Notes under the pieces: model-generated
What the model saw: only the letters and a program-made list of their open reading frames with translations
Told to the model about the DNA's origin: nothing
Databases searched by the model: none
IMG/VR virus record: IMGVR_UViG_3300048930_000349
Location: 1 to 52,850 of that record
Direction: 5' to 3' (one strand)
Length of the DNA: 52,850 nt
DNA from: a virus
Taxonomy: Duplodnaviria > Caudoviricetes
Made by a program: the position numbers and the translations under genes
Shown here: in pieces, positions 1 through 52,850 of the stretch
How the letters are laid out: each line of letters begins with the position of its first letter
Position numbering within the stretch: position 1 is the first letter of the stretch

Positions 1-127
1 GGGGTGGTGGCCTGGGCGGGGACTTGCCCGTCCATGGCCTTCTCTGCCACGCTGGCCTCGGTTGCGTCCTCGAGGCCTTGCGTCTCGCTCACGGTGGGCT
101 GCTCGCCCTTCTGGATCTTGCGGTAGA
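1..127. repeat. Terminal overlap identical to 52724..52850 (circular assembly overlap)
   Basis: Exact 127-nt identity of both ends; an ORF reads through the junction in frame. Confidence 0.95.
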
Positions 128-2159
128 TCGAGGCGGCGAGATCCCCGATCTCCTTGTCCCTGACCGATTCCGCGATGGCGAAGGCGAGCACGTCCTGGGC
201 ATAGGGCCCATAGATCTCCTCCACCTGGTCGATGGTGGCGCGGATCTCGTCCTCGGCCGCCTTGCGGGCGGCCTTGGCCACGGTGCGGCGCTCGGCCGGG
301 GTCTTGGCCTTCGATTGCGCGGTGATGATGGCGGCGTCCACCTGGTCGATGATGGTCTGCACCGGCGCGATGATGGCATAGGCTTCCTTGCGGGTGACCG
401 GCTTCTGGATCGCCTTGGGGATGCCGACTTGCTCTTGAGCTGCGAGGCGGGCGCGGATCACGCCCTGAATGCTCTCGGGGCGGGCGGGGTTGTAGGCCTC
501 TTTCGCCTGGGCCACCATGGGCGAGTCCTCCACCGCCTTGGCCGGATCCTTGAGGCGGAGATCCTGGAGGGTCTTGGCGCGCTTCTCGGCCCTCTCATAG
601 ACGGCCTGGCGCCGGGCGAAGTTATCCGCCCCGGGCTTGGGCTCGAGCCCCTCGAGGTGCTCCTCGATCTGCTCGTTGGTCATCGAGTCCTGGACGGTGA
701 CGGCCTCGTAGATCTCCACCGCCTGCTGGCGCTTCTCGAGCCACTTGGCCGCGTCATCCTCGCCCAGGGTGTTGACCACCGTCTGGGGGTCCACGGTCCC
801 GGCCTTGCCGGTGGCCTCGATCTGGGCCAGGTCATCCTCGATCGCCTGCTTTACCTGGTAGCGCTCGAGGGCCGAGGCTTCCCGGGTTTCCTTCTCGCGC
901 GCCGCTCTCTCGCCATCGGCCTCCGCCTGGAGGGCCATGCGCTCATCGGTCTCGAGGATCGAGTAATATTCCGGGGGCGTGAGGTCCGCGATGTCATCGC
1001 CGCCCGAGAGGATGATGTCGGCCTCCTCGTTGCGGCGCCGGGCGTTGATTCCCTTGTTGTGGCCCTGCAAGCCGCGCACCGCTTCCGCCACCTGGCCGAG
1101 GTCGCCGCTCTTGATGGCGTTCACTACCGATCCGGGAAGGGATCCATAGTTGTAGGCGACCGAGGTCAGGGCGGCCTTGGCCGAGGCAGGCATGGCGCCC
1201 CAGGCATCAGGGCCGACATCGCGGACAATGCCGGACTGGAATTCACCAATGCGGCGGTTGAGGTCGCGCTCGGCATCGGCCCTTGTGATGACCATGCCCG
1301 GCTTGACCGGCAGAATCGTGCCGTCCTCGAGGGTCACGGTGTCGGATCCGAAGCCCACCCGATAGGCGTTCTCATCCCAATAGGGCCGGGCGCGATAGCC
1401 TTCCTGCTTGCGGATCAGGCCCACCGCACCACCTTCGCCACCCTCGAGCCACGCCGAAGCGGCGAGCGGGTTGTCCTGGATGTCCTGGGCCACCTTGGTC
1501 TTGGCGTACTTCTTCGCCAGGTTGCGGCGCAACTCGATCCCCTTGGCCGGGTCGATCAATCCCGCATCGACCATGTTGTCGATGTTGGCCCGCGCCTGGG
1601 CAATCATGCCCTCCGAGGTCTTGCGGTCGAGGCCCGGCCTGGTGGCGAGGGTGATGGTCTCGTCCAGACCATAAACCGCCTCGGTCACGCGCCGCTCGCG
1701 GTCGATCCCCTGGGCCCGGTTGCGGACATTGATCGAGCCGGAGACCACATCGTCGGAGGTCTCGAGTTCAAATTTCTCGCGGAGCTTCGGGCTGCGGATG
1801 AGCGCGGCCGATGTCCTGCGGTGCTTCTCGATGTTGGTGGTGTAGCCCTTTTCCCAGCCGTCATAGTTGGGATTCTTGTCGAGCTGATAGAGGTCATCCT
1901 CCTCGAGGCGGCGCTTGTTCCAATCGGCCCGGGCCCGCGCCAGGTCGAGGGCATCGTCCTCCTTCTTCTGCCGGAGCGCGAGATCCCGATCGAGTTCAAG
2001 GTTGCGATCGGCCTCGTCCGAGACCACGCGGCCCGCCCCCTCGATGGCTTGGCCCGCCCGGCTGACGGCGCGGCCGATGATGTCCTCCTGCTGGCGCGGC
2101 ACATCCCGGCTGCGCGGGAGGTTGAAACCGAGGGCTTCCTCTGTCGGCATCCTCGGCAT
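1..2159 (-). CDS. Internal virion/ejection protein with lysozyme (GH24-like) domain; 5' part, continues across the circular junction to 52498 (about 794 aa)
   Basis: GGAGAG RBS then ATG at 2159; open frame MPRMPTEEALG...; lysozyme-like segment LIRKQEGYRARPYWDENAYRVGFGS...SVAYNYG...RRRNEEA at about 1020-1425; in frame with 52498..52815. Missing from the ORF track because it crosses the window edge. Confidence 0.8.
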   Translation of the reverse strand, partial: MPRMPTEEALGFNLPRSRDVPRQQEDIIGRAVSRAGQAIEGAGRVVSDEADRNLELDRDLALRQKKEDDALDLARARADWNKRRLEEDDLYQLDKNPNYDGWEKGYTTNIEKHRRTSAALIRSPKLREKFELETSDDVVSGSINVRNRAQGIDRERRVTEAVYGLDETITLATRPGLDRKTSEGMIAQARANIDNMVDAGLIDPAKGIELRRNLAKKYAKTKVAQDIQDNPLAASAWLEGGEGGAVGLIRKQEGYRARPYWDENAYRVGFGSDTVTLEDGTILPVKPGMVITRADAERDLNRRIGEFQSGIVRDVGPDAWGAMPASAKAALTSVAYNYGSLPGSVVNAIKSGDLGQVAEAVRGLQGHNKGINARRRNEEADIILSGGDDIADLTPPEYYSILETDERMALQAEADGERAAREKETREASALERYQVKQAIEDDLAQIEATGKAGTVDPQTVVNTLGEDDAAKWLEKRQQAVEIYEAVTVQDSMTNEQIEEHLEGLEPKPGADNFARRQAVYERAEKRAKTLQDLRLKDPAKAVEDSPMVAQAKEAYNPARPESIQGVIRARLAAQEQVGIPKAIQKPVTRKEAYAIIAPVQTIIDQVDAAIITAQSKAKTPAERRTVAKAARKAAEDEIRATIDQVEEIYGPYAQDVLAFAIAESVRDKEIGDLAASIYRKIQKGEQPTVSETQGLEDATEASVAEKAMDGQVPAQATT

Positions 2160-2161
2160 GG

Positions 2162-2710
2162 TCACTCTCCCATTGCATAGTCATAGGACCGGCTCGCGCG
2201 CTTGCGCTTGCCATAGTCGGAATAGATGGTTCCGGCGGTCCCGAGGAGGCCGGTTCCTGCATTGATGAAGCCTGCCGTTTTGGCCTGCTTGCCTTCGGCC
2301 TTGGTGATGGCGGCGCTGGTGTAGAGGTCATTGCGCGCCACGGACCCGCTGTAGAGATCGGTCAGGGCGTTGTACTCGCCGCGCTGCTCGATGCCGGTCA
2401 TGATGTCGGTGACGGTATCGCCGGTGCCTCCGCCCGAGGCCGCCGCCACCGCCTGGGTGCGCCCGAGAGCGAGCTGCTTCTGCCGCCTGGTCTCCATGGC
2501 GCGGCGCTGGGCGATGGCATATTCCTGGTCGCCCTTCTCCTTCATCGCCTTGGATTGGGCCTTGGCGGAGGCTTCGGCCTGCATTCCGCTATAGACCGAG
2601 CCACCCGCTCCAAGGAGAGATCCGCCTACTGTGAGAGCCGTTCCGATGGCGCCAGCGTTGGCGCTCAGAAACCCGCCAACCGCGCCGAGTGCTGCCATTA
2701 CGGGAGCCAT
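2162..2710 (-). CDS. Small Ala/Gly-rich internal virion (ejection) protein
   Basis: MAPVMAALGAVGG... Gly/Ala-rich N- and C-termini with central helix; position after tail tubular B as in T7/BPP-1-like podophages. Confidence 0.7.
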   Translation of the reverse strand: MAPVMAALGAVGGFLSANAGAIGTALTVGGSLLGAGGSVYSGMQAEASAKAQSKAMKEKGDQEYAIAQRRAMETRRQKQLALGRTQAVAAASGGGTGDTVTDIMTGIEQRGEYNALTDLYSGSVARNDLYTSAAITKAEGKQAKTAGFINAGTGLLGTAGTIYSDYGKRKRASRSYDYAMGE

Positions 2711-3066
2711 TTGAAAACCCTTTCGCCGTTGATCTTCTCGCCTGTCGGCTTGAACCCGAGACGCAACAACCACCGCTCCGCCGTGGGCTCGGTCTTGGCC
2801 TCTATGGCATAAAGTTCCCCGAGCTGCGAGACACCCGCCGCCACCATCTGCTTGGCCAGCCGGTGCATGAGGAGCGGGAAGCGGCGCAACTCCTCGGCCA
2901 TGTCGAGGTTGAGGAAGGGGCGGTTGCCCTGGCCGATGACGATCGAGGCGGCGCCGATCTCGCGGCCGTCCAACTCCGCCACCAAGCCGAAAAACCTGGG
3001 CACGATGTAGCGCGAGTGCTTCACCATGTCCCGCGCCCGCATTTCCCGAACCCTAAGCGCGCTCAT
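2698..3066 (-). CDS. GNAT-like / internal virion protein A-like protein
   Basis: AERWLLRLGFKP motif; syntenic position after tail tubular B. Confidence 0.55.
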   Translation of the reverse strand: MSALRVREMRARDMVKHSRYIVPRFFGLVAELDGREIGAASIVIGQGNRPFLNLDMAEELRRFPLLMHRLAKQMVAAGVSQLGELYAIEAKTEPTAERWLLRLGFKPTGEKINGERVFKWLP

Positions 3067-5758
3067 GGCTCTCCACCTCCAGCACCACGCCGAGCACGGT
3101 GGCCGGGAGCGGCGAGCGGAATTTCATGCACAGCCGGGAGTCGGTGCTCCAGGATCCGGGCAGGGTGAACCCATCCGAATCATAGTCCTCGAGGAAGGCA
3201 TTCACGCCCTGGTCGGCGCCGCGATAGAACCGCGGCAGGGGATCCATGCGGGTGAAATCCTGACCGAACAGCACCGCGCGCATGTGGGCCTTGTAGAGCA
3301 GCGGCGAAACCCGGCTGACAATCTTGCGCTGGGTGACGGCGGTGCCCGTCTGGGCAGCATAGGCCAGCTTGGTGGACTTGAACCTTCCCTCGTAGGGGAT
3401 GCCCACCATCACGTCGCCGGTGAAGGCGGAAGGCAGCGTGATCTGCCCGCCCGAGACCTGGAAGGTGCGGGGTTCCCCGGCGTCGGTGAGGAGAGGGGCT
3501 GTGCCCTGCCACACCACCACGGTCTCGCCCTCGAGATGGGAAAGCCCGGTGACGGTGGCCGAGGCCGCGAGGGTGACCACCTTGTAGCTGTCGGCCATCC
3601 GGCAGGAGGCCCCACCCTCGGCGTTCTGCTCATAGGCCAGGCGCTCACGGTAGCGCTTCGGCGTGCCGTCGATGTTGCGGGCCACGATGAGGAACACGTC
3701 ATCGCCCTCGGTGTTGGGCAGGACGCACACGTCCTCGATGTCGCCGTCGGTCTCGAAGGTGGTCCAGGCCAGCACGTCCTCGGCGGGCTCATAGGTCAGC
3801 ACCGCGGCCGTGCCGTCCTCGAGCACAAACCACACCCTTGTGTCGGGCTGGCGCTGCACCGCCATCACCTTCACCCCGGAATCGAGAATGGAGGGGTTGT
3901 AGCGCGAGAGTTCGCTGGCCGTGTAGTCCTGGGCCTCGACCGAATAGCTCAGGATGTGGGAGCGCTTGCCGGAGCGATTGACGAACACGCCGGAGCGATC
4001 GACCTTCACCGCCTGGATGTCGGCGGAGCCGATGGTGGAGGCGTCCTTGATCGAGAAATTCGTTGGGGTGATCGGCTCATCGAAGCTCGAGGAGCGGGCC
4101 GAGGATTCCGCCCCGGAGGTGCCCACCAGCAGCCGCGCCAGGCCCATCAGCCATTGCACCCGGTTGACCGGGCCCGCCGCCACGGAGCGCACGATCGGGG
4201 AGGCGTCGGTGATCTCCTCCTCGTAGAAGGTCTCGAAATCGTCGGAGGCGCTGCCCACCAGCTTGTCGGCCGAGCCGAACCACAGGCGCCCCTCGAAGAT
4301 CTCCACCGCCGAAGGCCAGCCCTGCTGGTTTGACCACAGGCCCTCGCGCCAGTTGGAGCAGTTGTCAGAGGAGTGCAGCCGTGAGAGGACTTCGATCGAC
4401 ACCGAGGTGGGGCTGGTGTAGCCGGTCACCCGGACCACGCCGGTGCCGCCGCCGCCCTGCACTTCGAGATTGACCACCGCCACGCCGCTGGAATGGGCGT
4501 CGGGGCCGAAGCCCATGCGGTAATAGGTGATCTGGCCATTGGACCCGACGTTGCGGTTGTAGTTGCCGTTGTTGTCGGAGAACGACAGTGCCTCGACCCA
4601 CGGGCCATCGGGGGAGTCGGCAGAGTATTCGCGCAGCGTGCCGCTCCACGTCCCCGAGCGGCTCATGGTCACGCGGCGCTCGTTGACGGCGGTGTTGCTG
4701 GCGTTGGTGGTGTAGCCCGCCACCCGCACCCAGTCGGAATAGGTGTCATCTCCCCCGAGGCGGTTGGAGGCAGTGGTCTTCTCATAGGTGAGCTCGAACA
4801 GGGCCCCCACCATGTCGGGGGTGAAGAAGGCCGCGGAGGCCGTCATGGTGCCGTTGCCGGTCCTCACGTTGGGGTCGAGCGTGACGTTGGCGGTCTTGCC
4901 CTTCCACGGCCCATTGGTGATCTGCTGGATGGTGAGCGACCAGGAACGGATGCCGCGGCGCTCGATGCGGCGGGGCGCGTGATCCTTGTGAACGACGAAA
5001 ATCACGTCGCCCGACTGCACATAACGGAGCTCGAACAACTGCGCCGCCGACCATGGCGAGGTGAGGGAGAGTTCGCCTGCCGCCTCGATCTGGATCTCGT
5101 CCACCACCACCTGGGTCTCGGCGGCGGAGTTGAGCTGGATGAAAACGGTGGCGGCATTGGGCGTGAAGGCGAGGCTATGCACGCCCGGCCCGAGTTCGGT
5201 CTCGGCAAGGATGTCCTGGCCGCCGGAGGAGGTGCCCAGCTTGAAGCGCACGATGCCGCGGGTGACGGTAATCCGCACCGCGTGTTCCGTGGCCTGGTCG
5301 CCCGCCGAGACGTTGAACGAGCGCGAGGCCGAGGCGGTGCGGCCGCGCGCGTCGGGGATCAGCACCAAGGCGCCGGAGACGGTGGAATTGACGTTGGCAT
5401 CGACCAGCGTCCAGCCGGTGCCGCTGGAGAAGTTGCCGTTGGTGATGCTGGTCGAGACCGAGGCCCGGGAGATGGGCGAGCCGTTCACCAGCGGGCGGAT
5501 CCTGAGATCGGTCAGTTCCACCAGGGCGGTGTCCTCGGCCGAGAAGATGAAGGGGAGATGCCGCCCCGCGAGATCGTTATAGGTCGAGCCGTCATGCTCG
5601 AGGCCCGGCCGGAACTGGAGCGGGCCGATCACCTTGGGGAAGCAGTTGTGGAATTCCTCCGCCGTGATTCGCATCCGGGCGAGATCGGTGCGGCCCAGCG
5701 CGAGGGGCGAGACGGCGCCGCCGTTGAGGGCGAAAAGGTGGGGGCGTTCCCGGGCCAT
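3053..5758 (-). CDS. Tail tubular protein B (nozzle)
   Basis: About 900 aa beta-rich; ELRYVQSGDVIFVVH, GWPSAVEIFEGRLWFG and GLSHLEGETVVVW motifs; start MARERPH overlapping the upstream stop. Confidence 0.85.
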   Translation of the reverse strand: MARERPHLFALNGGAVSPLALGRTDLARMRITAEEFHNCFPKVIGPLQFRPGLEHDGSTYNDLAGRHLPFIFSAEDTALVELTDLRIRPLVNGSPISRASVSTSITNGNFSSGTGWTLVDANVNSTVSGALVLIPDARGRTASASRSFNVSAGDQATEHAVRITVTRGIVRFKLGTSSGGQDILAETELGPGVHSLAFTPNAATVFIQLNSAAETQVVVDEIQIEAAGELSLTSPWSAAQLFELRYVQSGDVIFVVHKDHAPRRIERRGIRSWSLTIQQITNGPWKGKTANVTLDPNVRTGNGTMTASAAFFTPDMVGALFELTYEKTTASNRLGGDDTYSDWVRVAGYTTNASNTAVNERRVTMSRSGTWSGTLREYSADSPDGPWVEALSFSDNNGNYNRNVGSNGQITYYRMGFGPDAHSSGVAVVNLEVQGGGGTGVVRVTGYTSPTSVSIEVLSRLHSSDNCSNWREGLWSNQQGWPSAVEIFEGRLWFGSADKLVGSASDDFETFYEEEITDASPIVRSVAAGPVNRVQWLMGLARLLVGTSGAESSARSSSFDEPITPTNFSIKDASTIGSADIQAVKVDRSGVFVNRSGKRSHILSYSVEAQDYTASELSRYNPSILDSGVKVMAVQRQPDTRVWFVLEDGTAAVLTYEPAEDVLAWTTFETDGDIEDVCVLPNTEGDDVFLIVARNIDGTPKRYRERLAYEQNAEGGASCRMADSYKVVTLAASATVTGLSHLEGETVVVWQGTAPLLTDAGEPRTFQVSGGQITLPSAFTGDVMVGIPYEGRFKSTKLAYAAQTGTAVTQRKIVSRVSPLLYKAHMRAVLFGQDFTRMDPLPRFYRGADQGVNAFLEDYDSDGFTLPGSWSTDSRLCMKFRSPLPATVLGVVLEVESHERA

Positions 5759-6393
5759 TAGGCGTACCTGTGTCCGCCGGAGGATCCGCGGTAGCCGCTG
5801 AACCGGGCCTTGTTCCATCGCCCGTCCGGCGGCCGCCTGGTCGGCTCGCGCATGGCCTCGAAGGTCAGGGCTTCCTTGAGCGCGTTGTCCGCGTCAGCCT
5901 TGAGGTTGCCCTTGGCATTGTCCGAGGCGCCGGTGATCTTGGGCGCGATCGAGTGCGCCAGGCGCCAGGAGAAGGCCTCGATGAAGCGGGCCGTCCACCG
6001 CGTCATGTCCATGCCATAGCCGGTGTCGGAGTTGGAGACGTAGCGCACATAGATCGGGGTCACGTCCGCGATGAAGGTGTTGCCCTCCTCAAGCCACTCC
6101 TCGAGTGGCGGGTCAAGGCGCTCGGAGCCCGAGACCAGATAGGTGCGAACCCAATCCTCGGGCTTGTTGAACACCCTATTGGCGCCGAATGCGGTGGCCG
6201 TGTCGGGGTCATAGTCGATCTTCACCGTCCGCATGGCGAATTTCCAGAACCCCGCCTCGAGCATCCAGCGGAGATCCTGGTCATAGTGGGTGTCGAGCAC
6301 ATAGCGCGCCTCGCGGGCTTCATCCACGGCGGCGAGTTGGCTCTCCTTGATATGGGAGAGGGCCAGGTTGTAGATCTCGAGCTGGGTGGTCAC
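5758..6393 (-). CDS. Tail tubular protein A (adaptor)
   Basis: MTTQLEIYNLALSHI...WKFAMR...FIEAFSWRLA; typical gp11-like pattern and synteny. Confidence 0.85.
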   Translation of the reverse strand: MTTQLEIYNLALSHIKESQLAAVDEAREARYVLDTHYDQDLRWMLEAGFWKFAMRTVKIDYDPDTATAFGANRVFNKPEDWVRTYLVSGSERLDPPLEEWLEEGNTFIADVTPIYVRYVSNSDTGYGMDMTRWTARFIEAFSWRLAHSIAPKITGASDNAKGNLKADADNALKEALTFEAMREPTRRPPDGRWNKARFSGYRGSSGGHRYA

Positions 6394-6411
6394 GGCCTGG
6401 CCCTCCTGGCG

Positions 6412-6888
6412 CTAGTGCTTCATGTCTTCGAGGTAGAGGTCGAGCGCCTTTTCGGCGTCCGCCTTCTGCGGCAGATCCTTGGCGATGATCTTGCCCGAGG
6501 CCTTCTCGATCAAGCGCCAGCCGCGGGCGTTGGGCTCGATCTTGAAATTGTCGCGCTTGGGCGAATAGTCGGCATCGGCACGCTCGGCACCATCGCGCTG
6601 GTTGAGGATGAACCACACGCACTTGGCCCAGGTATCGGAGGCCTGGATCACCAGCAACTCGCCGTCGAAGGAGCCATCCTCGGCCCTGACCCTGATGAAA
6701 TAGTTCGGGCGCAGCTTGCGCGCGGCGTGCATCCAATACTCGGGCTGGAGCAGATCCTCCGGCGTGTGCCCGATGGGGATGAGGGTGAAATAGCTCTGCG
6801 ACACATATTGCGCGAGCGAGAGGTATGTCGCCGGGAGGGCGATCCTGCGGGAGGCGGGGGCTTTGATTTCGAGGGCCGGGGTCTGCAT
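6412..6888 (-). CDS. Conserved hypothetical phage protein
   Basis: AGGAG RBS before MQTPALE; GC3-rich codons; between capsid and tail adaptor genes. Confidence 0.7.
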   Translation of the reverse strand: MQTPALEIKAPASRRIALPATYLSLAQYVSQSYFTLIPIGHTPEDLLQPEYWMHAARKLRPNYFIRVRAEDGSFDGELLVIQASDTWAKCVWFILNQRDGAERADADYSPKRDNFKIEPNARGWRLIEKASGKIIAKDLPQKADAEKALDLYLEDMKH

Positions 6889-6906
6889 GGGTTTCTCCTG
6901 TGATAA

Positions 6907-6931
6907 GGGCGGGGGATTGCGCCCCCGCCCC
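6907..6931 (-). terminator. GC-rich hairpin (terminator or processing site)
   Basis: GGGCGGGGG-CGCAAT-CCCCCGCCC stem-loop on the minus strand; short U tail. Confidence 0.4.
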
Positions 6932-6958
6932 ACCATCTAGCACAACCGGAGAAAAAAG

Positions 6959-7219
6959 TTATGCCAGGATTGCGGGTGCCATGGTTGCGGCGCCACCGGC
7001 CGTCACGGTCGTGACAACGTGGATGGTGGCACCAATGGTGGCGGAGGTCTTGACGTAGATCACCACATCGTTGACCCGGAAGCCCTTGGCGGCGCCATCG
7101 GCAATGAACCCGGCCTCGTCGGCATCGGTGTGGATGTCGGTGCCGTAGCCGAGCCAGATCGAGGGGGCGTCACCGACACCCGCCACCATGAGGTTCCATT
7201 GTGCAGAAACGTAAGCCAT
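6959..7219 (-). CDS. Small virion structural / capsid decoration protein
   Basis: 86 aa directly downstream of the capsid gene, AGGAG RBS. Confidence 0.6.
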   Translation of the reverse strand: MAYVSAQWNLMVAGVGDAPSIWLGYGTDIHTDADEAGFIADGAAKGFRVNDVVIYVKTSATIGATIHVVTTVTAGGAATMAPAILA

Positions 7220-7254
7220 TTTCGTGCTCCTATTGAGCGTTGAAGGGAGAGGGG

Positions 7255-7275
7255 AGAGGCGGGATCACCCCGCCT
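7255..7275 (-). terminator. Hairpin after the major capsid gene
   Basis: GAGGCGGG-GTGAT-CCCGCCTC followed by a pyrimidine run. Confidence 0.45.
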
Positions 7276-7285
7276 CGCTCAATCG

Positions 7286-8149
7286 TTAGGTGGCGACGAA
7301 GGCCGAGCCGTCATGGATCATGCGAACCACACCGGCGTTCTGCAGCAGCTTGGCGCCGTGGAACACCGAGCACCGGGCCCAGCTCATCTGCTGCTTCTCG
7401 TCGTAGCCGATGGCCGAGTCCACGCCCTTGGTGTCCACCGCGTGGCCGATGGCCGAGCGGTGATACATGAGACAGGTCTCGGAGTTGGTGCCGATGCCAG
7501 CGATCTGGTTGCTGACGATCCACTTCACGCCCATCCACTCGTACCAGCCCTGGCCGGACTGCTTCTCGGAGGCCGCGCTCCAGCCGGGGAAGCTGACGAA
7601 GGGCTTGACCGTGACATAGTCGGCGCTGGCGAAGGAAGCGATCGCCATGAGGTAGAGCAGGAACGCCGGGGAGACCACGGCATAGACGTTGCCGTCCCAG
7701 GCCACGCCGTTGATCTGGAGCTGGGCAATGGCCTTGGAGACCATGGTCAGCGAAGCAGTCGCGGCGGAGCCGGTGTCGAGCGAGGTCGTGGCCAGCTCGG
7801 TGAGGATGACCGAATCCATGTCGCGGTTGATCACCGACATGGTGTTCATCTGCATGATGGCCCGCTGATCTCCCTGCGACTGGAAGATGTTGAAGCCGGT
7901 CATCTCGCGGAGGTCATGCTTTTCGACCACCGTGCATTCGACCTGCGTGTTGCTGTTGTCGCTCGACGGGATCAGGCCGTTGACGCCGCGGGTCACGGCG
8001 GCGCCGGACGAGGAGGCGATAAGGAACGTGGCCTTGTTGCCCTTGATCATCGACTCCTTGGTCGTAGTCTCCTTGAGGAGGCTCTGACGCTGGCCGAAGG
8101 CGGCAATGAATTCGTCACGATATTGAATCTGGGGGGCTGCACCGGGCAT
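7286..8149 (-). CDS. Major capsid protein (BPP-1-like)
   Basis: 287 aa, strongly GC3-biased codons, own promoter and leader, position after scaffold. Confidence 0.85.
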   Translation of the reverse strand: MPGAAPQIQYRDEFIAAFGQRQSLLKETTTKESMIKGNKATFLIASSSGAAVTRGVNGLIPSSDNSNTQVECTVVEKHDLREMTGFNIFQSQGDQRAIMQMNTMSVINRDMDSVILTELATTSLDTGSAATASLTMVSKAIAQLQINGVAWDGNVYAVVSPAFLLYLMAIASFASADYVTVKPFVSFPGWSAASEKQSGQGWYEWMGVKWIVSNQIAGIGTNSETCLMYHRSAIGHAVDTKGVDSAIGYDEKQQMSWARCSVFHGAKLLQNAGVVRMIHDGSAFVAT

Positions 8150-8196
8150 CGGAAATGCTCCTGTTATGGGTTACCGTTTGATCTGCCGTGATCAGC

Positions 8197-8308
8197 GGTT
8201 GGCCATTTCGGAGCCTCGGGTTGGCCTTGCGGGGCCGAGGTGGTTCCTGCCTGGGGCGCGATAGTCCGGCTCGAGGATGCTGGGGCCGCCGGAGCGGGTT
8301 GGCCAGCA
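8197..8308 (-). ncRNA. Structured 5' leader of capsid mRNA with a repeated CCAAC/CC internal-loop motif
   Basis: Hairpins UGCUGG-CCAAC-CCGC-UCCG-GCGG-CC-CCAGCA and CCUCGG-CC-CC-GCAA-GG-CCAAC-CCGAGG; third GGCCAACC copy downstream. Confidence 0.5.
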
Positions 8309-8316
8309 CAGCCGCT

Positions 8317-8345
8317 CTTATATCGCAGCGTGTATTTTCACGCAA
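8317..8345 (-). promoter_or_regulatory. Sigma70-like capsid promoter with overlapping palindrome
   Basis: TTGCGT-N17-TATAAG; GCGTG-AAAATA-CACGC inverted repeat over the -35 and spacer. Confidence 0.55.
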
Positions 8346-8384
8346 TCCGAGTGATTTTCTGCCAACGAGGGCAACAGTTTCTTA

Positions 8385-8867
8385 TCAGAGATCGCGCTGG
8401 ATGCCGAAGCGGAGGATCACATCGGCGGTGGCCGCCGGGGTGTAGGCGCCGCGGGCGATGAGGCAGGCGAACAGCGAGCGGGAATCTGCCGCGGACTGCA
8501 CAACCATGTCCACGTTATAGGCCCCGGCCACCACCGGCGTGCCGATGTCGAAGCGGGTGGCGAGCTGGACGGCGCCGAGCACCTTGGCCACGTCCGTGGT
8601 GGCGATGGCAACGGCGTTGTTTTCGGAGAAGGTCGTGCCGGACGGATCCTCGGAGAACAGCACCAGGTCCATGTTGACGGTGAGATCCGCCTTGGAGCAG
8701 AGCAGCACCGACTTGAGCAGGCCGGAGCCGCCATCGCGGGCCATGGCCTTGGGGATGGTGATCTTGCCGCCGATGATCTCGCCGGTGGCATAGGCCGCCG
8801 CCTGGACAGTCAACTGAACGTCGATGATCTTGTTGGTCCCGCCGACATTTCCAATCACGTTCTGCAT
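8385..8867 (-). CDS. Putative virion structural / decoration protein
   Basis: 160 aa beta-rich, AGGAGG RBS, between scaffold and capsid genes. Confidence 0.55.
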   Translation of the reverse strand: MQNVIGNVGGTNKIIDVQLTVQAAAYATGEIIGGKITIPKAMARDGGSGLLKSVLLCSKADLTVNMDLVLFSEDPSGTTFSENNAVAIATTDVAKVLGAVQLATRFDIGTPVVAGAYNVDMVVQSAADSRSLFACLIARGAYTPAATADVILRFGIQRDL

Positions 8868-8916
8868 CGCCGCCTCCTATGGGTGTGGGCGGGTGTAGCA
8901 CACCCGCCGTTCAGTG

Positions 8917-9891
8917 TCATCGTCCGCCGCGGGCGGCCTTCTTCTCGAGGAGCTGGGCATATTCAATGTCCAGGCCTTTCGCGTGATATTCGTTGATGTT
9001 GGTGCTCATCACCTGGCGGATCTGCTCGAGGCGGGCGTCGATCGAGGTGCCGCCCGAGGCATCGCCTTCGAACATCACATCATTGCCGCTGGCCCGGGCC
9101 ATGGCATTGAGGAACTTGCTGAACGCCGGGTTATCGGCCAGGCGGGTGCCGTCCGGCATCCGGGCCTTGAGCACGGAGTCCATGTCCTCCCCGAAGTGCT
9201 GGGAAAGCAGGGCGCCGTTCATGTTGAGATTCTTGCGGTAGTCCGCGCCCCACTCCGCCCGGAGGGTGTCCTCGACGGCATCCATGCGATTCGCGTCCGC
9301 CTCGGCGGTGCGCTGCATCTCCATCTGGGCCACCTCCTGGAGGAGGGTCGCCACCACGGCCGCCTTGCCCTTGTCGAAGTTCTCGCCATGCAGCCGGGTG
9401 CGGATGTGGTCGATCGCCGCCCTGGCCTCGGGCTCGACCTGGGAGAGGTCCACGCCGGGGATCTCGTAGCCGTCCGGCGTCTCGGGGATGTCCTGCTCCT
9501 CGCGCCAGGCCTTGATCTCCTCGGGGTTGTCGGCCGGAGGTGCGGCGCGCTTGTACTCGCCCGAGCGGATCTTCTGCTGGGCGGCGTATAGCGCCTTGGC
9601 CATTTCGGGCACGTTCTGGAAGCGCTCGAGCATCTTGCTCGCCTTGGGGTCGCCAATCGCTGCGACCGACTGCTCGCGCCAATCGGTGGGCCAGGCGGAA
9701 GAACCTTCCTTGCCCGGCTCCAGCTCGCCTACGTCCTCGTAGATCGAGCCTGCCTTGGGCTTGGGATCCGCGGGCGTTGCCTCACCGGCAGGCGGATCAC
9801 TCGGCGGCGGGGCGGGCGGGCTTGCCGCGGCGGGCGGGGGGCTTGGGGTTGCGGCGATCGGGTCGGGCAGTTTCGGGGCCGGTGCGTTCAT
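8917..9891 (-). CDS. Capsid scaffolding protein
   Basis: Pro-rich N-terminus, IPETPDGYE and LRAEWGADY motifs, helical; AGGAG RBS. Confidence 0.8.
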   Translation of the reverse strand: MNAPAPKLPDPIAATPSPPPAAASPPAPPPSDPPAGEATPADPKPKAGSIYEDVGELEPGKEGSSAWPTDWREQSVAAIGDPKASKMLERFQNVPEMAKALYAAQQKIRSGEYKRAAPPADNPEEIKAWREEQDIPETPDGYEIPGVDLSQVEPEARAAIDHIRTRLHGENFDKGKAAVVATLLQEVAQMEMQRTAEADANRMDAVEDTLRAEWGADYRKNLNMNGALLSQHFGEDMDSVLKARMPDGTRLADNPAFSKFLNAMARASGNDVMFEGDASGGTSIDARLEQIRQVMSTNINEYHAKGLDIEYAQLLEKKAARGGR

Positions 9892-10171
9892 CTTGTTTCT
9901 CCTGTCGTGGGGGCAATGGACGGTCGATGGCGTTCAATATCCGGGCGCCCACGAATCGCTTGCCCTCCGCGAAATCGCTGGCTCGGGCGCCGTCCGGGCC
10001 CGGCCGGAAACTCATGTCATAGACGCATGAGAACTTGGTGAGGATGGTGATCAGGGCGATCCGCTGCTGGGGCGCGGAGGCCGTGCCGGTGGAAAGCGCC
10101 TTGATGGCGAGGATCTCGGCCTCGCCCAGCTCGGGCGCTTCCCAGGGATTGACCGGCGGCTTGAACTTCAC
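9797..10171 (-). CDS. Bbp19-like small phage protein
   Basis: SDFAEGKRFVGARIL motif; between portal and scaffold; 3' end overlaps the scaffold start by 95 nt. Confidence 0.6.
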   Translation of the reverse strand: MKFKPPVNPWEAPELGEAEILAIKALSTGTASAPQQRIALITILTKFSCVYDMSFRPGPDGARASDFAEGKRFVGARILNAIDRPLPPRQEKQDERTGPETARPDRRNPKPPARRGKPARPAAE

Positions 10172-11799
10172 GCGGCCACCGGCTGGGGCATCTTGCCCGC
10201 CATCTCAGCCATGGCGCCCATCTCGCCCATGGCCTGACCGGCGATCTGCGACTCCTCCTCGAGCTGCTGGTCCTCGGCCGCCTGGTCGGGATCCTTGAGC
10301 CAGTTCGGCGGGGCCACGCCCGCGATGGCATCGCGGAAAGCCTGGGTTTCGTCAAAGTGCTCGGTCACGCCCGGTTTGAGGAGCTGCTTGGCCTGGCTCA
10401 CGATGCCCATGCTGGTGTTGAAGGCGAAAGCCTTGCTCTGGCGCTGGGCGTCCTGGAGCGGGTTGTCGAAGGTGTATTCCACATCGCGGCCACGCAACTC
10501 CTGGGGCATCTCATCGAGCGGGCCCCAGAGCTTCATGCGGATGGCCATCTCGACGGCAATGTCCAGGATCGAGGCGTTGCGCTCGCTCTCGGCCGGAGCA
10601 ATCACCGGCTGGGCCACGCGGAGGAATTCCTCATGGCGCCGTTGCACCTCCTCCGCCGTCATCTGCGGGTTGTTCTGGGGGAGGAACAGCTTGGAGAGAT
10701 AGAACGCATCCTTGAGGTTGCCGGTGATGCCCTGGCGCAAGGCCTCCCCGAATTCCGGGGTCGCACCCAGCTCGAGGGCGCGGATCGCCTCGCCGGTGCG
10801 CTCGTCATAGCGCTGGTCCACCCAGGTCACCATGCCGGAGCGGATGTCCACGCCCGAGAGGATGGCCTCGGATTGTGCCACCAGCGGCGGCTCGACGGCC
10901 TTCTCGCCTGCCTCGATGATGCTCCAGGTCATGGTCTGCAGTGTGCGGCCGTCCGGCAGCGCGATGATGGTGCAGGGTGACAGGGCATAGGGCGAGGAGT
11001 CGATTCGGAACCAGCGCGACACTGAATAGTTGAACACATATTCCGGCTTTGCCGAGATCTCCCATTGCATGTCCGGCATGAGATAGCAGGAATACCAGCC
11101 TGCATCGGTCTTCTTGTCCGGGGCATATTCCATCGACGGCACCAAGACATGGTAAATTTCAACCATGTCGTTGGGGGTCTTGGCCAGCTTCTCCTTGACC
11201 TTCGGCGGGATGCTCCAGTTCTTGGAACGCTCCTGGGAACACAGGTTGCGCACCGACACCTTGATCTTGCGATAGAAGGTGTCCACTTCGCCGTCATAGT
11301 TCTCGCGCCACGCGCAATCGCGGAGATGCCAGGTGCGGAAGCGCAGGCCCATGCCATCGCTCCGCCCCTCGACCGAGGTCACGGCATTGCCGAAGGTCAC
11401 CCAATCATGGTCCCCGGCGCGCACCGCGTTCGAGAAATTCGAGCGCCGGTCCTTGAGGAGCTGCATGGTCATCTCGGAGCGGGTCTCGAGGTATTGCTGG
11501 ACCGAGAGCACCTTGCGCAGGCGCGGATCCTGGGCGACGATCTTGAACCAGTCCCGCCCCCAGGGCCTCAATGCCGCGTCGATGTAGTTGCCGAAATCCC
11601 GGCGGAACAGGCTTGGCTCGGAGGCGTAGAGCCGCGAGGCGAAGTCCTCGCCCAGGCTATGCTCAATCGTGAAATCCGCGCGCTCGGGATAGAAGTGCTC
11701 GCTGATGTCCTGAAAGAAGCTCATCAGGGAGTCGCGCTTGGTGAAGGCATCGAGAACCTGTTGGCAGACGAGCTGTCCGTGCGCGCCGAGTACCGGCAT
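10168..11799 (-). CDS. Portal (head-tail connector) protein
   Basis: 543 aa; PQMTAEEVQRRHEEFLR, SRWFRIDSSPYALSP and EKAVEPPL motifs of T7/BPP-1 portals. Confidence 0.9.
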   Translation of the reverse strand: MPVLGAHGQLVCQQVLDAFTKRDSLMSFFQDISEHFYPERADFTIEHSLGEDFASRLYASEPSLFRRDFGNYIDAALRPWGRDWFKIVAQDPRLRKVLSVQQYLETRSEMTMQLLKDRRSNFSNAVRAGDHDWVTFGNAVTSVEGRSDGMGLRFRTWHLRDCAWRENYDGEVDTFYRKIKVSVRNLCSQERSKNWSIPPKVKEKLAKTPNDMVEIYHVLVPSMEYAPDKKTDAGWYSCYLMPDMQWEISAKPEYVFNYSVSRWFRIDSSPYALSPCTIIALPDGRTLQTMTWSIIEAGEKAVEPPLVAQSEAILSGVDIRSGMVTWVDQRYDERTGEAIRALELGATPEFGEALRQGITGNLKDAFYLSKLFLPQNNPQMTAEEVQRRHEEFLRVAQPVIAPAESERNASILDIAVEMAIRMKLWGPLDEMPQELRGRDVEYTFDNPLQDAQRQSKAFAFNTSMGIVSQAKQLLKPGVTEHFDETQAFRDAIAGVAPPNWLKDPDQAAEDQQLEEESQIAGQAMGEMGAMAEMAGKMPQPVAA

Positions 11800-11829
11800 G
11801 GGGGCCTCCTGAAAGTGAAGGGGCGCCCG

Positions 11830-12054
11830 TTACTGAGCGCCGCCGAGGGACTGGTTGGAGTAGCTGGTGCCGCCGCGGCTGTAGATTGTGCCCTCGCGGC
11901 CGCGCTCGCGCTTCTTCTCGATCTCCTTGCGCGCCGCCAGCCGGGCGGCGGGGGCGGCAGGGTCCGGCATCCGGGGCATGGCCGCCGCGGGGGCGGCCTT
12001 CGGCATCTGGGGCTTGGGCATAATCGAACCAATCGCTTTCATGACACCAGACAT
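11830..12054 (-). CDS. Small basic virion protein preceding portal
   Basis: AGGAGG RBS, MSGVMKAIG...RGREGTIYS; typical small pre-portal gene. Confidence 0.65.
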   Translation of the reverse strand: MSGVMKAIGSIMPKPQMPKAAPAAAMPRMPDPAAPAARLAARKEIEKKRERGREGTIYSRGGTSYSNQSLGGAQ

Positions 12055-12056
12055 GG

Positions 12057-13643
12057 CTACCTCCTGGGTTTGCGCGATGACGTGATTGCTCGCGTCATGC
12101 TGCCCCCTATACCACCGGATGCAACCGTTGTCTTGCCCCTCGCATAAGCCGCCATGATGATGGCGTCCGCCTTGTCCGGGGAGCGGCCGAGGAGATCCTT
12201 GATCTGGTCCTTGGACTTGACGAACACCTTCGACCCCGGCCGCATTTCCCAGCGGAACGCCGCCAGCTCGGCCCGCAATTCGGGATCCGGTGGAAGGGCG
12301 AGGTTGGCCCCGGTCTCGGGGTCGAGCTGCTCGCGGAAACTCCAGGCGGAGGCGGCCCGGAGGTTGGTGAACATCAGACGGCCGGTGCGGTCGCGGATGC
12401 CCTCGGCCGTCGCGGCGCCGGAGTACAGGGTGGGGCGAATCGGCAGCGAGGTCTCGGCGTCGTTGCTGGTGAGGTGGTCGCGGGTGGATCCGCCATAGCC
12501 GCCTCCCATGTCGATGATGATCTCCGCCCCGTTGCGGCGGTGCATGACAAGGAGCCCGGCGACGATCGAGCCGGTGGGGGTCTCGCGCCCCGGCCAGGTC
12601 AGGAGCTGGTCGAACCACTTGCCATGGCGCCGGGCGAAGACGGTGCGATCGGCCCCGCCTTGGGCGATGTCCGCGGCGATCACGTCCATCTCGCGCTGGC
12701 GGCCCTCCTCCTTCCACCGGCCCATGGCGGCCTCGATCCAGGAGGACGGGAACACTTGGAATTCGGCGTCCACCTGGGAGACCGAGAAATCACCTTTCAT
12801 CGAGCGGCGCAATTCCTCGGGGAGGCCGGAGAGGGTGGCGGCATAGCCGGTCTCGGCCAGGTCGGGGTTGTCCTCGAGACTCGCCGGGATGAACGTCCTC
12901 GACTTGGGATAGACCGGCTGGCCCTTCTCATCGAGGAGTTGCTGGCCGTCGATCATCACCGGGCCGGGCCCGTCCACCTCGTAGTCGTGGCCGCGAAATG
13001 TCGTGTACCAGCGCAGCTCCCCCGGCAAGGCGGGGTTGGGGTGATTCGGATCCAGCCAGGCGCCCCAGCGCTCGAGCACCCACATGCCGTCCGCGGTGGT
13101 GGGGGGATTGCCGGTGGCGATGACCCGCACCCGCTGGCCCGGGGTGGTCGAGCGGGCCCAGCCGATGATGAATTCATATTGGCTCTTGAGGAAGTTGGTC
13201 ACCTCATCGAAGCCGATGAAGTCCTTCGGCACGCCCCTATACTTTTCGCGGTCCTCGAGATGCTGGCACCCGCCGAACATGACGAGCTGATTCGGGAATT
13301 TCCACCGGGCCGGAGGGTTGCGCTTGAGGCCGCGGTTATGGCCGAGGATCTCCTCCATGCGGTCGATCAATCCGTCCACCTCGCCATTGAGGCGCCGGAG
13401 GATCAGGCTTCGCCGGTGGTTGGCGATGGCCGTGCCGATGAGAAGGTCCGTCTTCCCGCCCCCGGCCTCGCCCCCATAAAACAGCTCGTCCGCCTCGGTC
13501 TCGAGGGCCTCAGTCTGGGGGCCGCTGTTGGGGATCCAGTGCTGGCCCTTGAAGGCGGGGCGGATGGCTTGGGCGATCTCGCTCCGCCGCTCGGGTGGGA
13601 GCCCGGCTATCAGTTTCTCGAGTTCGGCCTGGAGGTTTGTCAT
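12057..13643 (-). CDS. terL: Terminase large subunit
   Basis: Walker A YGGEAGGGKT, Walker B FIGFDE, ATGNPP, nuclease motifs ADIAQGGADRT and SPDKADA. Confidence 0.93.
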   Translation of the reverse strand: MTNLQAELEKLIAGLPPERRSEIAQAIRPAFKGQHWIPNSGPQTEALETEADELFYGGEAGGGKTDLLIGTAIANHRRSLILRRLNGEVDGLIDRMEEILGHNRGLKRNPPARWKFPNQLVMFGGCQHLEDREKYRGVPKDFIGFDEVTNFLKSQYEFIIGWARSTTPGQRVRVIATGNPPTTADGMWVLERWGAWLDPNHPNPALPGELRWYTTFRGHDYEVDGPGPVMIDGQQLLDEKGQPVYPKSRTFIPASLEDNPDLAETGYAATLSGLPEELRRSMKGDFSVSQVDAEFQVFPSSWIEAAMGRWKEEGRQREMDVIAADIAQGGADRTVFARRHGKWFDQLLTWPGRETPTGSIVAGLLVMHRRNGAEIIIDMGGGYGGSTRDHLTSNDAETSLPIRPTLYSGAATAEGIRDRTGRLMFTNLRAASAWSFREQLDPETGANLALPPDPELRAELAAFRWEMRPGSKVFVKSKDQIKDLLGRSPDKADAIIMAAYARGKTTVASGGIGGSMTRAITSSRKPRR

Positions 13644-13685
13644 GCGGCTCCCTGGGGCGCGGGCGGCGGGGGATCATGGGGGCGC

Positions 13686-13955
13686 CTACTGGAGGAGCAC
13701 CCAATCCTCGGCAAGGAGATCTGTCTGGGAGGCGAGCCATGGCACGCGCGCCCCATTCGGGTAAGCCTGAGACCCCGCGGGGTAGTTGAGGAACAGATAT
13801 GGCAGGGTCATCTTGCTTTGAGCATTGGGCTCCTGGAGTTCGATCCACATGCCCTTGCCATTCCAGCCCAGGCGCGCCACGCGCCAACCCTCCTTGAGGT
13901 GCATCAGGGCGTTGGAAAATGGCATCAGTTTAGGGGTGAACGGGGTGTCAGTCAT
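13686..13955 (-). CDS. DUF2829 / Tad2-like (Thoeris anti-defence 2) protein
   Basis: FSNALMHLKEGWRVARLGWNGKGMWI...PWLASQTDLLAEDW is the DUF2829 signature; 89 aa. Confidence 0.8.
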   Translation of the reverse strand: MTDTPFTPKLMPFSNALMHLKEGWRVARLGWNGKGMWIELQEPNAQSKMTLPYLFLNYPAGSQAYPNGARVPWLASQTDLLAEDWVLLQ

Positions 13956-14464
13956 TGCGTTGTCTCCTTGCTGGCGATGTGGAGGAGCCGGGCGACCTGG
14001 CGCGCGAGCTGGCGCACCTCGACCGGCTTTTCGTCGGGGGTCTCGGTGGTAATCGGGGCCGCGTCATCGGTCCATTGCATCTTGTGCCGGGTCCACATGG
14101 CCGCGGCGGAGGCGTTCGGCGGGTAGTAGCGGCGCACCGGCACCCGGACCACCTCGCCGTCAATCACCTTGATGTCTTCCTCGTCGCGCTCGTAGCCGAT
14201 CGCCATCTGGTAGACGGCCAGCTCCACCCGGCCATTGGCTGCTTCATGGCCGATGACGAGGGCCTGGGCCACGCCGGGTTCCATCGCGCGCCAGCGCCAC
14301 ATGGTCATGCGGGAAATGCCGAGGATGTCCGCAATCTCATTGGCCAGGAAGCCCTTGGCCGCCAGTCGTTTGATGACATCGAGCTTCTCGGGGGTGCAGC
14401 CGAGCGCGGGCTTGGAGGTGGTGCGCTTGCCCTTCTTCGCGGGCTTGGCCTTCGCCCGGGGCAT
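13952..14464 (-). CDS. terS: Terminase small subunit
   Basis: HTH EIADILGISRMTMWRW; VELAVYQMAIGY...YYPPNASAAAMW; upstream of TerL. Confidence 0.8.
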   Translation of the reverse strand: MPRAKAKPAKKGKRTTSKPALGCTPEKLDVIKRLAAKGFLANEIADILGISRMTMWRWRAMEPGVAQALVIGHEAANGRVELAVYQMAIGYERDEEDIKVIDGEVVRVPVRRYYPPNASAAAMWTRHKMQWTDDAAPITTETPDEKPVEVRQLARQVARLLHIASKETTQ

Positions 14465-14778
14465 CAGCGCTTGGCGGCCTTCCGGGGCCGCAGCGGGATG
14501 GGCGGCGGGGGATCATCGGCTGGGGGCGTCATGTCCACCTGGTCCGGCGGGGGCGGCAGTTCCGTGGGGAATATCTCGCCGGTGTCGATGTGGGTCACCT
14601 TGGCCGACTGGAAGGCGGCGAAGACGCCCGCGAGGCGCTGGGCCACCTCGCCGGGTACAAGGCCCTGGCATGTGGCAAGGGCCTGCTGGAGTGCCACGGC
14701 ATCGTGAGCCGAGCACTGGATGATGTCGGAACCGATGGCTCCGCCTGTCTCGATCGAGATCATGATCGCCGCGTTCAT
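14464..14778 (-). CDS. Hypothetical protein
   Basis: GGAGA RBS; stop overlaps terS start. Confidence 0.6.
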   Translation of the reverse strand: MNAAIMISIETGGAIGSDIIQCSAHDAVALQQALATCQGLVPGEVAQRLAGVFAAFQSAKVTHIDTGEIFPTELPPPPDQVDMTPPADDPPPPIPLRPRKAAKR

Positions 14779-14826
14779 GGGTGGTTCTCCGGTTGCAATG
14801 CGCGGACACTACAGCATCGGGGGCAC

Positions 14827-14855
14827 AAAAAAAAGAGCGCCAGGTTGAGCGCTCT
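14827..14855 (-). terminator. Rho-independent terminator
   Basis: AGAGCGC-N8-GCGCTCT followed by a T-run on the minus strand; separates middle genes from the packaging operon. Confidence 0.8.
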
Positions 14856-14905
14856 AGTTTATGGGGGGAAACGCCTGGGTTACTTGGCGACCCGGGGCCA
14901 CTGTG

Positions 14906-15196
14906 TCACGGTTTCACGGTTTCCGCAACCGCCTTCCGCCTGCGCGCGAATTGCTGGCGGTGGTGCGTGCCCGAGCGCATTTTCTCGGTCAACACCGTCA
15001 CGACACACAGGCCGCCGGAGGGCAGGGTCTCGAGGACATAGGTCACGCCGCCCGAGGTGAAGGTCTTGGCGCCGGTGCCTGCCACCCGGCCCACCTCCTT
15101 GGTGAGCTTCTGGCGGAGCACCTCCATATCGAAGCCGAGGATTCGCTCCATGTATCTCAAGATGGCATGGTCAGAGATGATGATGGGTTTCTGCAT
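14906..15196 (-). CDS. Hypothetical protein, possible BECR/RelE-like fold
   Basis: ISDHAILRYMER...VVTV pattern; GGAGG RBS. Confidence 0.55.
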   Translation of the reverse strand: MQKPIIISDHAILRYMERILGFDMEVLRQKLTKEVGRVAGTGAKTFTSGGVTYVLETLPSGGLCVVTVLTEKMRSGTHHRQQFARRRKAVAETVKP

Positions 15197-15244
15197 CCGT
15201 TGGCCGTCCTCCGGAGTGATGGTGGGGGATTATGGGGAAGGTGT

Positions 15245-15532
15245 CTAGTCCTTGATCATCGCACGGATGGCGGTGGCGATTTCATTCGGGTACATCGGGA
15301 TCACATTTGGACTGCCGCAGCATTCTGGAAATGTTGAACCATCCGCCACAAGGTTCCCACAACACTCCTGTTTGACGCAGCCTTCCGCCACCTTCGCCGC
15401 CTCCTCCAGCGCGAGGGCGATGGCCACTTTCGCTTCCGGTGAATATGGGTGTGCGTCCAGAGGGGTTGTGCCGCCTTTGATAAGGCTCTGTTCTATCGCC
15501 CGCGCCACGCGCTCGACCAGATCATCAGCCAT
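15245..15532 (-). CDS. Hypothetical protein (Cys cluster)
   Basis: MADDLVERVARAI...ECCGN...ECCGSP; GGAGA RBS. Confidence 0.65.
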   Translation of the reverse strand: MADDLVERVARAIEQSLIKGGTTPLDAHPYSPEAKVAIALALEEAAKVAEGCVKQECCGNLVADGSTFPECCGSPNVIPMYPNEIATAIRAMIKD

Positions 15533-15544
15533 CGTTCTTCTCCA

Positions 15545-15916
15545 TCATCGCCTGCTGATCGTCGTCATGTTTCCGCAATGGGTGCATTTGGTCTTGCTCC
15601 GTTCTTTCAGGCGCTTCATTTCGTCAAGGTATCTCTCGCGGCCTCGGTGCCATTGTGTTTCGTGGTGCGCCATTTGGCGAAGCACGAACATAGGATCAAG
15701 GCGCGTCCCACAAAGCCCACACTCAACCTCCGTCTCACCTTCACGGATGAGATACTGTGCATTTTGTATCTTGGAACCAGTCATGCGCCATTTGTGATTG
15801 CACCCTTCACTTGAAGCCCACGAGTCCACGACGGTCAGCATCGGCCCATTCCCATCGCGCTTAACCTTCGCTTTGATGGGCAACTCGACAACGTTATCTT
15901 CGTCTGTGGGATTCAT
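15545..15916 (-). CDS. Zn-finger hypothetical protein
   Basis: CxH, CGLC and CTHC motifs. Confidence 0.65.
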   Translation of the reverse strand: MNPTDEDNVVELPIKAKVKRDGNGPMLTVVDSWASSEGCNHKWRMTGSKIQNAQYLIREGETEVECGLCGTRLDPMFVLRQMAHHETQWHRGRERYLDEMKRLKERSKTKCTHCGNMTTISRR

Positions 15917-15969
15917 GCCGCCGCTCCAAACCCCGGATCACTTTCCATCGTTCTTCTCCATCAGTTTCT

Positions 15970-16296
15970 CTATGGCGTGTGCAGGGCGTTGCGGTGCGGC
16001 TTGACCGGCTTCGCTGCCAATGCCGCCCGCAGCCGCTCCACCTCGGCTTCAGCCTTGAGTGTGCGGCCTTCCCAATGACGCATGTAATCCATGACGGAGG
16101 GATTGTGCGCGGCCACCTCTGCTATACCGCTGGTCTTCAGCCGCTCCACCTCGGCGGTGAGGCGGGTGATGATAGCCTCTGGTGTTTCCTGTGCGTCTTT
16201 GATCACGTCATCAAGCCATCCCTCGCGCAATTCTAGCTTTTTCAGATCAGGTGCGGGAGCCTCCGCAGATGGGAGCGACTCGGACATCAGATCCAC
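15970..16296 (-). CDS. Hypothetical coiled-coil protein
   Basis: AEVERL repeated twice; coupled gene string. Confidence 0.5.
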   Translation of the reverse strand: MDLMSESLPSAEAPAPDLKKLELREGWLDDVIKDAQETPEAIITRLTAEVERLKTSGIAEVAAHNPSVMDYMRHWEGRTLKAEAEVERLRAALAAKPVKPHRNALHTP

Positions 16297-16490
16297 CCCT
16301 TTTCTGCCAGCAGGCGGCGCATGGCCTTTTTCATCTTGGCCAGGCGCTTCTTCTGCGCCCCGGCTGTTTCTGCCGCGCCCTCAACCGGCTCGAAAACAGA
16401 ATAGCTCATGGTGACAGGTCCGGGACTGGCTATGCCGCCCACAACCCGGGTGACTTGAACGGTCATCGTCCAGCAAATGCCATCCTTCAT
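16287..16490 (-). CDS. Hypothetical protein
   Basis: ATGA coupling with the upstream gene. Confidence 0.5.
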   Translation of the reverse strand: MKDGICWTMTVQVTRVVGGIASPGPVTMSYSVFEPVEGAAETAGAQKKRLAKMKKAMRRLLAEKGWI

Positions 16491-16699
16491 TCGTCTATAT
16501 CCTCGAGGCGCGTCCCGCCGCGGGCTGTGTATTCCCGGAGCGCTTTCTGGGCCTCAACCAGGTCGAGGCGGTCCTCCTCGGCCGCCCGGTCAAAGGCCGC
16601 GAGGAAGTCGGTGGGCCAGCGCGGATTGCGCTCCTTGCCGCTCATGTAGGCCTGGCGGCCCTGACGCTCGGCCTCGCGGCGCCGGATCTCATCGTCCAT
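16487..16699 (-). CDS. Small protein with Rmf/CrpP-like motif
   Basis: AERQGRQAYMSGKERNP...FLAAFD; GGGAG RBS. Confidence 0.5.
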   Translation of the reverse strand: MDDEIRRREAERQGRQAYMSGKERNPRWPTDFLAAFDRAAEEDRLDLVEAQKALREYTARGGTRLEDIDE

Positions 16700-17102
16700 T
16701 ATGAATAATCTCCCTGGGGTCAACGGTTGGGGGCTCAAAGCCGAAGATTCGGGCCACGGCTGCGAGTTGTGTGGCGTCACGGCACAACTCGACCTCGCGC
16801 CTGATCCGGTGTTCGTGTTCTTTCATCCATTTTTCGACCTCGCCCATGGCATAGTCGGGCGGCCGGAAGTCGTTGACGGAGCGCGCTATGCCGGTGCCGA
16901 TCTCAAAGTCCTGGGTTGCTTCGAACTTTGCCTCCTTCACCGTGAAGTACTTGCGCGCAATTCTGACCACTTCGCGCAAGTGCCAGGCGCCGCGGCCTTT
17001 GTACTCCCTGCCCGGGCCAAAAACGGTTTCATTGCCGCACAGGACCCACACCCGGTCCCCCACCCTAGCCTCTCTGATGCAAGCGATTGTTGCCTTTTCC
17101 AT
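16689..17102 (-). CDS. Hypothetical protein
   Basis: GAGGAGG RBS before MEKATIAC; open 137-aa frame. Confidence 0.65.
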   Translation of the reverse strand: MEKATIACIREARVGDRVWVLCGNETVFGPGREYKGRGAWHLREVVRIARKYFTVKEAKFEATQDFEIGTGIARSVNDFRPPDYAMGEVEKWMKEHEHRIRREVELCRDATQLAAVARIFGFEPPTVDPREIIHNGR

Positions 17103-17113
17103 GCGTCCCCTCC

Positions 17114-17347
17114 TCAGTTGGGCAGCAGCACATCGCCGCCGCGGTTGAACGTGATGCCCATCTTCGCCACCTGGCGCGCGATCATGTCGAGGCTCGCAGG
17201 CAACGCCCGGCGGCGGCCGGTCTCGTAGTTTACCAGGGTGGTGAGCCCGATGCCGCAGGCCTCCGCAAAAGCGGGCTGGCTGAGATCGAACCAAGCTCGG
17301 ATGGCGCGCACCTGGCGCGGGCTGGGGATTGTAAACTCGTCCATCAT
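17114..17347 (-). CDS. XRE-family HTH transcriptional regulator
   Basis: QVRAIRAWFDLSQPAFAEACGIGLTTLVNYETGRR; AGGAG RBS. Confidence 0.85.
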   Translation of the reverse strand: MMDEFTIPSPRQVRAIRAWFDLSQPAFAEACGIGLTTLVNYETGRRRALPASLDMIARQVAKMGITFNRGGDVLLPN

Positions 17348-17371
17348 TTTCTCCTGTGTCCGGCGGCAGAA

Positions 17372-17411
17372 AATTTGCACCGGCCAAATCTTCCCGTCAA
17401 CATATTATTAT
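17372..17411 (-). promoter_or_regulatory. Leftward promoter for the XRE operon
   Basis: AT-rich UP-like tract then TTGACG-N17-CAAATT. Confidence 0.5.
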
Positions 17412-17477
17412 CACGTAACACGGCGCAAAGCCTTTGTTTGCTGGATTGGTGCGTCAAACCGCCTCACCACGACAGCA

Positions 17478-17515
17478 ACATTTTCTGTTGTGCCCTGATG
17501 CGGGGTGATTATGTT
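17478..17515 (+). promoter_or_regulatory. Early promoter copy 1
   Basis: AACATTTTCTG-TTGTGC-N16-TATGTT; upstream box shared with copies 2 and 3. Confidence 0.55.
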
Positions 17516-17536
17516 GGAAATGAAAGGAGAGCGTTG

Positions 17537-17782
17537 ATGGTTGGAATGAACAGGCAGGACATTGAGCGGATTGGGGTTGGCCAGACTGGCCTCTATCCGT
17601 GGAATAAGGATCTCCCTGTGTGTGAGGTGGGACAGGTGCGGGAGATTGCGGCGGGCCCGAAGGCCGGGAAGGTGTTCCGGTATATTCAGGTCCAGGCGCC
17701 CAAGGCGACGATCGGGTTCATTGTGGCCGAGGATGACGAGGTTCCCATGAGCAGCAGGCAGGCATTTAAGGAGGCGATATGA
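17537..17782 (+). CDS. Early hypothetical protein
   Basis: AAAGGAG RBS, MVGMNRQDIER; ATGA coupling to the next gene. Confidence 0.6.
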   Translation: MVGMNRQDIERIGVGQTGLYPWNKDLPVCEVGQVREIAAGPKAGKVFRYIQVQAPKATIGFIVAEDDEVPMSSRQAFKEAI

Positions 17783-17976
17783 GGTCGGGTTGGTTTTACA
17801 CCTACGAGGATCGCTATGGGTGGCGGATTGCGGCGAAGACCCACGCGCCTGAGAGCGAGAGTTGGGCGGCCTACCACTCGCCGGAGGTCTTTGACCGCAG
17901 GCCGGAGGCGGAAGCGCACATTGCGGCGCTGGTCGCAGAGGGGGCGAGCTGGGGCCCGGGTGGGAGGAGGAGCTGA
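17779..17976 (+). CDS. Early hypothetical protein
   Basis: AAGGAGG RBS, coupled. Confidence 0.6.
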   Translation: MRSGWFYTYEDRYGWRIAAKTHAPESESWAAYHSPEVFDRRPEAEAHIAALVAEGASWGPGGRRS

Positions 17977-18194
17977 TGGCGGCGACCATTGTCCGGGAGC
18001 ACCGGATCTCGATCGACGGGGCGGAGTGGGTGGTTTTCTCCGAGGTGCGCAACGGCGCCCCGGCGGAGCGCTGGCGCCTGGCGGCGGTGCTGGGCAACGA
18101 TTGGCGGGTGTGCCCGACATCGCATGTCAGCCGCAAGGAAGCGTTCGACAAGCTCTATCTGGTGGCGCTGTCGCCCCAGAGTGCGGCGCCCTGA
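17976..18194 (+). CDS. Early hypothetical protein
   Basis: GGAGGAG RBS, TGATG coupling. Confidence 0.6.
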   Translation: MAATIVREHRISIDGAEWVVFSEVRNGAPAERWRLAAVLGNDWRVCPTSHVSRKEAFDKLYLVALSPQSAAP

Positions 18195-18208
18195 CGCAGG
18201 CACGCGAC

Positions 18209-18270
18209 AACATTTTCTGTTGACGGCGCGGGGGACGGTTCTAATATCAGAGCTGCAAGAGAGGAGATAC
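18209..18270 (+). promoter_or_regulatory. Early promoter/RBS cassette copy 2
   Basis: AACATTTTCTGTTGACG-N16-TAATAT...TGCAAGAGAGGAGATAC. Confidence 0.75.
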
Positions 18271-18273
18271 GAA

Positions 18274-18840
18274 ATGCCGAGACTGATGACCAAGGAAGAC
18301 CGGGCCGCCTACAAGGCCTCGTTCATCAAGGGCAAGACCAAGATCCAGCCCAAGGGCCTCGAGATCGAGTTCTACCTGGAGGACAAGTTCGGAAAGTTCT
18401 ACCTGATGGCCTTCCAGGGCACCGCCGGGAAGCCCTGCGCTCACTACTCGTTCAAGACCGCGGAGCAGCGGGCCGCCTACATGAAGCGGATGACCGAGAG
18501 TGCCAAGCTCTCCGCGGACTACAAGGCCAAGCGGAAGGCCGAGACCAAGAAGCCCCGGAAGCTCGAGGTTGGCCACATCCTCTATACCTCCTGGGGCTAT
18601 GACCAGACCAACGTCGATTACTACCAGGTCACCGCCTTGAAGGGCGAGACCATGGTCATTGTCCAGAAGCTCGAGCAGAGTTGCCCGGAAACCGGCTTCA
18701 TGTCGGGCAAGGCGCTCCCCGCGGAGAAGCTGATCGGCAAGCCGATCGCCTGCCGGGCCACCGGCGACCGGATCACCGTCGAGGGACATGCCGCCTGGAT
18801 CTGGGACGGCCAGCCCAAGTACTCGAGCTGGTACGCCTGA
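18274..18840 (+). CDS. Conserved early phage protein (SWGYDQTN motif)
   Basis: Strong RBS, strongly GC3-biased codons, ILYTSWGYDQTNVDYYQV. Confidence 0.75.
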   Translation: MPRLMTKEDRAAYKASFIKGKTKIQPKGLEIEFYLEDKFGKFYLMAFQGTAGKPCAHYSFKTAEQRAAYMKRMTESAKLSADYKAKRKAETKKPRKLEVGHILYTSWGYDQTNVDYYQVTALKGETMVIVQKLEQSCPETGFMSGKALPAEKLIGKPIACRATGDRITVEGHAAWIWDGQPKYSSWYA

Positions 18841-18849
18841 GTTGAGAAG

Positions 18850-18869
18850 GCCGCCCCTCCGGGGGCGGC
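18850..18869 (+). terminator. GC hairpin after early gene
   Basis: GCCGCCCC-TCCG-GGGGCGGC stem-loop; no strong U-tract. Confidence 0.35.
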
Positions 18870-18891
18870 TCACTGAACTGAGGAGGAAGAC

Positions 18892-19230
18892 ATGGGCACA
18901 CCACACCCCCCCGGCGCCCCGGCCTGCCGCGATTGCGAGGGCTCAGGCACCATGATCGGCGTCATTGAGCAGGACGGGTTTATCCGCGGGCGCTGGCGCG
19001 AGAGGTGCGACCGCTGCGAGGGCACCGGCTACGAGCCCCAGCCCTACACCTTGAGGCATGAGGCCATCGACTTTCGGATCTGGCGCGACACCCCGAAGCG
19101 GGGCGAGACAGACGCCGGGTGGTGCTTCTCCCGGAGCAGCGGCGGCCATGTGATCGAGACCCGCACCGGCTTTGAAACCCGCGACCAGGCCGAGGAGGCG
19201 GCGCGCACCATGGCCATGGAGGAATCGTGA
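18892..19230 (+). CDS. Hypothetical protein with DnaJ-type CxxCxGxG zinc-finger repeats
   Basis: CRDCEGSG and CDRCEGTG; GAGGAGG RBS. Confidence 0.65.
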   Translation: MGTPHPPGAPACRDCEGSGTMIGVIEQDGFIRGRWRERCDRCEGTGYEPQPYTLRHEAIDFRIWRDTPKRGETDAGWCFSRSSGGHVIETRTGFETRDQAEEAARTMAMEES

Positions 19231-19391
19231 TGGACAACAGCTCAACACAGGCCCTCGAGGACGCGCTGCGCTGGCAGGAGTACATCGCCAGGGCCGGAAA
19301 GACCCCGGAACGGCGGGAGGTGGCTCTGGAACGGATCAAGCGACTCAAGGCCTGCCTCGAGATCCGCAAGGGGTTCCTGGACGGCCGCTAA
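19230..19391 (+). CDS. Small hypothetical protein (53 aa)
   Basis: GGAGGA RBS, TGATG coupling, MDNSSTQALEDALRW; below the ORF-track cutoff. Confidence 0.55.
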   Translation: MDNSSTQALEDALRWQEYIARAGKTPERREVALERIKRLKACLEIRKGFLDGR

Positions 19392-19419
19392 GTGCGACCG
19401 CCTGCCACACCTCGGCATG

Positions 19420-19481
19420 AACATTTTCTGTTGACGTATGAACCGAAAATGATCATCTTCGAGGTGCAAGAGAGGAGATAC
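19420..19481 (+). promoter_or_regulatory. Early promoter/RBS cassette copy 3
   Basis: AACATTTTCTGTTGACG-N17-CATCTT...TGCAAGAGAGGAGATAC. Confidence 0.75.
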
Positions 19482-19483
19482 CA

Positions 19484-19678
19484 ATGATCAAGATCGTCCA
19501 CAACAAGTTGCTCGGCGGCTGGTACATCGTCCGCGGCCCCCACCAGGCCCCGATCGGCGGCCGCTTCGATAGCAAGGCCGAGGCCCGGGCGGCGCTGGCC
19601 GCCCGGCGGAAGCGCGATCGGGAGGACGAGGCCGCCCTGAATGATTTCAACTATGTCGGATCCCGGCATCATTACTGA
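19484..19678 (+). CDS. Early hypothetical protein
   Basis: Directly follows cassette RBS. Confidence 0.7.
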   Translation: MIKIVHNKLLGGWYIVRGPHQAPIGGRFDSKAEARAALAARRKRDREDEAALNDFNYVGSRHHY

Positions 19679-19690
19679 GGAGAAAGCTAG

Positions 19691-19954
19691 ATGAGTGAAG
19701 TCCAAGCCTTTGACGCCCGCCGCTACCCGATGCCCCAGGGCGAGGAGATCGGCGGCGCCATCCTGCTCACCGTCCTCGTCAAGCGAGTCGAGGGCACGGT
19801 GAAGGCCTACGCGGCCATCGTCCCCGACACCTCGAGGCAGGATCCGCAATACCGCGAGCCCGGCCAGTGGGTCCGCCGGAACGGCAACCCGCTTTCCTAC
19901 CGCGAGGCGATCAAGGTCTGGCCGGGGCTCGAGGCAGGGGAGTATGCGCGATGA
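19691..19954 (+). CDS. Early hypothetical protein
   Basis: GAGGAG RBS. Confidence 0.65.
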   Translation: MSEVQAFDARRYPMPQGEEIGGAILLTVLVKRVEGTVKAYAAIVPDTSRQDPQYREPGQWVRRNGNPLSYREAIKVWPGLEAGEYAR

Positions 19955-20136
19955 AATGGCGGGAGGGGCACGGCGGCCCCTTCCTCCGCACCGCCTGGGG
20001 GACGATCGTCGCCCGGGTGAACCACACCGGCCAGCTCTGGCGCGGCACCGTCTGGACCCGATCGGGATCCTCGAGCACCACCTGGCACTCGCTCACGGAG
20101 GCCATCGACTGGTGCGAGGGGGAGCTGGGCCGATGA
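19951..20136 (+). CDS. Trp-rich early hypothetical protein
   Basis: ATGA coupling at both ends, MKWREGHGG. Confidence 0.6.
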   Translation: MKWREGHGGPFLRTAWGTIVARVNHTGQLWRGTVWTRSGSSSTTWHSLTEAIDWCEGELGR

Positions 20137-20588
20137 GGTGGCAGCTCGAGCACCGCCCGGAGAACCGGGAAGGCCACCGCGCCTTGCGGCCCTGGCGGGT
20201 GCTGGACGGCAGCGGACGATTATTCCGGGCCTACACCACCCACCAGATCGCCATCGCCGCCCTCGACCTCCTGCAGGACGGGGCACCCTATTCCAGACAT
20301 GACATCTACAGGAGGATTGGAACCATGGGCCCCAAGGCCGCCACCGTCGCCAAGGTGAAGGAGCTGGAGCGCGAGCGCCATCTGATGAACCTGGCCAACC
20401 GCTATCTCAAAGCCGGGCACCCCGAGCGCCTGGGCGAGATCGGCCTCCCCCAGGCCGAGATCCGGCGCCTCATCAAGGCCGGAGGCTACAGCTCGGCCGA
20501 GCTGACGCGAATGCGCGATCTGCTCCGCTACTATCGCCACAAGTCCAAGCGCCGTCTATGGCTCCCGGATCCTGGAGGAAAGCAATGA
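20133..20588 (+). CDS. Hypothetical protein (possible internal start MGPK)
   Basis: ATGA coupling; internal AGGAGG RBS at about 20309. Confidence 0.55.
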   Translation: MRWQLEHRPENREGHRALRPWRVLDGSGRLFRAYTTHQIAIAALDLLQDGAPYSRHDIYRRIGTMGPKAATVAKVKELERERHLMNLANRYLKAGHPERLGEIGLPQAEIRRLIKAGGYSSAELTRMRDLLRYYRHKSKRRLWLPDPGGKQ

Positions 20589-20866
20589 TCCCCTCGTTTC
20601 TCGCCGTGTGCATCTCGGCCGCCCTGCCCTATTCCCTGACGCTGGGAGACCAGACCACGCAGGGCACCATCGTCTATCGGACCCCGCCCCATTGTGCGGC
20701 CGGGATGCTCCCCGAGCGGCAGGGCCCGCCCGCTCCCACGGCGGCGGCGCCAGCGGCCAAGTCCGCGGCGGCCGCTACCCCTGCCAAGGCCAAGAAGAAG
20801 GCCGCCCAGCGCCCCTGCAAGAAGGGCAGGACGCGGAACTCACGCGGGGTCTGCGGGCGCTGGTAA
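20585..20866 (+). CDS. Hypothetical protein, hydrophobic N-terminus and basic Ala/Lys C-terminus
   Basis: GGAGG RBS, ATGA coupling. Confidence 0.5.
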   Translation: MIPSFLAVCISAALPYSLTLGDQTTQGTIVYRTPPHCAAGMLPERQGPPAPTAAAPAAKSAAAATPAKAKKKAAQRPCKKGRTRNSRGVCGRW

Positions 20867-21088
20867 GGGGGATTCCGGGGTCGCGGCCAGTACCCAGGCG
20901 CGATTATCCCGGAGCCAGGTCAGTGTCGTGAATGCAGCTTCCAGCCGGGCGAGGTGCTCATCCGCCTCGCCCTGGCGCATTTTGCCCTGTGCAACCATGC
21001 GCGGATAGACGTTGCGCCGGAGGCCGATCTCCCGGCCCACCTCGCTGATCTGTTGCTCGAGGGGGATTTTGCGCTTTTCCGTGCTCAT
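20840..21088 (-). CDS. Conserved hypothetical phage protein
   Basis: EQQISEVGREIGLRRNVYPRMVAQGKM motif. Confidence 0.7.
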   Translation of the reverse strand: MSTEKRKIPLEQQISEVGREIGLRRNVYPRMVAQGKMRQGEADEHLARLEAAFTTLTWLRDNRAWVLAATPESPLPAPADPA

Positions 21089-21474
21089 GGCTGCTTCGGC
21101 CCCAGCAGGGCCGCCACCTGGGCTGCGCGCCGCTCCATATCCTCCGGCGAGAGGTGCGCCCAGCGCTGCCGCTCCTCGGCCTCGGCCTTGCGGCGGTCGT
21201 GCTCGCGCAGCATCCACTGAGCCGTGAGTTGGATGGTCTGTCGGCGCAACCGTTCGGCGGCGATTGCCTCATTGACCTCGGCCACGGTCGGCAAAAACTT
21301 GCACCGGCTGGGCAGGCCATTGATCGGGTCCACCACCCGGCGCACAAAGTCAGGATCCGATGCCATGAACACCGCCGTGAGGGCCCGGGCATAGGTCTCC
21401 GGGTCATGAGGCGGTCGGGCTGGGTACATGCCGAGCAACATCTTGACGGCCTCGGCGGCCTCAACCTCCGACAT
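21085..21474 (-). CDS. Putative helicase loader / replication accessory protein (start uncertain)
   Basis: DPETYARAL...CKFLPTVAEV motif; immediately downstream of the initiator gene. Confidence 0.55.
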   Translation of the reverse strand: MSEVEAAEAVKMLLGMYPARPPHDPETYARALTAVFMASDPDFVRRVVDPINGLPSRCKFLPTVAEVNEAIAAERLRRQTIQLTAQWMLREHDRRKAEAEERQRWAHLSPEDMERRAAQVAALLGPKQP

Positions 21475-21520
21475 CAGCCGCGCACCGCGGCGTTCGATCT
21501 CCGAGAGCACGGCCTCGCAG

Positions 21521-22408
21521 TCAGTACGAGACAGCAGGATCGTGTTCGATCCAATCACCCTCTCCGATTCCTTGATCAGGTGCTCGATCGCCAACGCGAG
21601 CCTTGGCCTCCCGGATGAGATCGTCGCAGGCGTCCATAAGCTCGGACTGCTTCCGCCGTCCGGTGCCGGTTGTGTATTCATCTTTCCATCCTTCCTGAGT
21701 GATCCACGTTTGAGCCTGTTTGACGTACTGCGTGCCGATCTTCCCGGTTGCCGTGAGGTGTGCGGCATAGGCCCGAGCCGCCCCGATCAGCACCTCCTCG
21801 GGAATCCCGGCGGCGACAAGGGCGGTATATTTCCGCTCCGCCACCGGCCAGCCCTGTCCCCCCTCGCGTTTGGGATAGGCCGCCCTGAATTCGAGCCATC
21901 GCCCGGCCTTGGCCTTCCGCTCCACCGCCTCGGCCCTGAGTGCCGCCACACCGCGAGGCTCGGGAGCAGGGCGGAGTTCCACCACCGTCGCGGGGGATAT
22001 AGGGGGTTTCCCCCTATCTATATCTCTATCTCTATGGTTCGATTTCGGTTCAGGCCTCTGTTCGTCTAAGGCATTTGTTTTGCTGCGAGCAATACCAGAC
22101 TTGCGGCCTTTGCTAGCGTTTACGTCCGCCGCAGCTACGGCTTGGCTAAGTACCAAGCTAGCCGTTACGTTCCTGATATATCCACCCTCAAGTTGGATCT
22201 TCTCCAGATCAATCAGCCGGGCTTTGATGCGCCGCCACACCCGCAGATCGCAGCCCATGTGTCCGGCCAGGAATCGGTCATCGTCGCGCACCAGGTTGTC
22301 GGACCTATAGATGAGGTCGAGCACCGTGTTGTAGGCACCACGTTCCTCGAGAGTGAGGATTTGCATGCCCCGGAGTGCCGCCTCCGGGTCGCGCTTGTAC
22401 CACTTCAT
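21521..22408 (-). CDS. DUF1376/YdaU-like replication initiator
   Basis: MKWYKRDP...LTLEERGAYNTVLDLIY N-terminus; FRAAYPKR...YVKQAQTWI C-terminal domain. Confidence 0.8.
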   Translation of the reverse strand: MKWYKRDPEAALRGMQILTLEERGAYNTVLDLIYRSDNLVRDDDRFLAGHMGCDLRVWRRIKARLIDLEKIQLEGGYIRNVTASLVLSQAVAAADVNASKGRKSGIARSKTNALDEQRPEPKSNHRDRDIDRGKPPISPATVVELRPAPEPRGVAALRAEAVERKAKAGRWLEFRAAYPKREGGQGWPVAERKYTALVAAGIPEEVLIGAARAYAAHLTATGKIGTQYVKQAQTWITQEGWKDEYTTGTGRRKQSELMDACDDLIREAKARVGDRAPDQGIGEGDWIEHDPAVSY

Positions 22409-22704
22409 GGCTGGGCCTTTCTCTTGCGAAGGAACGGTTCAGCCGCGCGAAGAATCATGTTCACCACGGTGATGGGTATGTCGAGATCGCGGGAGATCAG
22501 ACGAGGAGATCGCCCGGTGTTTCTCATCACGCATACCGCAACGGCTGCGGCCGGAGGACATTCAATAGTTCTGGCCACATAGAGGTATTTGTCCAAGCGG
22601 CGAAAGGTTGATTTCGGCGCTGCCTTCGGTATAGTCCGTCCCATCGGCGTTGATTTCCTCTTGCAAACAGTTGTCCGTCGATCTGGGCCCGGGCTGACCG
22701 TCAT
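22405..22704 (-). CDS. Hypothetical protein, possible HTH
   Basis: SPRLISRDLDIPITVVNMIL; ATGA coupling. Confidence 0.45.
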   Translation of the reverse strand: MTVSPGPDRRTTVCKRKSTPMGRTIPKAAPKSTFRRLDKYLYVARTIECPPAAAVAVCVMRNTGRSPRLISRDLDIPITVVNMILRAAEPFLRKRKAQP

Positions 22705-22729
22705 CAGCGCCGGGCCTTTTCTCTACTCG

Positions 22730-23023
22730 CTACTCTCGCCCGTTGCGGCTGGCTGTGTCAAGGCGAGCCTTGAGCGCATAAACGAGCTTTACATTCGCGC
22801 CATAGTAGCCGGTTCGGCAATAGATCTCCTTGGCGATGTCGGCCGCCGAATGGTCCGCCCACATCTCCCGGACGGTGGCCAGCGCGGTGTCGAGATACCA
22901 GGCATCGATGTGGGCCTCGGTGTCCGCAAATCGCCCCTTGGGCGGGCGCCGGTGGCGGGTGACCGGCGGGCTCTGGGTGACGCCGGTGGCGGGTTTATAG
23001 GGGGGGATGATCGGGATCTTCAT
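22730..23023 (-). CDS. Hypothetical protein
   Basis: ATGA coupling with the MTase gene. Confidence 0.55.
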   Translation of the reverse strand: MKIPIIPPYKPATGVTQSPPVTRHRRPPKGRFADTEAHIDAWYLDTALATVREMWADHSAADIAKEIYCRTGYYGANVKLVYALKARLDTASRNGRE

Positions 23024-25272
23024 TTCAGGGCCTCCACGATTCTCCGGCCGATCCAGCGCATACAGGGCACGGCCATCGAGTTGCCGAGCGCCTTGTACCT
23101 CGGGCCGTCAGGGGCCTCTGGCTTCCCGCGCCACGGGATGTTGGTGTAGCCGTACTCTCGCACGATTTGCCCGATGCGGCCCTTCGTGAGGCCGTAGCGT
23201 TCGGCAAGTTCTGAATAGCTTACTCCCCCAGCTTGGTATTCCAGAAAGATACGTTCTCGGACCTTGACCGTTGCCTTGGTCAGAGGGTGGTCATCCTTGT
23301 GGTACAGCCCGTCATCGCGTGCCTTGTATGAGTTCTCGCGGGCCGTCAGCAGTTGAAGGTTGGCAATGCGATTGTCGGTCTTGTCGTTGTTGATGTGGTC
23401 GATCACCAGCCCATCTGGGGGCATGCCGTTTTCGGCTATCCAGATTACGCGGTGCAGATAGACTTGCTTGCGAACCTTTCCCACACACACTGACGCCACG
23501 ATGTAACCGCCTTTTCCTACGCCGCCGATCTCCACGGGAGTGATTGGAACCCCGCCGGGGCCTCGCGTGCAATAGGCCTTGCCAAGACCAGTGTCAGCCG
23601 TGATGTGCCCTGCGGCCAAGGCCAAGGCGATGATTTCGTCGCGTGTCATGTCATCCTCTGGAAATTCTACAACCGAAGGAAATCCCTGCAGTCTTTCGCA
23701 CTCGACGGGGGTCAGGCGGCGCACGGCCATGTGCTGGTGAAGCATCTGCCCGTCCATCTGTGTCTTGACCGGCTTGGCGATGCCGCTGTCGTCATAGCCG
23801 ATGGTGCCCTTGCCCTTCATGCTCGACTGCTGAAAGGTCGCCGCCAGCACATGCGGCTTGTCGCCACCGCCTTGGGAGGCTCTGAGCGCGTTCTGGATGT
23901 CGCCGCCCAGCTCTGCGGTGCCGCCGCCATCGCGGCCACGGAGGGAGACCGACAGCGCCACACCATGCTGCGCCCCGGCCTGCAGCGTGAACATCGGATC
24001 TCCGTCCTGCCCGATGCCGATGCCGGCGCGCGGGTCATCGGTCGAGACGCCTGTGCGCTTGCCGACCTCGAGGAGTGGCACGGCCACCGCCATCTGTCCG
24101 CCGCCATTGGCGTGGCTGCCGTGATGCGGCATCGCTCGCAGAGTCGGCGAAAGATCCTCAGAGGCATCGGCGCCGTGATCCTTGGCCGAGAAGGCGACCG
24201 GCACCAGCGGCGTACCTCTGCCCGTACCATCTTCACTGCCATCGAAGCCCTCGCCGCGAAGCGCGTGGGTGACCAGCGTCTCGGTCTCGTAATCCTGTCG
24301 CCCCATGCCGCCGGCGTTGAGGCAGTGGGAGATATCGCCGGTCGAGGCCTCGCCGACGAGTCCCGCGCCGCGCTGGCTGAAGAGCTCCTGGTTGCTGTAA
24401 CCGATGGCCCCGGTATTGAACGACTGGTTCAAGGTCGGATGGGGATTCTCCATCCCGTCCCAGTGACTGCGCTGCCCCGTGCCGCCATGCACCAGGGTGT
24501 CCGCCTTGGCGATGCTGTCCTGCGCCCGCAGGGTCGCTCCTAGGCCGCTGCTGTCGGACCACCATCCGCTGCCGCTACTGACCGAAGCGCGGCATTCAGT
24601 GCCGGAGGCAGCGTCTTGCCCCGTTTCTCGGCGCGGCGGAGTATCCCGGCGCAGGCCTTCGAACTCAAGAAGAATCGCTGCGGGATCGAACCCTGCTCGA
24701 GCACTTGCGACAACGAACACACGACGGCGGCGTTGGGCCAGTCCGAAATATTGGGCATCGAGGATCCGCCACGCGATTGCTCGCGCGGGTCCAAGAGCCA
24801 CACCCGCGTTCGTCCATTTTCCCCCTGTCGGGAGGAGTGGGGCATCCTCTCCAGCCAGTGCTGCGAGGAAGCATCCGAAGGCGTTGTCCTTGACGGAGAG
24901 GACGCCGGGGACGTTCTCCCAGACGGCGATGACTGGGGGCCTTCCGGCGGCGGATCGAACATCGTCAATTGCATCTGCGAGCCTCACATATTCGAGTGAA
25001 AGGTTGCCGCGGTCATCCGCGAGGGAGTTGCGTAATCCGGCCACACTGAAGGCCTGGCAGGGGGTGCCGCCGACGAGGACATCGGCGTCCACGATCCACG
25101 GCTGGTCCTTGAGCACGGTGAAATCCCCATGCAGCGGAACGTGCGGGTAATGGTGGGCGAGGAGGGCGCGCGGGAAGGGTTCGATGTCCGCGAAGGCCAA
25201 GGGCTCCCAGCCCAGCGGGTGCCACGCCACGGTGGCGGCCTCGATGCCGGAGCATACGGATAGGTATTTCAT
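23020..25272 (-). CDS. C5-cytosine DNA methyltransferase with long variable region and in-frame HNH insertion
   Basis: Motif I SVCSGIE, IV GGTPCQAFS, VI WENVPG, VIII QRRRRVF, IX RRLTPVECERLQGFP, X RYKALGNSMAVP. Confidence 0.92.
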   Translation of the reverse strand: MKYLSVCSGIEAATVAWHPLGWEPLAFADIEPFPRALLAHHYPHVPLHGDFTVLKDQPWIVDADVLVGGTPCQAFSVAGLRNSLADDRGNLSLEYVRLADAIDDVRSAAGRPPVIAVWENVPGVLSVKDNAFGCFLAALAGEDAPLLPTGGKWTNAGVALGPARAIAWRILDAQYFGLAQRRRRVFVVASARAGFDPAAILLEFEGLRRDTPPRRETGQDAASGTECRASVSSGSGWWSDSSGLGATLRAQDSIAKADTLVHGGTGQRSHWDGMENPHPTLNQSFNTGAIGYSNQELFSQRGAGLVGEASTGDISHCLNAGGMGRQDYETETLVTHALRGEGFDGSEDGTGRGTPLVPVAFSAKDHGADASEDLSPTLRAMPHHGSHANGGGQMAVAVPLLEVGKRTGVSTDDPRAGIGIGQDGDPMFTLQAGAQHGVALSVSLRGRDGGGTAELGGDIQNALRASQGGGDKPHVLAATFQQSSMKGKGTIGYDDSGIAKPVKTQMDGQMLHQHMAVRRLTPVECERLQGFPSVVEFPEDDMTRDEIIALALAAGHITADTGLGKAYCTRGPGGVPITPVEIGGVGKGGYIVASVCVGKVRKQVYLHRVIWIAENGMPPDGLVIDHINNDKTDNRIANLQLLTARENSYKARDDGLYHKDDHPLTKATVKVRERIFLEYQAGGVSYSELAERYGLTKGRIGQIVREYGYTNIPWRGKPEAPDGPRYKALGNSMAVPCMRWIGRRIVEALK
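23152..23676 (-). mobile_element. In-frame HNH homing-endonuclease insertion inside the MTase gene
   Basis: LHRVIW...IDHINNDKTDNRIANLQLLTAREN plus C-terminal HTH, between QGFP and GYTNIPW; more A/T-ending codons. Confidence 0.8.
24540..24974 (-). CDS. Nested alternative-frame protein resembling the M.EcoHK31I-type beta polypeptide
   Basis: GAGG RBS then ATG; CSLSQVLEQGSIPQRFFLSSKACAGILRRAEKRGKTLP motif. Confidence 0.65.
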   Translation of the reverse strand: MQLTMFDPPPEGPQSSPSGRTSPASSPSRTTPSDASSQHWLERMPHSSRQGENGRTRVWLLDPREQSRGGSSMPNISDWPNAAVVCSLSQVLEQGSIPQRFFLSSKACAGILRRAEKRGKTLPPALNAALRSVAAADGGPTAAA

Positions 25273-25880
25273 GCATCCCTCCGCAACCATGAGATCTCCG
25301 GCCGCCCGTCGAAATCAATCTGCCACACGTACCATGCGAAGTCTTCCTTGCCGTTGCCCGGCTTCTCGCCAGCGTCGATGACATGGCCGGGCGGCATCGA
25401 CGGTCGGGGGGATAGGATCCACACCCGGCGGAGCGGGGATTGCTCGAGCCAGTGCGAGCGCTCGGCGCCGGTTAGCCAGGAGAGGGGCAGGAGCAGGGCC
25501 ACCTTGCGCTCGGCCCGCTCGAGGCAGCGCTCCACGAAGGGGCGGGTTCCGGCGCGGCGATCGTCGCACAGCTTGAAGGGGGGGTTGCTGACGATGTTCT
25601 CGAAGCGCTCGGAACAAGCCTCGAGCCAGTCGCGTTCTGTTCCGACGAGAGCCGGGTTGCGAATCACCAGATCCGAACCCTCAACCCGGTAGCCCGCGGC
25701 CAGGGCGGAGCGGAGGATGGCCCCGCTCCCGGCCGCGGGGTCGAGGATGCCGCCCCGGAACGGCTCCACGTGGAACAGGCGCTCGGAGCACCAGTCCGGT
25801 TCGCGGTAGTAATCATAGGGGTCGCGCTTCCACACCTTGGCATCGCGCGTGCGGAGTGCGCCCGCTGGTAGATCTGTCAT
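25269..25880 (-). CDS. Amino (N6-adenine-type) DNA methyltransferase
   Basis: ILDPAAGSG (motif I) and IVSNPPF (motif IV). Confidence 0.85.
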   Translation of the reverse strand: MTDLPAGALRTRDAKVWKRDPYDYYREPDWCSERLFHVEPFRGGILDPAAGSGAILRSALAAGYRVEGSDLVIRNPALVGTERDWLEACSERFENIVSNPPFKLCDDRRAGTRPFVERCLERAERKVALLLPLSWLTGAERSHWLEQSPLRRVWILSPRPSMPPGHVIDAGEKPGNGKEDFAWYVWQIDFDGRPEISWLRRDA

Positions 25881-25900
25881 GTGCCGCCGTCCTCTTGTTG

Positions 25901-26101
25901 TCAGGCCTTGCCCATTTGCTTGCGCCGCCGGGCCATCTCGCGCTCGCCCTGGTGCGGCATGTAGCGAGAGGTGCGCTTGGCATATTCCCGCTTCTGGGCT
26001 GTGTCGCGGCCAATCCAGTGGTGGGCCGAGGTGGGGGCCATCTGCGCGATGGAGGCGCTGAGAGCGGACATTAGTGAGGGCAACATGTAGGCGTGACGCA
26101 T
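25901..26101 (-). CDS. Hypothetical protein
   Basis: AAAGGA RBS; SRYMPHQGEREMARR. Confidence 0.55.
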   Translation of the reverse strand: MRHAYMLPSLMSALSASIAQMAPTSAHHWIGRDTAQKREYAKRTSRYMPHQGEREMARRRKQMGKA

Positions 26102-26113
26102 CAGTGTTTCCTT

Positions 26114-26302
26114 TCAGTTCTGGTTGTGGATCATGGTGATCACGTCGCCATAGGCGCCGATGAGCCGGGCCCATTCCTCGCGGGTCAGGGCCACGGAAAC
26201 GATGTTCTGGCCCGCCTCGGTGATGACGAGGTGCGCCTGCTTGCAGCTCGAGCACACCGCAACGGAAACCCCCGGGCGCTTCTCCCCGTGCTGGTGGGTC
26301 AT
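26114..26302 (-). CDS. Small CxxC protein
   Basis: CSSCKQAH; ATGA coupling; resembles its neighbour. Confidence 0.55.
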   Translation of the reverse strand: MTHQHGEKRPGVSVAVCSSCKQAHLVITEAGQNIVSVALTREEWARLIGAYGDVITMIHNQN

Positions 26303-26487
26303 TGCAGATCCGCCCCGCTCGCCATGCGCCGATAGTCAGCGATGAGCTGCTCCCATTCGGTGTCATAGAGGGCCCAGGTGAAGATCGTATCGCCGTCCGG
26401 GCCGGTGACCGTGAAATGAATCTCCGGGCATTTCTCGCAGCGGCACACGGTCACCTTGCACTCGTCGGGGTCGATCTCTGCCGTCAT
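26299..26487 (-). CDS. Small CxxC protein
   Basis: CRCEKCPEIH; ATGA coupling. Confidence 0.55.
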   Translation of the reverse strand: MTAEIDPDECKVTVCRCEKCPEIHFTVTGPDGDTIFTWALYDTEWEQLIADYRRMASGADLQ

Positions 26488-27086
26488 CGCAGGCTCCTCT
26501 CCTCATTCTCGCATTTCATCTCGGCCCGCCGGAACAGGGCGCCTTGCTGGATGGCGAAGGCGGGATCTATGGCGCCGCACGCATAGGCGAGGATGCCCAA
26601 TGCGTCGGCGGCATCATTGCCCTCAACGAGCCACCCGCGAATGTGGCATTCCGCCACACACCTCTCCTTGAGCCATGTCCTGCGTTGTGCCTGCACCAGG
26701 CCCTTGGGCGGATCGGCGGCGCCGAGGAAGGCCTTGCGCCATTGCCCGGGGGTGACCACGCTAAACTCCACCGGCTGGCCCTTCTGGGTTGTGCAGAGGT
26801 GGGCCACCGCCGAGGCCATGCCGAGCTGGCCATATTGGGCGATGCGGTTGGTGAGGCCCTCATTGTGCAGCGGAATGAACGTGTTTTCGAGGATGAGGGT
26901 GGTGGCCTGGGTCTCCACCACCTTTTCCCCGAGCCAGCTAAACCATTTCCACAGGCACTCCCCCTCGCGGTCATGCCAGGAAGGGAGGGTAAACCTCCCC
27001 CAGGTGGGGGTGCGCTGGCCCTTCTTGAGGTGCGCCCAGCCGGTCGAGGTCATGGACTGGTCGATGGCGAGGACGCTCCAGCTCAT
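26484..27086 (-). CDS. RuvC-like Holliday junction resolvase
   Basis: VLAIDQSMTSTGWA, LILE, VTPGQWRK, NDAADALGI. Confidence 0.8.
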   Translation of the reverse strand: MSWSVLAIDQSMTSTGWAHLKKGQRTPTWGRFTLPSWHDREGECLWKWFSWLGEKVVETQATTLILENTFIPLHNEGLTNRIAQYGQLGMASAVAHLCTTQKGQPVEFSVVTPGQWRKAFLGAADPPKGLVQAQRRTWLKERCVAECHIRGWLVEGNDAADALGILAYACGAIDPAFAIQQGALFRRAEMKCENEERSLR

Positions 27087-27637
27087 TGCACGGTCTCGCC
27101 CTGGGGCGCCGGTTGCTTCGCCAGGAAGCGCTCATGCAGCACACTTTGGCCCCTGTTCCAGCCGCGGAGCCGGGCCTGGCCGATCTCCGAGGTGGTGTCG
27201 TAGCGCTCGGGCTCGATCGCCGGGCCGCCGTTGGCCTCGATGCCTGCCCGATAGCCATCATCTTCCGCAGCCTGTTCGGCGTCCACCTTCGGGGCAACGT
27301 CCCGGAAAAGATCCGGTTGCGTCCCGGGGGCGAGCCCGACCCATTGGGCATACTGCACCAGGCGGGAGATGTCGGCCTGCACCGTCTCCGGTTCCAGCTC
27401 CCGCATCTTGATGATCGTGTCGAGATCCCGGAGGTTGAGGCCCGCGTCCATGGCGGCGCGGCGGATCTCTTTCAGCTCCTTGCGGTGCGCCTGGATGGTG
27501 GCGTTCTTTCGAACGATGGCACCGAGGTGATAGTGGAAGGCTTCCGCGTCCGGCTGATTCGATACGGGCGCGGCCTTGACCGGGGCGGTTTTGTCCTTGA
27601 GAACGCGCGGTTTCTTTGGCTCCAGGCTCTTGACCAT
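27083..27637 (-). CDS. GapR/DUF2312-like DNA-binding protein with C-terminal Rmf-like motif
   Basis: KELKEIRRAAMDAGLNLRDLDTIIKMRELEPE...YAQWVGL; AEDDGYRAG...RLRGWNRG; AGGAG RBS. Confidence 0.55.
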   Translation of the reverse strand: MVKSLEPKKPRVLKDKTAPVKAAPVSNQPDAEAFHYHLGAIVRKNATIQAHRKELKEIRRAAMDAGLNLRDLDTIIKMRELEPETVQADISRLVQYAQWVGLAPGTQPDLFRDVAPKVDAEQAAEDDGYRAGIEANGGPAIEPERYDTTSEIGQARLRGWNRGQSVLHERFLAKQPAPQGETVQ

Positions 27638-27679
27638 GGGCTTTCTCCTGTGAGGTTGAAGGCCTTCACAATCCCACGG

Positions 27680-27752
27680 TGCGACAAATTGCGCAATCAG
27701 TTTATGTTGCCCGCGTTGCAAGTTTCTGTTCATTATGGCTGCGACAAATTGC
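27680..27752. promoter_or_regulatory. Divergent control region with 13-bp direct repeats
   Basis: TGCGACAAATTGC at 27680-27692 and 27740-27752 between divergent operons. Confidence 0.6.
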
Positions 27753-27766
27753 ACAGGAGAAACCCC

Positions 27767-27967
27767 ATGACGGAAGATGAAGCCAAGCGGAAGTGGTGCC
27801 CGTTTGCGCGCTCCAATGACGGGGAAGGCAACGCCTACAACCGCACCTATGAAGGCGAACCCGATCGGGGGACCATGTGCATCGCCTCACGGTGTATGTC
27901 CTGGGATGTGACCTGGAGCCGCGGCGATCGAGTTGACGGTGACTGTAGACTGATGAGGAAAAACTGA
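27767..27967 (+). CDS. Small Cys-rich phage protein
   Basis: MTEDEAKRKWCPFAR...CIASRCMSW...C; AGGAG RBS. Confidence 0.7.
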   Translation: MTEDEAKRKWCPFARSNDGEGNAYNRTYEGEPDRGTMCIASRCMSWDVTWSRGDRVDGDCRLMRKN

Positions 27968-27968
27968 C

Positions 27969-28970
27969 ATGGACAACATTCCCGACCGCCTCCCTCTGGC
28001 GACGAACATCACACCCGGCATCTATTTCGGGTTGGACGAGGACACCTATCACGCGGCGCCGTGGATCGGGTCGAGCAGCATGAAGAATCTCTATGCCTGC
28101 CCGCCGGATTACTGGTTCGAATCGCACATGAACCCGCTCCGCCCAGCGGATGAGCCGACGATGGCCCAGACCTTCGGCCGCGCGCTGCATCACCGGATCC
28201 TGTACGGGGTCGAGGCTTTTGCGCGGGACTATACATTCATCGGCGGGACCACCGGCGATTCGGTCTCGGCCGAGGATCTCAAGACATGGATCAAGGAGCA
28301 GGGGTCGGTCCCCCAGAAGCTCAAGGCGGACAACGAGCGCATGGTCCGGGAGATGGGGGTCAACCTCCTCACCGAGACCACCTATGAGCGCATCATGGTG
28401 GCGGCCGCGCACATCACCAAGAACCCGAATCTGGCGAACGCCTTCACCGGCGGTTTCCCGGAGGTGTCGGTGTTCTGGTACGAGGACGGCGTGCCGTGCA
28501 AGGCGCGGTGGGATTACTGGAAAAGCCGGGCCATCGTGGATCTCAAGTCGTTCCGCTCGAAGGACCGGATCCGCTCACTGGACGAGACCGTGCTGCAAGA
28601 CCTGTTCAACTATCGCTATGACATCCAGGTCGCCCACTATCTCAATGGGCACGTTGCCGCGGCCAAGCTGCTCGAGGAGGGCGCGGTCCATGTCGCCCCC
28701 GGCTGGTCGGCGCCGACAAAAGAGTGGATGCTCAACGCATTGGTAAACCCGGCGCATTGGGCGTTCGTGTTCTTCCGGGCCGATGGGATGCCGGTGGCCA
28801 AGTCCTACCAGATCCCCAATGGAAGCCCGGCCCATGCCTCCGGGCGCTATGCCGTGAACACGGCGCTGGCGGCCTACAAGGACCACCTCGAGCGCTTCGG
28901 CACGGACGCATGGGTGAACACGGACGAGCCGTTCACCATTGCCGACGAAGACATGCCAAAATGGCTCTAA
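27969..28970 (+). CDS. RecE/exonuclease VIII-like PD-(D/E)xK nuclease
   Basis: PGIYFGLDEDTYH, IGSSSMK, FGRALH, CKARWD...IVDLKS, YDIQVAHY. Confidence 0.85.
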   Translation: MDNIPDRLPLATNITPGIYFGLDEDTYHAAPWIGSSSMKNLYACPPDYWFESHMNPLRPADEPTMAQTFGRALHHRILYGVEAFARDYTFIGGTTGDSVSAEDLKTWIKEQGSVPQKLKADNERMVREMGVNLLTETTYERIMVAAAHITKNPNLANAFTGGFPEVSVFWYEDGVPCKARWDYWKSRAIVDLKSFRSKDRIRSLDETVLQDLFNYRYDIQVAHYLNGHVAAAKLLEEGAVHVAPGWSAPTKEWMLNALVNPAHWAFVFFRADGMPVAKSYQIPNGSPAHASGRYAVNTALAAYKDHLERFGTDAWVNTDEPFTIADEDMPKWL

Positions 28971-29031
28971 TTGCCGCATTCCTCTAGCATTTGCAGGAGG
29001 TTAGTATTGTCGACCAACCAGGAGAAAACCG

Positions 29032-30003
29032 ATGCCGAACGATTCAAAGATGCTGCCCGCACAGGTGGGCGCCAAGGTGGGCCACGATCTGAGCCTGACC
29101 GATGGCGGGGTCATCATGCCCGAGCGGCTGGGCGACATGATCGAATTCGCACAGGTGATGTGCAAGGCCGATGTCGCCATCCCCAAGCACCTCCGGGGCA
29201 ACCCCGGTGCCTGCCTCGCCGTGGCCATGCGGGCCCGCGCCTGGCGGATGGACCCCTTCGCGGTGGCCACCAAGACCTACGCGGTCAACGACATCCTCGC
29301 CTATGAGAGCCAGCTTGTGACATCGGTGATCAACCGGCACGCCCCGATCAAGGGCAGGCTGGTGCCGCGCTATGTGGGCGCCGGGCCCGATCGCCAGTGC
29401 ATCCTCGAGCCGGAGACCCATGACGGCCAACTCCTCCCCTATGAGTCCCCGAAGGTGAAGGACATCGGGGTGAAGAATAGCCCGCTCTGGAAGAACGACC
29501 CGGACCAGCAGCTATTTTATTCCAGCGCGCGAGCATGGGCGCGGCGCTATTTCCCGGAGCTGCTGCTCGGCGTCTATGATCCCGAGGAGGCCCGCACCAT
29601 GCGCGATGTCACGCCGCGCGAGGAGCAGCGGGTGGACAATTTCCTCGAGGATGACACGCCCTCAAATGTGGCGGAGGAAATTAACATGGACCCCGGGGCG
29701 GTCAATGTTATCACGCCAGAGCAGATTGCCGTTAACCTCCGCAACTCGTTAAACCCGGGCTCCGCGAAGCTGTCAGACTATGACCCTGAAACCGGCGAGA
29801 TCGAGGAGGGCAAGGCCGAGCCGGTGCCGGTCGAGGTCCAGGTGGCCAACATGATCAAGGCGGCCAAGAGCTGGTCCTCGGCCACCCTCCTCGAGCAATG
29901 GCTGGAGGATAGCCGGTCGGATCTCGCGGCCCTGCCCGAGGCGGCGCGGGCCGAAATCCAGAACGCCATCAACGCCCACCGCAACGATCTCGAGGGGCTG
30001 TGA
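29032..30003 (+). CDS. recT: RecT-family single-strand annealing protein
   Basis: IPKHLRGNPGACLAV, MDPFAVATKTY, SPLWKNDPDQQL, RAWARRYFPELLLGVY; follows the RecE-like gene. Confidence 0.85.
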   Translation: MPNDSKMLPAQVGAKVGHDLSLTDGGVIMPERLGDMIEFAQVMCKADVAIPKHLRGNPGACLAVAMRARAWRMDPFAVATKTYAVNDILAYESQLVTSVINRHAPIKGRLVPRYVGAGPDRQCILEPETHDGQLLPYESPKVKDIGVKNSPLWKNDPDQQLFYSSARAWARRYFPELLLGVYDPEEARTMRDVTPREEQRVDNFLEDDTPSNVAEEINMDPGAVNVITPEQIAVNLRNSLNPGSAKLSDYDPETGEIEEGKAEPVPVEVQVANMIKAAKSWSSATLLEQWLEDSRSDLAALPEAARAEIQNAINAHRNDLEGL

Positions 30004-30419
30004 AACATCCCAAGCCAGCGAAGCGGCGGAAGATCCGGGCCGGATCCTCCCCCACCTATCTGGACCTGATCCGGCAGCTCCCCTGCATCCTGTCGGGCCG
30101 TCCGGCGGAGGCGGCCCACATCCGCTATGCCGATGCCAAGCACGGCAAGCCGGAGACCGGGGCGGCGCGGAAGCCCGATGACAAATGGTGCCTGCCTCTG
30201 GCGCCGGAGCTGCACCGGCTGAACACCGGGTGCCAGCACGATGCCGGTGACGAGCGCGCATGGTGGGCGCAATGGGGGATAGATCCCCTCGAGATTTGCG
30301 CCAGATTGTGGGGAAAATCCCGGATTCAAATGGAGCGGGTGATCATCATGGCCACACCCTGGGATCCGCAGATTCGGGCCAGAGTGCTGGGAATTCTGAA
30401 AAACGAACGGAGGAAATGA
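30000..30419 (+). CDS. DUF968-like (HNH-like) protein
   Basis: YLDLIRQLPCILSG...AAHIR...KPDDKWCLPL...H...QH. Confidence 0.7.
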   Translation: MKHPKPAKRRKIRAGSSPTYLDLIRQLPCILSGRPAEAAHIRYADAKHGKPETGAARKPDDKWCLPLAPELHRLNTGCQHDAGDERAWWAQWGIDPLEICARLWGKSRIQMERVIIMATPWDPQIRARVLGILKNERRK

Positions 30420-30420
30420 C

Positions 30421-31707
30421 ATGCACATCGTTGAACTGAGGGCGGAGAACATCAAGCGGTTGTCCGCCGTCACCATCCGGCCCGAGGGGTCGGTGGTCGA
30501 GATCACCGGCCGCAACGAGCAGGGCAAGAGTTCCGTGCTCGATGCCATCTGGATGGCGCTGGGCGGTGCCGAGGTCATCCCGGTCGAGCCGATCCGCACA
30601 GGCCAGGACGAGGCCATGGTAAGCCTGGACCTCGGGGATTTCATCGTCACCCGGAGGTTCCGCCGCGTCGAGGGCAACAAGTTTTCGACATTGCTCCAGG
30701 TCCAGACCCCCGACGGTATGCGGCCCAAGAGCCCGCAGACCCTTCTCAATGAACTGGTGGGGCGGTTTACCCTGGATCCGCTGGCCTTCTCGCGCATGAA
30801 GCCCGGCGAGCAGTTCGATGCCATGAAGGCGTTGGTGCCTAACTTCGATTTCGATGCCTCGATCGCCGCGGACAAGGCGGACTATGAGCGCCGCACCGGC
30901 CTGAACCGCCGGGCCAAGGAGACCCGGGTCGCGGCCGAGGCGATCGCCGTGCCGCTGGAGCCAGTCCATCGGGTGGACGAGGCCCCGATTCTCGCGGATC
31001 TGGCGCGGGCCAGCGACCACAACACCGCCATCGTGGAGCGCAAGGGGCGGCGGGCGCAGGCACAGAAGCTGCTGGAGAACTACCGCTTTGAGATTGCCGA
31101 GACCGAGGCCGAGATTCTGGAGTTGGAGAAAACGATCGGTCGGCTCCGCGACCGGATCGAGATTACCGAATCCAAGGCCAAGGAGATCGAGGAGAAGATC
31201 GCCGCCGCCCCGCCCCTGCCGGAGCCGCTGGACACCGCCGCACTGGCCGCGGACCTTGAGCTGGCCAAGCGCGCGAACGCCCTCCACGCCGCGCAGGAGC
31301 AGAGCCGGGCCCTGTTGAAGCAGGCCCAGGACTTCCACACCCAGGCCGAGGCCCTGACACAGGCGATGGAGGATAGGGCCAGGACACGCTCAGAGGCCAT
31401 TGCAGCGGCCAAGCTACCGGTGGAGGGTCTCACCCTCGGGGAGGGCGAGGTGCTGGTGGACGGCCTCCCCTTCGCGCAGGCGGCGGCTTCCAAGAAGATC
31501 AGGATATCGGTCGCCCTTGCCATGGCGCTGAACCCCCGGATCCGGGTGCTCCGCATCATGGACGGGAGCCTCTTGGATTCGGACGCCATGAAGGTGGTGG
31601 CCGACATGGCCAAGGAGCATGACTTCCAAGTTTGGATCGAGCGGGTGGATGATCGCTCTCCCTCGGCTATCGTGATTGAAGACGGGCATGTGAAGGGGCC
31701 AGCCTGA
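30421..31707 (+). CDS. Rad50/SbcC-like coiled-coil ATPase
   Basis: ENIKRL, Walker A GRNEQGKSS, long coiled coil, IMDGSLLD. Confidence 0.85.
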   Translation: MHIVELRAENIKRLSAVTIRPEGSVVEITGRNEQGKSSVLDAIWMALGGAEVIPVEPIRTGQDEAMVSLDLGDFIVTRRFRRVEGNKFSTLLQVQTPDGMRPKSPQTLLNELVGRFTLDPLAFSRMKPGEQFDAMKALVPNFDFDASIAADKADYERRTGLNRRAKETRVAAEAIAVPLEPVHRVDEAPILADLARASDHNTAIVERKGRRAQAQKLLENYRFEIAETEAEILELEKTIGRLRDRIEITESKAKEIEEKIAAAPPLPEPLDTAALAADLELAKRANALHAAQEQSRALLKQAQDFHTQAEALTQAMEDRARTRSEAIAAAKLPVEGLTLGEGEVLVDGLPFAQAAASKKIRISVALAMALNPRIRVLRIMDGSLLDSDAMKVVADMAKEHDFQVWIERVDDRSPSAIVIEDGHVKGPA

Positions 31708-31856
31708 TGGATATCGTCGAGAGAACGTGCTGGTTCTATTTTTTGCTCGGCGCCTCCTTGCTGCTGGCGGGCTACCTCATAGGAGAGCCAATCATCGGCG
31801 CTGCCGGAGGGGGTTTCATGGTTGGCGGCGGCGTGCATTTGATCAATTGGAAATAG
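31707..31856 (+). CDS. Small membrane protein (49 aa)
   Basis: TGATG coupling; two hydrophobic segments. Confidence 0.45.
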   Translation: MDIVERTCWFYFLLGASLLLAGYLIGEPIIGAAGGGFMVGGGVHLINWK

Positions 31857-31866
31857 GAGAGAGACC

Positions 31867-32187
31867 GTGCAGAACGCATATCTTGAAATGATGGAGGCCA
31901 CCCAGCGGGCGATCTCCCGGGCCAGTGACATCTCGGCCGTGGCCGAAAAGGTGATCGACATGCTCGGTCTCCACAAGAAGGATGTCGAGGCCATGCGGGT
32001 GAAGCTCGCTGCCCGCTTTACCGAGATCCGAACCATCCTCGATGAGGATGAGAAGTTATTTGTCGCGCATCTCGACCAACTCGGCAAGGAGCTGGACGAG
32101 GCCATCGCGGCGCTGCAAGGCAAGGTGGCCCCAACCGAGGCGGCGCAACTGGCCGAGGCCATCACAGGGGGCGGCGATGGGGCTTAG
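31867..32187 (+). CDS. Hypothetical helical protein
   Basis: AGGAG RBS, GTG start. Confidence 0.6.
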   Translation: MQNAYLEMMEATQRAISRASDISAVAEKVIDMLGLHKKDVEAMRVKLAARFTEIRTILDEDEKLFVAHLDQLGKELDEAIAALQGKVAPTEAAQLAEAITGGGDGA

Positions 32188-32512
32188 GGCGGCGCAGACG
32201 GTGAGGCAACTCAGGGAGCAGCTTGACCAAGCACTCGAGGGGCGGAAGGCGTCTTTGGCTCAGGCTCAAGACTATCTCGACAGGTTGGAGAGCGCAGGGC
32301 GCAGGATAACCATCCTGGACACCGCCGTGACCGAGCTTCGCAAGTCCCTCGAGGACATGCGGCGCCAGCGTGACATGGCTCAAGCCCGAGAGGAGAACGA
32401 GCGCGAAAAGCGCATCGTCGCCCAGAAGAACCTCTATCGCGTCATGGGCTGGGTCGATGCTAGACTGGACAAGCCTCCGCTGCTGGAGGATTTCGGGGAG
32501 GTGCCGTTTTGA
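32177..32512 (+). CDS. Coiled-coil hypothetical protein with acidic EVPF tail
   Basis: Heptad pattern; C-terminus EDFGEVPF resembles an SSB tail. Confidence 0.6.
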   Translation: MGLRAAQTVRQLREQLDQALEGRKASLAQAQDYLDRLESAGRRITILDTAVTELRKSLEDMRRQRDMAQAREENEREKRIVAQKNLYRVMGWVDARLDKPPLLEDFGEVPF

Positions 32513-32925
32513 CCCAGCTCGATTTCTCAATCGACCAGACCAGCGAGCGCATGAAGATCGAGATCACGCCGGAGGGTGACAAGCCCGCTGCCGAGATCGT
32601 CCTCTCGACCTATGAGCTGGACACGGTAATTCTCAACCTGGCCAAGGCCCGAGCGAAGATGAAGCCGGAGATCCCGCGCACGCTGGACCCGCGGCCGGTC
32701 TTCAAGAATGTGGTCTCGGGCGCGATGTTCCACATTTCGCCCGGCGCCTCCGGGCCACAGGCCAAGGTCGATGTGGTGATTGCCGTGGCGCACCCGGGCA
32801 TGGGGTGGATCGCCTTCCCCATGCCGGTGGCCGATGCCTTGAAGCTGAGTGAGGCCATTGGCCTGATGGCGCTCAAGGTCAGCCAGCGGGCGCCGCTGGT
32901 CGGCCCGGACGGCAAGCCGCTGTAG
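32509..32925 (+). CDS. Hypothetical protein
   Basis: GGAGGTG RBS, TTGA coupling; HPGMGWIAF. Confidence 0.6.
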   Translation: MTQLDFSIDQTSERMKIEITPEGDKPAAEIVLSTYELDTVILNLAKARAKMKPEIPRTLDPRPVFKNVVSGAMFHISPGASGPQAKVDVVIAVAHPGMGWIAFPMPVADALKLSEAIGLMALKVSQRAPLVGPDGKPL

Positions 32926-33046
32926 AGATCCGCCCTGCCGGGCGGTAGGGTCAGCGCGTCATCGGACGGAGGGCTTTCGGCCGCTTTGGCCCCGGAGACC
33001 GAGAGTAGCGCAGGCCCGAGCGGGCGACTGGTCCCCTGGTCGCCCG

Positions 33047-33241
33047 TTACTTTTTGGGGCAGAGCTTGCGATAGGTGGTGTTGTGCTGGAGCACCTGGCG
33101 CTTGGTGCCGGGGGTGTCGGCCTTCGACGGCCGGATCACCTCGAAGGCCACGCACGCCGAATCGCGCGCCTCGGGCGCCTGCCGCATGGCGCAGCCGCTA
33201 ATCGCGGAAGTCACCAGCAAGAGCGTCATCAACTTGAGCAT
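33047..33241 (-). CDS. o-spanin (Rz1-like lipoprotein)
   Basis: Lipobox ISGC after a hydrophobic signal; overlaps the i-spanin end. Confidence 0.8.
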   Translation of the reverse strand: MLKLMTLLLVTSAISGCAMRQAPEARDSACVAFEVIRPSKADTPGTKRQVLQHNTTYRKLCPKK

Positions 33242-33422
33242 CGGTGAGCTTCTCAATTTCAGCCTTTGTTTCGATGGCGATCTGGGCAGAAGCGGCGATG
33301 GCGGCGAGGGATTTGGCCACCTCCCGCCGCTCGCCCTCTTGGATGGCTGCGCGGCGCTCGAGATAGTCCATGATCGAACGGACAATCTGGAGGAGCGCCA
33401 GCGCGGCCTTGATCCAGGTCAA
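33198..33422 (-). CDS. i-spanin (Rz-like)
   Basis: N-terminal hydrophobic anchor then helical domain; lysis cassette position. Confidence 0.7.
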   Translation of the reverse strand: MTWIKAALALLQIVRSIMDYLERRAAIQEGERREVAKSLAAIAASAQIAIETKAEIEKLTDAQVDDALAGDFRD

Positions 33423-33739
33423 GGTGTCTTCACCTGTTCCGGCGTGACAGTGCCCGGCCCGGAGAGCGGGCTGGTGTCGGGGACGATCACCGCCGTGCCG
33501 CCGAACAGGCTATGCAGCCAGCCGCCGGGGCGCAGGGCCTTGCCCGCCAGGGTGAGCACGCCGAAGATGCCGGCGAGGATCGGCATCCAGGACGGCGGGA
33601 GCCACGGCACGGCACAGGTGGCCGCGAAGTCCGTGGCGCCCGGCGCGCAGCCGATGCTGACCATGAAGGCCGAGAGGGCCGTCAGGATGCCGGTGATGGT
33701 GCCGAAGGAATTGGTGAGCTTGCCGAATATCTCTTTCAT
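33419..33739 (-). CDS. Putative holin
   Basis: Two TM segments; between endolysin and spanins. Confidence 0.65.
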   Translation of the reverse strand: MKEIFGKLTNSFGTITGILTALSAFMVSIGCAPGATDFAATCAVPWLPPSWMPILAGIFGVLTLAGKALRPGGWLHSLFGGTAVIVPDTSPLSGPGTVTPEQVKTP

Positions 33740-33751
33740 GGTCGTTCTCCT

Positions 33752-34189
33752 TTAGATTGGGAATCCGTTCTTGCGTGCCCACGTCTTCGCGTTGAAACAA
33801 GGGCAGGCTTTACTCACGGCCGGGAAATCCCGGTGACCCCACACCTTGGCGCGGGGATAGTCCTTCACCAGCTTGGCCACAAGCACCTTGAGGCTGGCCC
33901 ATTGTGCCGCCGTGAAATTATCCGTGGGCTTCCAGGTCTTGTCATCCAGCCCACCGGCCATGCACACGCCCACCGAATTGTGGTTGTACCCTTTGACATG
34001 GGAGCCGATGTCGCCCTGGGGGCGCCCGAGTTCCACCTTGCCATTGCGGCGGATGACGAATGCATAGCCGATGTCCTTCCACCCCTGGGCCTTGTGCCAG
34101 CGGCGGATGTCGGCGGCGCCGATGTCCTGCACGCCGCGGGTGGCGCTGCAATGGATGACGATGAAGTCCGTGGAACGGCGCTTTGCCAT
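33752..34189 (-). CDS. Endolysin, T7-like N-acetylmuramoyl-L-alanine amidase
   Basis: FIVIHCSAT, GWKDIGY, GSHVKGYN, GHRD...KACPCF. Confidence 0.95.
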   Translation of the reverse strand: MAKRRSTDFIVIHCSATRGVQDIGAADIRRWHKAQGWKDIGYAFVIRRNGKVELGRPQGDIGSHVKGYNHNSVGVCMAGGLDDKTWKPTDNFTAAQWASLKVLVAKLVKDYPRAKVWGHRDFPAVSKACPCFNAKTWARKNGFPI

Positions 34190-34198
34190 TGGTCTCTC

Positions 34199-34621
34199 CT
34201 ATGTGTTGCCGGGGGCCCAGAAGCAATAGACAGAGCCGCGTTCCGTGTCGGGTTCGCCCGATGGCATGCGGGCGTCATGGGTGCGAAGGCAGACATGATA
34301 GTTGCCGTCCCAGCTATCCTGCACCCGGTCGTAGGTGATGATGGTGTCCACCGGCTTGGCCCGGTACGGGTTGATTTCGCGGGCCTCCTCGAGGGTCATG
34401 CGGAGGCGGAGATCGTCGCCCTCGCCGGTGAGCATCCCGGGCTTGACCTTGAGCACGGCGCAATCGCTCCCGCCGCAACACCCGTTCTTGAACTTGCTGT
34501 CGATCTTCCCGGTGTAGGGGTCATGGGCATGGGCCGGGCGCACCGCCAGCATCAGGAAGATCATCAGGCAGACAATGGCCGCGGTGATCAGGCATCCAAG
34601 AATAATCTCGAAGCGGGTCAT
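34199..34621 (-). CDS. Exported Cys-rich protein
   Basis: Signal/TM ending PAHA|HDPY; CCGGSDC...YHVC...YCFWAP. Confidence 0.7.
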   Translation of the reverse strand: MTRFEIILGCLITAAIVCLMIFLMLAVRPAHAHDPYTGKIDSKFKNGCCGGSDCAVLKVKPGMLTGEGDDLRLRMTLEEAREINPYRAKPVDTIITYDRVQDSWDGNYHVCLRTHDARMPSGEPDTERGSVYCFWAPGNT

Positions 34622-35088
34622 GGCACCTCCAGATGGAACGGGACATCAGGCACGGCGGCGTCGATCTCAACTCCAGAGGGACAATAGCGCGTTATCAGGT
34701 TGCGGTAAATGTGCCGCCCGGTTCTCAAGGGAGCGAGGCCCGGGTCCGATTGCAACGGCACCACCAGCCGCACCCGGATCTCGGTGGGCCCCTCGGTGGG
34801 GCGGGTGTAGCCGCCGGAGATGACGGGGAACCTGATGGGAACAGTGCCATCGGGGGCGAAGATAAACCCCCGGATGTCGGCTGGGCATTGCCGGTGGACA
34901 TTGGCGGTGTAGGTGATCTCGAAGGAATCGCCGGGGCGCACCGTCGCGGGCGAGGCGCTGGCCCCGTACCAGGTGATGGCCGGACCCCGGCCCTCCCACC
35001 ATTTATGGATGACATCGGCGGAGTTGATCGCCACCATAAACAGCAGGATGGCAATGGCGGCGGGCATGACGTTGCTGAGAACCCTCAT
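34618..35088 (-). CDS. Membrane-anchored protein with periplasmic Cys pair
   Basis: N-terminal TM, beta-rich body; ATGA coupling. Confidence 0.6.
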   Translation of the reverse strand: MRVLSNVMPAAIAILLFMVAINSADVIHKWWEGRGPAITWYGASASPATVRPGDSFEITYTANVHRQCPADIRGFIFAPDGTVPIRFPVISGGYTRPTEGPTEIRVRLVVPLQSDPGLAPLRTGRHIYRNLITRYCPSGVEIDAAVPDVPFHLEVP

Positions 35089-35357
35089 GACTCGCCTGCC
35101 CGGTTGATCTTCACGATGCCCTCGACCACTACCCACCAGGCTGCGACGAGACCGGCGAACCACACCAGAATTTTCCCGAGGATGATGACGGCTCGCCGGG
35201 CGCCGCGGCCAATGCGGCCCATCAGCTCGAAGGTCTCCCAGAGATCGACCATCTCCTCGAGCTTCTTGGTGTTGCCCTGTTCCCATTGTTCTCGCAACCA
35301 TTTCAGGGAGGGATGGTTTTCATCGTCGGGGGCGTAGTCGCGCGGCGGGTCTGTCAT
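35085..35357 (-). CDS. Small membrane protein (holin/antiholin-like)
   Basis: Single C-terminal TM, upstream of the lysis genes. Confidence 0.55.
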   Translation of the reverse strand: MTDPPRDYAPDDENHPSLKWLREQWEQGNTKKLEEMVDLWETFELMGRIGRGARRAVIILGKILVWFAGLVAAWWVVVEGIVKINRAGES

Positions 35358-35366
35358 GCCATCCCC

Positions 35367-36227
35367 CTATGATGTCCGAAGCGCGATCGACATGGCGGCC
35401 CAGCAGCCGAAGGAACCGCCCGCATGGGTGAAGGCAGCGGCATCGAAAGGTCCGCTCGTCCAGTCCGGTTTGTGCCCGATTCCCAGGCTGACCATGTTCG
35501 TATCTGAAGCCCCGATGGTCAGGAAGTCCGTGAGATCGGAGCTGGAGAAAGTGAGCGTCCCGGAGACATGGCCGGTGGATCCGGCGCACACGATATAGGA
35601 GCCATCCGTCGCCGGGGTGATGCTCGGCGGATTCGCGGCGGAGTTCGATGCCTGGGTTGCCGTTGTGGTGGTCACGTCGATCGGGGTCGATACGTTCACC
35701 CCCCGGAACACATAGGCCGCCATGGTCCCGGCGTCAGAGGTGCTGCCGGTCGGGCCGAAGGTGATGGTGGTGTCGCCCGTGATGAACTTGTAGGCCACCC
35801 TGAAATTGGTGCCGCCGATCGAATTGGTGATGAACAGCTCGCTGCCGATCAGCGTGTAGTCGGTTGACCCGTCCGTGATGGCCAGCGTGCGATCGGCAAG
35901 AGAGCCGGTGCCGAACACCCCAATGACGAAATCACCGCTTGAGGCGGAGCTGGCGATGCCTCCCGTCAGCCCCGAATTCAGGGCGATGGTGCTGTTCCCG
36001 CTGGTGGCGCCGAGCTTCGATGCCGTGGCCCCGCCAACGAACTGGATGTTAGAACCGGCGGGCGCGTCCGCTGGTTGCCGGGCATCAAACCCGCCCAACT
36101 GGTTGACCGTCAGGGCCGCGCGGGCGGGGCGGATGATGGCCGGAGCGCAGGGGACGAACAGACCCACACCGGCCTTGAGCAGGGTGCGCCGCGAGAGCTT
36201 GGGGAGGATCAGCCCCATGTCAGTCAT
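35367..36227 (-). CDS. Tail-fibre-associated beta-rich protein with twin-arginine-like signal
   Basis: SRRTLLKAG...APAIIRPARA; Gly/Thr/Ser-rich beta domain similar to the N-domain of 43027..45057. Confidence 0.65.
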   Translation of the reverse strand: MTDMGLILPKLSRRTLLKAGVGLFVPCAPAIIRPARAALTVNQLGGFDARQPADAPAGSNIQFVGGATASKLGATSGNSTIALNSGLTGGIASSASSGDFVIGVFGTGSLADRTLAITDGSTDYTLIGSELFITNSIGGTNFRVAYKFITGDTTITFGPTGSTSDAGTMAAYVFRGVNVSTPIDVTTTTATQASNSAANPPSITPATDGSYIVCAGSTGHVSGTLTFSSSDLTDFLTIGASDTNMVSLGIGHKPDWTSGPFDAAAFTHAGGSFGCWAAMSIALRTS

Positions 36228-38847
36228 CTACCAGAGCGTTTATGCCATACAGCACCTTGACGCCGATCAACCGGGCATCGGCGGAGAAGGTGTCGGAGCC
36301 GTTGTCGGCGTCCCGATAGACCCGGCACCACACATTGTCGTTCTCCGCCGGGCTTCCCCCGACCGTGATGGCCGAGGTGGCGCTGGAGATCATCAGGTCG
36401 CCGGTCGCCGTGAGGCCATCGGTCACCGTCTGGGCCGTGCCGAAGGCGGTGTCGAGGGCATCATCGTCGCCCCGCGCCAGGCACTGCATCCCCCACACCA
36501 CATTCCCGGAGCCGGAGGCGGCGGTCCACGAGAACTGCGCGGTGATGGTCCCCTCGTTCCAACTTTTTGGCATCCCCACCAGGAATTGAGCGGCCTCGTC
36601 CGTCGCGGCGTCATAGTCGCAGACGTTGAGCATGATCTTGTTGGTGGTGGTCTCGGTCGTGGCCGCCGCGCAGCCCGAGGTCGTGTTGGGCGTCATCGAG
36701 GCGGCGGGAATCCAGATGGTCTCCACCCCGGAAACCCCCAAGGTTGTGCCGGAGATCGAGAAGCCGGTGCCGGGGGTGAGATATTCATAGACCCCGGCCG
36801 AGTCATCCCAGAACAGGAAGCGGTCGGCATTGGGATCCGCAAGGGCGCCGAGGGCCTGGAGGTCCGGGTCATAGGCCAGAACATTGGTGCCGATCGCCAG
36901 CCCCAGACTGGTGCGCTGGGCCGAAGCATTTGCCCCGCCGATGAGATCGCGGCCTGCCGAAGTGAGCGAGGTGGTCGCGGCCGTGCCCGAGCCGGTGAAA
37001 TAGCCCAGCGTATCGGCCGCCGAGGTGAGCCCGGCAAGGGCGGCAAGCTCGGCGTCATAGCCCTGCACGTCCGTCCCAATCACCGTGCCGCTGGCCGTCC
37101 GCACCGCCGCCGCATCGGCCGCGCCGAGGATGCTCAAGCCGGTGGCGCTGGGGGTGGTGGCGCGCACCGTGTCGGCGTCGAGGCCGGAGCCTGACCCGTC
37201 ATTGTCGGCCCGCCAGATGGTGGACCCCTCGAAGGTCAAGCCGCCGGACCCCTTGGCCTCGAGGCGGAGGTCTACGTTGGTGTCATCGCCGGTGGCCCGG
37301 AGGATCGCGGGCGAGCCGGTGGCGTTGTTCTCCACCTCGATGTGGTTGACGGCGGAACCATCCTCCACGAAGGAGAGCAGCTCGCGCGTGCCGTCCCCGA
37401 GGGCGAAGGTGTTGACATCGAGCTGGCCGCCGAGCTGGGGCGTCGAATCCTCCACCAGGTTGGAGATGCCGCCCCCCGCGCCGGGGAGGTCGCTGAACGC
37501 GCAGGCCTTGATCACGCCGCTCTCGAAGCACGGGAAGGTGTCGCCGGAGCCGAATGCCGTCACCGGGGTGGCCATGTCCAGAGACCACACGGCCCCGGAG
37601 GAGGAGACCACGATGTCGCCCTTGTCGCCGTCCGAGACGCCGCCGCCGGAGGGGAGCGAGGACCAGTTCACCTTGGAGAACACGCCGCCCGCGTCCATCA
37701 TCAGGAGGAAGTCGCCGGTCGTTGGCGAGGCCTCGGTGGCGATATCGGCCAGCGTCATGAATTCCATCGTGCCATCCGAATCGTCCCACCACAGCAGCCG
37801 GTCGGCGTTGGGATCGGACAGGCTGGCGCCGGTGCCGCCATCGGCGAGGGCGAGGTCGGTGATGCCGGTGATCGAGCCGCCGGTGATCGACACAGAGGAC
37901 GAGGCCTGGGTGGAGATGGTCCCGAGGCCGAGGGTGGAGCGCATGGTCGAAGCGTCGGCATCGTCCAGCAGATCGCGGCCCGCGCCGGTGATGGTGGTGA
38001 CCGAGGCGGTGCCGCTGCCGGTGAAATAGGGCAGGGCATTGGCGGCCGAGGTCAGCCCCGCAATGGCCTGGAGTTCGGCGTCGTAGGCCTGGACGTTGGA
38101 ACCGATGGCCAGCCCGAGCGTTGTGCGCTGGGCCGAGGCGTCGGCGTCATCTATGAGGTTGCGCCCGGCGGTGGTGAAGGTGGCGAGGGCTGCTGTCCCG
38201 CTGCCGGTGAAGTAGGGAAGCCGGTCGCTGGCGCTGGTCAGGCCCGCGATGGCCAGCAGCTCGGCGTCGGAGATTGAAAGCGTATAGGTGGAGTTGGCCC
38301 CGGCATCGGTGCCGGAGAGGCCCGTTCCCGGCGTGAACACGCGCTCGTTGGTGTTGGTGCCATTGCCGGAGAGCTGGAGATAATCGGCGCCCACCGCCGC
38401 GCCGCCGCCACCACCCGCCGCTCCTGAACTGACCACCCGCCATTGTGTGCCGGTGGTGCGATACTCGAGGGTGTAGAGCGTGCCGGAGACCAGATCGCCG
38501 GAACCGATGGCGGAGCCTGCCGCGTTGGTGACGGAGCGCGCCCCGAGCGAATCGAGGTTGAGGGTCACGGCGCCGGTGCTCGAGCCCGCGGCGATGAAGC
38601 TCACCGTCATGCCGTCCACATAGGCGGTGGCCGGGGCGCTGGGAGAAGCGCAGGCGATGGTGTTGGTGCCGGTCGCCGTGCATTTGATCTTGGCCCGGTT
38701 GTAGAGTTCGGACACCTCGGTGGTGGCGTCGGCCGCGAGGCTGCGGAGGTTGGTGCCGCCGGGGTCGTAGGAGATGCTGCGGTCCTGGGCGAAGGCCGCC
38801 GAGGCCAGCATCAGGAGCATGAGGAGGGTGACGGGGAGATGACGCAT
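36220..38847 (-). CDS. Tail fibre protein with N-terminal Sec-type signal peptide
   Basis: Three DAELxAxAGLTSA...YFTGSGTA...LGL fibre repeats; GSGSGLDAD; N-terminus MRHLPVTLLMLLMLASAAFA|QD. Confidence 0.8.
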   Translation of the reverse strand: MRHLPVTLLMLLMLASAAFAQDRSISYDPGGTNLRSLAADATTEVSELYNRAKIKCTATGTNTIACASPSAPATAYVDGMTVSFIAAGSSTGAVTLNLDSLGARSVTNAAGSAIGSGDLVSGTLYTLEYRTTGTQWRVVSSGAAGGGGGAAVGADYLQLSGNGTNTNERVFTPGTGLSGTDAGANSTYTLSISDAELLAIAGLTSASDRLPYFTGSGTAALATFTTAGRNLIDDADASAQRTTLGLAIGSNVQAYDAELQAIAGLTSAANALPYFTGSGTASVTTITGAGRDLLDDADASTMRSTLGLGTISTQASSSVSITGGSITGITDLALADGGTGASLSDPNADRLLWWDDSDGTMEFMTLADIATEASPTTGDFLLMMDAGGVFSKVNWSSLPSGGGVSDGDKGDIVVSSSGAVWSLDMATPVTAFGSGDTFPCFESGVIKACAFSDLPGAGGGISNLVEDSTPQLGGQLDVNTFALGDGTRELLSFVEDGSAVNHIEVENNATGSPAILRATGDDTNVDLRLEAKGSGGLTFEGSTIWRADNDGSGSGLDADTVRATTPSATGLSILGAADAAAVRTASGTVIGTDVQGYDAELAALAGLTSAADTLGYFTGSGTAATTSLTSAGRDLIGGANASAQRTSLGLAIGTNVLAYDPDLQALGALADPNADRFLFWDDSAGVYEYLTPGTGFSISGTTLGVSGVETIWIPAASMTPNTTSGCAAATTETTTNKIMLNVCDYDAATDEAAQFLVGMPKSWNEGTITAQFSWTAASGSGNVVWGMQCLARGDDDALDTAFGTAQTVTDGLTATGDLMISSATSAITVGGSPAENDNVWCRVYRDADNGSDTFSADARLIGVKVLYGINALVDD

Positions 38848-38856
38848 GGTGCCCTC

Positions 38857-39201
38857 CTAGAAGCCCGAGCCGATGATTCGCAGATTGGAGCCGTCGTAGC
38901 GCATCAGCACGTCGAGGCCGACCTGGATGTCTCCCGATGCGAGGGAATCACCGTTGGGCTTGGTGATTGACTGAGACCCCGACACCCCGGTGATGGTCAT
39001 GGTCATGGGGCCGGTGTTGGCCGCCGTGGGGCGCCAGGCGAAGATCTGGTTCACCTCCCATGAGGGGACCAGGGGGAAGGCGGTGCATACCGCAGCGTTG
39101 GTGCCGGAGGTCTGGGTCAGGGCGACCACGCCCGCCCCGGCGATCTGGACGGGCACCCCATCCACGGCGGCGGAGAGCCTGTCGGTGATTGTGCTGACCA
39201 T
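38857..39201 (-). CDS. Tail fibre anchor-like small protein
   Basis: AANTGPMTMTI...LASGDI...YDG domain, paralogous to the N-domain of the 875-aa fibre. Confidence 0.6.
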   Translation of the reverse strand: MVSTITDRLSAAVDGVPVQIAGAGVVALTQTSGTNAAVCTAFPLVPSWEVNQIFAWRPTAANTGPMTMTITGVSGSQSITKPNGDSLASGDIQVGLDVLMRYDGSNLRIIGSGF

Positions 39202-39205
39202 CTGC

Positions 39206-42200
39206 CTACTCCATCCCGATGAGCAGATCCGAGAAATCGGCCTCCTGCCCGTCCTCCAATACCCTATTTTTCACCTCGGGCCAAACCTCTCGCACGCTCT
39301 GGTCATCGTTGACCTTGCGCTTGCTGTAGCGCGCGAGCAATTCCTCGCCCAATTCGGGTGCCAGGGTTGTGATGTCCTGGATGAGGCTCTCGGTTTCCAT
39401 GTACTCTTTCCCGGCCCAGCCGGGGATGCCGGTGGTGATCAGGGCGTTGCGCGCCTCCACCATCGCCAAGCGCGCGAGAAGCTCCTGGGCGCCGTGGCGC
39501 TGGTCCGGCGTGAGGGTGATGAGTTCTGGCTCCTCCTCATCGCTCTCGATCATCTTCACCCGGTTTCCGGCGATCTCCTTGCGCAAGGCAGAGATGGCGG
39601 CCACAGCATCCTTGGCCCGGCGCATCGGGTGCAGCCGTTCCACCTTGGCCTCGAAATGCGTGGTGAGCTTGGCATAGGCCTTGAGGTTCTCGTCCCGGCC
39701 GTCGAGGAAGGCATCGGCCGCCGTGGCCCCTTGCGACTCGAATATCTCCTTGTAGGTGTTGGCGCCCTGGGCCAGCGGCCCGGATGACTCCGACATCTGG
39801 GCCCAGAATTCCCGGCTCGAGGTCGCCCCGGAGGTCACTTGCTTGAGGAAGCGGCGGGAGATCGCCCCGCTCATGGTCTCGAGCACCGGGCGCTCTTGGG
39901 CGGTGTCGCGGGAAATGTCGGTGATGATCTTGCCCCAGGACGCGCCGAAGCCCTGGATGGCGTGATCAATCATCGCCGGGCTCATGCCGGTCACATAGCC
40001 CATGCCCTTGGCAATTTCCGAGGTCTGGGCGGTGTACTGCCGCCACGGCTCGAAGCCTGCAATATCCCGGCCCACGATCGGGCGGCCGAAGGAGTCAACA
40101 TTGTGGGCGAGTTGGTAACCGACATTGAAGATCGGCACCTCCATCGGAGGTGCGGTCACCTCGAACAGGCCGGACCAGAACGACTCCATCGCCACCGGGT
40201 TGCGCTTGTAAACCGCCTCGAAACCGCGCTCGAACAGGTTAGAGATGAACCCCAGCTCGAAGGGCTTGGGAATGGCGATCCAGTCGCCCGGCCCGCGCTT
40301 CACCATCCAATGGGTGGCGCGGAGATATTCCGAGATCTCCTCATGTTCCGGGTCATCGCGGTAGAGATAGGACAGGCCGAGGCCGAAGACGCCGATCGCC
40401 GCCACCTTGGCCCAGGCCTTGGCCGCCTTGCCGAGGTTGGCCTTGTCCCGGGCCGAGAGCGGCCGCCCTGCCCGGTGGTTGATGTAGGGGGTGATGGCCT
40501 TGCGGATGGCGCCCTCGCCAGTGAGCACGCGCACCGTCTTGTCGAGGCCCTGGAGCGAGGCGTTGAGGAAGGTCACCAGGCGCCGCGCCGCGTGCGTCCT
40601 CGAGCCATGGCGGCCAAAGTCGATATAGTCCCGGGACTGGAAAGCCGCCTCCACCGCGGCCTCGTAATCGTTCAGCCCCTCGCGCTTGGCGCGGTCGAAG
40701 GCCGAGCGGAAGATCCCCAGCCTTGTGCCGGTCTCGGTCAGCTCGGTGAATTCCGCAAAGCCGCGGATCGAGGCGAAGCGCTTGATGGCATAGCCCTTCT
40801 TCTGGAGGGCGCCGAGATCGCGCTTGGCCCGGCCGCGATCGAGGGCCGCGACATTGGCGCCGCCCATGATGCCGCCGAAGGAGTTGTAGATCTGGGTGAT
40901 CTCGCGCTGGGTGATTTCGTCGTAGAGGCCGCGGGCGCCTGTCACGAAAGGGATGAAGGTCTCGCCCGAGAGAACCCAGGCGGACATTTGGTCACGGACA
41001 TAGTTGGCCAAGACGAAAGGCGGCGCGGTGGTGATCGAGTAGCGCAGCGCTGTCGTGGGAAGCGCTAGGGTGGCGGTGAACAGATCCCGCGACTCCTTGT
41101 TCATGCCGGTCATGGCGTCGTAGAGATCCTTACCGAATTCGCCATCCGCCAGGCGCAGCGCGTGCTTCTTGCCATCGCGCCAGGAGTAGATGATCGGCTC
41201 ACCCTTTTCGTTGATCTCGCCCGCCCGGAACACCGTGGCATTGGCGCCCTCGCCCATCATGTCATCGACCAGGGTGGTGAGCGCGTCGATGTCACCGGGG
41301 TTGAGACCGGCCTCCTTGCCTGCCGTGCGCAGCACCTCGTTCACATCCACCGATGTGCCCTTGAGTTGGGTGGACGGAATGCGCTCCAGGATGGCGCCGC
41401 CGCCCGGGCCCGCCTGGCGCGCCAGATCCTCGAGCGCCTTGAAGACATCGTTGCGGCGCATCAGGGCGTTGAAGTGATAGGCGTCCGCCATCATGGACTC
41501 GATCGGGTTGATGATCGAGCGCTTGGACCCCTTGAAGGCCTTGATGATCGAGTTGCGCAGCACGCGGTTCGGCTCGGCGCCCGCCTCCCGGTCGAGGTCG
41601 GTGAGGTCGCGCATGAAGGGCACATAGTCCTTGCGCTGGATCAGCTCCTCGTAGAGTTCCTGGGTGATGAAGCCTGCCTCGTATTTCTTCTTGAGGAGGT
41701 TCTTCTGCCAGCCATAGACCATTTCGGCGGCCTGGATGAAATTCGGGTTTGCCGCCTCGAGTTCGGCAATCGTCACCTCATAGTCGCCGCGGGTGAACTT
41801 GCCCGGCGGGTTGGGAATCTCGCCCGCCAGAAAGCGGTCATACTCGAGCACCGCCCGCCGAGAGATGAGATAGGAAGCGAAGTCCGCGACCAGCGCGTCA
41901 TCCCAGCCGGTCCACTTGTCGCCCCAGGCCACCGCCAGGCCATCCGCCAGGGCCGGGCCCTCGGGGCGCACGCCGCGATAGGGCACGACACCGTGCATGA
42001 GATCCATGTGCCCGGCGGAATAGCTGTCCTGCAGCAGCCGCGCCAGGCGGTAGGGATCCTGGGCGGAGGTGATGTCGAGCGCCTTGCCGGTGCGCTTCTC
42101 GTAGACCTTGAGCAGCTCGTCCACCGCCCGGTTGATCGGGTTGAGCTTGTCCAGGAAGGTGGTGTAGGCGGTCGAGGCGTAGTTGCCGATGGTGGCCCGG

Positions 42201-43030
42201 ATGCCATTCTTCTCGGCCTCCTTGATCACCTCGGTCACGGCATTGCCGCGGCGGGTCGAGACCACATCCCCGGCCACCGCGGCGCGCGAGGGGGCGGTGA
42301 CATGGGCGAGATAGGCCGCCTGGATGCCCTGGATCTGGCGGAGCTGGTCCGGCGCCCGGGTGCGCAGCATGTCCTCAAAGGCCTGGGTGAAGGCCGGAGC
42401 CTGGGCGCGGGCATAGTTCGGGGTGGTGACGTAGTAGCGGAACCACTCGGCAAAGCCCTCGGAAAGCTCCTGGCGCGGATCCGCCCCGGCATAGGCGAGG
42501 GGTTTCAACTCCGCCTCGTTGGCCAGCTTGATGGTGTTCAGCGTCCGGCCCCATTCGGTCTCGAGCGAGTGCGCGGTCTCATGAGTCTGGGTCTCGAAGT
42601 CCGACACCTCGCGGAGGCGGATGACGCCCTGGCCGCGGTCGTATTGGCCTGCCACCTTGCCGCCGCCTGCCGGGGCGCGCTGTAGCCTTCCCTGCCGGAC
42701 GGGGGCGCCGGTCAAGGCCTGGAGATCGGCCGCGATGTCCTCGAGGCGCGGCGCTTCCACTGGCCGGGCCGCCTGGCCCTGGGTGACGGTGCCGCCCTGG
42801 GGGCGGTTGACCGGCATAGCGCCTTGCTGTTGCGGGCGGCGGGCGAAGGCCACGCCCTGGCTGGAGACCGGGAAGCCCTTGGCCTGGATTTGCCCGCGCA
42901 AGCCTTCCAGCTCGGCCGTCAGCTCATCGGCATAGGACTGGATCGCGGTGGCGTCGGACCCGCGCTCCCGGATTTCTGCGATGTCATCGGGAAGGACGCG
43001 GATCGAGGCAAGGCATTTGTTCAGGCTCAT
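39206..43030 (-). CDS. Large ejection/polyvalent protein with zincin (HExxH) and LPD38-like domains
   Basis: 1274 aa; THETAHSLE...EGFAE; C-terminal DFGRHG...FLNASLQG...AIPKPFELG. Confidence 0.75.
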   Translation of the reverse strand: MSLNKCLASIRVLPDDIAEIRERGSDATAIQSYADELTAELEGLRGQIQAKGFPVSSQGVAFARRPQQQGAMPVNRPQGGTVTQGQAARPVEAPRLEDIAADLQALTGAPVRQGRLQRAPAGGGKVAGQYDRGQGVIRLREVSDFETQTHETAHSLETEWGRTLNTIKLANEAELKPLAYAGADPRQELSEGFAEWFRYYVTTPNYARAQAPAFTQAFEDMLRTRAPDQLRQIQGIQAAYLAHVTAPSRAAVAGDVVSTRRGNAVTEVIKEAEKNGIRATIGNYASTAYTTFLDKLNPINRAVDELLKVYEKRTGKALDITSAQDPYRLARLLQDSYSAGHMDLMHGVVPYRGVRPEGPALADGLAVAWGDKWTGWDDALVADFASYLISRRAVLEYDRFLAGEIPNPPGKFTRGDYEVTIAELEAANPNFIQAAEMVYGWQKNLLKKKYEAGFITQELYEELIQRKDYVPFMRDLTDLDREAGAEPNRVLRNSIIKAFKGSKRSIINPIESMMADAYHFNALMRRNDVFKALEDLARQAGPGGGAILERIPSTQLKGTSVDVNEVLRTAGKEAGLNPGDIDALTTLVDDMMGEGANATVFRAGEINEKGEPIIYSWRDGKKHALRLADGEFGKDLYDAMTGMNKESRDLFTATLALPTTALRYSITTAPPFVLANYVRDQMSAWVLSGETFIPFVTGARGLYDEITQREITQIYNSFGGIMGGANVAALDRGRAKRDLGALQKKGYAIKRFASIRGFAEFTELTETGTRLGIFRSAFDRAKREGLNDYEAAVEAAFQSRDYIDFGRHGSRTHAARRLVTFLNASLQGLDKTVRVLTGEGAIRKAITPYINHRAGRPLSARDKANLGKAAKAWAKVAAIGVFGLGLSYLYRDDPEHEEISEYLRATHWMVKRGPGDWIAIPKPFELGFISNLFERGFEAVYKRNPVAMESFWSGLFEVTAPPMEVPIFNVGYQLAHNVDSFGRPIVGRDIAGFEPWRQYTAQTSEIAKGMGYVTGMSPAMIDHAIQGFGASWGKIITDISRDTAQERPVLETMSGAISRRFLKQVTSGATSSREFWAQMSESSGPLAQGANTYKEIFESQGATAADAFLDGRDENLKAYAKLTTHFEAKVERLHPMRRAKDAVAAISALRKEIAGNRVKMIESDEEEPELITLTPDQRHGAQELLARLAMVEARNALITTGIPGWAGKEYMETESLIQDITTLAPELGEELLARYSKRKVNDDQSVREVWPEVKNRVLEDGQEADFSDLLIGME

Positions 43031-45057
43031 CCCTCATCCTCCAGGTAAAATCCGACGATGGCCATCACCAGATCATCGTCGTTCTTGCGTAGCATTATAG
43101 GCGGTTCGATGAGTTTCGCGGGCTTCTTTTTCTTCCGCCGCCCCATGAAGGGGCCTTCCGGCTCAAGGGGGGTGGCGACCACCACAATCAAGGTGGCATC
43201 CGTGCCGGTGAAGCTGTAACTCCCGGCCTCCGCGACCAGCGTCAGGGCCGAGAGCTTCTGCAGCGTGGCGTCTTCGCCGGTGAACAGATAGGCCCCGGCG
43301 TCGGCGGATATCTCGACACCGCGCTCCAGGCTGGCATCGGTCCCGTTGATGGCGTAAGCGCCGCCATCGGCGGCCATCTCGCGGCCAAGCTCGAGGAAGG
43401 CATCAACGCCCGAGACGGTGAAAGACCCCGGCTCTGCGAGAACCTCGCGCGCCAGTTCCAGCCCGGCATCGGTGCCGGTGAACAGGAACGCCCCGGAATC
43501 CGCCCCAATGACCTTATCGGCACCGGACTTGATAAGAGTGGCATCGGTGCCTGTGAATGCGTAGGTTCCGCCGTCTGCGGCTAGTTCGCGGCCATACTCA
43601 AGCGATGCGTCGAAGCCGGTGAAGGCATAAGACCCGGCATCCGCTGCAATCTCGCGCCCGTATTCGAGACTGGCATCCACGCCAGTGAAGACATATGAGC
43701 CCGCGCCCGCAAGGACTTCTCTGCCATATTCAAGGCTGGCATCCTGGCCGTTGAAAGTGAACGCCCCGGCCTCGGCAATGACCTTCCGGCCATATTCGAG
43801 AGATGCGTCTGTTCCGGTGAACGTGTAGGTTCCGGCCCCTGCCAGAACTTCACGCCCCAGTTCGAGGTTGGCGTCCGTCCCTGTGAACAGGAACGATCCC
43901 GCCCCTGCCGTGACCTCACGGCCAAACTCAAGATTGGCGTCCGTGCCGGTGAAGGCGTAGGAGCCAGCCCCGGCGAGAACCTCACGGCCATACTCTAGAG
44001 AAGCGTCCTGTCCTGTGTAGGCATAGGAGCCTGCGTCTGCTGCGACTTCCCGGCCATACTCAAGGTTAGCAGCGGTCCCTGTGAAGGTGAACGCGCCCGG
44101 ATCGGCTGCAATCGACCTGTTGACAAGGGCGGAAGCAGCGCCAGCGAGGGGCAATCCCGCGACCGGACCCAAGCCCGAGTCGAAGATGCCGACAACAGGA
44201 ACAACTGCCGCCGCCTTTTCCAGCGTGGCGGCGGTGCCGGTGAAGGCAAAGGAACCAGCCTCGGCTACTACCTCACGGTTAAACTCTAGATTTGCATCGG
44301 TGCCGGTGACGGTAAAACTGCCCGGATCGGCAACCACCGTGCGGAGCGGTTCTTCCTTGAACGCTGCCGCAACGACGACATGCCTTGCCGATGTGGAGGC
44401 GGTGACGGTGAGGTTGCCGGTTGCGCCTGCCGTGGCCCTGAGAGCATCACCGATGGCCAGCGAGGCGTCCGCGCCCGTCGTGGTGCCGCTGTCGCAGCGT
44501 TCCTGCCACGTGCCTTCGGCGGGGTTGCCTGTTTGGTTTGAGTTGGTGCCGCTGGCCGTGGTCGGGTCCGTTGCGGCGTCAAAATTGGTAACAGTGCTGT
44601 TGCGTGCGCCGCAGAAGCCGAACACCACAAGGTCGCGGGCGTTGGCCGTGGTAAGTCCGGTGACACTGACCGCCGTTGCCGCCGTCGCCAGCGTGGTCGA
44701 GGTCGAGGTTACAAGAACGTCAGATGAACGGTTATTGCCGCGATAGGCGACGATACGCCCAAGGGCCACATTGCCAGCGGTGCGCGTGAATGTCAGTCCC
44801 GGAGCAGACGAGCCCCGGATGCAGTAGAACATATGGCCCGAGCCGATAGAGCCCGTGCCGTTTGCTGTGGTATTGCCAGTGTTCTGGCTGGTGATGCTAA
44901 CCCACGGCGAACCGGGGGAAGAAAATGCAGCGTTTGAGCGGTAGGAGATGACACAGACGAGCAGATCGCCCTGCTGGACGCCCGAAGGCTCCGTGAGCGT
45001 GAGGTTGCCGCTGGCGGCAGTCGCTACCGATGAGACGCCAACGTAACTCCAAGCCAC
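43027..45057 (-). CDS. Fibre/virion protein with 16 copies of a 22-aa repeat
   Basis: Beta N-domain; REVxAxAGSYxFTGxDAxLEYG repeats; basic then acidic-hydrophobic C-tail. Confidence 0.7.
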   Translation of the reverse strand: MAWSYVGVSSVATAASGNLTLTEPSGVQQGDLLVCVISYRSNAAFSSPGSPWVSITSQNTGNTTANGTGSIGSGHMFYCIRGSSAPGLTFTRTAGNVALGRIVAYRGNNRSSDVLVTSTSTTLATAATAVSVTGLTTANARDLVVFGFCGARNSTVTNFDAATDPTTASGTNSNQTGNPAEGTWQERCDSGTTTGADASLAIGDALRATAGATGNLTVTASTSARHVVVAAAFKEEPLRTVVADPGSFTVTGTDANLEFNREVVAEAGSFAFTGTAATLEKAAAVVPVVGIFDSGLGPVAGLPLAGAASALVNRSIAADPGAFTFTGTAANLEYGREVAADAGSYAYTGQDASLEYGREVLAGAGSYAFTGTDANLEFGREVTAGAGSFLFTGTDANLELGREVLAGAGTYTFTGTDASLEYGRKVIAEAGAFTFNGQDASLEYGREVLAGAGSYVFTGVDASLEYGREIAADAGSYAFTGFDASLEYGRELAADGGTYAFTGTDATLIKSGADKVIGADSGAFLFTGTDAGLELAREVLAEPGSFTVSGVDAFLELGREMAADGGAYAINGTDASLERGVEISADAGAYLFTGEDATLQKLSALTLVAEAGSYSFTGTDATLIVVVATPLEPEGPFMGRRKKKKPAKLIEPPIMLRKNDDDLVMAIVGFYLEDEG
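43185..44345 (-). repeat. 66-bp degenerate tandem coding repeat (16 units, one interruption)
   Basis: Counted from the translation of 43027..45057. Confidence 0.85.
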
Positions 45058-45068
45058 GGGCTAACCTC

Positions 45069-45545
45069 CTATCGCTTGGACGCCGCGATGAAGAACTGAT
45101 CCACCTGCGTTTGCGTGAAATTCTGAGCCGTCACGAATGCCTGAAACTCCTGATCAGTCATGCGGATGATGTCGGTGAACTGGAAATATTCCTGCACACC
45201 CTCGCTGGCCGTCGAGAGCCAGTTGAGGAACTGCGTCTTGCGGTTCCGCGCCCTGACTTCGCGGCGGAACTGGAGCGACGTGATGCGCGGCGGGGCGATG
45301 GCTACAGCCAGCGTCCATTGCTTGCGCCATGCGCCGTCCGAGAACATTGGCAGCGCCTCGACTACCCGCTCAAACTCTCCCGGTGTCGGCTGTTCCGTGT
45401 CGAGGACAGGATAGACACCAAATTCAGCCAGCAGTTCATCGGACACTTCGCGCGGGAAGGACGTGTTTGGGTTATCGGCCTTCAGCTTGGCGAGGCTGTA
45501 GGGGTATTCAACGATGGTCTGACCGGAGGCTTTTACGTAAGACAT
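45069..45545 (-). CDS. Tail fibre assembly-like protein
   Basis: YPYSLAKLKADNPNTSFP...LAEFGVYPV; C-terminal ITSLQFR...QVDQFFIAA. Confidence 0.6.
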   Translation of the reverse strand: MSYVKASGQTIVEYPYSLAKLKADNPNTSFPREVSDELLAEFGVYPVLDTEQPTPGEFERVVEALPMFSDGAWRKQWTLAVAIAPPRITSLQFRREVRARNRKTQFLNWLSTASEGVQEYFQFTDIIRMTDQEFQAFVTAQNFTQTQVDQFFIAASKR

Positions 45546-45556
45546 TCTGCGCTCCG

Positions 45557-45937
45557 TTACTTGATTTCAAAGAGGTAGGTGCCGCTGGTAATGCCGATGG
45601 TCACAGTTCTATCCAGCGTCGTGTAGCCAGCAATATCGGTGTTATAAACCCATGAGCCCGAACCGCCACGATTGACGCCATCAATGTAAACATTCAGGCT
45701 ACTGACAAGAGACAAGCAGTCGCCAATAAACCAAACTGCAAGATCCGTTCCCGTCCATGATGCGCTGGCCATCGTGAAGCTCGGAACTGGTTCCGCATCT
45801 ATGCTTCCTATGCTGACGCCCTGACCCGCAGGTGTGTCGTACCCGTACAATATGCCGCTGAAGTCCCCAACGGTCAGATTGCACGAATATCCACCCGAGA
45901 CGGCGGGCGCATTCATCAGTTTTTGCCAGATCAGCAT
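45557..45937 (-). CDS. Putative receptor-binding / fibre tip protein
   Basis: Beta-rich, more A/T-rich codons, coupled to the upstream fibre gene. Confidence 0.5.
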   Translation of the reverse strand: MLIWQKLMNAPAVSGGYSCNLTVGDFSGILYGYDTPAGQGVSIGSIDAEPVPSFTMASASWTGTDLAVWFIGDCLSLVSSLNVYIDGVNRGGSGSWVYNTDIAGYTTLDRTVTIGITSGTYLFEIK

Positions 45938-46752
45938 CAGGCAACGTCCCCGATGTGCTTGCCATAGATCGCGTCAGCGTCTCGCCACAGCGCCACCACA
46001 GTCCAGCCGGTGGTCGCCAGCGTCGGCGGCGAGCCGCCCACCCACGTCACGCCCAGCGTTGACCAGGTGATCGAGTAGGCTGAGCCGTCGTTGATCTTGA
46101 GCAAGAGCCCCTTGCCCGCTGTCCAACCGCCCGGTGCCGCCGCAGGCGTACGGTTCGCCCCAAGCGTGATTTTCTGCAAGCTGCCGTTCGACGGGTCGAT
46201 CACGAAGGCCGCGCCGTCCGTGATGGTGAACTCCTCCTCGTCAAGCGCACCGTCGAGGATCAGGTCGGTTATCGTCTTGCCCGAGAGCGTCTGCGTGCGC
46301 GAGAGCGTGACAACCTCAACGCCCTCAATCGTCATCACGCCAGCGGCAGAGCGTGCGAGGGTCGTGTCTGTGGCGTGCCCAAGTTCAATTGTTGAGAATT
46401 GCTGTGCCGCCGTCCACGACTGAACCCGGTCGAGAAGACCAACATCGGCCATCGAAATGGTCAAGAACACTTCAGCGGTTCCAGACAGGTTGATCTTGGA
46501 CGTTCCCGCCGTGCCGCCGATCTTGGACGCAATCACCGTGTCACGGCTCATCGTCGTGCCGGAAGTCGTGTAGGTCCCGGTGCCGATCTCGAAGTCGTTT
46601 CCGTCCGTGATGACATACGTCACCGTGTTCGTGTTGGCCACGCCAGCCTCGGCAAACGTCAGATAACCAGCCTTTGCCGTCCCGAGCGTAATTGTGCCGG
46701 TTCCGGTCGTGGCCGTGGTCATCCAGGCGCGGTTTGCATAGGCTTTGGCCAT
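45937..46752 (-). CDS. Fibre-like virion protein
   Basis: TTATTGTGTITLG N-domain, TQTLSGKT, ITWSTLGVTWVGGSPPTL. Confidence 0.65.
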   Translation of the reverse strand: MAKAYANRAWMTTATTGTGTITLGTAKAGYLTFAEAGVANTNTVTYVITDGNDFEIGTGTYTTSGTTMSRDTVIASKIGGTAGTSKINLSGTAEVFLTISMADVGLLDRVQSWTAAQQFSTIELGHATDTTLARSAAGVMTIEGVEVVTLSRTQTLSGKTITDLILDGALDEEEFTITDGAAFVIDPSNGSLQKITLGANRTPAAAPGGWTAGKGLLLKINDGSAYSITWSTLGVTWVGGSPPTLATTGWTVVALWRDADAIYGKHIGDVA

Positions 46753-47121
46753 CTATCGGACTTCCCAAAATGGACGGGGATGCGTGATCTCGCCCGTCAC
46801 AGGGTTCTTTGACCCGCCAACGCAAAACGATACATGGCAGCGCCCGCAGGAGCAGTGCAGCTTGTACACGTCAGGAATGCCCTTGGCCTGTTCGCTGGCC
46901 TTGGAATACCACGCCTCTATTTCGATGTTCGCCACCTGATGGCAGCACTCGTTCGGGGCGTTGTTGACCACCTTGTCGTGGAACCGCTGAACGGTCGGAC
47001 ACAGCCTCAACGCCCGCTCCAGCGGAATGCGGGGGCAGGCGAGGATGTGTTCGCAGTCCAGGGGTTGCCACGCCAGCGTGCGCGGCTGGTTGCCCCATTC
47101 GATGGCGTCAGTGTACATCAT
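46753..47121 (-). CDS. Cys-rich hypothetical protein
   Basis: CC and HCSCGRCH motifs; ATGA coupling. Confidence 0.55.
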   Translation of the reverse strand: MMYTDAIEWGNQPRTLAWQPLDCEHILACPRIPLERALRLCPTVQRFHDKVVNNAPNECCHQVANIEIEAWYSKASEQAKGIPDVYKLHCSCGRCHVSFCVGGSKNPVTGEITHPRPFWEVR

Positions 47122-47534
47122 GCAAAGGTCGCGAGGCTCGCGCCAAAGTCAACGGTAAACGTCTCGCCGTTGCCCACGGTGAACGATGAACCATAGTCGT
47201 AGGAGTTCATCAAGATGTCAGTGGTGGCCGTATCGTCATGGATGGACACATAGCGAGCGGAACCCCAGTCGCCAGCGGTCGCGGTCCAAACCACGTCAAC
47301 GGCCGTCATGGTGACAGTGCCGCCCGCGCGGGTGCCATCGTTCTGGATGTCCTCGCCCCCCGCCGTGTAGCCGGTGCCGGTGACCTGGGTGAGGTCGGCC
47401 AGCTCGTCATCCGTGGCCACAACGGGGGCATCCGAGTGGATGACGGCCCGGAACGTGTCGGTGGTGCCGAACACATCCACCTCCTCATTCACCAGGGCTT
47501 CGATGAAATGCTCGTACTTAACAAAGGTTGCCAT
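47118..47534 (-). CDS. Virion structural protein
   Basis: GTGYTAGG...DVVWTA...DYGSSFTVGNGETFTVDF; GGGAG RBS. Confidence 0.7.
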   Translation of the reverse strand: MATFVKYEHFIEALVNEEVDVFGTTDTFRAVIHSDAPVVATDDELADLTQVTGTGYTAGGEDIQNDGTRAGGTVTMTAVDVVWTATAGDWGSARYVSIHDDTATTDILMNSYDYGSSFTVGNGETFTVDFGASLATFA

Positions 47535-47582
47535 CGTCGTGGGCTCCCGCTCAGGTTGGGGTTACAGGGTGAATGCTTAACA

Positions 47583-47984
47583 TCATTTAACGCTCGCATA
47601 AATGGTGGACCCGACCAGCGGCCGGGCCACGATGCGCTCGATGTCGCCCGCCGCATTGCGGACCACATCGAACTGGTAAGGCTGCTTCGGCTGGGGCGGA
47701 GCGGGAAGCGGCTGAGCTTTGGCCGCTTGCTCCACCTTCGCGGCCAGGCTGTCAAGGCGCGCGAGGATCTCGAGGGTCTTGGGATCCGGCTCCTCGGGGC
47801 CCTCATCGGCGGCCTCGTTTGCGATGATCTCGCGCACCAACGTCTCGATCTGGGCCAGGCGCTTGATGACGATCGGGTCGGTGAGCACTCGCTCCACGGT
47901 GCGGGGGACAATCTTCTCCACCACCCGCTCGATGACTTTCGGCTGGGGCAACTCATTGGTGAGGTATTCACGCTTAACCCGCAT
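47583..47984 (-). CDS. Hypothetical coiled-coil protein
   Basis: GGAG RBS; C-terminal YQFDVVRNAAGDIERIVA. Confidence 0.6.
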   Translation of the reverse strand: MRVKREYLTNELPQPKVIERVVEKIVPRTVERVLTDPIVIKRLAQIETLVREIIANEAADEGPEEPDPKTLEILARLDSLAAKVEQAAKAQPLPAPPQPKQPYQFDVVRNAAGDIERIVARPLVGSTIYASVK

Positions 47985-50900
47985 TGATACACTCCAGGAG
48001 TTGCCGCAATGACTGGATCCGCGTTAGCATGAAATCGACTGCATCTCCAGCGTTCACCGGGATGGCCTTGCCGGTCTCGTCCACCGCCATGACCGTGGCA
48101 TCCCGCCAGGGGCCGGGTTGCATCAGGGGATCGGAAGCCGTACCCTGTGACAACGTGCCATCTTGAGCCGCGGCCTGGTCTGCACCAGGTCTGTTATTAA
48201 AGGAGGGATCCGTGAAATTCGTAGATTGGGAGAGCCGCCCGGCGCTTTGGTCGGTGGGCAAGGCCTGGGCCATATTGGCGCCGGGAGAAGACTGGACCCC
48301 CGTTGACTCCATCGAGGTCGGGGAGTCGGGGAAAGTCCTGCCCAGCGCGGAGTCGCTGGCGGAGACCTTCTCGAGCACCTTCGGCGCGCTGCCGCCATTC
48401 CCCAGCACCACGGCGGACCAGGACGGCGGGAGCGAGTCCACGATCGGCGCGTAAAGGTCGATCATCGCCTGCTCGAGTTGGGCCCGCTCCGGGCCTTCCG
48501 GCATGGAGCGCGAGGCCGTGTAAAGCTCGGTGCCGCCGCCCTTCATCTTGGCATAGGCAAGCTGCGGCTCCCACACCTGAACCTCGCCGATCGTCCCGTC
48601 ATAGAAGCGCACCGCCACCTTGCGGTCGAAATAGCCGTGCGGGGTGACGATCCAGCCCTCATCAAGGACATCGAAGAATTCCGCCAAGCGTTGCACCAAG
48701 GCATCGGCCTGTTGCGGGGTCTGCACCTCGAAGCCGGAGCGCACCAGGTCACCGAGCTGCTTGGTCGAGCGGTAGCCCTTGCGGCCAATCTTCTCCTCGG
48801 TGGTGGCGCGCTTCTTGATGCCGGGGTTCTTGAAGGTGATGCCCAGATCCTGGGCGATCTCCTGACCGGCGGCGACCAGCTCGTCCTGGCGGCGCTGCAG
48901 GATGCCGCCCTCATAAAGCTCGTCGAGGCTGCGTTCGGGCTGGCTGTCCATGAACGCTTTGCCGATCTCCTTGGCCGTGGCCGGAGGATGATTCGGCGCC
49001 GAGAACGCAAAACCCTGCTGGTCGGCGTCATCGCTGAACAGGCCGAGGTCCATGGCCTTCTGGGGGCGCTTCGGGCGGAGCGGGGCGGCGGCGCGCATTT
49101 CCGCCAAGCGCTTGTCGCCTATGCGCTCGGCGCCGGGGATGACGGCCTGGGGTTTGTTGTCGGCGCCGGTTTCAAACAGCCCCGGTCCGGCCTGGACGGG
49201 GCGGCGGGAGAAGGCGATGTTGGGCTGGCCTTGGAGGGCCTCGTCAATCGCCTCACCGATCGCCTGGGCCGAGAGAAGGTCACCGGCCTCATCGAAGGAT
49301 CCGCGGCTCTGCGGATATATGCGGGAGAGTGCCTCCTTGGCCTTCTCGAGCGGCACCTCGGTGATCAATTCCTCGGTGAAATTTGCATCCTCCCCGAAGG
49401 AGTAGGCAATCCGCGCCTTGCCATCCGGCCAGGGCGTGAGATCCACGCCGATCTCGGATGATGTCGCTTGCCCCCCCACCTTGTTGGAGCGCTCATATTT
49501 TCCGGCCTTCTGGGGCGGCGCGGTGATCTTGTACACCGCGATTGAGTTGCCCGATCCGCCTGCAAAAGCCGGGCTATCGAAATCGTCCAGTTGCCCGGCA
49601 TGGCGAGCCACGCCCCCGAGGTTTCCGGCATTCTTGCCGCGCACCGAACGCGAGCCCTGGCGCTGGATCCGCGCCACATAATAGGTGCCGGACACATCGT
49701 CATTGACGCGGAACGCCGGAGCGCCAGGCTCTAGTCTTGCGGCAATGCCCGTTTCACTCTCGCGTCCAGCCGCGCCAGGGATACCCCCGTCCGCACCAGT
49801 TGCCGGACCCGATCGGCGGAGCTGGTCGAGAAAATCTCGGACAACGACCTGTCGGGAACCGCCGTCTTTAAGTCGCTTTGCGGCGGCGGCGAGGGCGTCG
49901 GCAACGGGGCCTTTGCGCCGCGCTTGGGCTTGGAGGGTTGCGAGGATTTCGGCATCTTGGGTGGCCCTTTTTGCATTGGTCTGGGTGGCGAGCTTGTTGC
50001 CTGCTCCGGTGAGGCGGGCCTCCTCGCGCACCAGGGTGGCGAAGGCGGCGCGGTCCTTGCGGATGGCGGTGGCGGCGGCGCTCAAGACCTGGGCGCGCTC
50101 CTTGAAAAGGATCTGCGTCACCTCGGCCGAGCCGAACATATCCTCCATGGTGGACTGCACGGCCGGGGCCTCGAGGGCATCCCGGATCATGCTCTCCGCC
50201 TCAATCGCATTGTCCGGCTGCTCTTTGGCGAGGAGCCCGAGCAGCTCGGCATGGGTCTTCGGATCCGGCGCCAGGCGGCCCACCTGGGCGGCATAGCCTG
50301 CCGGAACTTTCTTGTTGATAACCATCCCGAAGGCGTCATCCGAGAGGCTGGCGAGCCCCTGGGCATCGCGCACCAGGGCGGAAGTCGGAGGGAGATCGAC
50401 CCCCATGTCCGGCCGCGAGCGCAGGATTTTGGCGGCGTCGATCGCGTTGCCGGTGCCCTCTGCGATGTTCTTGGCGGCGGCGATCGCCCGGGCGTCCTCG
50501 GCCGTCACGCCGTCCGCTTCCCGGAGGACCACGGCGCGGATCTTCGGATCCTGGCCTTCCTTCTCGAGGCGCGAGGCGAGGCCATGGCGCTGGTGGCCAT
50601 CGGCAATGAAGAAGTTGCCCTCGAGATCCTCCCACACCAGGGTCACGCCGGACTTGATCGGGTCCCATGTCTTCACGCCCTTGAGGCGATCGGTGACTCC
50701 GGCCTCGTCGCCGCCGTCCTTGAACTGGAAGCGCTTGGCGTCAACCTTGAGATCGGAGGGGCTGAACTGGCGCTCGGTGCGGTCGATCGGCAGGGGCGCG
50801 GGCGGGGCCTGGCGCGGTGCCGGGGTGGTGACTTCAAACATAGATTCGCGAGCGGGGTTGGCCTCGAAGCCCGGGCCCTGGAGCATGGTGGGGGTCTCGA

Positions 50901-52494
50901 GCTGCACCTTGCCATCGGGGAGCACCACGGCGCGGCGGCCGTCATCCCTGCCCCTGTCCCACACCTGGTTCCCGTCCGCGTTGACGCCGATCTGCTTGGC
51001 ATCCGGGCCCAGGGGTTTTGGGGGGGCAAGTTCAGCGGCAGGCGTTGCCTCGGTGACCAGCTCGGCGGTGGGCGGCGCATCGGGGGCGGTGCCGCCGGTG
51101 AGGTCGGCCCATTCCTGGTCAACCTCGGCGGCGCGCTGGCTGGCGATCGCCTCCTTGACGCCGCGGCCATCGTCGCCGCTGATGCCAGGGCGGAATTCAC
51201 CGGAGGAGAACAGGCCGCCGGGATTGAGAATCCCCAAGTGCTTGGTGGGGTCCGCGTCGATCGCCTGGATCTCGGGGCTGTCGGCGCCGAAGGTCTTGAT
51301 TGCCTTCTCGAGGGCGTCGGCATGGCGCTCGCCGGTGAAAATCTTGCCGCCTGCCATGAGGGCCGGGGTCTTCTCGCCGCGATACTTGGCCGGGTCTACC
51401 GAGAGATCCGCGGCCTCCTGCTGCACGATGAAATCACCGATCGGGTTGCCGGGGAGATCGAGAGGAACATCCTCATTGGTCAGCCCGCCCGGGGTCTCGG
51501 GCTCGGCCTGGGGAATATCCCCCGCGCGCCCGGCGTTGAGGTAGTCATCGAGTTGCGCCGCCTGCTCGGGGGTGAGATTGCGCGTGCCCACCACCTCGCC
51601 AAAGAGATCCTCCTGGGCCTGGGCGAGATCCTGGGCGCTGTACTCCGCTTGCAGCTCTGCCGCGGTGGGGGGCGCCATGGTCTGGGGCGGCGGGGTTTCA
51701 GCTTGCGGCTGGCGCGGGGCCATCGGGCCGGGGGCGGGAGGAGCGGACGCGGCGCGGGCGGCTTCCCGAGTGTAGAAGTCGGCGGCGGCGCGGCCGTCGA
51801 GGTAACCGAAGGGGATGCCAAAGGCACCACCGGCCAAGGCATCGACACCGAGCGAGAGCCAGTCCACCTCATCGCGCATATCGGCGCCGAATTCCTCCGC
51901 CTGGACGGCGCCGTTCAGCGCCACGTTCATGGCGGCATTGGAGACGCCGTGATCGAGGAGCCGTGAGAGCATCGGATAGGCCATGCGCCAGCCGGTCGTG
52001 CCGATCTTGACCACCGGCCCGACGAGGGAGAGAGGATCCGTCACGGCACCGGCAACAGCACCACCCACCGCGGCGGCATAGTCGCCAGCCGTTTCGGCGG
52101 GTTTCATGCCCTCGAATTGCGCTTGGCGCTCGCGGCGCATGTCGCGGAGGAAATCCGCTGTCTGCTTCCCGGCCTCAGGGCCGACACCGACACCACCGAC
52201 ATAGCCCATGTCGGCGTCCTGGATCTCGCCCAGGTCATTGAGGCCCGGCGTGCCGTATTGCTGGGCGTTGCGGAAATGCTGGACGAACCGCTCTTTCCAA
52301 TCGACATCGGCGGGAGCGGATCGCTCCGCGAAATCCGTATCGGCGCGGAAGGCCTCATAGGGATTCTGGTCCGGCTTCACCTGGAGGCCCATGTCCGGCT
52401 TGTAAGGCACCGGCTCGCGCGCCGTGATGGCGCGGGTCTGGGCCTCGCCTTCAGGGCTCCAGCTATCAGTCGGTGTGCCGGGCATCGTGACCAT
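47974..52494 (-). CDS. Large polyvalent (ejection) protein with ParB-like and RelA/SpoT-like domains
   Basis: 1506 aa; ParB-like FFIADGHQR at about 50400-50770; SAS-like IKKRATTEEKIGRK...LGDLVR...GYFD...GEVQ at about 48460-48850. Confidence 0.8.
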   Translation of the reverse strand: MVTMPGTPTDSWSPEGEAQTRAITAREPVPYKPDMGLQVKPDQNPYEAFRADTDFAERSAPADVDWKERFVQHFRNAQQYGTPGLNDLGEIQDADMGYVGGVGVGPEAGKQTADFLRDMRRERQAQFEGMKPAETAGDYAAAVGGAVAGAVTDPLSLVGPVVKIGTTGWRMAYPMLSRLLDHGVSNAAMNVALNGAVQAEEFGADMRDEVDWLSLGVDALAGGAFGIPFGYLDGRAAADFYTREAARAASAPPAPGPMAPRQPQAETPPPQTMAPPTAAELQAEYSAQDLAQAQEDLFGEVVGTRNLTPEQAAQLDDYLNAGRAGDIPQAEPETPGGLTNEDVPLDLPGNPIGDFIVQQEAADLSVDPAKYRGEKTPALMAGGKIFTGERHADALEKAIKTFGADSPEIQAIDADPTKHLGILNPGGLFSSGEFRPGISGDDGRGVKEAIASQRAAEVDQEWADLTGGTAPDAPPTAELVTEATPAAELAPPKPLGPDAKQIGVNADGNQVWDRGRDDGRRAVVLPDGKVQLETPTMLQGPGFEANPARESMFEVTTPAPRQAPPAPLPIDRTERQFSPSDLKVDAKRFQFKDGGDEAGVTDRLKGVKTWDPIKSGVTLVWEDLEGNFFIADGHQRHGLASRLEKEGQDPKIRAVVLREADGVTAEDARAIAAAKNIAEGTGNAIDAAKILRSRPDMGVDLPPTSALVRDAQGLASLSDDAFGMVINKKVPAGYAAQVGRLAPDPKTHAELLGLLAKEQPDNAIEAESMIRDALEAPAVQSTMEDMFGSAEVTQILFKERAQVLSAAATAIRKDRAAFATLVREEARLTGAGNKLATQTNAKRATQDAEILATLQAQARRKGPVADALAAAAKRLKDGGSRQVVVRDFLDQLRRSGPATGADGGIPGAAGRESETGIAARLEPGAPAFRVNDDVSGTYYVARIQRQGSRSVRGKNAGNLGGVARHAGQLDDFDSPAFAGGSGNSIAVYKITAPPQKAGKYERSNKVGGQATSSEIGVDLTPWPDGKARIAYSFGEDANFTEELITEVPLEKAKEALSRIYPQSRGSFDEAGDLLSAQAIGEAIDEALQGQPNIAFSRRPVQAGPGLFETGADNKPQAVIPGAERIGDKRLAEMRAAAPLRPKRPQKAMDLGLFSDDADQQGFAFSAPNHPPATAKEIGKAFMDSQPERSLDELYEGGILQRRQDELVAAGQEIAQDLGITFKNPGIKKRATTEEKIGRKGYRSTKQLGDLVRSGFEVQTPQQADALVQRLAEFFDVLDEGWIVTPHGYFDRKVAVRFYDGTIGEVQVWEPQLAYAKMKGGGTELYTASRSMPEGPERAQLEQAMIDLYAPIVDSLPPSWSAVVLGNGGSAPKVLEKVSASDSALGRTFPDSPTSMESTGVQSSPGANMAQALPTDQSAGRLSQSTNFTDPSFNNRPGADQAAAQDGTLSQGTASDPLMQPGPWRDATVMAVDETGKAIPVNAGDAVDFMLTRIQSLRQLLECINAG
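48212..48454 (+). CDS. Nested antisense gene, candidate antitoxin/immunity protein
   Basis: AAGGAGG RBS 6 nt before GTG; globular 80-aa product with 4 Trp; host frame turns Ser-rich over the same span. Confidence 0.6.
   Translation: MKFVDWESRPALWSVGKAWAILAPGEDWTPVDSIEVGESGKVLPSAESLAETFSSTFGALPPFPSTTADQDGGSESTIGA
49731..49955 (-). CDS. Candidate nested same-strand alternative-frame gene
   Basis: G/C-ending codon bias moves from the host frame to this frame; MPKSSQPSKPKRG...; alternative ATG at 49976. Confidence 0.4.
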   Translation of the reverse strand: MPKSSQPSKPKRGAKAPLPTPSPPPQSDLKTAVPDRSLSEIFSTSSADRVRQLVRTGVSLARLDARVKRALPQD

Positions 52495-52497
52495 GAG

Positions 52498-52850
52498 CTA
52501 CTCCTGCGGGGCCTTGGGCATCCACTTACCGGCGGAACCGGGTCCATAGATGGCATCGAACTGAGCGGTGGAATTCGGGTTGTTGATCAGAAAGTCAACG
52601 GCGCGGCGCGAGGGAGCGGGCCATCCGCCCTCCGGCTCTTGGGGCTTGGGCTGTACGGTGCGCGGGCCCGGCCGTCCGGTCTGCGCAGGCGGGGCGCCAG
52701 CAGCGGCGGGCGGGGTGGGGGCTGGGGTGGTGGCCTGGGCGGGGACTTGCCCGTCCATGGCCTTCTCTGCCACGCTGGCCTCGGTTGCGTCCTCGAGGCC
52801 TTGCGTCTCGCTCACGGTGGGCTGCTCGCCCTTCTGGATCTTGCGGTAGA
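52498..52850 (-). CDS. 3' end of the lysozyme-domain ejection protein that starts at 2159
   Basis: In-frame continuation across the circular junction; ends FDAIYGPGSAGKWMPKAPQE. Confidence 0.8.
   Translation of the reverse strand, partial: YRKIQKGEQPTVSETQGLEDATEASVAEKAMDGQVPAQATTPAPTPPAAAGAPPAQTGRPGPRTVQPKPQEPEGGWPAPSRRAVDFLINNPNSTAQFDAIYGPGSAGKWMPKAPQE
52724..52850. repeat. Terminal overlap identical to 1..127
   Basis: Exact identity. Confidence 0.95.

Follow-up and report, generated by a model that had tools for sequence, protein, structure and literature searches.

The window (i.e., the whole stretch of 52,850 nucleotides that was analysed, from a virus of the class Caudoviricetes) encodes on its minus strand a polyvalent-type protein of 1506 amino acids, P0001 (47974-52494). 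A ParB-like region (aa 558-895) is followed in this protein by an SAS (small alarmone synthetase) domain of Apk-like type, a Ser-rich linker, and a conserved C-terminal tail. Matches in PHROGs (phrog_10691 and phrog_21) cover only aa 558-895, and no Pfam match is obtained in P0001 at E<=1. The polyvalent character of this very large multi-domain protein is indicated by its homologues P0003-P0010, which carry the domains PF18760 (ART-PolyVal), PF18857 (LPD38), and PF18763; the closest of them, P0003-P0006, share 64-71% identity with P0001. Neither Pfam nor PHROGs detects a MuF domain in P0001, which sets it apart from the MuF-fused Apk2 subfamily. An LPD38 protein is also encoded nearby in the window (39206-43030). 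Close relatives of the window were found neither in the phage collection (blastn, tblastn) nor, with a single-protein query, in viral_contigs; one relative locus is present in genome_contigs (L081, 41% identity). Among sequencing runs, three of DNA share 0.06-0.08 of the sampled words, and none of RNA is listed.

The SAS domain, of the RelA/SpoT fold, occupies aa 1164-1375 (48370-49005, minus strand) and was identified by AF2 modelling, Foldseek, and profile search. The motifs from which the first-pass annotation had proposed a RelA/SpoT-like domain are all in place: KKRATTEEKIGRK at aa 1227 (nt 48816-48778), LGDLVR at aa 1247, GYFD at aa 1287, and GEVQ at aa 1303. The AF2 model (pLDDT 94.5) confirms the proposal with a Tas1-like fold. 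Tas1 (6ox6_A) ranks first in the Foldseek comparison with the PDB (E 3.4e-6), ahead of SaSAS (8vx3) and then RelQ, RelP, Rel, and CapRel, and the synthetase (nucleotidyltransferase) fold is shared at probability 1.00 with Tas1, SaSAS, RelQ, RelP, Rel, SpoT, RelA, and CapRel. Searching PDB sequences with a profile of the domain (A1) retrieves Tas1 at E 6.8e-17. The residues K..eK, D..R, GY, GE.Q, AK, and GH..Y, presumably those with catalytic roles, are aligned between this profile and Tas1 and are invariant in the profile; the positions invariant in 32 SAS sequences are K64, K72, D86, R89, G91, D115, E116, W118, D127, R128, E141, Q143, K153, and Y162. The domain matches 599 cluster representatives at E<=1e-3. 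None of the 32 members of A1 is matched by the Pfam model RelA_SpoT at E<=0.01, and the clade lies beyond the reach of that model. By sequence profile as well as by fold, no solved relative is closer than the (p)ppApp-synthetase toxin Tas1; the domain is probably a toxin-type alarmone synthetase of the Tas1/Apk kind, with (p)ppApp as its product. Both toxicity and this nucleotide product would be expected by analogy with the relatives.

On the plus strand, an ORF of 80 codons with a GTG start and a TAA stop (48212-48454) is nested antisense within the P0001 gene and constitutes the candidate gene of an immunity protein. It ends head-on at the end of the SAS domain, as first described, and its stop coincides with the codon for the Tyr in DLYAPIV (aa 1348), within the last helices of the SAS model. 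A Shine-Dalgarno sequence (SD), AAGGAGG (48200-48206), precedes the start codon; its spacer (GATCC) measures 5 nt, not the 6 nt given initially. Directly upstream of the SD, an 8-bp terminator-like hairpin (48172-48191, plus strand) encloses the palindrome CCTGGT-CTGC-ACCAGG (48175-48190) and is followed by TGTTATTAAA; it is the single site returned by a scan in which 0.6 were expected. The other features that the first-pass annotation had listed, including an AT-rich patch and the Trp codons of the 80-aa ORF, are likewise present: two TGG codons, both conserved in relatives, encode W6 (48227-48229) and W28 (48293-48295). A simple scan of 47800-48700 returned no sigma-70-type promoter, which counts against the gene, as does the terminator-like hairpin on the same strand; the nested gene is presumed to have a promoter of its own.

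In the window alone, these features stay within chance. The nested ORF and the host frame have their third codon positions in common, as the first-pass annotation had cautioned, and long shadow ORFs arise in precisely this wobble-sharing frame: the host gene, at 65% GC, contains shadow ORFs of 327, 410, and 680 aa. With the sense protein and its codon usage held constant, an open antisense frame is expected with P=0.42, and 39% of stretches of the same length along the host gene are open in that frame. Over 25 loci, 12 antisense stops are observed versus 17.8 expected from the sense composition. Since openness is expected from that composition, stop-codon depletion was ruled out as evidence for a gene. 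The pattern AAGGAGG-N4-9-DTG occurs 5 times in the window versus 1.37 expected; as 5 occurrences also arise in 3 of 100 shuffles, the ribosome-binding site and start in the window alone were set aside as not significant. The earlier arguments from the ribosome-binding site and from the openness of the ORF therefore fail as single-sequence evidence, and the significance of the nested gene can come only from comparison with relatives. These figures would also suit a chance shadow ORF of a GC-rich gene, the conservation of which mirrors selection on the sense protein.

The sense strand opposite the nested ORF is itself unusual. Across the overlap (aa 1347-1428), the host protein is rich in Ser, Thr, Pro, Gly, and Ala, which agrees with the Ser-rich composition noted at first, and a Ser/Thr/Pro/Gly-rich linker (aa 1373-1428; 48211-48378, minus strand) faces the sequence that encodes the folded core of the small protein. 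The stretch had been likened to a spurious shadow; this does not hold, since it retains the motif RPES.TS..ST..Q.SPG...A.A...AGRPSQS.N in relatives, is under constraint in the sense frame (z=8.6 versus 17.5-19.5 in the SAS domain), and must stay open for the conserved tail to be reached. That tail (aa 1462-1506, ending in ...AVDFMLTRIQSLRQLLECINAG; 47977-48111, minus strand) is accessible only by reading through the nested gene. It recurs in P0003-P0008, and most related ORFs terminate, 190-250 aa past GEVQ, in a tail of the type ..L.E.D.D....L..C... The constraint on the sense frame implies that the DNA codes on both strands and that part of its conservation belongs to the sense protein.

Relatives of the locus show the small domain directly after the SAS domain in 51 of 82 sources. 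Besides the window, 50 loci have this arrangement: the small gene is fully nested in 43, partly overlapping in 5, adjacent and convergent in 1, and on the same strand in 1. Divergent nested ORFs, equipped with an SD and a start codon, are present in most of the remaining 31 sources. The partly overlapping genes (L014, L021-23, and L027) are convergent with overlaps of 40-91 nt; the one of L014 is called in the public annotation (P0179), and in L021-23 the small gene is kept beside an SAS ORF of only 300 aa. A gap of 1 nt separates the convergent pair of L031. In L017, a free-standing ATG gene of 88 aa (4746-5012) lies on the same strand, 178 nt past the end of the SAS ORF, and no ORF of at least 60 aa overlaps it. 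The most elaborate case is L013, in which an ORF for a 706-aa membrane protein contains four tandem copies of the domain and an N-terminal hydrophobic region, while its opposite strand holds only broken shadows; the same protein appears in the annotation of Aminobacter aminovorans, labelled hypothetical (P0181). The nested copy of L013 lacks both ATG and SD and has only a GTG two codons before the Trp codon, so not all nested copies may be expressed. From same-strand neighbours through the 1-nt gap and partial overlaps to full nesting, the series looks like the captured convergent pair that the first-pass annotation had imagined.

Translation signals are conserved as well. Of 37 distinct regions upstream of the gene in relatives, 30 contain an SD-like motif before an in-frame ATG or GTG that lies 5-18 codons upstream of the Trp codon, and 18 contain GGAGG or AGGAG; the background frequencies are 277/2423 (11%) for any SD-like motif and 23/2423 (0.9%) for GGAGG/AGGAG. 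The nested genes thus have a translation start of their own, and a downstream antisense ORF with a ribosome-binding site, for which the homologues were to be checked, is a recurrent property of the family. The homologous protein P0167, 75% identical to the 80-aa protein, begins with MKFVDWES at the same position.

Selection on the antisense frame can be separated from that on the sense frame. In the wobble test, the sense-synonymous wobble bases of 19 diverged loci were resampled 200 times and the antisense alignment was scored: the observed score of 116.1 exceeds the null (87.1, sd 1.89) with z=15.3, no resampling reaches it, and three control stretches of the SAS domain yield z=0.1, 1.4, and 0.6, although the loci are kin by descent and the controls address this kinship only indirectly. 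The codon-box test is restricted to wobbles that the sense frame leaves free, sorted by whether the antisense codon box is split or four-fold. In split boxes, a fraction of 0.818 of the 966 pairs retain the antisense residue, versus 0.485 expected (z=18.7; controls z=2.7 and -0.5), whereas wobble identity in four-fold boxes is 0.365 versus 0.324 (z=2.1). The compared loci span a GC content of 0.38-0.72.

The two antisense Trp codons illustrate this constraint, being invariant in 49 of 49 cells (TCC-CAR in 25/25 loci, NNC-CAR in 24/24). On the sense strand, the codon of W6 is formed by the wobble C of Ser TCC and the CA of Gln in PSQS, and this Ser is TCC in each of the 25 distinct loci. The codon of W28 depends on the wobble (NNC) before Gln in VQSSPG; it is C in all 24 loci with Gln or His at that position, while L004 has Gly in the matching sense column. 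Of the 3207 CA-codons elsewhere in these genes, 1051 (33%) follow a C, and both TGG codons are fixed even in loci with a GC3 of 0.26. Sense-free wobbles chosen to keep antisense residues, fixed TGG codons, SD and ATG signals in relatives, and homologues encoded without an overlapping sense gene are hard to reconcile with a shadow of the sense protein, and a chance ORF has become an extremely improbable explanation.

A synonymous constraint of this kind might also stem from a nucleotide element (e.g., a structured RNA, a regulatory antisense RNA, or a site in the DNA) instead of a protein. Convergent transcription through the toxin gene could regulate it as RNA, and the hairpin at 48172-48191 would suit such a role. 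Such an element, however, would be indifferent to the genetic code, and the contrast between constrained split boxes and almost free four-fold boxes is a coding signature to which it is ill-suited; moreover, the small protein folds confidently and exists both stand-alone and as a repeated domain. A nucleotide element in place of a protein is accordingly very unlikely, although an RNA role beside the protein role is possible. The claim that the antisense frame is under selection is upheld by both tests, and the comparison of sequences makes it very probable that 48212-48454 is a genuine protein-coding gene, one that gene finders have missed.

The predicted structure of the small protein is confident, small, and rich in β-strands. 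Its AF2 model, built from 38 sequences, has a pLDDT of 82.6, with at least 87 in every 10-residue block of residues 1-60, the folded core (48212-48391). The family HMM matches the ORF of the window at E 1e-26, and the core motif reads F.[DN]W[DE]GRPAV...A.A.L.PG..W..V...[DE]V..SG..L....F. No match to the small protein is present in Pfam, NCBIfam, PHROGs, or PADLOC, and the ESM Atlas gives no usable one. Its profile (A2) retrieves only haemoglobin-type noise from the PDB sequences at E<=10, Tis1 not being found. Foldseek returns a best E of 2.1 against the PDB, with no chain of 6ox6 among the best 50 of 87 matches (E<=10), and a best E of 0.32 against BFVD. The model thus appears to represent a new family, and without likeness to Tis1 in sequence or fold, the protein would, if it confers immunity, belong to a new immunity family. 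Complex predictions for the SAS domain (A1) with residues 1-62 of the small protein (A2) scored 0.35, 0.12, and 0.08 against a mark of 0.32; they speak neither in favour of binding nor against it.

The small protein is rather likely to be the cognate immunity protein of the SAS domain. This assignment is an analogy, drawn from gene position and from the published rule for Apk/Tas1 immunity: in the available part of PMC10083569, Apk toxins are always accompanied by a small protective neighbour gene. The small gene is retained immediately 3' of the SAS domain regardless of the further domains in the large protein, which is the pattern of a toxin-immunity pair. It is unlikely, yet deserving of weight, that the nested gene is real and its product is no inhibitor of the SAS domain; the protein might instead serve as an assembly or packaging chaperone or as a regulator, or might shield lysogens from the injected toxins of other phages without acting on the phage's own copy. 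The gene itself is well supported, whereas binding to the SAS domain is proposed from context, and the absence of similarity to Tis1 would fit such a role. So would the L013-type protein, whose four copies and hydrophobic N-terminal region are more in keeping with a shield in the membrane or a receptor-like function than with an antitoxin acting 1:1 in the cytoplasm. A product that is no inhibitor leaves unexplained, however, why the gene lies directly 3' of the SAS domain irrespective of the other domains, why it stays even beside the 300-aa SAS ORFs, and why a neighbour of this kind invariably accompanies the published Apk toxins. It counts against an immunity role that protection may be superfluous in a lytic producer cell.

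As a cognate immunity protein, the small protein would attach to the synthetase domain and inhibit it in phage-producing cells or in carriers of the prophage. The large protein would enter the virion and be delivered together with the DNA; packaging and injection are suggested by position and by the published Apk1 and Apk2 systems. The arrangement probably originated from a convergent toxin-immunity pair in which the toxin ORF lost its stop codon and was then read through the immunity gene to join the C-terminal tail module, leaving both strands coding. A broader proposal, possible but doubtful, is that an old immunity family has been overprinted by its own toxin, with some 240 bp maintained as two-strand coding sequence throughout a broad radiation of phages (GC 38-72%). 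The head-on pair would couple the expression of toxin and immunity by transcriptional collision or antisense RNA, in addition to inhibition by the protein. The membrane-anchored four-repeat version in Aminobacter-type prophages might act as a shield of the lysogen against synthetase toxins from superinfecting relatives. If overprinting did occur, virion-borne toxins and immunity proteins would constitute a recognition system of phage against phage and of phage against host.

Long antisense overlapping genes in prokaryotes and viruses are disputed, most candidates having expression data as their only support. The present locus offers a rare combination of a codon-degeneracy signature, conserved start signals, a confident fold, and homologues encoded as ordinary genes, and it suggests a route to overlap, i.e., a convergent toxin-immunity pair swallowed by read-through. 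The small protein provides a new candidate immunity family for alarmone-synthetase toxins of the Tas1/Apk type, and the 'linkers' of polyvalent proteins can evidently hide genes. A systematic blind spot of gene callers is suggested by the counts: only 14 short proteins of the family were found among 5.8 billion clusters, compared with the 599 representatives of the toxin domain. The change of Ser TCC to TCT, synonymous in the sense frame and never seen in nature, turns the antisense codon of W6 into a stop and constitutes a clean experimental handle for separating the coding layers.

Among known systems, the type VI pair Apk1/Tas1-Tis1 of Pseudomonas aeruginosa (PDB ID: 6ox6) contains the closest solved relative of the synthetase domain. 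As far as the available part of PMC10083569 describes it, the toxin domain is likewise located at the end of a delivery protein and adjoined by a small protective gene. The carrier here is a phage polyvalent protein instead of a PAAR protein, the small protein has no detectable likeness to Tis1, and its gene lies antisense inside the toxin frame, whereas tis1 lies downstream. The Apk2 MuF toxins of temperate phages, with the immunity genes iapK (tis1-like) and aph1, are comparable in that phage (p)ppApp synthetase domains, thought to be capsid-borne, are always accompanied by a small immunity gene of the binding type (PMC10083569, PMC12226406, and PMC5576092, in their available parts). Those immunity genes are described there as following the toxin gene, the word 'antisense' is absent from the same parts of the three texts, and P0001 differs further in having no detected MuF domain.

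P0001 resembles the polyvalent proteins of phages and conjugative elements (Iyer et al. 2017, PMC5512222) as a giant multi-domain protein, the homologues of which carry ART-PolyVal, LPD38, and ddrB-ParB domains, and RelA/SpoT domains are recorded in polyvalent proteins. In the portion of that work at hand, the RelA/SpoT domain is treated as a host-manipulating enzyme without a partner, and no antisense-nested gene is described (the word 'antisense' is absent). The toxSAS modules (e.g., FaRel, FaRel2, PhRel, and CapRel) share the combination of a toxic SAS with a neutralising neighbour gene but serve, according to the accessible sections of PMC7229694 and PMC11782079, in cellular defence, as operons of two genes or as toxin-antitoxin fusions. 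CapRel as well as RelQ and RelP have the fold of the SAS domain described here (Foldseek); the toxin at this locus, in contrast, is a domain of a protein of the phage structural module, and its nearest relative is Tas1 rather than a tRNA-modifying toxSAS.

Embedded antisense genes of bacteria are mostly young, restricted to single lineages, and based on expression data. Those from E. coli O157 and P. aeruginosa are, in the available parts of PMC7457138, PMC8850804, and PMC9927249, similarly ORFs fully embedded antisense in an annotated gene and missed by annotation. The nested gene of the present locus differs from them in resting on a deep comparison of loci with a GC content of 0.38-0.72 and on free-standing homologues, which indicates that it is probably the older partner of the overlap.

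The 1506-aa protein P0001 (47974-52494, minus strand) has no Pfam match, and its PHROGs matches are confined to aa 558-895, a DGHQRH ParB-like region (49810-50821, minus strand) that is very strongly conserved and matches phrog_10691 as well as the C-terminal part of phrog_21 ('portal protein', profile positions 1005-1328 of 1362). With aa 1164-1506 as query, a word-indexed search picked out 22 proteins, P0001 among them, from 6069 candidates. The relatives P0003-P0010 share 52-71% identity with this query (best local alignments cover 75-100%) and bear ART-PolyVal, LPD38 or ddrB-ParB domains; P0001 is therefore a polyvalent-type protein. Since the LPD38 domain is fused to the polyvalent-protein C-terminus in P0006, P0009 and P0010, the protein appears to be split in the window phage, where a 1274-aa LPD38 protein (39206-43030, minus strand; LPD38 E 1.8e-29) is encoded separately, with small genes between.

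Polyvalent proteins are known to bear RelA/SpoT domains (PMC5512222). The first-pass annotation had placed such a domain in P0001, and the four synthetase motifs that it named are found at aa 1227, 1247, 1287 and 1303. The AlphaFold model of this small-alarmone-synthetase (SAS) domain (aa 1164-1375; alignment A1, 32 sequences) has a pLDDT of 94.5, and Foldseek ranks the (p)ppApp-synthetase toxin Tas1 (6ox6_A) first, followed by the exported synthetase 8vx3 and then RelQ/RelP/Rel/CapRel. Tas1 is also matched by the A1 profile (E 6.8e-17). By this ranking and profile match, the domain is a Tas1/Apk-like alarmone synthetase with presumed product and toxicity. At E<=1e-3, it is matched by 599 cluster representatives, most of the matches lying within long proteins. 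The Pfam RelA_SpoT model matches none of the 32 A1 members and thus misses the Tas1-like clade, with the consequence that toxin domains of this kind will go unnamed in routine annotation.

Opposite the codons for aa 1347-1428 of P0001 lies the ORF 48212-48454 (plus strand), which, as the earlier reading had it, starts with GTG, encodes an 80-aa protein (P0002) and has its third codon positions in common with the host gene. The AAGGAGG before the GTG is present too, at a spacing of 5 nt instead of 6. The palindrome reported upstream corresponds to an 8-bp hairpin followed by TGTTATTAAA (48172-48191, plus strand), a terminator-like element directly upstream of the Shine-Dalgarno (SD) sequence, with a possible role as operator or RNA-stability element. 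Window GC is about 65%, and the P0001 gene also holds shadow ORFs of 327, 410 and 680 aa. Of stretches of equal length along this gene, 39% are open in the nested frame; conditional on the sense protein and the codon usage, P(open)=0.42; and the window contains 5 instances of the RBS-plus-start pattern vs 1.37 expected. Evidence for the nested ORF from the window alone, in openness and RBS, does not exceed chance.

An IMG/VR scan with A1 yielded 80 related loci; with the window added (81 sequences), a motif anchor recognised the GEVQ-type motif in 54. The Ser-rich segment that follows has both its anchors in 25 distinct sequences once duplicates are removed. The segment is kept in the sense frame (RPES.TS..ST..Q.SPG...A.A...AGRPSQS.N), also at a locus GC of 38-52%. 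In 25/25, the antisense frame with shared wobbles has no stop through the mid-segment and beyond the AGRPSQS motif (open runs of 83-191 codons); in nine of them its stop falls past the anchor Tyr, 7-30 codons further downstream, and not at the Tyr. Resampling of synonymous codons in the 25 loci gives 17.8 expected antisense stops vs 12 observed; as sense composition alone predicts openness, it was discarded as evidence for a nested gene.

Selection on the antisense frame is instead seen at the shared wobble positions. In PSQS, all 25 loci encode the Ser that precedes Gln as TCC, and a C-ending codon precedes the second conserved Gln (His in L024) in 24/24, L004 having Gly there. Both fixed positions yield antisense TGG (Trp), the wobble bases adjoining them vary freely, and at the other CA-codons of these genes the preceding base is C in 1051 of 3207 cases. 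When only wobble bases were resampled in 19 diverged loci (the near-copies L008, L009, L010, L013, L019 and L035 dropped), with an unchanged sense protein and codons drawn by the usage of the gene concerned, the antisense alignment score was 116.1 vs a null of 87.1 (sd 1.89; z=15.3), a value reached in 0/200 resamplings. Three SAS-domain stretches from the same loci stay near the null (z=0.1, 1.4 and 0.6), so that common ancestry does not account for the antisense excess. At wobbles free in the sense frame, split antisense codon boxes keep their residue in 0.818 of 966 pairs vs 0.485 expected (z=18.7; controls 2.7 and -0.5), while wobble identity in four-fold boxes is 0.365 vs 0.324 (z=2.1; controls 1.1 and 4.1). 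An RNA or DNA element as the source of this constraint fits ill, because the constraint obeys the genetic code as read in the antisense frame, which is a mark of translation. The proposal that this frame is under selection is thus borne out.

The accompanying view of the sense span as a mere shadow-like stretch holds only in part: the reciprocal test finds weaker constraint there than in the SAS domain (z=8.6 vs 17.5-19.5), but constraint nonetheless. The sense ORF has to stay open across the nested gene, likely because a conserved C-terminal tail with a near-terminal Cys lies beyond it (..VDF...R...L.QLLEC.NAG; 47977-48111, minus strand). The tail takes the form ..L.E.D.D....L..C.. in relatives and ends most related ORFs.

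Start signals were surveyed in 37 distinct upstream regions anchored on the conserved Trp. An SD-like motif precedes an in-frame ATG/GTG 5-18 codons upstream of the Trp in 30 of them, and GGAGG or AGGAG occurs in 18; at other in-frame ATG/GTG codons of the same antisense frame in the same genes, the counts are 277/2423 (11%) and 23/2423 (0.9%), respectively. An antisense ORF with an RBS, which had been proposed as a check, thus recurs in homologues. P0167, a called protein 75% identical to P0002, starts MKFVDWES exactly at the position of the window's GTG. In many low-GC loci, TATAAT/TATACT/TATATC-like boxes stand 6-15 nt before the nested-gene SD, within the sense ORF (in L065, L068, L071, L077, L078, L005, L016, L019, L034 and L035, about 10-25 nt ahead of the nested-gene start); these are candidate internal promoters that would give very short leaders.

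The small gene also occurs in other arrangements. An HMM built from 24 antisense translations and searched against six-frame ORFs of at least 40 aa (three iterations) places the small-protein domain directly after the SAS domain in 51 of 82 sources. The gene is fully nested in 43 loci, overlaps the SAS ORF by 40-91 nt in L014, L021-23 and L027 (that of L014 is publicly annotated, P0179), and is convergent, 1 nt from the SAS stop, in L031. In L017, the SAS ORF ends at 4567 and, after a 178-nt spacer, a same-strand ATG gene (4746-5012) encodes an 88-aa product that is a clear homologue (domain E 1.8e-22); no opposite-strand ORF of at least 60 aa overlaps it. The spacer (4568-4745) is AT-richer than its surroundings and contains TTGGGT-N17-TATACT about 35 nt before the ATG, a plausible promoter. 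Beside the polyvalent gene of L013, a convergent 706-aa ORF (5929-8049, minus strand) encodes a hydrophobic N-terminal region and four tandem small-protein domains (domain E 1.6e-16 to 4.7e-25) separated by Pro/Ala/Ser linkers. The strand opposite holds broken mirror ORFs only, and the internal repeats lack the start signals, as expected. The protein, equal to a 'hypothetical protein' of Aminobacter aminovorans in NCBI (P0181), has similar ORFs in L007/L009 (5856-7454) and L010 (5945-6586), and could serve as an immunity protein that is multi-specific or membrane-placed. Among the 31 sources with no HMM match, most have divergent nested ORFs following this pattern, with SD and start (e.g., MRFFLVD.SIPA.E..., MRLFRFDVSEIGAV... 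and LRFFRDADGDIVAIEG...).

P0002 is predicted to fold as four short strands and then helix, strand and helix (pLDDT 82.6, at least 87 in each 10-residue block of residues 1-60; alignment A2, 38 sequences). The Ser-rich sense linker is encoded opposite the folded core, and the final confidently modelled SAS helices are encoded opposite the low-confidence tail (residues 61-80); thus, the structured part of each strand's product faces the loose part of the other's. P0002 has no family match in Pfam, NCBIfam, PHROGs or PADLOC, no solved or predicted viral structure resembles its model, and it belongs to a new protein family.

The nested gene is almost certainly real, and constitutes an unusually well supported antisense overlapping gene. 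Its position, fixed 3' of the SAS domain whatever the remaining protein, fits an immunity gene, as does the tandem-repeat form of its product. P0002 is probably the immunity partner of the Tas1-like toxin domain, which it would bind, with the toxicity, the enzymatic product and the packaging of the domain likewise presumed. A search of open-access literature turned up no immunity gene that lies antisense within the ORF of its own toxin, and the word 'antisense' is absent from the main texts of PMC10083569, PMC12226406, PMC5576092, PMC5512222 and PMC12691689. In published systems, Tis1 neutralises Apk1/Tas1, and IapK acts by blocking the acceptor site (PMC12226406). A probable immunity gene nested antisense in the toxin ORF is a new form of toxin-immunity organisation.
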